Of a stretch of 64,000 nt of DNA, positions 1 to 64,000 are shown piece by piece. The notes beneath the pieces are model-generated. The model worked only from the letters and a program-made list of their open reading frames with translations, was not told the origin of the DNA and did no database searches. How positions within the stretch are numbered: position 1 is the stretch's first letter; the number at the start of each line of letters is the position of its first letter. The stretch lies in assembly GCA_976551045.1 (NCBI GenBank), contig CDPCPM010000026.1, positions 8,432,001 through 8,496,000 on the forward strand. Direction: 5' to 3'. A program made the translations under genes and the position numbers. The DNA comes from Glaucostegus cemiculus (taxonomy: Eukaryota).

Positions 1-644
1 CCAGGATCACATCTCCCTTCCAACCTGTAACTCATCCCAACTAGCACCATTTAAGCAGTTCATCAGCTACTGACGGGCAAGATTCTGGTAGGTTTCCCCT
101 TGCTATCTCTGTGATTCAGTGAGTGTCTGTTGCTTCCGTTCATGTTTCCGAAGTCTTCAGCAGAAAATGAAAGCGGCTATTCTAGCAGATGCTGAAGTAT
201 GTTGGATGCTAATCAGACTTCCACATAAACAAATTTCTATCTGACATGGATACCTTTGTAATCATTCCTCTCTCATTCTTCCCCTGGGACAATATTTAAA
301 GGCCACACAGAGGAGGAGAAACTGGTGACAACAGGAGGAGGAGAACAGGGGAGGTTTTCAGCAGGAGGCTGTATCCACCCTACCCGAACCTAGGTGACGA
401 ACAAAGTAGCAGATGTCTGTATTTCCTTATCTACCACCTGTTGTAACCACAATCACAGGATAAGAATGTATTGTCAGTGCTTCTGTAGGTGTCTCTTGAC
501 AATGAATATTATGCACCTGCCTCCTTCCAGAATGATGGATTTATTTGCGGTGTCTTGCATTTTGCCATCCAGTGTTACACAGGGGAAGTCACTGAGGCTC
601 TCTATTCAAAGAGACCTATCTGCATCATGGTAGAGCGGCAGACC

Positions 645-1685
645 TGAATTACATGGACTTTAATGAGGCTTTTGACAAAGTCGTGCATGGTAGGCTGCTC
701 CAGAAGGTTAAGGCACAAGGGATTCAAGGCACCTTGGCAAACTGGATCCAAAATTGCCTTCATTAAATGGAGGCAGAGGGCAGTGGTGGATTTTTTTCCA
801 ACTGGAAGTCTGTAACAAGTGATATACCACAGGGATCAGTGCTGGGAACTTTGTTGTGTGTGATATATATAAATTACTTGGATAAGAACTCATTTAAATA
901 TATTGAAAACAACAAAGCTGTGGCAGATAAAATTTAATCTTGACAATTATGAGGTAGTACTCTTCGGTGGGTCAGTTGAATTCTGGAAGGATATGTGTGG
1001 TAGGGCGCTTAGACTGGTAGGGATCTTAGGAGTATTGATGTACAGAGAGACCTTGGAGTGAAAGTCCACAACTCCCTGAAGATTGAGAGACGGGTTAATC
1101 GGGTAGTGAAGAAGGCATTTGCTATGCTTGCCTTCACAGGCTGAGGCACCGAGTCTAAGGGTTGGGACGTCATATTGCAGCTTTACAAAACACTGGTTAG
1201 ATCACACTTGGCATATTGTTCTGGTTTCCGTGCTACAGGAAGGATGTGGTGGCAATAGAGAGAGTGCAGAAGAGATTTGCTGGAATGTAGCTTGAAGAGA
1301 AATAGGATAGGCCGTGTTTATCCTCACTGGAATGCAGGACGGATGACCTTGGAGGTTTACAAAATTTTGAGGAACATCAATAGGAAAGATAGTATTTTTC
1401 CCAGGATGGGAGAATCTTGAACTAGAGAGCACAAGTTGAAGGTGAGAGAAGTTTGAAAGAGATCTGAGATGCGAATTTTTCCACCACAGAGGTGGTGGTT
1501 CTCTGGAATGAGCTGCCAGTGGAGATGGTCGAAGCAGGTGCAGTTACAGCAGTTAAAAGGTAGTTGGATAGGGAGGCACAGAGGGAATTGGGCCTAATGC
1601 AAGCACATGGGAATAGTGTAGATCTATAACGTGGTTGCCATGGATTAGGTGGGTCGAGAAGGCCTGTTTCTGTGCTGCACGATCC
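645..1685 (+). mobile_element. Degenerate CR1-type LINE, 3' part (RT domain to 3' UTR)
   Basis: tacatggactttaatgaggcttttgacaaagtcgtgcatggtaggctg gives YMDFNEAFDKVVHGRL; ccacagggatcagtgctggga gives PQGSVLG; 3' end gaaggcctgtttctgtgctg; frames broken. Confidence 0.85.
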
Positions 1686-2520
1686 TACAATTTTCTGTGA
1701 TTACATTTAGTTTTGCTGGGGGTCATGTGGCTCTCTGAGGACAGTGGGCTGTGCTCTGGTACAGTTTTGCACAGGTTGCATTCTGTCCCGTGTGTGTGCC
1801 TCATGTTAACTCTGCCTCATCCCGAGTGTTCAGATGGTGATGGAACATAAACAATGAATCATTCAGATTAATGCCCAGTGTATCCATCTGCAGTCCCGAT
1901 GCCTTTTTATTCAGTGATGGTTTATGGAGCCAACTGCTTTTGAACCACAGTGGCAACCAAAGAGTGGTTAGTGATCAGTCAGGGTTATCTACCAACTCTA
2001 GTGTCTAACCTGTTCACATTTGGCAGCGTGCATACAATGAAAACCACGGGCCGTAGAGAGTGGATTTGAACAATCTATTGTAACGAAGCCTCCACCACCT
2101 GGGGGAGGAGTCTGCAACACTCAACACAGTGGGCTTTTGGATTTGTGGTGATCTGCACAACCTCGGTAGTGTGAATCCACAGGCTGTGTGGTGAGCAGCT
2201 GAGAAGAAGGAGGAGGAGGATAAAGTGGAGAAGTAGCACAGGTGGATGCAAGCAAGGTGTTCGCTTCCATGCAGACTTTGTGAAGAACTCATTCCAGCAA
2301 CTGCAACCCCAAGTCTCTGCTCTCCAACAGTCCCCATACCTACCAGCTCTCATGGTACCGTTCTATTTTTGCAAGATCAATGACACAAAGTAGAAGTTTG
2401 AGCTGCGTGGCTGCATCTGTTAGGTGGTTGCAGCTTGTGCAGCAATAGAGGCCATCACTTGCTGCATCATGGTTGGATTCATGAGTCCATGAACAGTGAT
2501 GTCCCTCACTTCCACCCTGT

Positions 2521-2826
2521 AAAGATAAGATGAGAGATTTATTTATTAGTCATATGTACATCGAAACACACAGTGAAATGCATCTTTCTGTATTACTGAG
2601 AGTGTGCTGGGGGCAGCCCGCAAGGGTCACCACTCTTCCGGTGCCAACATATCATGCCCACAGCTCCTAATCTGTACATCTTTGGAATGTGGGACAAAAA
2701 CGGAGCACCCGGAGGAAACCTATGCAAACACACAGAGAATGTACAAACACTTCACAGCGGTAGGAATTGAACCCAGGTCGCTGGCGCTGTAATAGCATTA
2801 TGCTCACCACTACACTACCGTGCCCC
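2521..2826 (-). mobile_element. tRNA-derived V-SINE (HE1-like)
   Basis: Reverse-complement V-domain core (tgtgggacaaaaacggagcacccggaggaaacc), B-box-like ggaattgaaccc, and tail gatttatttattagtcatatgtacatcgaaacacacagtgaaatgcatc. Confidence 0.8.
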
Positions 2827-3441
2827 CTCTATGTTGGTGCCAGACCACTCCAAGCACCTTGATATTGAAAGCAAGCTTCCTGACAAACTTAAAAATGTAT
2901 TGGGCATCTTATTGTGCATATCCACCAACCACTTTCTGGAGACTGGTCCATCAAGTACTCAACAGCCAATGTTCTCTCTTGCTTGCACAAATCCACTTCC
3001 AATAACTTGGGAAGCTTGATGCCAACCAACACAAAACAACCTGTAGTAAGATCAGAAAAGCAGTCCTTTTCCATACAAATATATAAACATGGTCTGCTGT
3101 TCCTTGGGAATGGGAATGAATACTGAGTGATAGAGATTTTCAAGACTACCAGCTGATTGCAACTAGAGCTATGCTTCAAGTGCAGATGAAGTGCAGATCA
3201 GCTATGTTTACGTTTACAAATTTGAAAGATTCCTGTGGCCCCTCTGAATTTATTTCACCTTATCTTCTACAAGTGAAAGGCATCATTACAGTATTTTTCA
3301 CATAAATATGCAGGATGGGCTTATTGCATGATGTGGACTATACTCCTGGTGCCACATGTTATGGATGCATAATCTTATTCTCCTTTCCCTTTTGTACTGT
3401 TGCTATGGTCCGGGTGTGCAGATATCCTGAGAAATCTTATT

Positions 3442-3705
3442 GTAGTGTAGCAGTTTGCATAACGCTTTACAGTGCTAGCGATTCCATTCCAATTCCGGCT
3501 GCTGTCTGTAAGGCGTTCGTATGTTCTCCCCATGTCTGCGTGGGTTTCCTCCGGGTGCTCCAGTTTCCTCCCACATTCCAAAGATGTACAGGTTAGGAAG
3601 TTCTGGGCATGCTCTGTTGGTGCCGGAGGTGTGAACCCTCTACGAAAAAGATGCATTTCACTGTGTGTTTTGATGTACATGTGACTAAAAGATTTTATCT
3701 TATCT
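3442..3705 (+). mobile_element. tRNA-derived V-SINE, same family as 2521-2826
   Basis: Head gtagtgtagcagtttgcataacgctttacagtgctagcga; core gtgggtttcctccgggtgctccagtttcctcccacattccaaaga; tail gatgcatttcactgtgtgttttgatgtacatgtgactaa. Confidence 0.85.
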
Positions 3706-6314
3706 TTTGATGTCAAAGACTGGCTACTTTGGTAGATGCTGCCATCTTCCAGAAGTGTTAGTCAGTCAGCCTCCATGTTTCCAGCAAAGGCATTAGTCAT
3801 CTGATCAGCTGTCTGACCCTGTGGTTCTGCAGGTAGGCAGCTGTTGAGTCTTTTTGGAGACTGCAAGTACCTTTTGTAAGGATTTGCTGCATTCCATAGA
3901 GATCTCTGAATTTAATTAATCTGTGGAGCTTCCAAATATATTGAAGCTGAGTGTAATCTACAGCTTGGGCTCTGACATCACCAACTAAAGTATTCCTGGG
4001 TGCTGCTCAATTATCCTCACCTAATGAGTGTTTAAGACTCCCTATCTTATCCTCAGGCAGCTTTAAATATTTTATAGCCAGTTTTATTTGGCATAGTCTT
4101 GACCTGGCGTGCTCCCCTTTGAACTGACAGGGTGACGTCCTGAATTCTTGTCCTGTAGCCAGGCAGACACAGTTGCATATCACTATAGCAGCCAGCCCAG
4201 CTCCCAGGGCTCTGGTGATCCCATACATGGATTTGAGGACAAGGTCAGGAGCATTAGCAGAAATCCCACTTAGTGTCACTTGGTTGGGTCTGCAGAATTA
4301 CCACCTCTTTGCCTTGAGTTCAGGTAGGACCAATTTTTGTAACTGGAAGATTGCAGTAACAAAAGCTTGATTTCATTATATTTATTGTGCAATTAATTGT
4401 TCTTCATAGAACAACATTGCCAGTGGGTTCAGGTTTTATGTGTACTCCACTGGGTAATAACTTGTATCTGAGAAATATAACAAAACAACCATTACAGTAA
4501 ATTACTTTTAATTACGACACAGTAACAGAGCACCAGTCATAGACACAATCTACAAATTAAGTTGTATGTATCTTCAGAAATCATTGAACTAAACAGTGGT
4601 AGGATTTGCCAGTGGTTTGTTGAGTTTCTGTGGAGTAGCTGAGCCTTTGCAGCTCTGTGCTGATGTCAGCAGTGATCACAGTTGGAGAACTACAGGTGGC
4701 CTTGTTGTGCCCAGGTTAGGCTGGAAAAGATCAGTCAGCCTTTCGCCTCTGGTTCACCATCTAACAACCCTGCCTGAATGTGCACATGCACGGTGGCTTG
4801 AGAGATCACTGAAGCAACCTTTTGAAGTTGACTGCAATCAAAAGGGAAAAAGTCACTGCCAATTGTGATTTATATAATGCCAGTGTTCACTCAGACAAAA
4901 TGCTGGACTTTTGCTGGAATATGACACCAGTTAGAGTTAACAACTTTCAGAGAGAAAGGGAAAGGGTGAGATGGGATGGAGAATTGGTTGAAAAACAACA
5001 ACTATTCAATGTTGTTGCCGCATTAAATTTTGCTTGGGAACAATATTGTGGTTTTAACAGAAACAAAAGTGAAGGTTCGGGATCTTTGGTTGTGTCTCCA
5101 AATTACCAAACTGATACAATAATAATACAAATATTACTTGTAAGATTTAACAGTAATGACTAGTGCAGCTTAAATTGTGAAGGAACAATGGTTGCAATTT
5201 GGTGCCAGAAGTTCCTATACAATATATCGCAATGTGTATTGCTGATGATCATTTGTGTTAGTAAACACTTGTCAAAGCTGTTCTTTAACCAACTGTTCAG
5301 ACTCTGTCCAGATTTAGCTGTATTCATTTATGGTGCGGGACATTATGGAAACAAAACTTTGTTCTTCAGTTTGTATTTTTTTTGGGATGCTGAAATTTTT
5401 GAATCACTTCTGACATGGTCCAGGTCCAGGTGCATCTGCACACAATTGTGGTGCATGTGAAGCGGCAAGTCATTTTTTATGAAACTGTTCATGCAAAGCA
5501 GCTGAAATTAGAGAGTGTTGGCAAATCATAACAAGAATCAGAGTGTAATATATGATGGCACGTTTCTGAGCGTGTATGGCAATAAGCTGAGTTTGTAGGG
5601 TGGCAACTTGAGCTTCCACTGCTGTGGCATCTGCTCATGCTACAGTGCTAGCTGATTGCTCAATCAATGATGCATAATAGTTTGGCCCACAAGTGTGCTT
5701 GTGAAATTGCTCACCACCCAAGGCTAATGTGGACATCTTCATAGTCTGGATTAAGTTTGAACATGATTGAATCAGGGTTGTATGTCTGAATAAGAAGGCA
5801 TGAGGTGAGAATTTGCCTAAATACATGCAAAAATTATGATAGTGAACCAGCAAGAGGTAACATAGTTTGCAGGTAATGTATATCCCCTTCAAGGCAAAAA
5901 AAAGCACAACAGAAAACATGGTCCAGACATGCCTATCAAGACAAGATAAAGAAAATATTAGATCAAAGGAAAGGGCATGGAACATTGCCAAATAAAGCTG
6001 TAATTCTCATTGGGAAAACATCAGAATTCAGCAAAGGAAGACCAAGCAATTAGGGGGGAAAAAAACAGGGAGAGCAAAATATAAGAATAGATGAGTGAGA
6101 AACTGCCTTGGTTGAAAATTCTTGTGTGGAGAAGCTGTGAGACTTAGAGGAGTGTTCAGCACATGAGAGATGAATCTTTGGTGAGTATGAGTCCTGATTT
6201 GACAGACGTTGTTATGGGGTTGGGGGGGGTTGAAGAGATGGTGGAATATAAAGAGAGCATCTGAGGATAGCTGTGCAGTTGGTGAAGATGATTTCACTGA
6301 CACTGAGGTTGTCA

Positions 6315-6830
6315 GCGAAACATTAAACATTTGTGGTGCTCAGTCCAGATCCATGAGGTTTGGCTCTTGCCATTTCTCACTGTGATTGCATTTTCTACCT
6401 AAGGTTGTGTGGAAAACTGCTTGGCCCTTATGGGTAGATCTTCTTTGCTTCCTCCATCAAAACCCTCAGGTGCAGCAAGGAAAAATCATGATGTCTACTA
6501 CCTCCCAGCTAATACCACTCTTCAGTGCCTTTCAAGTCAGCAGAAGTTCCAGCTACCTAGTGCATCCCAAAGAGGTGCAGGATGGCTTTCACCAGAGCAA
6601 AACAGCTTTTAAGTGCCATGCACTCTGAATATTGGCCCCTTGCTGAGGCTTGTTGTTGTTTCGGAAGGTTGATGCTGGCTGCACACATCAGTTAGCAGGC
6701 AGGATCAAGTTGGTGTCTGTCTGCACTAGAAACTGGTTTAATCATGTACTATGATCCTTGCTCCTGGTTTTACAGTCCATATAATTCACCCCCAGGTGTT
6801 TGATCCCCAAGAAGCCCTTCCTTGTGTTGA
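6315..6830 (+). mobile_element. Possible highly decayed L1/Tx1 ORF2 endonuclease fragment
   Basis: acattaaacatttgtggtgctcag gives TLNICGAQ (APE N-terminal-like), followed by a GRLML-like segment; weak evidence. Confidence 0.3.
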
Positions 6831-9589
6831 AAGACTCTATTTTACTTCAATTAGCGAATTTTAAGTTTCACACACGAAGTAATAGGAATGGTAGTGCGTT
6901 CGAGCTTATCTTTTAAATGCCAGTTTTGGAACACTATGTGATGTCTCCTGCAATCCACCGTTAAATTAATCAATGAAATGACAGATATTTGATTAAAGGA
7001 AACAACAAATTATTATTCCTATTTATTAAAGTTTATGCCACAATATTTGCAGTAAATTAAAGATTTCAAAGTGCCACTAATTTTAACCATTTCCAAAGTT
7101 TTAAACAAATTCATAAAAATAGAGAATAAGGTATGTATTATTTAAAAATATTCAAGGAAGCATTGTTGCTTTCTGATCCAGTTAAACATTTACTACTTAC
7201 AGTTTCAAGGCAAGCTTAATGGTGCTACTTCCTGGTTGAATGTACATTCGGTGCATTGAACAAGTCATGTATAAGGTCACAATGAACAGGGCGTAAATCA
7301 TTCAACTGACATCTTGTGGTTAGTATGTGCTGCGACAGTACATTGCTCAATTAATAACTAAAGATTAGATTTTGCCCTTAGAACCAATATCTGTCCTTAA
7401 ATTGTAGAAAAAATGAACTTGCCTAAATACAATGAATTTGTGTCACTTTTTCATTAAAAATTTCAAAGGGAATTAGCCATCATTTGGAAGTCCATAATAA
7501 TCCTGCTTGAACAACCTAAGTTGACGTATCCATTGCTGATGGAGATTCATCAAGAAGTTTTGGTCTGTGCAAAGCTCAGAAGAAATTGTTGCAGATTTTT
7601 TATTCTAATCTACATGCAAAATATACTAGATTGGGTGCTCCTAATCTTCAATACTAACTCTGGATGATTTTTCAAAGTCATGTTTAACTGTAGGCAGTGT
7701 AGGTGCCAACATGCCCACTGGTGAATTCTTGAACACCTTCCAGAGGCACGAAGGCAGGGAAGGGCAATAACACTTGCTTATTGACCCACCCACCGTCAGC
7801 CCAATACCAAATGCCTACATGTACCCTCCCCGCAACTGTCTGACTACCCCAGCTCCTAGCTGCCTGATGAGGACCTTGAATTTCCATTCACCTGTCTGGC
7901 TGACCCCCAGCTCAATTCTTTGTTACACTGTTCCTAGGGATTTAGAGCCCAGCTGATTTCTTTCATCAGAACCTCAGGCTTTGTCTTGTTTCAATATGCT
8001 TTTTTAGCTCTATGTAGTTCTGTCGTACAATGTTCTGTCTTCTACTGTTAGAGGGCAAGCTTTTGTGAATGGCTATTGAAAAGCTAAGTGAGTATGTCAG
8101 AGTCTTGTGAATATACTGCATGCGCTGTGAGCTGGAGAAGTAAGACAGCTTGAGATCGTGTAGTGAGAACCAGGTGTGTGTTAAAAGATAGAGGATGGAG
8201 TGCTAGCAGTGGTTGGTGGCTGTGCAGTTGCAAGAAGCAGATGATCTTGGTGCCTAAAATCAAGACAGCAAAGGAAGAGGCTCTTGAAGAGAGGGAGGAA
8301 GATGTCACAGTATTTCCTTATAATATGTATGCACATGTGTTGGCACTGTGCAATATCAATTGGTCTTCTGAAGATGGAGTTAAAACAGCAGTAGAGTTCA
8401 AATCAATAGGATGAACTCCAGAGGCAGAGGACTACATGCTGATGTGACAGAATGGTGAGTTTAGAACTACAAACTGGGTTTGATTTTTTTTCCAGGCAAA
8501 TTTTGGAATTGACTATAAGAAACTAAATTCTACATCAAACCTTTCATGGGGCAGTTAATGATTGCTGGCATGGTGACAGTTCTCGTATTGATATTGCAAG
8601 GGTTTTTTTGCTATTTGCTTATCACTAGTGTGTTAGAAAGGCTGCAGATTACTTTATTTAGCTCTTTGATACCATCAATGGAGTACCTTAAACTTCTGAT
8701 TTGTAAATTTGAATCCAGTCCATTGCCTTTACGTAATGACTTTGCCATGGGTTACTTTGTGTTTTGGACTGTGTAGGAACCAATTCATTCTCTTGGTTAA
8801 TGTGTGGACACAATTGAGAATTAAATTATAGAATTGTCATGGTTTGTACCCACAGTTCAGTAAACAGATTAGAGGATGGATTTGTAGTGATATACTTGAA
8901 GATGTGCAGGCACTGCGATATTCATATTCTTCTGTTATAGACCCCAAAGCAATAATGAAGGTGAAAAGGTCTCTAATAATCTAATGCTTCCTTATTCATT
9001 GTTTACTAGGTATTCAAAAGAAAACTAGGATTTATTACATTATCAAATGAAGACTGTTTCTTGGGAAACCTGGTATTATGGTGAACATTTTGCTGGCAGA
9101 ATTTCTCTGTGCAATTGTTGTTGTTAAGTTTTAGGACTCCTGGGTAAATGTGGATGTCCTGAAGTTCTGGTTGAGTTTCACCAACAATTTTCCCTCCATA
9201 ATAAAGTAATGGAGCAGGAACCCGTTGAGATTTCCCAGCATTTACTCAGGAGAATGTGTTCACAAATCCTGTGCTAAGCCAGGGCTGGCACAGGATCAAA
9301 GTTCCCATGCATTTGGATGGGGATAGAGGGCTGCCGAGAGGAAAGGAGGGAAAAAAGGTATGATGCTTTCCATGAAATTATTTTTATTTTGATTAATAAA
9401 TTTGAGGCCAATGCTTGGGGAGGGGCTTTGCAGTTGTCAAAGTCTTCCAGAGGATTTTTGTGGATGGTATTTTAACTGGCCCACTATATCATCCAGTTGT
9501 CTCACTTGAGGCCATACCACTACTCGGCCCTTGTCACCAGGCTCCAGCATCATCTGGGTAGGTTAGATTGAAAGAGTCAGCTTCCTGAG

Positions 9590-10460
9590 TGGATCAGAAA
9601 TGGAAAACTGGAAGAAATCTGCGGGTTAAACAGCATCTGTGGAGACATAGGGTGCAAGTCAATGTTTCTTTTCAAGACCCTGCATTGGGACTGAGAGGGA
9701 ATAGGAAAGACTGCCAGTGCATAGCAATATGTATGGGTTGGCCAGGAGGTGGTGTAGTTGTGGGATCGAGGCTGGTTGGTGATAGATAGAACCAGATAGG
9801 GAGGGGATGATGGGTACATGGAACCATTTGGTGAAGGAAGGGTGGGAAGAGGATATGAGGTGAACAAAGGGAAAAGAAAACAAGGTGGAAGGGTAAGTGT
9901 GTGGGGGAGGTGAACACGAGGGGTGTGCGTTACCTGAAATTAGAAAATTCAATATTGACACCATTGGTTTGTAAGCTATCCAAGTGGAATATGTAATGTT
10001 ATTCTTCTAATTCACATTTGGCATCTCCATTGTAGTGGAGAAGGGCCAAGAACAGACGGGTCAGTGTGGGAATGGGAAGGATAGTTAAAATGGCATGCAA
10101 CTGGAAACTCAAGATGGGTGTTGTGGAGGGAGTGTAGGTGCTCTACGAAACAGTTACCTAGTCTACACTTGGTTTCACCAATGTTGAGAAGGCCACATCG
10201 CAAGCTCCAATTGCAGTAGACCAGGTTGGAGGAGAACCTCTGCCTCACCTGGAAGGGCTGTTTAGGTCCTTTGATGGTGGTGAGGGGGGGTGGTGAAAGG
10301 ATGGGGTGCTTCACCTCCTTGTGTTGCAGGTGAAAATGCCAGGAGACAGGTGGGTGAGGAGGATAAGCAGACCAGAGAGTCCCAAAGAGTGTGATCGCTG
10401 TGGAAAGCAGAAAGGGTAGAGAGAGGGGAAGATATGACTGGTGGTGAGATTGCTTTGGAT
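9590..10460 (-). mobile_element. Penelope-like retroelement remnant (GIY-YIG endonuclease plus terminal repeat)
   Basis: Minus ORF 10012-10470 contains GPKQPFQVRQRFSSNLVYC...CGLLNIGETKCRLGNCFVEHL...PVACHFN, a GIY-YIG/PLE signature; purine-rich terminal region to about 9600. Confidence 0.82.
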
Positions 10461-12993
10461 CTGGCTCCACTCAGGGAAAATCAAGCCAATAAAAAAGGAG
10501 TCAGGAGCATGAGCTTCACAACGCGCTTTCTTGTGGAATGTGTTGATATCACTGTCAGTACCTCTGCTAGGTACAAAAGGTGGCTTTAAACTGCGTAAAG
10601 CTATTCCATGAAGTTTCACAATATATAGTAACATAATCACATAATGGCTTATATTTGCTTAGGTTTCATGTCTGTAGTTATGGCACCATGCTGCCTTGTG
10701 ATCACTCTTTGTTCTCTACACAAATGATTCCTCAGTACAGTCTGATCGCACACCTTCTGAACACATGCTTTAAAAGTAGCACCAGCTTTTCACTAAGTGC
10801 CTCTTCACTAAGTTTTGAAATTAAGCTGTATATAATTTTCAACAAATGTTAATTGGTTGTGGTATTTTACTTTAAACCATAACAATAGTCAGATGATTTA
10901 TCCCTGTAACATTCTGTTCAGCTTCAAAATCTTTACAGTCAAGTGCAGTAAATAGATTCAGTGACAGATTAATACTGATTATGGGGCCATTCTGGGTTCC
11001 AGATCTTAAACCAAATGTAATATTTCATTTTGGTACAGGCACATTTGTAAAGTGCTAATACTTTGCAAAATAATAATTGTCATCCATGTATCAGCAAGAC
11101 CCATCTGTGCTGTTTCAAAAAACCATCAGAGTCTAATGTCTAAGGTGCATGCTCTTGTCTCTACATTATTAATTTAGAGCAATTAAACTTTAATCACAAA
11201 CAAATGTTTTCAAGCGCAGACTTAAACAAGCCAAGCAGTTATTTTTATCTGAAGTGACACTAATAGAAGCTACGCTGTGCTGATATTTCTAGCATGCTCA
11301 CAGTGACACTATTATCTGGCACCTTATCTTTTTTTGGTTTAAGGGAAATAATGACAGCTGATGGCTTCTGTAGGCATGCAGTTCTCAGTGACTTTTAGAT
11401 GCTTTCAAGAGCGTTATTAATTTCATATTATCATTAACATTTTGAGCAGTGATTATGTTTAGCAGGAGATAAACATTGCCCAGTATTTATAAGAGCAGCA
11501 CAAACACAGTGAGCAGTAAATTAAATTGTATTCCGAGTGTGGATTATGTCTGAAGGCTGTGCAAATTTGCACAATGTATTGTCCAGAAAAGTACGATTTT
11601 CCACATTTGAATGACGGCAATATTTTAATGAATGTACCAAACACCATCATCTACAGGTTCCCCTCCAGTCTGCAAAGTCTAAATCCTGCAAAACTAGCAA
11701 TATTTTCAAAAGATGGCTCTCACATTATTGAGGGCAATAAGGGAAAGCTGATTTTGCCAGAGGTGTCCTCATTCTAAAAAAATAAATTAAACAAATCTTG
11801 TTACTTCTAAGTTGATAGCTGTCTATCACAAAGTCAACCTTTTTCACCTCTCATTGCTGTGCTTAGCTTCATCAGTACCTGGACTTGCCATTCGAACACA
11901 GTTCCATACCCAAGGCACGACCAAACCTTTGATTACTCCAGTCCCCATACTAATAATTACCTTAAATTACACAAACCGTTTAGCTAAAACTCTACTGTTG
12001 ATGTACACCCAGAACCAAGTCCCATTCAACCAATTCCTCAGTTTTTGCAGACCTAAATTGGCTCTTGCTCTTCCTTTATCACAGAGTTGATATTTTTATC
12101 CTTGTGTTCAAATCCCTCTGCAGTTTCACTGTCCCTGTACACTTCTTCAACACTATTTCCTACCTTGCCCTCTGTTTCCCTGCCTCTGCTCCCTTGTGCA
12201 TCCTTCCCCCTTTCTTAATAAGTTTAATCACTTAGACCCATTTATTCCTTGCAAAGCTGCACAATAACATCAACTTCAGTGCGCATTGCCATGGTTTCAT
12301 CTAATGGAATCGTACCATTGTTTGCTTTGGTGCCTCGTGAATAGCGAGTAGCTTTCAGTAGCAGTGAACTCGAGTGACCAGGCTTAGTAAGTATATGACA
12401 TGACAAAGGAGCTGTTACATTTGGTTGCATAAAGAACAGCTGCAATCATATATCAGCATTGCTAATCACTGTAGGTAGAAGGTGAGTCACCAATCATACA
12501 AGTAAATTTCACAGGACCATTTTGTCAACTTCCAGAGTAAGGTCAGTGGTGTGTATTGAATTAAGCTACAAATGGCTCATGTAATTGTTGAGCTGATTTG
12601 GTAGCCATTGGAATGTAGTGTTTGTAGTGCACTTGTTCATTCAAAAGCCTTGATAACCCAAGATTTTGTGGGATGGTTTCACTTATAACAGGAACATAAA
12701 GCTGAAAATAAGGAATCCTCTGCATTTTAGTTGTCTAAGTAGATCACTTGTTGGCAGATAAACAGTTATCATTTTGTTGAAGTTAAATTCTGAACTGTGT
12801 TAAGTCTCACTTCAGACTGATACATTTTGATGCACATTCTGATGGTGATTAAAAACTTTCACACTTTACTAATTAAACATGCTAGTAGGTTGGAAATGTA
12901 AACATTTACTTGAGAAAAGATGTCATAATTCAGCTCTGTTTTATGTTTGTTCCGTATTGCATGCTGATTGTTTGTAATCTGTTCTCTCTTCAG

Positions 12994-13245
12994 ACATTCC
13001 ACACTCCAAGCCTTGGGGATGAAGAATTTGAGATTCCCCCCATAACCCCCCCACCAGAAACAGAACCCACCCTGGGACTTACAGACATGGTGTCAGCTTT
13101 CCAAGGCCTTAATGATGCATTGCCCTCACAAGAGAATGAATTCGCACCTCACTTTCCCCCACAGAGCCTGGATCTGCCTTCCATCACAATATCCAGGAGT
13201 ATTATGGACCAAGATGGTGGAATGCTCAGCAATGGTTTGACTGTG
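12994..13245 (+). CDS. TOX3: TOX3 internal coding exon (N-terminal acidic/Pro-rich region, [22 protein letters not shown]...SNGLTV)
   Basis: Acceptor ttctctcttCAG ends at 12993; donor GTG|gtgggt at 13246; 252 nt, phase 0/0. [19 protein letters not shown] and [15 protein letters not shown] are TOX-family motifs. Confidence 0.93.
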
Positions 13246-16200
13246 GTGGGTGGAACTTAAATACAATTCTATAGAATGTACAACATTCTTATTTGAAGCT
13301 GGGATTTGGCATGGTTTTATATGGGGTTCAAGGTAATGGCAGGACCAGAAATTGGAATGATACATAATATTAATAGATTAATTGTAGTCAATTTATTGAT
13401 GCACAAATTAAGATATTGATTTTTTTTTCAATACAGCTATTTTGTTTAATATTCAGTGGTGCTTAATGCACTTAGAGTTTTAAGTAATGATTTTCTGATT
13501 GTAGAAGAATGAAGTGTAGAAATACTTGCTCTCCTTTGCAGCAACAGAGAAAATTTACATCAGTTGAAATAGTCCAGCTTTGGGGCCAATCGGTGGCTTA
13601 ATGAGTTCAACCAATGATTGATTGAGCCATACAAAGCAAAAAGACCACAGGTTTATTTCACAGTCTAACTTGAACTCAACCCTGTAGTGATGAGGGTGCT
13701 GGAATTGGCAAAAATTCTCTAGATAAGGACAAGAAAAAAGATTCTTAAAGTTGAATGTTGCCTAGCAGCTTTGTTTATATTGCTTTGATGTGGCACATAC
13801 TCTAGCTAAACTCTGATATACTCCACACTCACTTTCAAAGCTCATTCATGAACACTCGAACTCCAACAATGATTTCAGGCCTTAAAGAGAGGGAAGTAAA
13901 TTAGAAATGGAAAAGAATACTCAGGATATTTCATGATTTTCACTTAGAGCTTACCTTCATTTATTTGGCAAGGAATATTAAAAAAGCATTAGTTTACTCC
14001 AATCAGAATAGATTCCAAGCCATGAATTATAAGAAACCTGGCCAATCTATAAGTTCCTATATGTTAAATAATCATTCAAATGATGATAAGAATTATTTGC
14101 TTTAAGACAAATTAACTTCTTACAGATAATTACATACAATGACTTTACAGCTCCAAGTTGATGAAATGTTGTAATAAATTGAAACAAAATATCTAGGATT
14201 ACTTAAATGGGCCATGCAACACAATATTAATTTGCATCTTAATCAGTCATAGAGGCTTTGCTTTGACTTCTCATGCTTCTCTATATCTTGTCATCAAAAG
14301 CAACGAACATAGGTTCTTCCCATATCACAATGTCATGACCACTTTTAATGCTGCTGTAAAGCAAACCAGTAAATAACTAAATTGAATAAGATGGAATGAA
14401 ATATTCAAACTATTGCCCAGAAACTTAAGCTGTAAATTTATTTTAAATGATTAAAACCAACATGTAATTTCAAATGGTATATGAATGTAAAGATTTCTGC
14501 CTCGAGTTCATCAAAGGTCAGCAGCAATAAATTCAGTTCCATTGATATTAATGAAATGAATTTCAGAGGCAGAGTACGATGTGCTGACACATCTAGCACG
14601 ACTGACTGGGACGAATTTCTTTTACATTTGTGTTGGGTTGATGTATATTTGAAAATGAGTTTGTCTTTCTTGATGAGTTTAGCAATATGAAACATGTAAC
14701 CTTCAAATGATCTATATTATTGAGACTAAACTTCTAATCTCATCTGGGCTTTGCTTCTGAATATGGCCCAGACTTGTTTTATTTTCTTTAACATAATCGG
14801 CAGCAGGTTGTGGTTTCCAACTGTAGTATGCATTTGTGTTTTCAGCTGTCTGTTCAGTGTTTGCAGAATGTAATCATAACTGGTACGCAAAAGATTAGTG
14901 ACAGGTGTAGAGCCAATGCTTACATTGGAGCAGGTGACTTACGTGGAAGTCATTCAGGTAAAATGGAATACAGCTGCTCGAGGAATGCAACATTCTTAAA
15001 GTCTTATCGTGCAAAAAATTCAGATCCTTAGCGGTATTGTTCGGGTGCTGCAGGTAACACTTATTCATTTGAATGATTGTGGTTCAAGTCACTGAACACA
15101 GTATCAAGGGTGTTTAGCAAGCTATGTCCAGTGCCTGCTGCAAGAATCATGAGATAGTTAGTTAGTGTCCTCTATTAACTACACAGCTAAACATACATCC
15201 AGCAGCAGGGATAACCTCTCCTTCCTCCCACACCTGGCCATCAACTCTATTCAAATAGATCATCAAGTGCTTTTGGGTTAGTTACTGGTTGACTTTTTCT
15301 CAGTCTTGTTACAATTCTACAAGTGTTTTCTGCTTCATGGTGTTAAAGCTCCACGGAGTCTGGCATATGAGGAAGGACTGTTCAAGCCCTCTGTTCAGAG
15401 CAGTCATTCCCACTCATAGATACATTAGTGGACATTCCTTTTGGAACACAGAATGGCTGGGAGAAAAGTGGGAGATGAGCTTCAAGAATAGGGAGGTGGA
15501 GGAGGGTGATGAAAGGCTGTGAATAGGAGGCTATTTCAACCCCCAGGTGTTTGGTGAGCAATTTTCCTGCATGAACCTTATGACTGAAGTCTTCCAACTA
15601 CTGCCAGCACAATGACAACCTTGCAATAGGGTGAGGAATGCATTGCCAGCAGCTGTCTGACCATAAACATCAGCTTTAATGCAACAGCCTCCTTCCAGAC
15701 TGGAGCTGCAGAATTTTGCAATGTCTTGTTATTGTTCCATGGGTGAGGTAACTGCAACTCTTTATTCAAAGTGAGGTAACGATATTGATCTTAAAGGTTA
15801 TTCCACCATTTCTAACCCATGGTTATTTTCAGAGGCTATGAATTTTAGACCCTATTATCTTTAAATGCTGGTGAAAAGTTGACACAGCATTCAGGATTTT
15901 ATTACCAATAATGGGGTTGTTTCCAAAGTTTAATGGCAGCTGTTTGTTTTACTGCATGATAACATTTTACATTTTTTTCCTCTCCTGCATGATATCTATG
16001 TTCAAAATTGTGACCAGTCAGTTGTTGCAGGACTAGTGCCTCACTTTTATATTAGGGCTTGACAAATTAGAGGACTTCCATTTACAAAAAGGAGGTTGTC
16101 AGTTCAAAGCTGGCTCCAGATTCCTTGCTCTTATAGTCAGTTACAAATCATGGAAAAATGACTTCAGTGAGTGGAATTGTTGGCTATTTTTCCAATCTAG

Positions 16201-19200
16201 TTTGACAGTCATGTGACTTGATATTCATTCCAAAGTTGTAACAAGCAACACAGTGGATTATTTACATCTTCACTTCTTGGACAATAATCTGGCAGAGCAG
16301 ACCACAAATGCACTGCAGAGCCCATCCAGTTGCCACGTCATTGACCACCAGCTCATACGTGGCTTGGGTAGGACTTCTCCTGTTCTGTTTAACTCTGGAT
16401 CATTTAATGTTGTTCAACAAAAAATAGAATAACATGTCCAAAGCTCAAACAGCCAGTTCAGCTTCAAATTTCTAAACTCACATTTCCAGTGCATTTGTAG
16501 TCTGATGAATTTAAATGACCAGAAAGGTATGTTTATGAATATTGCTCAATTATTCTTCTTAAAGGTAACAGTGACATCCACTTGGGTCATTCTGAGCCAC
16601 ACAAACAATGAGGGGAAGATGGAAGAGAAAGGAAGGACCATTATACCTATCAAATATCCTTTCATTCTTCCTTCCAATTAAAATATGTAATGATCCCAGT
16701 GGTTTGTGTTCAAATGGGTTATGTTCCTATTTTTGTTTTTCCCCAAAGAAGAAATTTGGTGGCTTTCAGATATGCAGCACTGATAGATCCCTTGAGTAAT
16801 AAACGAGAAACATACAGCAAACCATTTCATGAAGCAGAATATTCTTTGGGTTTCTCGTTAAAAAGGATGTGCCATGGTGCTTGATAATTTGCAAAATAGT
16901 GCAAACATTATCAATGCATATGGTTGAATGAAAAGTAGATCAAACAGAATTACATCTGGGTCCTCAATTAAAAGAAATAATGATGCTCCTTAGGGGAAAC
17001 AGACAGGACTATTCATTCATTTTTATCTATTGTACAGCACAGTAATAGTTATTTTTAGTTTATGGAGAGAGGCGTTTTGTACCAAAAGCATATAATTTAC
17101 TTTTCAGACATTAAACACGTCTCTCCCTTTCATATGAGATTTTCAGTACTTGGTTTCAGCATGATTGACATTTTCTGCTCAGAGGAAGTATTTTGCTTTC
17201 ATGACAGACAATGGAAGAAATTCACTTGTGTAGAAATAATAACTGTTGCATAAATTTATTATACACCAAAATAGGAGCCTAATTTTTGTGCATTGTGAAT
17301 CAGACTTAGAATCTGATTGGAGGAATGAATAGACAGTGTCATTTCACAGGAACATTTTTAAAATAGAATGAGTTTAGTGGGAATGCATTTATGTTACGAG
17401 TCAGGTTGCATTTGCTTGACTTTGCTTATTATTCTTTTAGCATAAATATTATTTCAAATGAATTCCAAAACTCCTATAACCAATATACATGGGGTTATCT
17501 GCTTCTCACCTCTTGGAGTGTGAATTCCAGTCTGCCTCAGACCTCTGTGGATGACTGAAATGTAAAGAGATTGGCTCTCTTGACTAAATTGCAGATTGTC
17601 ATGCATCCAAAGAAGAAATCAGTTCCTGGATTGACACTAAATTATAGCCTCATTCAGGGAAGTTATGACAACATCTGGATCTTGGGAAAGTATATAATGA
17701 CATTACAGAAATGAAATCTTGGTTGGTGCTCCATTAGAAATGTATGCTCCATTTCCCAGTATTGATAGTGTTCCCTTAGAGGAGCATAACAGACGAAGGG
17801 CAAATATTGAATGTAGAGGAGGATGTGCTGATTTCATGATCAGAGCTCACGTGCTGCAATTAGGATAAGTCTAATTAGTTCTTGGCTGGGTAGCTTCATG
17901 GAGCACGTGTCCAAAGGAGAACTTTACACCTCTGGGTGAACTGAATGGTAGACTTGTCCAACAACAAGAACATCTCTCATCAGATGTTCACCAGACAGCA
18001 TTTACAGTGATCATGGAGAAGATTGTGGCCTTAATTGTCCTTTCTCGCTGACTGATGGATGTGATACATAAAGACCTTCTTAGATGAAAATTAAAAACTT
18101 TGGTCAAGTTATTGTTGTATATCACATAAGACCTCTTAACGGTCTGAACTAATAGACAAGAAAATATTATACTGTTGATATTGATTACATTAAAGGAAGT
18201 AGAAAGATTAATTTTGTGGAACACCTCAAATGCTAACAGTGACTTATGTACCAAATGAATGTTCATATAATATCCTGTATGAAAAGCTGGTAATACTAGA
18301 AGCCCTGGAGCAAAATTCAATGAATATTAGCCTTCTATTATCATTAGTGCTTATAATATTAATGTTGACAGTCATTTTAAATTCAAGCACACCAGAAGTC
18401 TCTCACATTTTAAATTTCCCCACAAACATAACTATAAATTCAGTCACACAAGATTGTGCAATTGTAAATTGTTTCTTTCTCCAAAGTGAAGCTCTATTAC
18501 AGCCACGTCAAATCAGACATTTTATATTTTTTATTCCTGCATACTTACAAAATGCTCTCATGTTCTGCCCTCACCCAGCTACCTACACTCCCCACTGAAC
18601 TCGTGCTTGGACAGGAGCATTGGGTGGTTCATCTTCATTTCACAAAGCTCTCAATGGAGAGTCAGTAACCAAAAGAACCAGCAGTACCCCTCTGCTGCTC
18701 CTTGCTACTGCACCCTAACATATTTTAAGCAATAATCTTCAAACAATCTGATTTCCTGAATTATATTCCAGATAATAAAAGCAACATGTAAATAAATAAA
18801 CTCCAGGCAGTACTCCAATACAAATTCTGAACTTGAATGTAAACCACTCAAGCTACATTTGTGATTATGAAACTGAACCCTGCAGATGTTTTTTTTCTTT
18901 TGTAATGCATTTACATATATTCATAATTTTGTGTGTACACTGTATTGGAAACCATAATGTTTAACTTAAGCTTATTTGTTTTTTTTACATGTGGATTCAA
19001 AATATTTTTGGTGTGTACAGTTCTATAAATCACAAGAATCTGTACTTGGGAAGACAATTTCATTTTAATATTTTTTAATACTAAATTCAAATTTAATTAA
19101 GCTCAGCCCACTGATAATTTCCTTTTAGCATTATTTTATTGCTTTATAATAATTGTATAGTTATCCCATGACATTTGCTTGAATCTATGGCTAGTGGTTC

Positions 19201-19279
19201 AGCACATTCTTTTAACACCTCTCCGTAATCTGTCCAGTCCACTGAATAGCAATGACTTCTGTAGTACATCAGTTTCAGA

Positions 19280-19467
19280 NNNNNNNNNNNNNNNNNNNNN
19301 NNNNNNNNNNNNNNNNNNNNNNNNNNNNNNNNNNNNNNNNNNNNNNNNNNNNNNNNNNNNNNNNNNNNNNNNNNNNNNNNNNNNNNNNNNNNNNNNNNNN
19401 NNNNNNNNNNNNNNNNNNNNNNNNNNNNNNNNNNNNNNNNNNNNNNNNNNNNNNNNNNNNNNNNNNN
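19280..19467. other. Assembly gap (188 N) inside a TOX3 intron
   Basis: Run of n characters. Confidence 1.
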
Positions 19468-22400
19468 CACAGTGCACCACAAAAAATCTTCAGCCCAAGA
19501 GGCTTGAGGGGCAACAGCTGAGCGATTTATCTCTGCGCTATTATAGGCTTTGCTAGCATTCAGAATTTCATTTTTCTCATTTGGTTTAAGAGCTTAATTC
19601 TGCAGGTAGTTGTGAATGGGGGGGGGGGGGGTGTGGGGGGAAGTAAAACACAGTTCACATATAAATTGCCAGAACAGGAGTATGTGCAGAGAGCTGATAA
19701 AATGTCTGAATAGAGCTGACCTTTCATGTTGGTGAAAGTTGCTGGGGGATTCATCCTCATAATTACCATATAGATTATTTTATTCCTCTTCTGCAATGAA
19801 ACATTTCAGAGAGCAGTACTGCTGATTGAATGAAAATTGAACTTGTTAACGGTCTTTCCAGCTTTGACTTAGAAGTGCTAGGGGACTCTGGTGTATGTTA
19901 TGTAAGGTTAGTTTTAATGAATTCTGATATTAACTCAAAAGGAGCAGTGAATGTCAGAGCGAAATGCATTTTCCTATAGTCCTCACTTATTGTTCTGTTA
20001 ATGCAGGAGATTTCACTTAAGTATACATACTATAATATTGAGTGCAATTTACCAAAGTCTGCACAATATTCAGAACACCAGTTTATATTACCAGAGCTGT
20101 CCCATTAAATTGTATATATAGGAGTTTACGTTCCATAATGTTCAGTGACAATTTTGCCCTTTCCCATGTTTCCAGGCAATACTATAGATGAGGTTGCAAT
20201 CCCCATTTTAATTGAAATGCGAAATGATGCAGCTAATAGCACACTAAAAAAGGAAAATTGCTTTATATATCAAACATATTGGAGTATAGTTGTACTTGTA
20301 TCCCAAATCCTGTTAGTGAATATTCATTAGGACTAAAAAGAAATTGTTTTCACACTATAAATGTGGAGAAAGCATTTATCTGCCTATTTTACCTCCAAGC
20401 AAACCTTCCCATAATGGCTTTTTTTTTGCTGTGATTTGTGGCATATTTAAGCAGCAGTACAGATGCTCTTTTTTATGTATAAACATTGTACATAACATTT
20501 AAATCAATTCACGTTTTTAATCAATTTAGTGAATTAACAGCCTTGTTTGTGGAGCTGCAAGTGAACTAGTTATTTTATGCATCATTAAAATGGTTAATAT
20601 CTGGAACGTTTTGTTCTTTTGGACGAAGTATTGACTGCACAGTTGTTTATCTTCTTATTCCTATCATAAAAATAGCTACAAAATTGTCCGTTTTAGCATA
20701 ATAACTCGACAAGAAATTAAATTGCTTGTATAACCCTGTAATTCTAATATTTCCCTCAATTTGACATTTAAAGAAGTTAACAAGGTTGATGGAAAATTTA
20801 AGTGACTGAAAATCCTTTATCTAGAGCAAAGTCATCAGTCAGAGAAAAAGTACAAGGATAGTGATGGGAGAAACCATAAATAATGGCTTTGAGTGCTGCA
20901 GATGCTCATCTTAAGAAACCTGAAAATTTTCCAAATTTCCAATTACCTCTTTAATTGAGTGATAATTGTAGTTGATAGTACTCAATAACAATTGCACTTA
21001 ATTCCACCCATTGACAATTCACACTGCCTGTTTGATCAGAATCAAATATTTTAGGAAAAAACAGTTTTTAATTGTTTTCATGGAAGTTGCCTTGCTTCAA
21101 ATTTACTCCTTAAATTGCACCTTTTAGTATATACATCTTTGAGCTGACCTTAAATGTGCAGCACCTGTTGATTTCTTTTGCCACAACTTAATTTGTGAGG
21201 TTTGTGCACACTAGTGAAGATTTTTTTCTCCCCCCCAGTTTTTCACATTTATGCCAATATTAAGTCTTAAAGTTTATAATGATACATATTGAGATTTTCC
21301 ATCAGTATATCAATTTGAATGTTATAATGAAACCTAATTTAGAATGCTGAAGAGCATCAGAAAACAGGACATGTTGTCTCCATACTTGTAAGCTTCATTA
21401 TAAAACCCTCAACAATGTGGCTGCTGAATTTTGGTTCCTGCCTCATGCTTCATTACAGTGAGGAATGAGTAAAGCATGCACTTCATGTACAAAATACAAT
21501 GACTATTTTCCCAAGATCGATGATAAAGCAGCTGTATGAAAAGCAGAGTTGTAATGGCAACTGCATCCTCTGCTTCTACACATGCAGAAGTTAACCATAA
21601 ACATTGTAAAAGTCTTTGTTAAAGACATGCTAAGTGCTTCATGTCTAATTTCCCATTTTAATCTGTGCCAAAATTGACAGCTTTGGTATGCTTCAGATTT
21701 TAAAGGCAAAAATGAATTTTCTGAAAGTGATAACAAGAATCCATTTGATGTCACTGCATCATACACACGGGTAGATTTGTAACAAAATTACAGAATCACA
21801 TGTACAAGTTTTATTCAGTTGTTTGGCACACAAAAATGTTACACTATGTATAAGGATTTCTGTTCCCTTGGTGTGCTCTTCAGTAGAAGATCCTGTCCCA
21901 CCAGAATGTGAATTTCCACTCTGGTGAATAATAATGGGAAATTTCCATTCTTACATGGCAATAACTAGGGTCACAAAACAACTTCAACTCACCTAGCTTA
22001 TTAAAGTTAAATAAATAACCAAGCAATCAACCATTTAAAAAAAAAGTCAAATATCTCATGGACAGAATATACCACTAGTAGCAATGACATATGAAGGACT
22101 CATTGGACACTCTAACTAAAAACGTGTCTCTTGCACACACTAGCTCTATAGACAATCCCATTTATGGGTCAGTGATATTGCACAAGAGCAAACTCCACAG
22201 CAAGCCTAATCATAACTTGGCCTTATAGAAAGAGTTAACATCACCTCATAACCAATAAAAGTAAGCTTTTTTGAATGCATTTGGAAAGCAATAAATAAAG
22301 ACCTTTCTGTCCACTGGTTATAAACAACATTGCAAATATTCACACTTCTTCACATTTGTGTAGTGCCACATTTCTACAAATTTATCTTGTCCTGTTGTCA

Positions 22401-22641
22401 TCAAGGACTCTTCACCTGGTACAGTTACTGAGGAGCTACTGGAAATAGAATTTTATCTTCTAGTAGACTGAGCTGGAGCCAACAATTTATACAGGTTTTT
22501 TTTTTTAATTTCTCTGAAGTGATGAAAATCTGTTCCATTATGCTAAAGAAACAGTTAATTATCTCATTGTCTTCCTCTGCATTAAAGCTCTGTGTCCACT
22601 TAATATTATTTTTAACCTGATTTATTCTTCTTCCAATATAG

Positions 22642-22911
22642 GACCTGGGCCAGGCACAAGTTCCCCAGTACCACCATGATCCAAACATGGGGATGAGGTC
22701 TGTTGTTCACATGGCTGATGTTAATCAAGCAGGAATAATGCAACACAATCAGCTGACCACCATTAACCAATCACAGCTGAGTGCCCAGTTGGGGTTGAAT
22801 CTAGGAGGGGGCAACGTGCCACAGAATTCACCTTCACCCCCTGCTAGCAAGTCAGCCACCCCATCTCCTTCCAGCTCCGTAAATGATGATGATGCTGAGG
22901 AATTTAATAGG
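22642..22911 (+). CDS. TOX3: TOX3 coding exon ([10 protein letters not shown]...[20 protein letters not shown]...[17 protein letters not shown]...EFNR)
   Basis: Acceptor ttcttcttccaatatAG ends at 22641; donor AGG|gtaggt at 22912; 270 nt, phase 0/0. [20 protein letters not shown] and [13 protein letters not shown] match recalled TOX3. Confidence 0.95.
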
Positions 22912-23693
22912 GTAGGTAGTTTACTTGCCAATAGTCAAAAATATTTATGTACTTGCCTCCAACTGTTCCCCTGGCATTATAAATGTGTCTATGTATGGCT
23001 ATATGCTGCAGATGACATCATAATTTCTTATATTTAATAGACAATATTCTTACTGAGAGGCTTCAATACTTCTATGTCGAGATAGATTGACATCGCTCAT
23101 TTGCAGTATTTATTTTCATGTTTTTGATTTATTTGCAGAAGTAGTTTGGTTGAAATGCAGACAAATGAAATTTCAAGGTCAATAATTGCTGAGTCTCTTC
23201 AGGCCAGTTTTAACGTAAAAGCAAATGAACAGTTCCATTGAATGTCACAGTTAATTTTCATAAGATAATTGCAATTTTTAAGTTTGCTTTGAATGATATT
23301 TGATTAACTAATCTGCCTTGATTTGCTTTTGTTCTGTCAAGCACTTTGGAGATTGTTTAAAAACCAGTTAGCTAATCTAGATCAAGAAAGGACTGCTGCT
23401 ATTTGATTGCCTAAAGCTTTGATCTGCTGTTGCTAAATCCTGCTTGATTCAAAAGTATACTTTATATTTTAATGCCTAAAGCCATTTCATACATTGTCTT
23501 TTTTTTGATTTATCTAAAACTAAATGTACAAATATTTGTTCTTTCAATTTTACCCTTGTTAGGAAGAATTACATTCTGAAATGATCGTTTTTCAACATAA
23601 CTTAATCCCAAGCACTTACAAATTCTTACAATTTTAATCACCTTGAAGTGAGCACTTTGTGTAATGGACTTCTTTTCTCATGACCTGTTTCAG

Positions 23694-23921
23694 GTTAGTG
23701 TAGAGAAACGAGCTGCAGTAGATTCGGGTAAAAAGCCCAAGACACCAAAGAAGAAGAAGAAGAAAGATCCCAATGAGCCTCAGAAGCCAGTGTCGGCTTA
23801 TGCTCTATTCTTCAGGGATACACAAGCTGCCATCAAAGGACAAAACCCCAATGCCACTTTTGGAGAAGTTTCCAAAATTGTAGCATCAATGTGGGACAGT
23901 CTAGGAGAGGAACAAAAACAG
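23694..23921 (+). CDS. TOX3: TOX3 coding exon: basic NLS ([17 protein letters not shown]) and N-terminal part of the HMG box
   Basis: Acceptor ctgtttCAG ends at 23693; donor CAG|gtaaat at 23922; 228 nt. [48 protein letters not shown] is the TOX HMG box. Confidence 0.98.
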
Positions 23922-24089
23922 GTAAATCCTACATTTTCTTTGCAGAAACTGATGGAGTTATGACCAATTGTATCTTTCACTGTTGAAATAGATTTTGATA
24001 ATGCAGCTGGATTATACTACTGTATTGATAATATTACAGGGCAGTTTTAACCATGACGTTAGTGTATAACTGGCATCGTACACAGCTTC

Positions 24090-25500
24090 TGGGGTACAAA
24101 TGTATAAAAGTGGTAAAAACACAACATTGTCATGCTCCATAAATCCATAGATTATAGAGTTGTTCCCATGAAATGGAAGGTAACAAACATAAGCCCACTA
24201 TTTTAAAAACCAGGGTCAGTGTGGAACTGCAGATCAGTTAACTTGATATTGATAGGCAGGAAAACAGTAGAATATGTTATTATGGAGGGTTATCAGGGCA
24301 TCTAGAAAATAATAATAGGATTGGGCAGTGTCAGCATGAATTGGTGAAAGGGAAATCATGTTTGACAAAACTTTGAGTGTTTTGTGGTTCTATAGAGCAA
24401 AATAAGTAAGGGCAGACCAGTGGATGTGGTGTATTTGGACTGTCAGAAGACCCTCAGTGAAGTGTTACAAAAGAGCTTGCCAAACAAAATTTGGGTTATG
24501 TGGGATTGAGGATAATACACTGGTGTGGATGGAGAACTGGTTAACAGAAAATAGAGGGTAGGAATTAAGTCATTTTCCAATTAGTAGGCTGTGACTGGTC
24601 TGGTGATGCAGGGATAAATGCTGGGCCCCATCTGTTCACATTCTATATTTCACTGGGTTGCTTCATCCAAGTCTGATGAGTTGGATAAGGAAACCAAGTG
24701 TAAAGCATCCAAGTTTGCTGATGATACAAAGTTGTGTGGCAGAATGAGTTATGAGGAAAATGCAGAGAAACTTCAGGGGAATGCCCATGTGAATGGACAA
24801 GAAGAGAGCAGATGGAATATAATATTGAAAAATGTGAGGTCATCCATTTTGGTTGAAAAAAATAGATAAGTAGAATGTATTTTAAATGTTGACAGTTTGA
24901 AAGGTGAAGGTCTTCAGAAGGACCTAGGCAGATACCACAAACCACTAGGAAGAAAAATGGTTTGTTTTTCCTTTGTTGCATGGATTTAAACTTATATAGG
25001 GCCCTTATATGACTGTGCCTGTTCAAGTCTGGTTTCTCTACTGATGATAGAGGAACTGCAACAAAATTCACAACATTGGTTCCTGGGATGGGGCAATTGT
25101 CCCTTAAGGAGACCTTATGTAGACTGGGCTTATACTGTCTTGAGTTTGGAGGAATGAAAGGTGATCTTATTGAAACATACAGAATTCCTTTGGGCTCAGC
25201 AAGATGCTTGGAGAGATTCCCCTTGCTGTGGTTTCTAGAATCACAATCACCATCTCAAAATAAATGGTTGGCCATTCAGAAAAATGATGAGGAGAAAGTT
25301 CTTCACAGAAGAGAGCTGGAAGCTAGTCACTGAGGATATTTAATGTAAGGTTCAATAGATTTTTGTTAACTAAGGAAGCAATAAAAATAATGTTTCTGCT
25401 GGAAAGTGGCTCTAAGGTAAAAGCCATATCTTGATCTTATTGAATGGTGGATCAGGTACAAAGGGCCAAATGGCCTATTCGAGTTTCCGTTTCTTAAATT
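24090..25500 (+). mobile_element. Degenerate CR1-type LINE filling most of the intron that splits the HMG box
   Basis: cagcatgaattggtgaaagggaaatcatgtttgacaaa; gtggatgtggtgtatttggac (VDVVYLD); SKFADDTKL; 3' UTR aagggccaaatggcctattc. Confidence 0.88.
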
Positions 25501-25630
25501 CTTAAAATATATTCAAATTTGTATTAATCAAGTGCTGCAACATTGCCACATATCACAAAAGTCAAAATTGTGCCATGTTAATAAATATTCAAGCAATATT
25601 CAGTCTTTGAGAATGTTTTTTTGAATATAG

Positions 25631-25711
25631 GTATACAAGAGAAAAACAGAAGCTGCCAAAAAGGAATATCTAAAAGCTCTTGCTGCCTACCGAGCCAGCC
25701 TTGTTTCAAAG
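25631..25711 (+). CDS. TOX3: TOX3 coding exon: C-terminal helix of the HMG box ([27 protein letters not shown])
   Basis: Not in the ORF track; translated by hand. Acceptor ttttttgaatatAG ends at 25630; donor AAG|gtaatt at 25712; 81 nt, phase 0/0. Confidence 0.97.
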
Positions 25712-26039
25712 GTAATTTTCTGAAGGTGCTTTGTGAACGTGGTTTGTTTGCTTATGCTGGTTTTTATAGTTCATGCTAGGTCGTGGGTTACTGCAAGAGT
25801 CAAACTGAATTAAACCTTCACAAATCACATAACAGAACTTGGTTTTATATCACAAGTGACAAAAAGTGAGTGACAAAAGTGTCTGCAGCACATATTGGAT
25901 TTATGGAAAGAAGCTGCATTTCATCATTTGTCATCTCTGTCAGAATAAGTTGCTGCGGTAACGCATATCTTTCACCAGCTCTATCATCGGAGGAAGAAAA
26001 TATAATTTATTTTAAAACAAAGTTTTTAATGTGGGTCAG

Positions 26040-26400
26040 AATGCTGTGGGTTCAAGGCCTACTGCTAGGATCTGAGGAAATAGTCTAGGTAGATACCTTA
26101 ATGTAGGACTGATGTAGTTCTACACTGTCAGATCAGATGTTAAAATGAGAATTTCTCTGTCTTCTCAAGTAGGTTTGAAAGATCCCACAATACTTGTTGA
26201 TAAGAGCAGGGGAGATCTCTGACTGTTGTGACCAATACTTAACATTCACATATTTTCACTAAAACCAATTGTCTAGTCATTAACCTCATATCGTTTCTGG
26301 GATCTTGCTGCTGGCAGAATTGGTCCATACATTTGCTATATTACAGAAGTGACTGCACTAATAACTTCCTTGAGAGCTGTTCAGCTTTTGGAATAATGAT
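26040..26400 (+). mobile_element. DeuSINE (SacSINE1/AmnSINE1-like Deu domain), old copy
   Basis: aaagatcccacaatac...aagagcaggggagatctct...accaatac...tgggatcttgctg...attacagaagtgactgcact matches the recalled Deu-domain consensus. Confidence 0.7.
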
Positions 26401-28795
26401 GCCATGTCATTTTCTTCCCTCTGTAAATACAAGAACTGAAGGATGCCAGTTGGTTAAACTATCAGTTTGTACTGCATATATTATGATGTAGCTCTCACCA
26501 ATGCCCATTGAGCTAGAAACAATAAGAAGGGGACCTAGAGTCTGGCAGCAGGGATGGGTTTTGGCTCTAATTTTATTTTGAAGGAGTGTTACACAAACTG
26601 GTTGGAGAAGTTTTGGGGTTTCAGAGATACTGGAAAATAATGTTTTTAATTGTTGACCAAGTAAGATAAGTGAAAGACAGATCTGAAGATTTTGAATTAT
26701 TGAGAGAATTAACTGCATTAAGGTTCTCTTAAACATGCTTACAAAGAATTGGAAAGAGATATTACAGAGACGATTGGAAATTGAGACTCCCTTGTTTTCG
26801 CATCTTAGCATTCCAAATTCCTGAAATAACTACCTTCTAAATTTGAAATGCATTGTGTTTAAGATTCTGCAAGTTGGTTTTGTTAATTTACAGAGATTCT
26901 TTAGGATAATTATGAGAGACATAAAGCTAAAAATGTAAGCATTTATTTAAGCAATTGAGAAATGTTTACATGCAATAACTTCATTGCACTGGAGAAGTAA
27001 ACAAGGGATCATGAATCAAATCAAATTATTTCAAAACAACAGTTCAACACATAAGCCTTTTGTTTGAAAGACTACTTTAGTTAATTTTATACATTAACCA
27101 AAAGGTATTCTGTGAATTAATTTTAAATGAATAAACCTATATTCAACTTGTTTGCTGCATATGCTGGTATTTTCTCAATAAAGTTTCATCAGTTCCAAAT
27201 AATACAAATATATTCTTGTTTAAAGACCTGAACAAGCAATTGATTAACTGTCATATCTTTCATTGTTTAAAAAAATTCAAATCTCTTGGCTCCAAGTTTA
27301 CAAAAATAAAATAGTCATGGCCCTACATCGTTACTGTTTGACAGCAATCTCTGGCAATGTACTTGTGCAACTCAATGCAGAGATCTAGAAGTTGATGTCA
27401 ATCATAGCTTGCTCCATTATGAAATGCTCTTTGACAGTCTTTGCAGATGCAACCAATACTGAATAAATTAATTGATGCAAACTTCAACTTTTAATAACTT
27501 ATTGTGGTAAAAGAGATTGAAAAGTTAGGCATTATTGAATGATGTACAACTGAGTTTCTAATGATGTTATAAAATTAGTGTTGCAACTGAGAAGCCTCTT
27601 TCTGTCCATTCCTTGATTAAAAATTTTAGAGATTTTTAAAATACTTTGTACAGAGTTTACATTTCTAATTCTACTATAATCTTGTAATACATATCCCATG
27701 CTTTCATTAGTTTTCTTTAAAATGTGTAAAATGTGAATTCTAATGTGTCTTTAACTTTCTGGATTATTGCCTGCAAGAATTCTTTAAACAATTTGGTTAG
27801 GTTGGCATTCTTGATGACTTTGATGTTCCTTGACACCACAGATCCCCTATTAAGAATGCCTGACTGAAGGTCATAATAGAATTGGGAGAGACAACCCCAC
27901 AGAACCCACTAAATTTATATGAGCCGCTTTCATTATGGTCAATGTGGCTTGGCTTGCCTTCCTTCTACCACTGACTGTAAAGTCCAAGCCATCATATTTG
28001 TTACAGGCATGTTCATGGGTAGATAATCTTCCAATTTCTCATAATTAGTTCAAAATTGCTCCAAATGATTATTCATCACAGCATGCTTTTGATATCTGAT
28101 TTTTATTGCTGCTTATTATCACATGGCTGATCGGGATATTTTCCCTTCATTATAACTGGTAATGATCAACATATTAATTTACCAGCTAACTAGCCAAATC
28201 CCTCAAGTGCTCCAGATTTGATTAAAATGTTTCCACTGGATTTCACTGCAAAAATATGATAACATACTTGTATTAAGTCTTCATAAATTAAAAGGGAAAG
28301 TTGTTAAATACTTCAACGTCATTTAGCCATAACTGATCCTTTTTATTGATGTGGTGATTTGGCCTATCCAGCCTCTTTGTGTATTTTACTTGGCAAACAT
28401 TAGATTGATTTCAGCAATGGAAATCCCCTTGAATCATGTCTGTAGCATCATTAATACCAACAAAAAAAATCATTTAAAATTATGGTCTTTTAAAATAGAT
28501 TCTCATGTCTCTGATTATTGTGTTATTCTGCTGTGTTATGTAATAAATTATCATCCAGAAAAGAAAATGCAGCCTTTGACAGTCCAGCTCAACAACTACC
28601 AATGATGTGGGATATGCTTCAAAGTAGTGAGGAAAAGCTTAAGCTAAATTCAGACATTGCAGCTGTCTGGTTGTATAGAGATGCACAATAAATTCTCTGC
28701 CAGTAACCCTATCAGCACTATGTATGGATATAGTGGTTTATAGTAGTCACATGCATTACTTAGGTTAAGGTTCCTGCACTTTGTTCTCTTTACAG

Positions 28796-29566
28796 GCTGC
28801 TGCAGAATCAGCGGAAGCACAGACCATGCGTTCTGTGCAGCAGACTTTGGCATCGACGAGTCTTTCAACTTCCCTTCTTATGAATTCATCACTTTCGCAG
28901 CATGCATCTGTCTCAGTGTCAACCCAGTCCCTGCAACAGACACTGCCAAGGGCAATTGCCCCCAAACCAATGAGATTGCCCCTGCAAGGCAATCAGCTGG
29001 CATCTGTTTCTATCACAGCGAACATGTCAACAAACATTGCCACACCCATGGGAACTTCTATGGGCACCACTATGGTCCCTACTTCACCTTCACCCCAGTT
29101 AAGCCCTCCACTGCAGTCTCAACAACACCAGATGCAGCAGATGCAACAGCATCAATTGCAGCACTTCCAGCAGCATCACATGCAGCAGCAACTGCATCAG
29201 CAAATACAGCATCAGCATCAAATACAACAACACCAAATGCAGCAGCAGCAAATGCACCATCAAATGCAGCAGCAGCAAATTCAGCAGCACATGCAGCAAC
29301 AGTTGCATCAGCAGCTGCAACAGCAGCAGATCCAGCAGCAGTTACAGCAAATGCAGTTACAGCACATGCAGAAACAGCAAATCCAGCAGCTGCAACAGCA
29401 ACACCCACCTCAGCACTCACCACCTCAGCATTCCCCTGTTGCATCACAACCAGTGGTGGCCTCACAGATCACTTCTCCTCTTCCCACACGGTCAAGTCCA
29501 CAACCAGTCCAGCAACAACAGCAACCTCCACTACAAACCCAGGCCCAGACCCAAGTATTGCCACAG
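28796..29566 (+). CDS. TOX3: TOX3 large exon with polyQ/His-rich region ([20 protein letters not shown]...QTQVLPQ); reads through to TAA at 29581 if unspliced
   Basis: Acceptor ttgttctctttaCAG ends at 28795; phase-0 donor CAG|gtcagt at 29567. [20 protein letters not shown], RxIAPKP and the Q-rich tract identify TOX3 rather than TOX, TOX2 or TOX4. Confidence 0.96.
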
Positions 29567-29716
29567 GTCAGTAAGTATTAAAAATGGAAAATTCCCAGTG
29601 AATCAGGTTGATATGCCATTGTATACTGACATGACTCGTGTTTCTAAAATGGGAATTGAGTGGTATTTCATAAATTGATGAATCCATTGTAATAATGACC
29701 TCCAACTGTTTGTTAT

Positions 29717-29959
29717 AATAAAAATATACTTCAGGATCTTCTTTGACTTGTGATAAACTGATCACAACATGGCTTTTTAGGAATGAATTATGCACCCATT
29801 AAGTTTATTGTTCATTATAATGTGAAGCTGAGCATCTTAGCTCCGTTCTGTACTATGTATAAAATACATTTTATACAGCAACACATATTACATACTTTGA
29901 AGAAAATGTAAAACAAGAAAAATAACATTGTTTAAATAAAAGTTATACTAGTAAATAAA
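29717..29959 (+). promoter_or_regulatory. Cluster of AATAAA hexamers (29717, 29935, 29954); possible intronic polyadenylation for a short isoform
   Basis: Three canonical hexamers within 400 nt of the read-through stop at 29581. The AT-rich background makes chance occurrence possible. Confidence 0.35.
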
Positions 29960-30788
29960 ATGGTGTGGTAATTGGTATAAACATTTTACAATTCAGTATT
30001 GAAATAGAAATAATACTGCACAATTGGATGAGTTAAGTGTAGATTGACATTAACCAAATCTACCTATTGTTTAATTGGTGGCTTCAAGAAAATCCTTCCC
30101 ATATGTTAAAGAATGTGAATTCAGTGATTTTTTTATGCCACATTTTATATTTGTTTACTGTACAGAAATTAACATCATTTTCACTTCTATTATGTCAGTA
30201 CACCACATAAATGAAGTTAGAATTATCCTTGTAGATTTGACTAATATAAGCTTTCAATAGCAACTCCACTATTTGAGCGATGTCAGCCTACAATTAGAAA
30301 GGAATTGGAATCGATAAGGTGCATCATGCACAGAACAACTGTTACTGATTTTTTTTCCTTGGTGGGAAATCCCCAAATATATTACTTGGGGTGGGGGGGG
30401 GGGGAAGAAAAGCCCTTTATTCCATCCTATTTACTTTAAACTCCATAGAATGTTTAGATCTTACTGGATTTAGTTCACTCTTGAGGAAGGCCTTCATAAT
30501 TCATTAGTATTGATGGTCCTTTCACACTTCTGAAATGAACCCCACAGATAACACACTGATTATCTGATTCCACAATTGGACGACAATCAGGAAAATGCAG
30601 TTACTCTCTGTACTGGTATGCTGCTTTGCAAATAAAATCCATCTGCTCCACTATCTCCAGTGACCATTGTTGAACAGAATAAAGAATGCATAATGAGTTT
30701 GATTTGAAGAAGCAGGAAATGAATTAAAATCTGCACTGATTGGCCTCAGATTTTACTAACTGTATTTTTCCTTTGAATTCTCTTATAG

Positions 30789-30798
30789 GATATTTGAT
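30789..30798 (+). other. Candidate 10-nt microexon (GATATTTGAT) with in-frame stop
   Basis: TACTAAC branch point at 30754-30760, pyrimidine tract, TAG ending at 30788, then GTAAGT donor at 30799. Confidence 0.5.
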
Positions 30799-33684
30799 GT
30801 AAGTTTTTATTTTGATTGTCCTCCCCACATACTATCAACAAGACATTTTAGTGTGACATTCTGCTTCCCAGATACAAAACTAGCTCTTGTAAATGCATAA
30901 TGCATATAGGAATACTAATAAGAATCTAAGATAATGTATTTAGGAAATAACATTCATTGAATTGGACCGTGTTCTAAATAGATGCAGTAGTAAAAGATCT
31001 TATCAGTTGTCTAATCATTCACCAGTAAATGAATTTGTAATTTGTATTAATAGCATTGAGAAAAAAGTACTGAGCACCTTTGTGTATCCTGCCTGCACAC
31101 AGATGGGATTAGCAGTTCACATTATTTCATTTCTCATCCAAGTGCTTCAGAAATGAGGCTGCCATCGTAATGTTCTCTAGAACAGCATGGCTGCCGTCCC
31201 CAGCTGTCTCTAGTGATTAATTACAGCATCTGTCCTGTCAGAAGCTATAGTGGAGAAGTCTGGTTAAAATTGCAAATTAGCACTGGCAACAACCTTAAAC
31301 TGCTGATGATAAAATGAAAATTAAAAACAGCAAGTGTCATGCATGACTGGAATCCCAATACACACTGGGGTACATGCTAGACTATGTGTCCACAGCTACC
31401 AGCTATTAGATGTAAACAGAAATTAAAATAATAAGCAGTCACAAAATAGCAGGTATTGTGTTGAGGCTGAACTACACTTACGTTGATAAGGAACATGCAT
31501 TTCTCCTTTACTGTGCAACTGTTCAGCATTTTGATCCCTGTATACAAATATTTAATGGTGTAGTGGTGTATATCTGATTAAATTCTTAAATCCATTGCTC
31601 AGAATAAATTAGATGGGAAGAAAAGAAAGCTTTGTGTGGGGAAATTATCTCCTCCAATTAACATTTCATCTGCTATCAGAAAATTAATATGAATTAGGCA
31701 TCGAGATAATTCAGTGCAAATCAGCTTTTATATTTTATTGTCAGGTATAATTACATTTTTACTTCTGACAAAAGAGTAATATGAATCATATTTTAATTTA
31801 TGTTTATTTTTGGCTATTTCAGACATTAAAGTTTGCATGACTCATTCTGCCCTAGGGAAATTAGCTGCCTCCAATGTAAAATTATGATGTGATATCTCAC
31901 TTGCATGAACAGAATTTTTCTGTCCCTTCATTGCCTATTCATGGCACAAATATTTAACATGTCAATAATGTACAATCACAGAAAAATAAGGAGTTTACAA
32001 ATTTTAACAGTAAGGTTTAAATAATTTTATTTGTTTTCATCTAACGCGGCAAGATTACACACAGGGATCTTTACCATTCTGGTAGAGAGCTGTATCATTA
32101 TTCCCATTAAACAGCTTTGCATTAGTTGAATGAACACAAAGTTTTAATTATAGTTGGCACTAGGTCATTAATCACTAACTTAGAGTACAACAATCCTGGT
32201 GACTGTATACAGCATAATTTCAGTCAGCCATTATCACCTGACCCATTGATGTTTGCAGTATTATGAAACAGATGGATTAAATATCTCAGGTTTAACCAGT
32301 GTCTTCTGCCTTGCTCTATTGAATAGTCTTTAAGCATTTGAAAAGATTCTTTCTATTACCCACTTCATGGAGTAGTTTGCAGTACTGGACTTGAGTATAA
32401 CCTTCCTTGCCCCTTTGTTTGGCTTTTGTTTTGTAACAGCTGTTATCATCGTTTTTGGTCAGCTGTGATTGCTGGAGGGAAAATAGGACCAGATGGTGTT
32501 TTGCTATGCATGAATGGAGTGTTAGAGTAGTTTGGACTGAATAGGCCACGATTGAATGGTGTCTGTTCACCACCTGCCCCCTTAGCAGGCAGTACTTGGA
32601 TCAGAGTAGCATGATCTGTCTTGGACTTAGTAGATTTGGATGGGAAAATATAAGAGAACTTTGTTGGATTTAGCTCATATTTATTGATCTGCTGTGAGGG
32701 CAGCAACATTTTGCAGTACACAGTCAATTTGATTTAATTGGATATGACACCCCATGTACATGTAATCTATCATTGTTTTCTTTCAATACAGTTTATCTGT
32801 TTGTTTCCATGGAAACATGGAATTGTCGTATAGTATCAGATAAAGGAAGGAAGGAGGCAGGAGAATGTTTCAGTGTGTGTTTTTCCTTTTGTTCATTCTT
32901 TTGTAATTACGTTGCGTGTAACAAAGGTGCAAATCTTCAAAAAGTGCCTCCACCCAGTTTTCTGGTGCAGGCACCAGTCTTGAAATGCTAAGATGCAAAG
33001 GCAGTACTTGAACCATGTATTGTTGTCCCAATTAATTTCAAAGATTAAAGCGTGCAAAATGGTGTTTTTACTCATTTTTAATTTGAATAGTAATTACTAA
33101 TTATTGTGCAGACTTTACAAGGACAAGCTCTCTGAATATAATGCTTATTTGTGGCTAAAATGACCCTCCTTTTGTTGTGGAGTGCTTTGCCTATCTAATT
33201 TGTATGCAATCCTTGCTGGTCCTTGTCTGTTGGAAGCCAAAGTATAGTTTTCTTCATTCCTGTATCTACAGGTCACTCACTCCTTTGAAAAGAATGATTG
33301 TGAGTTTTGTTACCATGTATAAAGTTTAGTGCTTGACCTTCGACAGAATTCAGGGGCAAGATTGGGTATTTTCTTTATTCTCGTCTGTTGTGCACTCTCT
33401 GTATTTAGCATGAGGCTACAGCAAATATGCAGCTTCACACTCAGTATATGAAGGAAAGCTATTAAGACTGAAACCACATTATAGAGACCCCCAGTTATTC
33501 ATTACAAGGAGCATTGGTATCATTATTCCTTGCCGACTGTTGATACTACATTTACATCTTGTTTGGGCACCACAGAGATAGAAAATTTCGCCGACTCTTT
33601 ACCCTCCACTTCAGAACCATTTAAACATTGGATTAATTAGAGGAAAAAAAATTACCTATTTAAATAGTTTTTAACTACTTCCAG

Positions 33685-33860
33685 ACCTTTTCACCACCTC
33701 CGCCTGAAGTCCAGCCTATCATCAGCTCTCCCCCACCAACTCCTGTGGGTACTACCACTCCAATACGATGCATGAGGACTGGCTGCACAAATCCACCAAT
33801 CCAGAGCGTGGAGTGGGATAATGAATACTGTAGCAGCGAGTGTGTAGTTAACCACTGCAG
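33685..33860 (+). CDS. TOX3: Penultimate TOX3 exon: Pro-rich linker and Cys-rich motif ([58 protein letters not shown])
   Basis: Acceptor ttaactacttcCAG ends at 33684; donor CAG|gtaaca at 33861; 176 nt open frame, phase 0/2. Peptide resembles the recalled TOX4 C-terminus ([10 protein letters not shown]...[15 protein letters not shown]). Confidence 0.9.
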
Positions 33861-35396
33861 GTAACATTTCACATATACCTGTTTTATCAGATTAGTTACA
33901 ATATCTAAATGAAAATGTATTTTTCAAGACACACTATATAAAAAAAAGTTAGTGTGCAAGCAGTATGCACAAATGAAATCAAAATCTCAACACACCAGTA
34001 TCTGCAGTGGTAGACATTTAAATGGATATATCAAGTGCATGCCCATTTGTGGCTGGAAACAAGAATTAGGCAACACTCCTAATGTTGCTTTATATATGAC
34101 AATACATACCTTCTCTGTATATCCATTTTCATTATGCAAAACTTGATCTCAGCCATCAATCCTTGTCAGTTAGCAGAAATCAAATAGTGATTAACCCATC
34201 AAGTGTACTAATGTAGTGGAAGATGAATCTTCTGATTGTAATACTAATATTCTTAGTTGATGGACCATAGATCATTGCGGTTAAACATTACTACACTGAT
34301 AGAAATCCTGAAACAGAGGCAGTTTGGAACTGATGGTAAATACTGTAACTATTCACAAATGTAAACTGTGTGGCATATGTTACGAAGTACTGACCTATCT
34401 ATAAAGTTTTCAAGATGTTAAGGATATGTTCATTATCCAATACACTAATATATTTACTATATTATTTTACATTCTTTTGAAGCACTGTAGATGAAAATGA
34501 ATCTAAAAGTCTCTTATTCTGTTTTGGTGTTAATATTACTACCAGTTATTACAACACTAAGCTTTTTAATTGTTTTTTTATTGTAGTTCTGAATAAAATG
34601 ATATAAATTAATTCTGTTTTCAAGTGGCATAGATGAAACCGTGAAACATGCATACTTAAAAAAATCATGAAGTGCTGATATTTTCCTATTCCTAACCCAT
34701 GGAAAAAGTGATAGGCTTGCCAGTGGCACATTCCTTCTTGTCAGTGATAAAGTGTGAGATGTGGAAACAACAAACAGAAATAAAAATATAGCTGGATATC
34801 ATTATTTGCTGTTGCTAACATTGCTATCATACACATTGTGATGCTCTGTGAACAGTGACTTGCACCTAAAGTGTGAATGTAATTTGAAAAATTACTAATG
34901 GTGTTTATGGTGCAAATCTTGTATTACCATTCCTGGTTGGACCACACCTGCCAGTTAAAATATCAATGAGTGAATGGGGGAATGAAAAACTGCAGAGCAT
35001 TCAGCTGAAATGAATATCTTTCTGTTACTACTTCCAGTTACAAATATTTCACCTGCAGATCTGAAATTCTAAGATGGGTGATGCCATTGCGATGAGACGG
35101 AAAGGCTAATCTGTCATTGTGTACCTTATTTATTGCTTTTTGTCTGAAACATTTCTTAAAAGCACCATTTAAATAAAATACATAATAATCTGATAAAAAC
35201 TAAGATGTATTTTGTTACTAAAAATCTAATCTCAAGCCTTTGTTCAAATGTCATATTCATTCTATTGTCCAGATTGGGAGAGAAAATCTGGAGTTCAGTT
35301 ATCTACCTGGCATTTTACAGTGCTGAAAATGTGTATCTAATTTTGCTTCGGTTTAAATCTAATAGCAGTAAGGTTAAACTCTTGTGTCTTCTGTAG

Positions 35397-35457
35397 GGAT
35401 ATCTTCATGGCGTGGGTTGCCTCTCGTAATCAGAGCTATACTGCTTCGGTGAAGTGA
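35397..35457 (+). CDS. TOX3: Terminal TOX3 coding exon ((R)[19 protein letters not shown])
   Basis: Acceptor cttgtgtcttctgTAG ends at 35396. It completes the phase-2 Arg codon (AG|G); TGA at 35455-35457. Resembles the recalled TOX4 end [20 protein letters not shown]. Confidence 0.9.
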
Positions 35458-36535
35458 AGATTTGCCATCAACATTTTTGAGCCAAAACTCGGCATTTATC
35501 AGACAGACTGCCAAGAAGATGTTCTGAAAGGCAGCCTGACGTGCTTTGTTTCCTTGTAGCTACATGGGCACAGACTTCAGAAGGCTTTCCAGTGACAGGC
35601 TATACAGACTTTCTTTAGGCCCACCTGCCATTTCTGCCAGTGCCTGGAGAGCTGGCCATTTTACATTGTGTAATGTAGCTTCAGATGATTATTTTGTTTG
35701 ACATGAACTTAAAGGGCATGGCTTTTAGTAAATGACATGCCTCTGCATGATTGCTGAAGACTGTGAGAAGACTCAGATGGAAAAACTTCTTTTGTGACAG
35801 TGATGTCATTGTGACCAGTCAAGACATAAAGTACTGAGTGAAGCATAATACTTAAGTGGAATGCTAACTACTTTTTTTTTAACAATAGCTCTATCACTTT
35901 CTAATGGCTTAAAGGGGAAATTAGATTTTTGTTCAGAAATTCTTTCCATTTTACCTATTGTACACAATGATCAAGTTTAAGAACATTGGTTTCTCACAGA
36001 TGTAATTATTTTCTAAGTTCTTAAGAAACCAGGTTCATCATGTAATCGAGCAATCATGTGGTATCCATGTAAGATCTTTTTCATTATTAGTTTCTATTTC
36101 TGCAACCAAAAAGCATTATTTTGATATGTACTGTATTGTAGGAATTGCTTTTTGTATGGCAATTTCTTAGCATAGTCTGCTCAATTGAACTGTGGCTCCT
36201 CTAAAGAAGAGTTCTGTGCATAAGGCCAAATGCTTTAAAAAAGCTCCTCTTTAATGCAGTAGTCAAGTTAGGAATGGCTAGAGAAAAAAAGCCCATAAAC
36301 CAAAATCAATAATGTTTAATATTTTTACTTCTGTTTGTATTTAAATTTTTTGTATTAAAATGTGTTCTTATTTAAGGTTTAATTATTGAGAAACAATAGC
36401 TGATGTATTAATGATTGACCTTGCAGTGAAACATGTGTTTCTTCATTCAGAAACAAAAGTTTTCTTTCTCTATTGTAACTGATCTTTAATTTCCTTATTT
36501 TGGCTCTAATAAAAAGAGACATGAAAATACTTCAG
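35458..36535 (+). other. TOX3: Probable 3' UTR of the long TOX3 isoform
   Basis: AU-rich stretch with no recognised repeat, running from the stop codon to AATAAA at 36508; the 3' end is estimated. Confidence 0.55.
36508..36513 (+). promoter_or_regulatory. Candidate polyadenylation signal AATAAA (long isoform)
   Basis: Canonical hexamer about 1.05 kb after the stop, preceded by U-rich sequence; ATTAAA also at 36354. Confidence 0.55.
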
Positions 36536-39139
36536 AGACTATGTTGTGAACCATGTGAAAGATAAATTTCCCATTGTTGAAGGTAGCACTCTGACATTTT
36601 TTCACCTAATAAGCAATTCGTACAATAGGGTATTACAATGACGGATGTGTCACAACCCATGTAGGACAACTGAACCCACCAGAATACACAAGAGCTTGGG
36701 AAACACAGATCAAGGTCAAGAAAGTCACTGTAACATTGTATGTCCAACCAATCACTCTGAACCTGAGCTCAGGCTAATAATTAAAACCTGCAAAATATAT
36801 TAATGGGGTAGGGGGAATTTCAGTCCAATGACATTATGTTGTTAACAAGCTTTCTGGCAAAGCAGCACTTGGTGGAACCTTGTAGTGCAAGATTATTTAA
36901 GGATTATGAATTACGGTATATTCATGGAGTCCAGTTACAGATCTTCTATAGTATTATATGGCAAAATAGGCTCTGAAGGCTAAATGGCTGACTCCAGTTC
37001 CTATAACTTTATGAACAAAAGCATTACCAAGGGATTTCCTGACCAAATATGTTAACATCATGGAATTTGTCTGGCAGTGTGTTTTGGCAACTTAGATACT
37101 GCATTCAAGCCCGAGATTCATTTCATGTTAAATTTGGGATCCTGTTCTGCATTAATAGGTGTTGACTGTTGCTAAATGTGAGGAGTGACAAGTAGTAGAA
37201 GCCTCTCATGTACCTGGGTGGCCGGTTTTGTTTCCATTTGGCAAAAAGCCTGCTATGCATCCTCATGTTCCAAGGATGGTTTAAAAAAATGTAATTAGTG
37301 GTTAAAAACAAGGTTCTTCTCTGTTGATTCCCAGTTTCTATAGCACGGGTCTCAGACATCTAAGGACCACATTGGAATAAAACTGTTGTTAGACTTGGAA
37401 GAACAATTTCTTGTTTGGTTCTTCCAGGAGTCACTGGGTTAGTGCTCTGGTAGCAGCGACCTAGATGGTGGTGACAACATGGGGGAGACCTTTGCCATTA
37501 CTTGCCGAAGGCTCACTCAGCCTCCCAGCCACCCAGTTTCCCAGTATCGCTCTGTCAACGAGTTACAGAGGAGCATGCATTGGAATTTGCAACTTGGCAA
37601 CTGCCCTCAAGTGAGGTCCAAGCTTAAAACTATTTTGGACTTCCTGAGGCCATCTTTGGATGGGTGCATGACCCAGGCTCACCATCAATTTAGGTGGAAG
37701 TCACAATTGCCTCCATTTCCCCCATGGTTATGTACCATTGAACCACATCAACTAGCAATGGAGCAAGCTACATTGATTAAAGGTGGTTAGAAGCTTCTAA
37801 GATTTAGAAGTGGTAGTTAATCTTTGTGGAGTAGCTGGCATTGGAAAGAATTCTGCCTAATATTCTCAATTCGGTATTGGGTACACTTGGACAAGTGCAA
37901 CTTTGGGCCAATTAAGCAAGTAATTACCAGTACTTCCATAGATAATTACTTGGGATTGGGAGCGGATGTGGGCATGGAAGAAGTGGAAGGAGCAGTGGCT
38001 CTGACTGAAACAGGAAGCAACAAAGAGTGAAAACAGGTAGAAATGGACACTACCTGTTCAGTGGCAGTGCCTAACCTCCAATATCCTCCAGGTCATTAAT
38101 TTTAGGATTTTGAGATAATCTCCCAGCCCAAACCCCTTCTCAGTCTTCCCTCTCCTTAAGGCACTGAGCCTCTTGCACTTAAGCTGAGAAAGCTAATTTA
38201 GCAGCCTATTGATCTATTATAATCACTAATAATGCAGATGGCTCCTGAGAAATGTAACAAATTGTAAATTCTACACATAAATTATTTAAATTCTCAATGT
38301 GCATTGAGACACATTGATACTTCCTCAGTTTTCTAATATTTAACTGATAATTATTCAGTTTCTATCTGGATAATATAGATAAACAGGATCATGGATAAAG
38401 CATTTTAATCAACAAAGTTTTGCAAATACTTGTGCATCAAACACAATTATTTAATTGACTGAAGAAAGTGCAAAAGGCAGAAGATGAGTGAAGAATGATA
38501 TACATGTAAAGAGTATTCTCTGCATAGATAAGTCCTTATCATAATTCTCAACTCGTTTCCTTTAGTTTAAGGTTAAAAATCTTATATTATGCTGTAATCC
38601 ACAAACATATTAAACTCTCTTTATGCATGTCAAGCTTCTTTCTCCAATATATTTAACGTGATAGCTTAAGAGATGAGCTCTTTGCAAAGTTTAAACATAT
38701 CTGGTTACGGTTAAAAGTATTATTTGTGAGGTGAATTGCAATCAAGATTTAGATTTCTCACGCTTTTGGCTCCCACATAACTTAAGGGCTTAAACTCCCA
38801 AATGGTTTCAGTAGTTCAATATAGGATTAGTGGCAGATCTGCTGTTTTATTCTACAGGGGGCAAGAGGTAGGCCTGAAAATAGGTGCCTATCACAGGACA
38901 AAATGATTAGAACAGTTGATGGCCAATCTTTACACGACGCCTTCAAATGTTGACTGTCATCTTGTCATGAGGATAGTGGTTAGGGTGGCGGTGTTTTCAC
39001 TTCTCAAGGGAAAGCCCACCGACAGTCTGTGTAATTTCCATGAAGGATGCGGACATCAGGCAGTTGTCCAAAGGTTTTCATCTGCTAATTGTTATTGCTA
39101 TCTTCCAGTGTTCAGATCTTACCACTACATCTGTAGTGT

Positions 39140-39430
39140 AACGTAGAACAGTCTAGCCCAGGAACATGCTGTTTGGCTCACAATGTCTGCGCCGACCATG
39201 ATGCCAATCCAAACTAATCCCACCTGACTACACATGGTCGCTATCCCTGCCTCTTAAACATTGCTATCTTATCTACTTCTACTACTTCCCCTGGCAGTGC
39301 ATTCCAGGGGAATGTGTAAAAAAAAACTTGCCTCGTAAATTTCCTTTAAACTTCTGCGCCCCCCCCCCCCAACTTAAACCTATACCCTCTAAGACTTGAG
39401 GTTTCCACCTTGGGAGGAATACTCTATCTA
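39140..39430 (-). mobile_element. CR1 LINE 3'-end fragment
   Basis: tagaacagtctagcccaggaacatgctgtttggctcacaatgtctgcgccgaccatgatgccaat...ctggcagtgcattccag; related to 52290 and 60200. Confidence 0.65.
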
Positions 39431-40294
39431 CACTTTGTACTTACATTTCCCAACAGTGGCAGCTGGGTAGCACCAGCTTCATGGAAGTGCCATTTCAGAG
39501 TACATTCAGTGAATCTTAACAATGATTCTTTCACCAGTAGAAACAATCATAATCATCAGACAGAATGTCATTAAATAGAAGGAACCGACAGACAATCATA
39601 CTCCATAATATTTGGTCTTAAACATTACAGTGATTGTTACAATGTTTCAGTCATTAGATCTGCAACATGATTATTCGGCAGACCTGACAAATGAAAAGAG
39701 ACAGAATTTAACCATCTCTATAAAGCCCTATTGAGGTATATTGGTGATTAAGCAAATTATTTGGCATGATATCTAAGGGAAGGTTGGCAATTGTGCATTT
39801 GCTGAATGAACAGGTTAATAAAATACTCATTTAAAACCCCTTATTTGAATCACTGCAGGCTTCTTGGTACCTGCCCCAGTACCAAACAAGCTACCAATAT
39901 GATTCGGCTATCTGTCTGCACCCTTTACCGTGGTTGGTAGAATCTCCACCTCTGTTCCATCCAGTCTTCCCAAGGATTGATACTTTCTCCTTCTCACTTC
40001 CCCTCAGCAACATCATCTAAAAACATACACGAGTTTCTACTGTTAACAAACAGCACCCAGCTCCCTCCACTACCTTGAAATTATCACACAGTTTTTCTGA
40101 CAGCCAACAATATTAGAAATGTGAAATAAAGCCATTGCTTTTAGCTATCTGTCATGAGCTCCTCTTCAGGTCCAGCAACACTGTTGCAAGGGCACCTTGC
40201 CGATGTTGGGTTTTGGAATTGGCATCCAGAAGTTCCCTACTTGTTGCAGATGGGGTTGGATGGAAAGGTTAATGTATAAAACTGATAATTGGCA

Positions 40295-40400
40295 CCAGTA
40301 GTGTGGTGACACTTGTGGGCTGCCCCCAGATCATTCTATGCAAAAGATGCATTTCACTGTGTGTATCGATGTATATGTGACTAATAAAGATATCTTATAT
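40295..40400 (+). mobile_element. 3' part of the V-SINE family seen at 2521 and 3442
   Basis: gtggtgacacttgtgggctgcccccag...gatgcatttcactgtgtgtatcgatgtatatgtgactaataaagatatcttat. Confidence 0.75.
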
Positions 40401-41939
40401 TAAATTTATTTTTTTATTCTTCCCCCACCATGTTTCTGATCCATTCCTGTAATCCAAGTATTTTAATAACTTGAACTTAGGCACAGGTCAGGTGCCTATC
40501 CCATAGAAGCAAGGTCCCAATTCAAATGGCAGTCTCCACCTGATAATATCATTGAGATGAGGAAACTATTCTAACTGTGGGCCCAAGGAAGTTCAGGTAA
40601 ATCCTGTTTTTTCTCTAATTTATTGAAAAGTTTCTTTGTGTCAGAAGAAGGGAATGTGCTCTTCCTGGCCCACAGAGGTACCACTAGCCTCCTATGGCTT
40701 GAGTTTCACCAACACCCATCCATTCCTCTTCAACAATCTCTGAGCATCTGATCTCTGTACTTTCCCATTTCCCTCTGCAGAGATTGTTGCCATGTGCCCC
40801 TGGTGGTATCTGATCTACCATGCCCACTGATGTAATGACATTCCTGATAGTTCCAAGTTGGGAATCAGTGTTGGACTGAATGAATATCAAATCTTTTGCA
40901 CACTCAATGCCTATTTGGTCTTTTGCCTGCTGAATTGTTGTACGTTCTCTTAAGGCCAAACACATACCATCCTGCCAATATATAAGTGGTGTATGCCTAC
41001 AGTGCTGAAGGTTCAGGTCTCTACCATTTCCCAGGAAATCACTAAAACTTTAGCACAAAGGAAATGGGGCAGATATTCACTCATGATCTTTGGACCCAGA
41101 AAAGCAGGCAATCCTGAGGAAAGGCGTCATAAATTTGTAAAATACATATTGATAAGGCTTCCTATCTATTTAGTGTGAAATGGAAACCAAAATTTTTAAC
41201 ATTAAGTGAAAAACAGCATGAGAAAATGTTCACATCAATAGAATACAGTAGAATGTAAAAAGGAATCAATGGTTAATTTTCTGTGCTTAGAACCCCCAGT
41301 ATTATTTCTAATGCTCCAAAGATGGATTTGTGAGCAAGATGTGCAAAGTACTCAGGTTTTGGTGAAGGTCATTAATGAAGAACATATGCAGTTTTCCACT
41401 ATGAAATTTAAAAGAAGAAATAGTTTGTTCTTGAAACATGACATACACTTTGCTTTATAATTTCAGTGCAACTTTGCTTTATAATTTTAGAGCAATAATG
41501 TAACATTGCAAAAGGAATTTTCTTCCCAACAATTCAGATTTTAAAATTCCTACAAACCTTTTTAGAAAATGAAACTAAGGTAATAAGTAGTTAATATTGC
41601 TAAATGGTATTGTTGTTTACTGTGGGGGTGGGGTGTGTGGACAAGAAGGCTTGGAAATCCCATGTAATGTTATTATCACTTTTACAGGAATTGAGAAGAA
41701 TTTGTGCCCAGTTAAGGTCTGGAGACCTACCCAAGTAACAATTATAGTGTCAGTACCTTTCAAGTGATTAAGACGAATCCCAATTAAAATGGGCTAATAT
41801 ACTTGGACACGTGTACGTTAAACAGCATTGCCTATAGAAAACAAGTACTAGCTGAAAGTTGCACTAGCAGGTAGTTAGGAATAGTACTTACCTCAGGTTT
41901 TGACTTCTAACGACATTGATTGTATTTCTGTTTCATTTT

Positions 41940-42240
41940 GAGATCTGGAAGTTGCTGGTAAGGTGAGCATTTATTGCCCATCCCTAATGGTCCTTGAACT
42001 GTGTGGCTTGCTGGCCTATTTCAGAGGGTTTTTAAGGGTCAACCACATTGTTGGGCTTGGAGCCCACCTACAGCCCAGATCAGGGAGAGATGGCAGATAT
42101 TCTTCTTTGAACCAGATGCGATTTTTTCAAACATCCTGTAGTTTTCTGGTTGTCATTATTGATAACTAATTTTATGTAAAGTTCAAGGTTATTAGCTGAA
42201 TTTAAATATTCTACATCTGCCATTGCAATTTGAACATACA
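41940..42240. repeat. Interspersed repeat fragment, family uncertain
   Basis: gatctggaagttgctggtaaggtgagcatttattgcccatccctaatggtccttgaac...; a second related segment lies at about 42420-42570. Confidence 0.45.
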
Positions 42241-43371
42241 ACTATTCATTTTGCTGTTTTTGCAGAAATGTTAACTTTGGAGGACCGGGCAAATGAGGCA
42301 AAAGAAGCAAGAAGGGTTGGAGACTGAGACAGAGAAGACTTTTTGTATTTACTGATTGATAAGGAGTGGGCAGAACAGGCTGAGCCAACCGAGAACTTAC
42401 TAAACCATTTCTGAGGTCAGTTTAAAGTCAAGCACAATGTTCTGCATCCGTGGTTCATGCATAGGACAGACCAGGTAAGAGTGGTAGATTTCTATTTTGA
42501 AAGACCTAATTGAACAAGAAGGGTTTTTATGTGAATTCAGTAGTTTCATGTTCAGCATGACTGTGCTTTTTTAAACTGTCGACTTATTCAATGCATTGAA
42601 CATAGAATCACAGAACCATAGAATGGTTACAGCACAGGAGGTGGTCATTCAGTCCATCATATCCAAGCTGGTTCTCTGCTGGAGCAACTGTCTAGTCCAG
42701 CTTGTGGACCTTTCTTCGTTGCCTTATAATCCTTTCTTCACATTCTTCTGTCCCCACAAATTCCCCAGTTGCCATTATGGGATTTAAATTCATGCCTCAA
42801 GATTATTGACAAAAGCCTCCAGATACAAATCCAGGAACAAGCACAATACTTTTGAACCCCTAAAGTGTCATGATTTAATTACCTCTGAGTCCTTGGACAC
42901 CAGAACCCATGAGTGGCTGTTTAGTCGAAGATGCGAGTTTGGCGAATAGCAAATCCATGTATAGGCTCTGAGACAAGCCTCTGAGAATGGGCAACACATG
43001 ACTCTTAAGCTGCACTTCTCATTTGATGGAGAAGCAAATTTTCCTTGCAGACTTCAGAGGAAGGTGTAACAGTTTCATTGGATCCCACTCCAGACCTGTA
43101 CATTAGAAGTAACCAGGAGCCAGCTGTTGGCTACACCTTCACACAAGGGCAGAGTTATGGCACCAGGGGAGAAACCACATAACTCTCCAAGTGTTGGATG
43201 CTCTAAAACTTTTAACTCTCCATCATGACTTTTAGACAAGCCTTCTTGTTGATGAGTCAACACATGAATCCAGGATCTGATACCCCTCAAGAGATCAGCT
43301 TGACAAACCAATTGATCTCCCTTCTCAATGCAATATATTAGATGGTAGGGGATAACATTAATCATGAACAT

Positions 43372-43640
43372 CAGTAACAACAACTTACACTTATTTAGTG
43401 CCTCTACATTGAAAACGTACCACAATGTTTCAGCAGCATGATTATCAGACAAAAATTTGACACAAAGCCAAGTAACGAGATAACAGACAAGTGACTAAAA
43501 GCTTCAGCAAAGAGTTGGATGTGAAGGAACATACTGAAAGAGAGAAGTGGTAGGAAGGCAGAGAGGCATAGTGAGGGAATTACAGACCTTAGTTCCTAAA
43601 CAACTGAAAGCCTGACCACCAGTTACAGAATGATTTAAGC
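43372..43640 (-). mobile_element. L2-type LINE 3'-end fragment
   Basis: aacaacaacttacacttatttagtgcctctacat...attatcagacaaaaatttgacac...gagggaattacagaccttag...caactgaaagc resembles the reverse complement of an L2 3' tail. Confidence 0.6.
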
Positions 43641-45619
43641 TGGGATACCACTGTCCAGGGTAGAGTCAGTAGCCTCTACCTACTGATACATTGTCAGCTT
43701 TAGATCAGCTTGTAGCACTTTTGAAAGATAGAACTTATGAACGGTGCTTTATAAATGTAAGTTTTTGTTTCCATGACATTATATTGGGAAAGCTTATGCT
43801 CTCTGTTCATGTGTGAAAAGAGAAATACAAAGGTACAGAGAAAAAAGGACATTTTTATGAAAGAACTTTTGGAATATGGTTAGATTTTATAAAATGAAAA
43901 ATTGCAAGAGCCATTGCAAAGTCAAAGAGATTAAAAATGCTGAGGTGAGTTGGAAGATTTTTTGATTAAACCATAAAGCTTGAACCTCTGTCATGGGGAA
44001 TAAGAGCATTAAAAAAAATGTTACCTCAAATTGTCCAAGTTTGCCAAATTAAATCTGATCAAAACTTTGGGCTGGTACTGAGAAAGGTGATGTGGTGTAG
44101 TGTAGTCCCACCTCATCAAATGTTTGCTTACCCCGCTAAGAAAGTAAAAGAAAACACACCCAGACTAAAGGGCAATATTATTGGTGAATCACTGTTCTAA
44201 GATTAGATATAACTCTGAGTGAGTCAATCCCTTCCGTGGATCAATTGCAACCACTTAACCAAAAGTAATACACAGAGTGGTCCATATCCACAGAAAGTTT
44301 CCATTATTTTTTGAATTTTATCTTGAATGATTTGCACCTGGATATTGCATCTGATTTCCAGCATGTGTTTATTGAGACTTTGAGAAATCAGGATATTAGT
44401 TATTATTTAAATCATTACTGCTTTAATGAGTAATTAAACATTGAGATGAAAATTTCTTGTCCTTCTTTAATACGCTTACTCTAGGAGTGTCAAGGGAAAA
44501 GCAGCTAGGGAGCATATTTGGTTAGCACTCAGATGTAATTGCTCTTTGTCTTACATTATAGATTTAGTGGGGCCTCTGTTCTCAAACAAGTCCTGTAGTT
44601 TTGAATGGACAAAACTGGAGGATAGAGGCTCACGTTGTCCAGACAATCCCATCTCCCAATCATCCCCAGTCCTATTATCAATCAGTAAACCAAATGAGAC
44701 TGTGAATATCAAACATATCAGTGATAAAAGTGTAATAGAAAACAGTAGTGACTGAATATTTTACAATACTTGCTGATGGTTCAATGATTCTCTATGGCTG
44801 AGGTGAAGAGTGTGAACAGATAAATATTATTTCTCTGTAGCTACGGTGATGTTGAAAGGTAGGTGGTATTTTGACTGTTCACAGTAGTATAAAATGGCAA
44901 GATTAATTCAACGATGCTGTGCACCTCCCTGGTTTTCATTTCAATTGGTTTAATGGAAATTAAAATTGGCAAAGTTATGTAGTGGGCATGTGAATCAATC
45001 TCACTTGTTTTGTACAAGTACAGAGTCAAAATTACTCCCATACTGTTCATTTACCATCCACAACAAAGCAACCAGTTTTATCACAGTGTAAGCAAGCCTT
45101 TTCAATACTGACAGATCTTTTGTTCAGTACAATCCAATTGTCTGTTACTGTTTATAGTGCAATGATTGGAAAGAGATCTTCAAAAGATAATGTATAATAA
45201 CAGTATAATAGCTAAGTTACACACTGGTGGAATATGAATACAGAAATGCCATTCAACGTTTTCTTTTAAACAGAATACATCGGAAAAAGACTCATTGCGC
45301 ATGGAGTCTTATTTAAAATTATTTGGATGGTACCTTATTTCACCACTGCATGTTTCTGCTGAATGATTGCAAACCCAGATTTAACTAAAGATTTAAGATG
45401 GTTCTTTTAGTGGAATGGTAATATTAAACAGGAAGGCTATTATATTGTTTCTATTGTTTACTGATTAAGTAACAAAATCAATCAAGTTGCCACAGATATT
45501 GCATTGAAGTATTAAAAAAAATCGTACAAATTAATTCCTGTTATAATCTAAATCATAACATTAAATATAAAGTTTTTGATGTACATGTGACTAATAAAGA
45601 TATCTAATCTTATTTTAAA

Positions 45620-46085
45620 AACCAAAAGTGCTGTTAAGACTCAGCAGGCCAGGCAGCATCTGTGGAAAGAGAGAATAATTTGAGGTTTAAAGTTGCAGAC
45701 CCTTCATTAGAAACTGAAATAAGAGTGCTTGTTTTGTTCAATTGCAAAGTCAAAATTATAATTCAGTATTACAGAAAAGTAACCAGTTTTATCTTGGTAA
45801 ATGCAAGCCTTTTCAAAATTAACGGGGCTGAGACGAACAGCTGGTGAAGCGTAACAAACAATATGATGAGAAATATTGACAGCTCCTCTTCCTCAACAGA
45901 CACTGCTTGGCTTGCTGAGTTTCTCCAGCAGATTGTCTGTTGCTCCAGGTTCCAGCATCTGCAGTCTCTTGTGTCTCCAACTGGTGAATGGTCATCTGCT
46001 TCTCTTTCCACAGATGCTGTGATGCTGCTACTTCTGTTTCTGTTTCTATTTCAGATATCCAGCATCCATAGTGTTTTTCTTCTAT
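45620..46085. mobile_element. Cluster of three short Penelope-terminal-repeat-like elements in mixed orientation
   Basis: actcagcaggccaggcagcatctgtggaaagaga at about 45640; reverse copies cttgctgagtttctccagcagattgtctgttgctccaggttccagcatctgcagtctc at about 45910 and tctctttccacagatgctg at about 46000. Confidence 0.7.
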
Positions 46086-47564
46086 TTTCATTTAACATTA
46101 TATTTAAAACAGTTTTGAGTTATATCCAAACTTTGGAAGGCACACAATGAACATAAAATTAAAATAGCCTCACTTTTAGATGTGGTTAAGGATATCTTCC
46201 AGTATTTAGACCCTTTCAGAGTACAACAGCACTTGATATAAAATTGAACATGTAGATCTTAATCCTTCCACAATCTGGTAAAATGTATAATCTTCTTAAG
46301 TGAATACGATGTTACCTGAAGATTTTTAATGATTTTTTTAAAAATTCATTATTTTAACAGAATAAATGTGTAGCATTTGATGAGTTAGAGCAATAAAACA
46401 TAATCATGACACAAACATGTAGTTTAACAGCAAAACCTCATGAATATGCAAAATGTATGGTGCTGCATACCTTGTCATTCTATTTAATTCTCCCACTAAT
46501 GTGTATCACTTGAAGACATTAATTTATTTTGCTTTTTTCCAAACAGACCACGAGCAACAACTTCTCAACACAATAAACAGCAAAGAGCAGAATATTACAA
46601 CTCATATTTGTGGTAGGGCAAACAATTCTACAAAAATTAATGTTGTTTTCCTGTGGTGCAATATATAGACAATAAACATTGATGCAATCTTTTGTGATGT
46701 TTATAGATGCATATTATACAGTTCAAGGAGTGTGCAAGGCGATTTTCTCTTTCATTTCTATACTTGCTTTGTTGTTCGCCTAGTTATCCAAATAAGTACC
46801 TCATAGGTCTCTTGGGGGCTAGTCTGGCCAAGAACCATGCAATTACTGAAATGGATTAGACATCTGTGAATAACAAATCTACTTGCACTATAAACTACAC
46901 CATTTAATTGGACAAAACTGTTTGTGGTTACAATTAAAAGCTGACTTCTTCATTATACAGAGCTTTCAGCATCACACTAGAGAATTATGCACTTAATGGT
47001 GTGTTAATTTTGTGTAGTGCAGTGTTGCCTATTTAGATTCTGTATCACTTTGCAAATTAAACCAACCTTCTAGTGGAAAGACATGGAACATCTTCGGCTG
47101 ATTTTTTTTCCAATTAGCTTATCTTTGTATTATCTTGTTACATCCATTTTGAAAATCTTAAATGAAACCTCCAAGTTAATATTTAATGGTTTTATTTTTG
47201 CATTTTCCTTAAAACTGCCTTTTAATTCTTTGCACTTACTTTTCCCATAAAAGTAGATTTTAATAATGTGTTTGGCAAAGTCTGTTTTCTGATCAGTTTA
47301 CCAATCTTGCAGCATTTCACATTTCTCACTTCTCTGCAGATCTCAAGTGCTTTGACTATTGCTTAGAGCAAACTTCACTCATTACTTCTCTTGATGCATC
47401 ACTTTATATTAACACTGTAACTCAGATAATATTTTGTTGTCTTCACGAACAGGGATTCTCTCTATCAGTCATTGGGTGGTGACTGATGCACTTGCCATAT
47501 TTTAAGTATCATTTAAACAATAATAGCAAGTCATAGCTTTTGAAAAGGAAAAAAATACATTCAG

Positions 47565-47873
47565 TACAGGCCACGCCCTAATAATGAACAGGGTCCATTT
47601 TTATAGACGTCCAAAAGTCGATTTTGTCTGGAAGTTGGAAAATACACAAAGGTTACTTGATATGGTAATCGTAGCTCCACAGTATTGTAATGGATGGCAT
47701 AAAGAGCACACAAATCTGATCAGAAGGAACAATTACTAAAAGCGGTGAGAGAGAGGAAACTAGTTTTGCTATTCATAGGAGCGAACATTTGTATGTACGT
47801 TGGGCTTTTGAATTTATTAATATTATGTGGGGTGTCTGTAAGTCAGGCGTTGGTAACCTAGGGACAACCTATA
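47565..47873. mobile_element. Non-autonomous Tc1/mariner (Tigger-like) DNA transposon, MITE
   Basis: TA|CAGGCCACGCCCTAATAATGAAC ... GTTGGTAACCTAGGGACAACCTA|TA: imperfect TIRs with TA target duplication in a cagTA...TActg context. Confidence 0.65.
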
Positions 47874-48109
47874 CTGCAAATCTGAAAAAAAAAACAATTC
47901 ATTGAAACATCCTGCTGGGTCACTCAGTTTTTTGACTTAAAAATAGACTTGAATGTTATAAGTGTGGCACTCTACATGATTTCAGATCAACTATTTGGCA
48001 GCATTCAAAATTTTAATCAATCTTTTTTCAGTTTGAATATATTATTTTAAAATGATTGGCTTTCAATGACTGGATGATTTTAAATTTTTAAATTAAAAAA
48101 AAAATTATT

Positions 48110-48335
48110 TACAGGCCCTTTCGGCCCAACGAGTCCACGCCACCCATTTTTAACCCCCAAATTAACCTACCTGTACGTCTTTTTTTAAGAATGTGGGAGG
48201 AAACCGGAGCACCCAGAGGTAACCCATGCAGACACGGGAGAACGTACAAGCTCCTTACAGTCAGCGACGGGAATCGAACCCCGATCGCTGGTGCTGTAAC
48301 AGTGTCGCACTAACCGCTACGCTATCGTGCCGCCC
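48110..48335 (-). mobile_element. tRNA-derived V-SINE, relatively young (CpGs retained)
   Basis: gaatgtgggaggaaaccggagcacccagagg...gggaatcgaaccccgatcgctggtgctgtaacagtgtcgcactaaccgctacgctatcgtgccgccc, with CR1-like tail acaggccctttcggcccaacgagtcc. Confidence 0.85.
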
Positions 48336-50394
48336 AGTTTAAAAAAAGGACCTTTTTTAAATTGTCTTGTCCTCCTCTTCTGGAAACCAAACCATTTATG
48401 ATAGAAGACTACTGCTTAACTGAGGAGGAGGAGCAGGGTGTTTTCTTTTTGCATGAGATATTCTTAGGTAAGGTTATAAATAAGCTATTTTGAAGGTTTA
48501 CTTCAGTTGTCTGAAAACACTACTTTTTCCCCTTCAAAATGTTATGTTGGTCCCATCTCTTTTCTTTCTCCCATGATGTTGTACTAAAAAGGTCATGATG
48601 TCCTGTGAGAGCCCAACACTGGTTTGCTGGCCTGACCTGTTAGTATTTTCTGTTTTTATTTCATACTTGCAGAGCCAGCAATATTTTTGATCTTCCCTCA
48701 TTACCTTTGGGCTGGAGTTGGGTAACTTCTACAGTTAACTCAATGACTCACAGGCCTATAGCTCACTGTAAACAGGATGCAAAATACGGAACAACATGAG
48801 AACTACTGCAATGGTTCAGAAGGGAAGTTTGCTGCTTTGTCGTCAAGAGGACATGGGTGACTTATACCCAAAAATTCCAGGTCAAATTTCTGGAAATGAC
48901 CTAGAATTATCATTATTATATTTCCCTCTTGGAAATAAAGGATCATTTTTCAATGCTGTAATGCTGCAAAGAAAAACAGAATTATGCAATTGAATTTCTA
49001 GATGAATCTATTTTTAGTCTACAATGCCAGTGCTGCAGAACTGTCATGTCAATTTCTGTCGGTGAGATTGTTCCAGATTTTACTTGTACTTGCTGTTAGT
49101 AGTTTATTCCTCCACAGTTCTTGTAAACTCTATGTTGGCCAACTTGAAGCTGCTTGGAACATAGGTGATTCAGATTTGGCCATCCATGGCTTCTCCACAC
49201 ATTTTCATTCATAGTTATGGCAAAAATGTATAACTTGCAAACCGTGTTAAAGATATTTCATATTACACATGTTGATAATTAAAATTTTAAGGGCTTACAA
49301 CTTGGCAAGTGTAAAAAAGTGTCAGCCATATAACTTCTCAGTATTCCTGGCATGTATGAAATGACCATTATTTGGACAATGTTTTTGACTTCTTATGATT
49401 GCAAGAAGTTTGCAGAATGTTTTTAACATCAGAATTTGAAGTAAGCAAAATTGGATGCGTGCAGACTGAGCTGCCACTTTGTTTTGCCAGATTACCATTT
49501 TGTGGGTGAACGCACTCAGTCATCAGATGCTTCAGATATCGACTGAAAGTAGTTTAGAACTTAAAATGTTTGAAATTATTGGCTAGAAATTCTAGTGCAC
49601 TCAATGGGTTGTACATGAATGTTACAGAATTGGATCCCTAGAACCATTTTACTCATTGACTAACTCCATAAAATTTCAATTGTGTAGCATTGTGTTAAAT
49701 GAGAGTACTAGATTCAGTCTCTCAGCCAGAATATTGTAAAGTTTATGTTCTGGAGCAGAATTATATTTTTTTCAGCTGAACACATTCCATGCACCCAAAC
49801 CCATTCAGTCCTGCTCATCCAGGTTGCAATGTGTCTAATATGATTAACTAGCTTATATCCTGGGTATTGCAAGAAAATATTGGGTGTTCTGAACACAAAA
49901 GTCATTGTTGAGGTTGAGATTTTTGTGGTACTTTTTCAAAAGTTTAATTTATAGTATGTTAAAATACATAATGTTTTTAATTCATTTAAACATTTTTTTC
50001 ATGTTTAACAGATCCAAAGCATAAACATGCAGCAACTCCATTCACTCAGATGGCTGTGATAGTTGGTGAGCTTGTGGGCAGCTCAACACCTTTCTGTGAA
50101 TGTAGCAGGCTATCTATCCTGGGGTGTTCAGCAGCATTGAAGTTCTGGGAGCATGGCTTCCAATGGACATCTTTACAGTGGGCTACACTGGAATGTACAA
50201 TGTGGCTTAGGGACAAGCATCCAGCAATTTAAGATCTGTCCCATCATATCTTCAATGTTCTTGCTTCCCATATTGTTCCTTGTTTTGCATCCTGCTCACT
50301 GTGAGCTGTAGACCTGTGAGTTGTTGAATTAACTGAAGAAGTTATAACTGATATCCAACTCCAGTCTAAAAGTGATGAGGGAAGATCAAAATTA

Positions 50395-50755
50395 TTCCAG
50401 GTGCTGGAAATCTGAAGTAAAACCAGAAAATGCTGGAAACACTCAGGTCAGACAGCATCTGTGGAAAGAGAAACAGAGTTAATGTTTCAGATCTGAAACC
50501 CTTCTTCAGAAATTATTTCATTTCCCTCTTCACAAAGACTTGAAATATTAATTTAGTTTCTCTTTCCCCAGATACTGCATGACCCGCTGAGTGTTTCCAG
50601 AATTGTCAGAGAACAATAGAATCATAGAGACTCGAGAGACTGCGAATGCTGAAATCTGGAGCAACAAACAATCTGCTGGGAGAAATCGATAGGTCAAGCA
50701 GCATCTATGGGGGGAAATAAATCGATGACATTTTGGGTTGAAAAGCTGCATCATA
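50395..50755. mobile_element. Cluster of short Penelope-terminal-repeat-like elements in mixed orientation
   Basis: gtgctggaaatctgaagtaaaaccagaaaatgctggaaacactcaggtcagacagcatctgtggaaagaga; reverse copy at about 50555-50600; third copy gagagactgcgaatgctgaaatctggagcaacaaacaatctgctgg at about 50635. Confidence 0.7.
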
Positions 50756-50965
50756 GAATCATAGAATTGTCCAGCACAGAAATGGGCCCATTCAATCCAC
50801 CTGTTTCATATTTCCCATGATGCCTATCTACACTAATCCCATTTGCCTGCATTAGGTCCACATCCCTCCATGACTTTCCTATCTAAATCCATGTCCAAAT
50901 TCCTTTTAAATGTTGTAATTATATCTGTCTCTACCACTCCTTTGGCAGCTCATTTGAGATAACTT
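50755..50965 (-). mobile_element. CR1 LINE 3'-end fragment
   Basis: atcatagaattgtccagcacagaaatgggcccattc...atcccatttgcctgcattaggtccacatccctc...tttggcagctcatt. Confidence 0.7.
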
Positions 50966-50994
50966 GGTTTATGAGGGTAATGAGTACTGGAATT

Positions 50995-51535
50995 CCTCTG
51001 ACACTTCTCCTTCATAGGCCTGCTTGAGGATGACTTGCTCCCACTCCAGCCTTGTGGTTGATGAGGTGACTGATGAAGCCATCGCGAGACCCTCAAACTC
51101 AGCTATTGGTAGGAGAGGAGGTGTTTGAGAGGTGGGTGGATTGTTTGCAATGTTGTGTTCTTCTTCCAAAGTTTGTGTTAAATTATGGAGACACAAAGTT
51201 CAATCCATTCTCAGATGCTGTTTCTCCATTTTAGGCAGTCATGGGACAGGGATTCCTGTAAGTCAGTGAAGGAGTTACAACTTTCAAGGAGAATTGGAGA
51301 AGGTTCTTGATATGCTTTCTCTGTCCTCTCGGAAATCTTTTCTCTCTGATAGAGTGATGTGTCTGTTTAGGAAGCCTGGTATTGGGCATGTGGACTGTGT
51401 GCCTCACCCATCAGAGCTGGTTCAGCATGATTAGAGCCTTGATGCTGCAGAGATTGGCCTGGAAGAGGAGGTTGACATGGATTCACCGACCCTGCCAATA
51501 GATTTGTAGCATTTTGCAGAGACAGCATTGGTGGC
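50995..51535 (-). mobile_element. RTE-type LINE 3' fragment
   Basis: gaggatgacttgctcccactc...gaggtgactgatgaagcc; gaagcctggtattgggcatgtggactgtgtgcctcacccatcagagctgg is the reverse of a decayed QLRWxGHVxRM..RLP motif. Confidence 0.6.
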
Positions 51536-52289
51536 AAGAACATTTATTTTGGTGAATATAAAGTACATGTTTAAAACTTGAAGTCCTGCTTTTCTCAATC
51601 ACCTTATTTGGCAATGTTTCTTTATACAAGGAAGGTTGTTGTACAATGATTATTAATGTACTTTAAAGATATATTTAGTGATTAGCAATGTGTTTTAATT
51701 ATTAACCAGTTTGAAATCAAGATGCTTTCCTATATTTTCTGCAGGTTACTCTGTAATCTCACCACAAACCAGTTTGCTGAGTCCTATTCTGACAGGGTGT
51801 GTGTTTATTAATTAATCTACTTGTCTCACATGGTCCTGTTTTACTTGGTGCATTCTGCTTTCATTTTCATTTCAATGTTACAAGAAAAAAATCAGATTGT
51901 ATAGTTTTACAAACATATTGGCTTAACCAAAATATTGAAAACATTTCAAGAAGTTTTCTTTCACGTAACCTGGTGAAATAATAAGGCTCATGAAATTTTA
52001 CAAGTCATCTGATAGTTATTGATCTGCAGGAACATGCTCAGAATAGCTGGAGAAGATTGTACAGTACTTTATCCCAAAGATAATGGGAACTAAATTGGAT
52101 AGTACTAGCATACACCTGCTAGAATCATGATGCACAATTAACTGGTGTCTTTTCAACTTGGTCCAGGCATCACACAACATTCAACTGCCTGCTGATTACA
52201 ATGAGTTTGGCAATCCACCAATTCTCTTTGTGGTATTGATGGCATATCACCAGATTTGTTCAAGCTAGGCTGGACCTATTAAAGTAAAG

Positions 52290-52525
52290 TCATAGAACAA
52301 TACAGCATGGATACAGGCCCTTCGGCCCAATGAGTCCATGCCTACCATGGCGCACACCCAGCTAGTCCCAATTTCCTGCATTCAGCCCATATCCCACTAA
52401 GCCCCGCCCCTCCATGTACCTATCCAAGTGCTTCTTCAAAGATACTATTGCACCTGCCTCAACTACTTCCTCTGGCAGCTCTTTCCATGTACTCACCACC
52501 CCCTGAGTGAAAAAGTTGCCCAACA
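52290..52525 (-). mobile_element. CR1 LINE 3'-end fragment
   Basis: catagaacaatacagcatggatacaggcccttcggcccaatgagtccatg...tcctctggcagctctttccatgtactcaccacc...gtgaaaaagttgccc. Confidence 0.8.
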
Positions 52526-52619
52526 ATCCCAATTGAAGACAAAAACGTCTTGGGTCCTAGACCAGGTCAAATGCTGAAGAATCTCAGCAAGGTCCTGCTT
52601 TTATTTACTTACATATTAT

Positions 52620-52870
52620 GAAAAGAAGGAGGTCACTTGATCTGTTGAGTCCACAGTGGCTCCCCACTGAACAATCCTATTTATTCCCATTCCCCCTCAC
52701 CTTATTCTTTGTGACTTTGCAACATATTCTCTCCTACATGCCCATCAAGCAGCCTTTGGATTCTTTTGCCACTTACCTACACTGAGGGGTAATTTACAGG
52801 AGCCACTTAACCTACCATAGGATGTGGGAGAACCCTGGATCACCTGGTGGAAACCCAAGCAATCATGTGC
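52620..52870 (-). mobile_element. Decayed SINE with V-domain remnant
   Basis: cctacactgaggggtaatttacag...aacctaccataggatgtgggagaaccctggatcacctggtggaaaccca. Confidence 0.5.
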
Positions 52871-53234
52871 AATCCGACAGTGGAGAAAATGTTCAGGACT
52901 TCTGCATTTGACAATGCAAGTGAAGACGTCCTGCACTTTCTTCCATTTAAATGCCAGAGATTTGAAGTTATAGGCACTCAAGATCTTGGCCCATGTTCTT
53001 AAACGTGTGACCTGAAAAGATGGTGGAAAAGATTCAGTGATGGCTAATACTTTGCAGTCGACAGCAAAGTGATAGTCCTCTGTTCTGAACTTAGGATTTC
53101 ACTTCTCATGACATTGGTTGCTCCCGGGCTGGTAACTTATTGGGCAGACCTGACATCCAGGAAGTGTGATATTATCAAGTAATCAATCACCGCAAATTAT
53201 TTTCACAGACACTAAAACAAGTATAAAGATGAAA

Positions 53235-53525
53235 AGCACAATGATGCTGGAGGAACACAGCAGGCCAGGCAGCATCCATGGAGGAAAATAGGCGGTTAAC
53301 GTTTCGGGTCAGGACCCTTCTTCAGGACTGAAGACAGGAAAAGGGGAAGCCCAATATATAGGAGGGAAAAGCAGAGCAATGATAGGTGGACAAAAGAGGG
53401 GAGGTGGGGTGGGTACAAGGTGGTGAGAGGTAGATGCAGGTAAGAGATAGTGATGGGCAGGTGCAGGAGAGGAGGGGAGAGCAGATCCACCGGGGGATGG
53501 CTCAAAGGTAAGGAGGAACAAAGGG
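53235..53525 (-). mobile_element. Penelope-like terminal repeat carrying a minimal hammerhead ribozyme motif
   Basis: gatgctggaggaacacagcaggccaggcagcatccatggagg...gtttcgggtcaggacccttcttcaggactga followed by a purine-rich segment; same layout as 9590-9900. Confidence 0.75.
53293..53330 (-). ncRNA. Minimal type I hammerhead ribozyme-like motif
   Basis: Minus strand reads CAGUC-CUGAAGA-A-GGGU(CCUG)ACCC-GAAAC-GUU-AACCG. The core and stem II are intact; stem I is partly mismatched. Confidence 0.55.
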
Positions 53526-55469
53526 GATAGAAGAAAGCACCATCTTGACAAATATTTCAAGCATTTTCAAAATGTTAAAATAAAAACGGGGATATGCATA
53601 TGAAATAGCAGCAGAAACTGAAACAGCTTCAATATCGATGAATTGGAAAGTTTGTTCTTTTGGCTTGTATGAATCAGCTAAGTCCTATTTGTTTTGTTTC
53701 TGTTGAACTATGGCCCTTGGACATACTCCCCAGCCATTTTCATGTGCATGCCTCTGGTGCCATTGTATACATTATGTGGTTCTCTATTAAGGAGAAGATG
53801 ATAAAAAATAAATAGTGCAATTAATTCTGCTGAAGTTGATTACAGCAAATGCCTTGAACATCCTAAATTCTTTTGATAAGAATCATAACTGGATGGAGGC
53901 TAAATTCATGATGTATAATTGAAAGTTTACTTGAAAATTGATTGGCTCTGACCTTAAGAGGACCATGTTATTCATTCAAATTAGCAATACGTGCACTATT
54001 TGAATGAGTGGAACAACAGGGAAAAATTCAAACATATCCTCAAAATCAATCTTTCTTAAGCCTGTTGCTGGAAACAGCACCTGGAAAGTAACTCTAATGG
54101 TCTCATTCTCTTTCAGTAAAAAAAATCATTAAACTGAAAATGCCTGTGCAAAGATAGAAAATCTTCTCATCTGTTTACATTACAAAATAAAATTTCATAC
54201 AAAATATTGTTTAGGGTAAAAGATAAATATTGAAATCTCAGCTACATTTGTGAGGGAGAGCATTTACTACCTCCCTTCAAATATCCATCTGTTTCAATAA
54301 ATACTTCGGAGATCCTGGTACATTGCAATCTGCCACACTTGTTAAGTAGCCTACAGTTATAAGGGAACAGCAAAGGCATCATGAGGATTTATGCTTGCGT
54401 GTGTGTATTTGCCTGTGAATGGCAAATTATGACTTATTTTCCATGATCAAACCTGACCAATCCTGGAGGGCTTCTTGGCAAAACATTGAGGGGGAAATGT
54501 TCAGTGCCTGCACCCAGATAGGTAATTGGAAGTTGGAAATACTGGGGAAATCTATTGTGTCGGAAGAGAGGAGCACATGTGCACTCTGCAGTGGTACCAT
54601 AAAATGTTGCTGCTGTTGACACATACGCTACCACAAACGAAAGCTACCAAATATGTTCTTATGTAGTGCTATGAAGGATGTTTAGTTTTTACAGATAAAA
54701 CTCCAAATTTAGGTATGTCAGGGTTAATTTTTGCTTGAGAGAAATAAGGCATACAATGATGATTTTGTTGTAGCATTTTGGTAAGCACTCCAAGTAATAA
54801 TCTAGCATACTGCATCTGCTGTCTCACTGGAACTCCTAAATTGCCTTTAATAAATTAAGGTTTTCTTGCTAATGGGGATGGTAGCAATCGAACAATAAAA
54901 AATGAATGCTTGAAAAAATATGAATCATAGGAATTTTAGCTTTCCCACTAACAAAGGATTGTTCCCCCTGCTTACCTACAGTAGGTGTATTTCAGGAGGA
55001 AACTGAAAGTATTATTGCTGACTCTTTCAGAATAAGCCTCCCCTGTAATTTTGATTGAGGGAGCACCTTCCACAATAGTCCAAAGTTGTACCTGCATATT
55101 AGGGTTTGAGATCAAATGCAGTTGGCAGTTAAGTGTGCATCCACCAGTTGGCACAGAATCATTGTCTGGCCTTTATGTCTGAACAATTGAAATATCTAAA
55201 ACACAATACTGAAAATTAAATTAAAAAGCACTGTAGTATCAAATGACTTTTGCTTAATTTTGGATTCAAAAAAGATTAGGAAAGATAGCTTCTGTGATGC
55301 ATATTAAACGAGATTAGGCCATAGCATCAAAGTTCCACTTGTTTTTGCATGGAAGGAATGAGCCTCTACTTGTACAATAGTTAATTTTCAGAACCAGGGA
55401 AGATTGTATTCTTGTTATTGGATGGCTGTGGTATCAACTTATGTATTGCTCTCTGGGTCTCGAGGCAGG

Positions 55470-56420
55470 CTATGGCATCTGGTATGGCTGTGTTAATGTT
55501 GGCCATGTGCCCTGGAAATAATTGGAGAGGGCAGTCTTTGACAATATGTCCTATTGTCTAACCTTTGCTGCTACGGTCAAAACTAGGACATGATTTACGT
55601 TTCCATTGGTGTAAAAGATGGCCATATCTTCCTTGCCCAATTCATGACTAATTCAAGGATGCTATATGCTATCTGAAGGTCTAGTACAGGTATAGGTTTT
55701 TTGGAATGGTGATGAAGTCTTTGTTTATGACATCACTGTTGGTCCAGTAAGACTTCCATTGTTGCTAATGATGTATCATTAGAGTCCTTCTCACTTGATT
55801 TGAGGTGAAGTTTTGGTATCTTTCGATTCTGCACTGGATCAAGTGTCACCAGTGAGCAGAGAAACAATTGTCAAAGTGGGCAATGGAGACTTCCCTTGCA
55901 TTGTCCACAGAAGTGATGTTCACAGTGTCAGGAGCCTGACAGTATCCATTGGCTTCAGTGTTCCAGTAAAAATACACAAAGCCGTACCTGGTTGCACATC
56001 CATTATCTTGGCATGGCAATTGTCTCTCCATACAGGGGCTTGGTACTCCATGGTAGAGTACACCAGTGTCAAGCTGCTTCTCAGGGTGTCTTGGTTCCTG
56101 CAGTCCATGTTTTCCTGCCAGAACCACATAACAAAAATTTTGCTTTAAGGTGAGAGAACAGTCCACCCTTCACCTAGGTACATAGTGCAGCACACCCATT
56201 CCACCCTCTCAGTGTAAAAATTGATGTTTAGCTTCTGGGCAGAGACCTCATTATTGATGTAGAATGTCATTGCTAAGGTGTTGGATAGATCTGGACCATT
56301 TCAAGTGATGGAAGTATCTCACCAAATCCTAGTGGTCTTTGGTGTAGCACTAGTTAAGGCAATGTGCAGCTAACCAAAAGTCATCAGTTTACGTGAATTT
56401 GGCTGAGGCAGTGTTAGGGA
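55470..56420 (-). mobile_element. Decayed non-LTR retrotransposon, probably I-group (Vingi/Ingi-like): RT C-terminus and zinc knuckle
   Basis: Minus frame gives TLRSSLTLVYSTMEYQAPVW...IMDVQ...IFTGTLKP; about 55525-55560 gives TIGHIVKDCPL (CCHC-knuckle end). Confidence 0.6.
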
Positions 56421-58329
56421 GGTCCTTCACTTAGATATTGAAGAGCTCATGATGTTGGGATCAAGGCCAATCTCTTTGCGGGTCAATTAGTAACCAATTC
56501 AACCCAGCTTACCAGTCCCCAAAGTTGGTATGGAATTGGATGGCAGGAATCATTGCTAAGATGAGGCTCAGTGTTCAGTGATGTTGGATGATGCACTGAA
56601 TTTTAAACATTAATTCCATCACCACACAGTGTTGTGGGTGAAAGAAATGTCAATGGAACACACTACCAGTCCTCCTCTGGCACTGGAAACTATTCAATGA
56701 AAGTCATGAGGGAAAAGGCCTGCCCAGAGCAGCTGTAGTTAGGCCTGAAATCTGTTTGATCTGCAGCAATGCCACAGCCAGAGAGGTTGATTAGCAGGTA
56801 GTAAAAGGATAGTTGGACATGACAAAGGTTAGATTTCTTTGCTGGGTTTAGTTCCTGACTACTTTGCAAATAATAGATTTAATGTATTTCTTTGGCGAAA
56901 CTGACATTGAGGTGTTGTTTTGATTAGATAATGTTAAAGTGGGGAACTTGCCCAGCAACTTCCAGTTGGCATTTGTCTGCCCATCTGCCTTTTACCTAAA
57001 TTTGCTACATCATTCACCATTAAATAAGAGCAAGCACTATTAGCTAGTATTGTGACAGCAAAGGCCAAGGAATTGACTCCAGTGCATGGATACCAACTCC
57101 TGTCAACTTCAGGCTGTTCTTGGCAATAATCTGGTGATGTAAAAGTGGCATGTATTTAAATATAGCTTTCATCAAGTTGAGTGATAATTGGTATCATGAA
57201 ATTGGATCCTAAATTATATATCATATTACTCGAGAACCACATAACATAAATGAGACAAATCTGCTCCTTTTATCCCCCTGAAAATGTATTATTTCCAATC
57301 AGGGTTCTGACTAAAATCTACATAATTAATCAAAGAGACAATAGGCAGTTTCCGAGTTTTGCTTTCAGACTGGAGAAATTGAAAATTGAGTCTGTCAGTT
57401 GTTCCTTGGAGTACACGTCATTATAATCTAATTATGTTTTCACTCCTGTCAATTTTTTTAATTTGCTTATTTTGTAGCTTTACAGGATTGCCTTTCAATC
57501 ACATTTAAAATTTAACAGAATTACTTCAAATCATTAAATAATTGCTGGCAAGCATATTGGATGGAATAATTCTCAATACATCCGAGGGATTCCTTACATG
57601 GCAGATTTGTTATATATTATGAATTTTTTTTTAACCTGCAGAGAGGTTGGAAGTTTTATTTATACATGTATTTTGGAAACTATTACTCTAAATCGGCAGT
57701 GTTTTTGATGTTATGCACCATTCCTAATTAGCAGAACTAAGAGACTGTCAAATATCCACAGGGATCAAAATAATCTCCAGCTGCTAGTCTTGAAAAGCCA
57801 AAAATATGCTGAGACATGCTCAAACGTATTGACTCTGCCTGAGAATGATGGAAGTAGCACACTGTAATCAGATTTTCCATCTTTTGTCTGGGAGCAAAAT
57901 AATTTGAAAATCCTTTGCTGCATTGCAACCAAGGTTGGTGTAACTGGCTGAACTTCTTTCCAATCAAATGATATTCCAGTGGGATAGGAAGGAAAAGAAT
58001 CACAAATTCTTCATGGGTATAATTAGCTGCACTGCTAGGTCAAAATGGCCAGCAGTAAGTTGCTTAAATACAGAAGAAAATTGGGCATTGAGTCAAAAAG
58101 GCTGCTGATTGACAGTTTCCTTTTTTGTATGATCACTCCAGACCAACATCAGAACTGCAACTTGAAACCCTGCCTGCTTTTATATCTCAATTTTCAATAA
58201 GGCCTTCCAAGAGAAGGCAGAAGTGCCCACTTTTAAATGAGTAGGTGCATTTGAGGTGGTAAGGACAGGCTCTCTAGTAAACCTTTATCAGTCATTACCA
58301 ACCCATTTACACTGTTTGACTGTACCAAA

Positions 58330-58455
58330 GGTTCTAACACAATGACTTCGACCTGAAATGTTTTTGACATTGATGCTGCTTGAATGACTGAGTATTCCCA
58401 GTAACTTCTGTTTTCATTTCAGGTTTCCACCATCTGCACTTGTTCGATTTTTGCT
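58330..58455 (+). mobile_element. Short decayed Penelope-terminal-repeat-like element
   Basis: gatgctgcttgaatgactgagtattcccagtaacttctgttttcatttcaggtttccaccatctgca is the reverse complement of the 50395 element. Confidence 0.55.
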
Positions 58456-60199
58456 AATTAATTTGACGTTCATACTTATAATAGTTTACCTTATTAAATT
58501 TTGGATCTTTGATGTTGCCCATTGAGCTTCATTTACACTGGGTGTCAATCACTATTGTAGACTGTGCAGTTGACATTGTCAGATGGTAGAAGGGAAGCTG
58601 AGGAAATAGAAAGTGGTTACACTAGACCTATTTCTCAGTCACTATTGTTTTCTGGGTTGCTGGTAATCATTTCCTATTTCTCTTAGCATCTTTGACTCTG
58701 GGGATCCATTCCTATTTCAATTCTTTAAAAGGTCACAATGAGTTTTCCAGATGAATATGCATCAACATCTTGCTTTAAGTGGAAAAAAGGAATAACCACA
58801 GGAAAAAGCCAGACAGCATTCAAGGTGCACAGTGTACTCCTCCAACCTGTCATGACTGGATGATACATTTGTACTACTGGACCAATTAAAATGCCACACA
58901 TGACAGTGAACTGGGCCACCTGACCTGCAGATCTCTGCCACAATAGGCACTGCACTGCAAGGGATTGTGAAAATTATATCCCTTTCAACTTTTATTGCAG
59001 ATTGTAACTGGCAATATCTGGACACAAATAATATTAACCTATTGCTAAAAAGTTTTTTGGCATAACAAAGCAATTCGTACATTTCTTCTCGGATGGTTTG
59101 CAACAGCACAACCGAACACGGTAATTTTCCAGAGTATATTACTTTCCAAAGTCCATGGAGGCAGATGATGCACATCTGAAGCTGCTGACACTGTGCACAA
59201 TTCTGTGCACTAGAAAACACTGCTACAACAGGGCCCACCACCATGGAGGCATGACACAAGTTCTTGGATAGGTCTTTGAATTTACAAAATCGGGTTAGGG
59301 TCATGATAATGTGACCACCCTCTACGCAACTTTACCTTGGAGTCAGCCCTCAAGAGGGAAGTAACAAAGGATTGTAGAAAGGTGACAAACTATTGGGAAA
59401 ACAGAAGGCAAACACTTGCTTCTAATTTGATACTGATATTGTCCTGATGTATGGCCATTGTTTGAGTTCTGTAGTAGAGTCTACAGCTTCTTTCCTGCAG
59501 ATACATCTTGTTCATAGCTGCCTCTTTGGTTACATAGTTTCTCCTTGTTCCCTCTTCAAACCACCTTGGACAATTTTGAGGATGTGCCACGTCAAGTTTC
59601 TAACTCATCTATAATGACACTTCAAGTACAATTGGTAAAAATGGAGGAAAAGTTGTTTCTGGTAACATTGCTCCATTGATTTATTTTTTACCCCGTGGTT
59701 GCTGCACAAATGTTCCATTTTACATCCTGTGGCATGATTATTGCTTTTTACAAAGCCAAGTAATGCACCATGTCATTATTATTTTGTACAGCTCTACCCC
59801 TACACCCAGTCCATGGTTCGACTGAGCAGTAGACTGTTAGCCTTAGGCTCCTGTGTGATGTTGGAGATTTTGGCAGATGCTGAATTGCAGTAATTGTGGG
59901 GGTGCTTTATAGGTAAGTGGCTATACTTCATATTGGCAGCATGTAGTATTGATTTCCGTGAGTGCATCCAGCATTGGGTCCTGAAGCATGTGCTCCATGC
60001 CTTATTTTTATAACGTAGGTGACCAGCACCTGCTTGAACCACAGGCAACAGACCAGCTTCTGTTTGTCCTTGCTCACCATGGAAGGCCACTTATGTACCC
60101 TTCTTGACTGTAACATTAGGGAATGAAGAGGCCATGTAGTACCAAAGAAACTCTTTGCAGGCACAGGTGAATGAAAAGCAGATAAATACATCATTTTAT

Positions 60200-60510
60200 A
60201 GAGTCATAAAATTATACAGCATGAACACAAGCCCTTCAGCCCAACTTGTCCATGCTGACTAAATTGTTTACCTGAGCTAATTCCAGTTTCCTGTGTCTGG
60301 CCCATATCCCTCTAAATCTTTCCTATCCATGTACCTGTCTGAATGTCTTTTAAACGTTGTACCTGTACCCACCTTTACAGCTTCCTCTGGCAACTCATTT
60401 CATATACCCACCACTCTCTGTGTGAAAAGGTTGCCCCTCAGGTCCATTTTAAAATCATTCCCCCCTCACTTTAAACCAATGCATTCTAGCTTTGGACTCC
60501 CCTACCATAC
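60200..60510 (-). mobile_element. CR1 LINE 3'-end fragment
   Basis: tagagtcataaaattatacagcatgaacacaagcccttcagcccaacttgtccatgctgac...ttcctctggcaactcatttcatatacccaccactctctgtgtgaaaaggttgcccctcagg. Confidence 0.8.
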
Positions 60511-60754
60511 CGTATCAATAAACAACTAGGAGCAAGAAAGTTAGAAGAAAGGCATTCTTAGTAATTTTAGTGTTGTGATATTCAATAAAATAATAAATGT
60601 ATTCCTTATAAATAATTTTGATTTTATATATAAAGAGAAGTAGGCTGTATGGAGCTTTGTTTTGAGGATGCTACTAACTGGTGAGCAGGACAAGGGTACT
60701 AATGTGCCAAGGTTGACCAGGTTTCACATGGATGATTGGTGCTGAAAGGAAATT

Positions 60755-61140
60755 TTAGATTGACCTCAGGAATCCCGCAAAAGTTTTTTTTTCGCCATGA
60801 AGTACTTCCGAGGTGCAGTTAGTGTGATGTAGTAAACATGAAAGACAGTTTGTATACAACAAGCTTCCATCCACAGCTGTGTTATAGTGAGTTGATAGTT
60901 TGCTTTGTGTGTTGGTGGAAAGATGAATATTGACCACAACAGGGACAACTCCTCTGCTCTACTTCTGTATAGTGAAATGAGACCTTTTCTATCCATTCCA
61001 AGAGCAGGTAGATCTCAATTCAATGCCTCATGCAGAGGCCAGCACCTCTAACTCTCCTATTGTAGCAACATCAGCCAAGATTTTTGTGATCATACTTCTG
61101 GAGTGGGATTTAAAGCTATGAAATTTTGAGGTAAAAGTGC
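60755..61140 (-). mobile_element. DeuSINE, old copy
   Basis: Reverse-complement Deu domain: gacctcagga...catgaagtactt...gatgaatattgaccacaacagggacaactcctctgctctacttc; tRNA-like head gagtgggatttaaagctatga. Confidence 0.65.
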
Positions 61141-61637
61141 TATTGACAGAATTGTGAAGAAGGGTAAAGATTGATGCAGGATAAATATCAGCTTGAAAAC
61201 CAAAGACTAAAACAGCAATTATAAATTTGAACTTTTTGGATTGGAAAGATATTGCAGTTGCAGTATCCCCAAAAGGTTTGTCTTCTGATAACTTATTATT
61301 TTTCTGTATATAACATGAACCAGATGAACAGAGATATAAGTCTGTAGGCTACAGGGAATTGGGTGACAAACATATTTCAATCTGAATGTGTGAAATAGAC
61401 TTAAGGGAATAAGTAATCAATAGAATGTGTTAAGTGTAACAACTGTAAAACATGTTGCTCCTGAAAAGGTCGAGGGATTGGATCGTATAAACATAAACCA
61501 TCAGCACAACATATTAACGGGAAAGAAGGCGAATGAAGAACTGGTTTGTAAAAATCAAGAAAATTTGAGAAGATTATTAAAGGAAGCTGATTCCATGAGA
61601 TATTCCAGATCTAATCACTGTTCTTCAAAAGGTGTTG

Positions 61638-62502
61638 GGAGGCCAAGGACCCATAAACTCAGTTGTTTACTGCACAGGATAGTTGTTCCTGCCTCTGTTT
61701 ATTCTATGGAGATTAAGTTCGAGCAATCATGGTGAGTAATCACTTTCTCTCTTGTTGATAGAAGGCTGCTCCCTCCAGGTTCAATGTCTCTTACATTCAT
61801 ATAAGTAAAGTTAGAAGTGAACTTTGGAATAAAACTGTAAACAAGTGAAACCTTTCTGCCCAAAGTTGTGGAGTAAGTTAACATGGAAGACAATAAGTGT
61901 TGATAGAATTGAGATGAAGAGACAACTGGATGTGTTTTCACTGAGAGGAAATGAAGGCAATGGGCAACCTATCAATAAAGAATGGGCTTACATAATGTTT
62001 CCGAGAATTCTTTGGCCATGTTTTACCCTCATTGTCAAAATAATAATTTGCCACTGATCTTGATGAAAGCCTCCCTCAAAGATCCTTTTTCTCCTATGCC
62101 TATTCTAGCAGCCATCAACTTAATAGGGATCCCTGGCCCCTGTCAGGTTGATATCTTCAAACAGGCTGACTACCAAACTGCATGAAACTATTCTGGAAGA
62201 AATCATATCAGGAAGCAATAGATATAATTTTCAATTCACATTTTAATAATTACATGGAGTGCAAAATCAATATTGAAACATACAGATGTGATTTAAAAAA
62301 AAATTGGAAAATAATTTATAAAACATGACTAAATTACATTAAGAGGCCCAAAGAACTTCAGAAAAATGCTTGCCATGGCTTGGAGGCCAATAACCCATAA
62401 ACTCAATTGTTTATTACACAGGGTAGTTGTTCCTGCTTCTATTTGCTCTCTGGAGATTAGATTAAGGCAATGATGATGAGTAATCACTTTCTTCCTTGTG
62501 AT
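61638..62502 (+). repeat. Diverged direct repeat of about 120 bp (61638-61759 and 62382-62502)
   Basis: ggaggccaaggacccataaactcagttgtttactgcacaggatagttgttcctgcctct...gagtaatcactttct versus ggaggccaataacccataaactcaattgtttattacacagggtagttgttcctgcttct...gagtaatcactttct. Confidence 0.85.
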
Positions 62503-63837
62503 GAGTTTCTTCCTAATTGAAGATTAAATGATAAAGGAAAAGACCTTTATTTCTAATGTCCCAAACCAATGTCACTTTCAGTGATACTCAATTTACAAAC
62601 TTCTTGATCAAACCTTACTGTGCAGAAGCATTGATATTACCTTCCATAGTCATCAAATTATCAAGCTCTCTTATTTAAGAGTTTTTAAATCCTATATTTT
62701 TTTATTGATCTGAGGGTTGGAGAACTTTATATTTCATATTCATATATTTCATAATTCTCTATATGGTGGTATTTTTTAAAGAATCCCAATACACTATTTA
62801 AACTGTTTGTGAATATAACTGAAAATGTGATATTCTGTCCAGTTTGAAAATTACTTAGTGAGTTCTGTGTAGCTCAGTTGTTTATAGTGGTAAGTGCTTA
62901 AGGTAAGTACAAGAAATGCAGATAAGAAGAGGGTTCATTAAAAAGATCACTTTCCCTTTATCACTTCTTCTATGAGCCAGAATAGTGATAGATAGAAACT
63001 GGCTTCTTTACCTCCTTGTGCATCGAGAGTGATGTTGAAAATGCTTTCAAGCCCACTTGTTGACAATATCGGCTGGTGCTGCAATAAACAGCCGGCACTT
63101 AGCTCATTGACACATTAGATTAACCAAGAGATACCATGATTGCTGTAATTTTAAACAGGTGAAGAAATTGATGCAGTGTTTGTGAAATGCAAAGGTGTTA
63201 AATTAATAAACACTAATGAGCTGCAAATCAATGGGGGATTAGAAAATTGTTGTCACTTGATACCATTCAGATTTCAAATACCAATTATTCCTTCCAAGTC
63301 ATTTGTTTCTGGTAAATTTGCTTGGAAGGAGACACAGATGTAGAGAAAGTGTAGAAGAAAGATTATGCTGCTTGGAGGATTTGTGAGACACTAAAGGTTG
63401 TGAATGAAAATAAGAGAATATGGACCACATAGAACAGGCAACCTTGATTGTATTTGGTTTATGTGATGCTGTTAAGTAATCACTTTACAAATTGTACTTT
63501 TTTTTACATTGATGAGTTCCCAACAGTTGAATATTGTATGAAGGAAAACACCTTTTCTGCTAATACTTCAAATTAGTGTTTCTTTCTGTGGTTCTCAGTT
63601 TTTAAAACTCCTTAATCTGACTTTCCTATACCAAAAGAATGATGCACTGCTCACAATTACTAAGACACTGTCTTTGATCTCTGTTGCTCAGGAGCTTTCA
63701 AATCCATTAATTAGTTACTGATCTGAGTTTTGAATTGTCCATTAAGATTCAGACATTCCAATGATTAAGTAATGTGTAGGTTTTTAAATGTTTGTTTAAA
63801 TTGCTTAACCTTCAGGTTTTCTTGGGTATTAACCTAC

Positions 63838-63900
63838 TATAGAACATAGATACCTACAGCACAATTCAGGCCCTTCGGCCCACAAAGCTATGCCGAATAT
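63838..63900 (-). mobile_element. CR1/SINE 3'-tail fragment
   Basis: atagaacatagatacctacagcacaattcaggcccttcggcccacaaagctatgccgaa. Confidence 0.6.
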
Positions 63901-64000
63901 ACTTTAATATACTTGAGCTGAGGAAGTCAACCATAAGGTGCATGTTTTATATAAAATGTGAAATCAAACTGAAGCACAAAATTAATTGCAAAGTAAAAAC

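Follow-up and report, generated by a model that had tools for sequence, protein, structure and literature searches.

Neural microexons range from 3 to 27 nt in length; most known poison exons exceed this length, and many of them lie within conserved intronic islands. In a preprint, SRRM3/4 microexons are described as having UGC between the branch point and the AG in 79% and 74% of two classes, stronger donors and strong branch points, with mutations at position -1 being detrimental (bioRxiv 10.1101/2024.09.17.613571). QKI and SF1 compete for ACUAA branch sites in mammalian cells, and strong repression by QKI in a model intron (RAI14 exon 11) required two ACUAAC elements (PMC13004596). Pseudo splice sites are more numerous than real ones by an order of magnitude (PMC4702124). 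The C-terminal domain of TOX4 holds zinc via four Cys and has an affinity of 0.3 nM for PNUTS (PMC12278311). Here we compare with these systems a candidate 10-nt microexon within a TOX3 gene, situated upstream of exons that encode a TOX4-type tail. The firmer result of our analysis is the isoform context of this tail, not the microexon.

TOX3 of a ray and its alternatively spliced Cys tail

Seven AG/GT-bounded exons in the window (the whole stretch of 64 kb that was analyzed) join into a single open frame of 612 residues. The predicted protein shares 97.2% identity with TOX3 of Mobula birostris, 71.9% with human TOX3 and 49.5% with a caecilian TOX4, and it possesses an HMG box (PF00505, E 3.9e-12). 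From these identity figures we therefore infer that the window contains TOX3 of a ray, in agreement with the assignment made in the preliminary description. No 5' exons of TOX3 were found in the 64-kb window, and an assembly gap (a run of N at about 19280-19470) lies in the long TOX3 intron. The gene features relevant here are the following:

12994-13245, 22642-22911, 23694-23921, 25631-25711, 28796-29566, 33685-33860 and 35397 to the stop codon, + strand: TOX3 exons, from AG/GT boundaries and the open frame
28796-29566, + strand: TOX3 polyQ exon, 5' of the microexon intron, from tblastn with Hypanus TOX3, boundaries and frame
29567-29572, + strand: main phase-0 donor CAG/GTCAGT, read-through of which gives a tail-less end, VSKY-stop
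29571-29576, + strand: alternative +4 donor TCA/GTAAGT (score 1.1), with a product that matches a skate isoform
33685-33860, + strand: Cys exon, encoding the zinc loop and first helix half of a predicted TOX4-type PNUTS-binding domain (9CI7_B, E 1.6e-12)
35397-35458, + strand: coding part of the last TOX3 exon, giving the second helix half in the Cys frame and another short end in the skip frame

Homologue searches and cluster look-ups provided at least 40 named TOX3 proteins, spread over 16 chondrichthyan species, from lists that cover 30 of the 43 proteins in the two largest clusters. Of the 40, 18 have the Cys tail; in 13 others the Cys exon is skipped, eight read through the donor, and one uses the +4 donor. 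The Cys exon is hence skipped in 14 of the 40 (13 times from the main donor, once from the +4 donor), and the skip-frame end of the last exon is present in 13, including a chimaera protein. When the +4 donor is joined to the last exon, the predicted product is the end of an annotated isoform of Amblyraja radiata (P0037). Across the annotated isoforms, the last exon (35397-35458) is read in three frames, those of the Cys tail, of the skip and of the +4 donor. As judged from annotated proteins, TOX3 of sharks, rays and a chimaera keeps an alternatively spliced tail of the predicted TOX4 type (18 of 40). In annotation, three routes that bypass the microexon, namely skipping, read-through and the +4 donor, already yield TOX3 without the tail. 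The proposal that the microexon serves as a switch for tail inclusion is incomplete in this respect.

Outside the chondrichthyans we compared 46 TOX3 rows; those with names derive from mammals, a lizard and a caecilian, ten are unnamed, and bony-fish TOX3 is not among them. Forty-one of these rows end in VSIF or GSIF, three have a short spliced end and two are partial; none of the 46 carries the Cys tail. The peptide that results from reading through the equivalent donor is VSIF in the tetrapods retrieved and VSKY in the ray. In three mammalian records (P0065, P0069 and P0084), the equivalent donor is still joined to a short exon farther downstream. We considered their ends as remnants of the Cys exon and rejected this idea, since the alignment covers only eight residues, with P values of 0.02 (P0065) and 0.55 (P0084). 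In a search for TOX-like proteins among representatives at 50% identity (the best 150 of 226), the tail proved widespread in unnamed TOX-like proteins. One of the tailed proteins, P0112 (634 aa), has a body that scores higher against human TOX3 than against caecilian TOX4; tailed TOX3-like proteins may therefore extend beyond cartilaginous fish. From metagenome contigs, 594 pattern matches were obtained, and for none of these could kinship with the Cys exon be confirmed. A literature search largely outside subscription journals found no report on the microexon or on the chondrichthyan TOX3 tail; the tail itself can be seen in public annotation. Losing a splice choice would be a simple route for the divergence of TOX3 from TOX4.

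Splice signals of the candidate microexon

The candidate microexon is located in the 4.1-kb intron between the polyQ exon and the Cys exon. Its parts, together with a further small candidate exon of the same intron, are:

30754-30760, + strand: consensus branch point TACTAAC, a single QKI/SF1 core motif, with the branch A at 30759
30761-30788, + strand: pyrimidine tract and TAG acceptor (score 4.4, above three of seven real acceptors)
30789-30798, + strand: candidate 10-nt microexon (non-triplet), from sequence only
30799-30804, + strand: candidate donor GAT/GTAAGT, matching the consensus throughout its intronic half and deviating from it at -1 (T) and -3
33272-33299, + strand: second candidate small exon of 28 nt, with a good acceptor, a poor branch point and a weak GTGAGT donor (1.5)

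The candidate, 10 nt in length, has the site features of a poison exon, i.e., canonical splice sites and a branch point. From the branch A at 30759 to the G of the first AG (30787-8) we count 29 nt; the tract upstream of the acceptor at 30788 is 79% pyrimidine, and the AG-free zone spans 37 nt, with no AG preceding the acceptor. UGC is absent between branch point and AG; TGC occurs within 30700-30900 at 30732, 30862 and 30894 only. The positions that the preliminary description had given for the branch point, the 29-nt spacing, the microexon and the GTAAGT donor were all reproduced. Its reading of TACTAAC as a QKI/SF1 motif is likewise borne out, as ACUAAC agrees with the site described in PMC13004596. 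Copies of TACTAAC number three on the + strand and four on the - strand of the 64-kb window. No annotated protein compared supports the 28-nt candidate exon. Rfam models gave three matches on 29567-31100, all far under the gathering score and none over the microexon, and folding of 30690-30870 revealed no notable structure (z = -0.35).

We scored branch points, acceptors and donors with approximate frequency tables, and the same matrix assigns just 1.1 to the +4 donor at 29571, though its orthologue is used in skate. On this scale, the branch point of the microexon reaches 4.6, compared with at most 3.1 for the seven real TOX3 acceptors, and is the strongest of nine scored. Its donor, at 3.6 by the approximate matrix, falls slightly under all six real TOX3 donors (3.7-5.2); the acceptor of the Cys exon is weak (2.2). 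The summed score of 12.5 is the third highest among the 3343 AG-anchored units of the + strand; on the antisense strand, two of 2972 candidates exceed it. Markov nulls of order 2 and order 5 (60 sequences each) yield 1.7 and 1.8 equal-scoring sites per 64 kb. Within its intron the microexon is the best acceptor-donor pair, a score that 43 of 1000 null introns reach. Rarer by chance are sites in which all three signals are jointly good (one of 1000 null introns and one of 60 null windows, with thresholds fitted to the site) and those with an exact TACTAAC, a first YAG and GTRAGT within 30 nt (one and zero of 60 null windows, none of 1000 null introns); both of these definitions were tailored post hoc to the microexon. 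A less strict pattern is found once per real strand. The choice of test decides whether the site exceeds chance. The signals of the microexon are modestly above chance and not decisive, and the unit is a good candidate that remains within the range of decoys. Further high-scoring small AG..GT units on the + strand are located at 10330 (20 nt), 9541 (17 nt), 38858, 41943 and 56122; those at 10330 and 9541 are positioned upstream of the first TOX3 exon found and possibly lie within a TOX3 intron.

Reading frames and competing explanations

Two donors, the microexon, the 28-nt candidate and the Cys exon, each of the latter three included or skipped, define 16 routes, eight of which contain the microexon. 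All four routes that join donor 29567 to the microexon read D-I-stop, precisely as had been predicted for splicing to the phase-0 donor. If the Cys exon is included, this stop lies 177 or 205 nt upstream of the last junction, a geometry of the NMD type; if the Cys exon is skipped, the distance shrinks to 1 or 29 nt, and such messages would escape NMD. From donor 29571 the four routes diverge: the first shifts the frame and has NMD geometry (85 nt), the second runs in frame into the second helix half of the last exon, the third places 14 extra residues in front of an intact tail, and the fourth closes with the peptide of the skip frame. The in-frame outcomes follow from simple arithmetic, as the 4 nt of the +4 donor plus the 10 nt of the microexon equal the 176-nt Cys exon modulo 3, and the +4 donor, the microexon and the 28-nt exon together make up a 42-nt in-frame insert that is free of stops. 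In total, three of the eight microexon-containing routes are of the NMD type and five escape. Since the enumeration includes escape and coding routes, a poison effect is one outcome among several. The NMD geometry originally expected thus stands for the route that was named, with its 177 nt; it does not extend to skipping of the Cys exon, which leaves 1 nt and permits escape, or to the +4 donor, with which the microexon can restore the frame.

The product of the microexon was found in none of the 40 annotated chondrichthyan TOX3 proteins (among the matches listed) and in none of the 237 proteins compared. Its absence from annotation is weak evidence, because NMD targets are not entered there as proteins, 10-nt exons are poorly mapped, and the lists cover 30 of the 43 cluster members.

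On balance, we lean slightly towards a cryptic (pseudo) exon that is normally skipped or included at noise level and has no selected role. A good branch point and acceptor would be followed by a middling donor through chance in the AT-rich TOX3 intron. Skipping would be the normal fate, because 10 nt are too short for ordinary exon definition, the donor is without a G at -1 and the UGC enhancer is missing. Trace inclusion from the main donor would lead to D-I-stop messages that are mostly cleared by NMD, and real control of the putative PNUTS-binding Cys tail would reside in the choice between donors 29567 and 29571 together with the weak acceptor of the Cys exon. That none of the 40 proteins carries the product, although one D-I-stop route would escape NMD, argues for a cryptic exon; the top rank of the pair in its intron, a branch point that beats all seven real acceptors, and the position in an intron that is a conserved hub of alternative splicing argue against it. 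A regulated microexon, in which SF1 promotes and QKI represses the ACUAAC branch point and the D-I-stop triggers NMD with the Cys exon included or produces a stable tail-less TOX3 with the Cys exon skipped, appears unlikely to us. It would fit the three good signals at the correct spacing, the tailored pattern that is missing from 1000 null introns, the distance of 177 nt from the stop to the last junction, and the competition known from ACUAA branch sites (PMC13004596). The intron also contains ACTAAY five times and TGCATG four times, against about 2 and 1.7 expected from the window density, which is not significant. The absence of the microexon from the 40 annotated proteins (among the matches listed) and the three other routes that already remove the tail count against regulation, as does the single ACUAAC near the acceptor where, in PMC13004596, two were needed for strong repression.

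If the donor were incidental, the branch point and acceptor, which form the strong half of the unit, might serve an alternative last exon (D-I-stop with intronic polyadenylation), or the motif might be a QKI site in a read-through 3' UTR. We regard this as quite improbable: the read-through ends of eight of the 40 chondrichthyan proteins, the VSIF or GSIF ends of 41 of the 46 other rows and six AATAAA in the intron, on both sides of the unit, are consistent with it, yet no annotated protein ends in D-I, though this form would escape NMD, and the density of AATAAA is near that of the window. Three AATAAA lie less than 400 nt from the read-through stop, and the read-through UTR may therefore end before the microexon. 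It is very unlikely that a branch-point-gated microexon tunes the recruitment of the PNUTS-PP1 phosphatase by TOX3 of cartilaginous fish, with the outcome set by the 4-nt tandem donor and by skipping of the Cys exon; equally doubtful is its corollary that the microexon would be poisonous or tail-removing from one donor and would yield coding, helix-only or extended tails from the other. Highly improbable, too, is a frame-compensating coding microexon that, with the +4 donor, keeps the frame from the polyQ exon into the last exon. Its products would be a half-helix tail without the zinc loop or, with the 28-nt exon, 14 residues before an intact tail; both routes are free of stops and the +4 donor is used in the annotated skate isoform, but the junction peptide is present in none of the 237 proteins compared, the frame is restored by chance in one third of cases, and the 28-nt exon suffers from its weak donor (1.5) and poor branch point.

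The TOX3 intron preceding exon 25631-25711 contains a decayed repeat (24618-25490) with reverse-transcriptase motifs that we take to be CR1-like, although Pfam gave no hit, and the end of this repeat matches the junction region of the microexon at 18 of 20 positions (25333-25352). The microexon as a decayed tail fragment of such a LINE, exonized or not, is extremely improbable: the match cannot be extended and is at chance level, as 53 of 1000 resamples attained its score of 32 and at least eight of 529 control tiles surpassed it, and no repeat pair touches 30600-31000, where a profile built from one copy gave no hit either.

The consequences differ accordingly. A cryptic microexon would have little consequence. 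If real, it would represent an unannotated, NMD-hidden layer of control on a neural, cancer-linked chromatin factor and a natural test case for the competition between QKI and SF1 at branch points outside mammals; even then, it would be partly redundant with annotated splicing routes.

Comparison with known systems

Like the poison cassette exons of AS-NMD, the ray unit is of non-triplet length, and on the main route its inclusion would put the stop farther than 50 nt ahead of the final junction (at 177 nt); it differs from them in that only three of the eight microexon-containing routes are of the NMD type. With intronic pseudoexons it shares good consensus sites that have no annotated use, and antisense decoys score as high; its three signals are, however, more evenly strong than those of the other high-scoring decoys in the window. 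The features that it has in common with the SRRM3/4 microexons described in the preprint are a length below 28 nt, a branch point that is strong by the approximate matrix, and the AG-free zone of 37 nt. In contrast to that class, the ray unit is without the UGC that about three quarters of its members possess, its donor is no stronger than the constitutive donors of the gene, and it breaks the frame on the main donor.

In comparison with RAI14 exon 11, the ray ACUAAC is placed 29 nt upstream of the AG and falls inside the zone from -63 to -20 that was analyzed in PMC13004596. That work concerns mammals and yeast and a tandem pair of elements, whereas the ray acceptor has one: no tandem ACUAAC is found near it, the nearest ACTAAY being at 30240 (about 500 nt upstream) and 30914 (about 160 nt downstream).

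The tail matches chain B of PDB 9CI7 (TOX4; E 1.6e-12). By eye, it retains all four zinc ligands and ten of the 13 interface residues described in PMC12278311, and it has V, E and I in place of K585, D586 and V604; ray TOX3 may thus bind PNUTS through this tail. A HeLa complexome lists PPP1R10/TOX3/WDR82 (PMC3494656), yet the human TOX3 rows retrieved are without the tail; TOX3 might join this complex in another way, or peptides common to TOX4 might have been assigned to TOX3. In contrast to the domain of TOX4, the ray version sits on TOX3 and is alternatively spliced.

Follow-up and report, generated by a model that had tools for sequence, protein, structure and literature searches.

The closest described system is the C-terminal domain of TOX4, known from human and Drosophila as part of the PTW:PP1 complex (PDB 9CI7; PMC12278311). 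Residues 571-621 of TOX4 bind the N-terminal domain of PNUTS at 0.3 nM through 13 named residues, and the zinc ligands are C572, C577, C592, and C596 (PMC12278311). According to the same paper, the binding is constitutive, the interaction is conserved from fly to mammal, and the nuclear accumulation of TOX4 in fly cells requires PNUTS. The PNUTS surface is described there as "so far exclusively used by Tox4", and neither TOX3 nor TOX2 appears in the main text. The C-terminal segment of TOX4 is also needed for KU80 association (PMC12166427), and a further paper describes the TOX paralogues as divergent in their C-termini, with PP1 regulation as a function of TOX4 (PMC13710973). In bony vertebrates, TOX3 has been described as an Atoh1 coactivator, and Tox3 orthologues were noted in catshark (PMC13012119). 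The words "C-terminal" and "TOX4" do not occur in the main text of that paper, and the alignment in its SI Fig. S7 may show the tail described below.

I analysed a 64,000-nt stretch of the ray Glaucostegus cemiculus (contig CDPCPM010000026.1, positions 8,432,001 to 8,496,000), hereafter the window. It carries the coding exons of a TOX3 gene on the plus strand. These are an internal exon with the conserved N-terminal block (12994..13245, 92% to Hypanus TOX3), the exon preceding the HMG box (22642..22911, by homology to TOX3), an exon with a Lys-rich stretch and the first part of the HMG box (23694..23921, Pfam PF00505 in the orthologue), an 81-nt exon with the end of the HMG box (25631..25711, by homology to TOX3), and the TOX3-specific polyQ exon (28796..29566), which ends at the phase-0 donor CAG/gtcagt. 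Searching the 64-kb window did not reveal the first two coding exons, which presumably lie upstream of it. Behind the polyQ exon there are two more exons, both seen in contigs and both matched by PDB 9CI7. Cassette exon A (33685..33860; 176 nt, acceptor ttccag, donor AG/gtaaca, phase 0/2) encodes a Pro-rich linker and, as predicted from the TOX4 domain, a four-Cys zinc loop and the first part of the helix that binds PNUTS. The last coding exon B (35397..35457; acceptor ctgtag, phase 2) encodes the remainder of the predicted helix, with the F, W, V, R, and N interface positions, and the stop codon TGA at 35455-35457. The 3′ UTR starts at 35458 and was followed in contigs of all four runs up to 35700, the end of the compared stretch.

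The first-pass annotation had read these two exons as an addition of 78 amino acid residues after the polyQ exon, with canonical, phase-compatible splice sites and the Cys spacing C-x4-C-x14-C-x3-C-x4-C. The acceptors, donors, and phases agree with this reading, and the translation of the joined polyQ exon, exon A, and exon B gives exactly this tail. The Cys motif occurs once in the six frames of the window and in none of 100 mononucleotide shuffles. A second GT donor with a better consensus (GTAAGT) lies 4 nt past the used one (window 29567-29576); its use would put exon A in the wrong frame and lead to a stop 7 codons on, and no contig uses it.

Is the gene TOX3 or TOX4? The start of the polyQ exon gave 235 protein matches; the best among the 120 listed are shark and ray TOX3 sequences at 85-95% (Hypanus sabinus 95%), and none of these 120 is named TOX, TOX2, or TOX4. 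In addition, a TOX-type HMG box is followed by the TOX3-specific polyQ exon. A tree of 34 rows was built from the N-terminus and the HMG box, with the tail and the polyQ region left out. The gene nests with Hypanus and Amblyraja TOX3 at 98/97, and the TOX4 clade (100/99), which includes a ray TOX4, excludes it; TOX3 overall is poorly resolved in this tree, and 22% of bootstrap trees set it apart on one side of a branch. Some 0.6 Mb off on the same contig is a gene with two BRK matches, and a BRK-domain gene occurs within 0.6-0.8 Mb of each of the three TOX loci found in the assembly. I take these neighbours to fit the TOX-CHD paralogon; the neighbour of TOX3 would then be CHD9. By homology and tree the gene is assigned to TOX3, as it had been in the first pass, and the presumed paralogon fits.

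Splicing was checked by comparing positions 33600-35700 with contigs of 4 of the 24 listed runs, which come from four related organisms and four studies. None of the runs containing exon A is recorded as RNA, and RNA status was guessed for 14; the four runs compared do not come from this individual. The joint 33860>35397, which removes a 1536-nt intron with GT..AG ends, was found in three of the four runs. The joint 29566>33685 was found in two of the four, where the 27 nt hanging loose ahead of exon A are identical to window 29537-29563. Both joints had been predicted, and both occur on one 233-nt contig of run X2. The short sides of the joints are 27-29 nt in length, slightly below the 31-nt threshold for a bridging record. 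In a contig of run X3, the polyQ exon is joined straight to exon B and the Cys exon is skipped. Thus, the polyQ exon is spliced either to exons A and B or directly to exon B. The contig depths in X3 are 34 for skipping and 8 for inclusion, and are not usable as isoform ratios. Searched against the genome, exon A had no copy besides those of the two paralogues described below, and a retrocopy is thus an unlikely source of the joints. The contig evidence for splicing is good but not final, because the sides of the joints are short and the runs come from other individuals.

Two tail-less ends were obtained by translation. Skipping of exon A puts exon B in another frame, with 10 residues and then a stop in the last exon, while read-through of the donor at 29566 gives QVSKY and a stop; AATAAA sites lie past this donor at 29717, 29935, and 29954. 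The description of the terminal exons in the first pass holds for the tailed form and had missed these two. It was also observed that contigs of X2 and X3 continue from exon A into the next intron (window 33861-34168). Retention of this intron would lead to a stop just past the fifth Cys and an Arg and would remove most of the predicted PNUTS-binding helix. These contigs could be pre-mRNA or DNA.

How closely does the tail resemble the TOX4 domain? With exon A alone, the sole PDB match at E<=1 was chain B of 9CI7, the human TOX4 (E 1.6e-12), and the full Hypanus orthologue gave an ungapped 49-residue alignment with 9CI7 (E 3e-20). The window tail, also aligned without gaps, has all four zinc Cys of human TOX4 with the same spacing, in a protein of the same HMG-box family, and 10 of the 13 PNUTS-interface residues are identical. 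Of the three changes, D586E and V604I are conservative and K585V is not. In human TOX4, K585 makes polar and cation-pi contacts; the position is occupied by Val in the window tail. Among four named TOX4 proteins, 7-12 of the 13 interface residues are conserved, and position 585 is changed in three of these proteins as well. Unlike the TOX4 domain, the TOX3 tail lies behind a polyQ region and on a skippable exon. Its 43-residue core is identical at 43/43 positions to those of the basking shark and both Mobula species, at 39/43 to that of the chimaera, and at 36/43 to that of the skate; the conservation to basking shark and chimaera points to purifying selection. No Pfam model matches the tail. 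The structure match and the four Cys support its identification as a TOX4-type C-terminal zinc/PNUTS-binding domain, in line with the earlier proposal. The proposal of a putative zinc-binding Cys motif fits the first four Cys, which match the TOX4 ligands; the fifth Cys is no zinc ligand in the TOX4 structure, whose crystallised construct carries Ser at this position (PMC12278311). Because the tail closely matches the PNUTS-binding tail of TOX4, the shark and ray TOX3 likely binds PNUTS, and its zinc binding is predicted.

Is the tail common in the TOX3 of other vertebrates? The cartilaginous-fish TOX3 models listed are 40 from 16 species, covering 15 of the 19 and 15 of the 24 members of two large clusters. 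The tail is present in 18 of them, the skip end in 13, the read-through end in 8, and another end in 1. In these automatic models, at least 10 of the 16 species have the tail, Callorhinchus included. The bony-vertebrate TOX3 is an orthologue with the same N-terminal block, HMG box, and polyQ exon. Unlike the ray gene, it stops where the donor lies, with the end QVSIF. Among the matches listed, the tail is found in 0 of 112 bony-vertebrate TOX3 rows (two of them unnamed) and a QVSIF-type end in 99; this is a count of protein models, with 120 of the 235 matches listed and no full-length teleost or bichir row among them. The other 13 rows have partial or unrelated short ends, seven of which are a mammalian alternative end. 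Gar, sturgeon, paddlefish, coelacanth, and lungfish models end in QVSIF, and amphibian, reptile, and bird models likewise lack the tail. The human protein (NP_001139660.1) also ends in QVSIF, just as the first-pass annotation had stated. Its idea of a loss in the mammalian lineage fails on these models, and since the tail is absent from all 112 rows, the loss is placed at the base of the bony vertebrates. It had also allowed that the tail might already be annotated across non-mammalian TOX3, which is so for RefSeq/UniRef models of sharks, rays, and a chimaera and not for the other non-mammals. The QVSIF end apparently results from read-through of the same splice donor. In some mammalian and bird TOX3 models, splicing from the donor at Q/VSIF leads to short, unrelated-looking last exons (rows P0035, P0036, P0063, P0077, P0087, P0097, and P0100; also P0009, P0069, and P0038).

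In an HMMER search, 77 of 147 new representatives have the four-Cys tail. They include models of hagfish, lamprey, and acorn worm, the TOX4 of lungfish, paddlefish, and bird, and a TOX4-like protein of the electric ray Narcine. Searches of a word index with just the tail as query gave two shark/ray TOX3 clusters only (2 of 6 and 2 of 2 candidates) and are uninformative on the distribution, because they missed TOX4 too.

The other two TOX loci of the assembly group with TOX2 (contig C652, 100/99) and with the TOX/TOX2 group (contig C7, 95/89). Both have a homologous penultimate exon with phases 0/2 and a WD-x-x-YC-like core, and in TOX, TOX2, and TOX3 alike the upstream donor reads Q-V-S if run through. 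The TOX2 exon (G000:C652:159393-159532, minus strand) lacks the first two zinc Cys, while the other two and the first part of the helix are almost intact; it may represent an intermediate decay stage of the same domain. The TOX exon (G000:C7:17677820-17677965) keeps three zinc Cys and lacks the fourth and the helix. Neither protein is predicted to form the domain, since the zinc site is incomplete and the last exon is a different one (RDK-x-LYLT). The hagfish, lamprey, and acorn worm models, together with the same-phase exon in TOX and TOX2, support an ancestral, pre-vertebrate origin of the tail, as had been suggested. The simplest history, inferred by parsimony from protein models, is a single loss from TOX3, likely in the stem of the bony vertebrates.

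Other readings of these data were weighed. The tail might have been grafted from TOX4 onto the cartilaginous-fish TOX3 by exon shuffling or gene conversion, with the bony-vertebrate TOX3 as the ancestral state. A tree of the tail alone, with 51 columns and little resolution, leaves room for an old conversion; even so, the TOX3 tails form their own group in it (SH-aLRT 92), and the core of the window tail is only 30/43 identical to that of the electric-ray TOX4. The homologous same-phase exon in TOX and TOX2 and the tailed TOX genes of cyclostomes also speak against grafting, which I regard as very unlikely. Even less probable is that TOX3 keeps the tail as the sole PNUTS-binding TOX because cartilaginous fish lost TOX4. 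None of the three TOX loci found in this assembly is TOX4, yet the TOX4 of Narcine bancroftii carries an intact tail and falls in the TOX4 clade at 100/99. A loss of TOX4 in cartilaginous fish as a group was thus rejected, and TOX3 is not a substitute for it. In the ray analysed here, a 40.6-kb contig (G000:C1325) with 63% GC, full of simple repeats, carries the fourth CHD-type gene. METTL3 and SPT16, which I take to be neighbours of TOX4, were not found in the assembly, the SPT16 search having had no match in controls either. The small GC-rich contig and the two missing neighbours suggest that the missing TOX4 is an assembly gap in a poorly assembled region. The search for METTL3 also brought up an MT-A70 gene (G000:C73:5251097-5254621), presumably METTL4, with one 423-aa open frame and no intron through the domain; it is possibly a retrogene. 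Least credible of all is that the gene is a mislabelled TOX4 or that the exons lie outside the transcript. The tail is TOX4-like, and the donor context that scores best where the polyQ exon ends does not keep the frame of exon A; against this stand the polyQ-exon matches, the tree, and the single contig with both joints.

A reading that deserves more weight, though it is still unlikely, accepts the tail as real, expressed, and zinc-binding and holds that the partner of TOX3 is not PNUTS, or that the binding is too weak to matter beside TOX4. Compared with human TOX4, three of the 13 interface positions are changed, one of them non-conservatively, and at least one ray has a tailed TOX4. Human TOX4, which binds at 0.3 nM and constitutively (PMC12278311), could saturate the PNUTS site. 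In contrast, the residues kept in the TOX3 tail are those facing PNUTS, distant TOX4 and TOX tails are equally variable, and the reported conservation of the interaction from fly to mammal argues for PNUTS as the partner. PNUTS was not found among the 13 PF08711 matches in the assembly, of which the three weakest were not translated. A human PPP1R10/TOX3/WDR82 complex has been listed from a proteomics set, in a source whose available text never mentions TOX4 (PMC3494656). This listing speaks against the tail being strictly required; my guess is that it may instead have arisen from peptides shared between TOX3 and TOX4.

Much of this is already known in its parts. The tail sequence is present in public automatic models of cartilaginous-fish TOX3 (XP_059848843.1 of Hypanus, XP_078399090.1 of Cetorhinus, XP_032892235.1 of Amblyraja, and XP_007887638.1 of Callorhinchus), which show the same gene, tail, and three C-terminal isoforms. 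The ray gene does not differ substantively from them, and their tail carries no domain label. The domain and the complex are known as well, and no new class of mechanism is involved. In full-text literature searches, which covered few subscription papers, no paper describing a tailed TOX3 was found, and it has apparently gone unremarked.

I consider it quite probable that this gene is a cartilaginous-fish TOX3 in which the two terminal exons code for an intact TOX4-type tail, with predicted zinc binding and likely binding to the N-terminal domain of PNUTS, and that alternative splicing yields tailed and tail-less forms. The polyQ exon is followed by exons A and B or by exon B directly; the read-through end is possible in the sequence and occurs in database models. 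By analogy with 9CI7, the first four Cys would hold one zinc ion, and the helix after them would pack on helices 1 and 3 of PNUTS. The long isoform may then enter the PNUTS-WDR82-PP1 complex at the site of TOX4 and link TOX3-bound chromatin to the dephosphorylation of Pol II, while the short isoforms would work without PNUTS.

By parsimony, the tail would be the pre-vertebrate state of a single TOX gene. After the duplications, TOX4 would have kept it, and it would have decayed in TOX and TOX2. The cartilaginous-fish TOX3 would have kept it as an optional end, and in the stem of the bony vertebrates, where TOX3 lost it, the existing read-through end would have been fixed as the QVSIF known from human. 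One ancestral tail may thus account for all four paralogues. A bolder view is offered tentatively, as I hold it to be somewhat doubtful. The cartilaginous-fish TOX3 might be a second, splice-switchable PNUTS-PP1 adaptor that competes with TOX4 and brings the phosphatase to neural targets. Bony vertebrates might have fixed the "off" isoform; the last five residues of human TOX3 would be a fossil splice donor, and its phosphatase-free coactivator role would come from a locked splice choice. TOX3 is relevant to cerebellar progenitors and breast cancer risk. The long and short isoforms of sharks would offer a natural experiment on whether a TOX coactivator becomes a pausing/termination factor when it recruits PP1.
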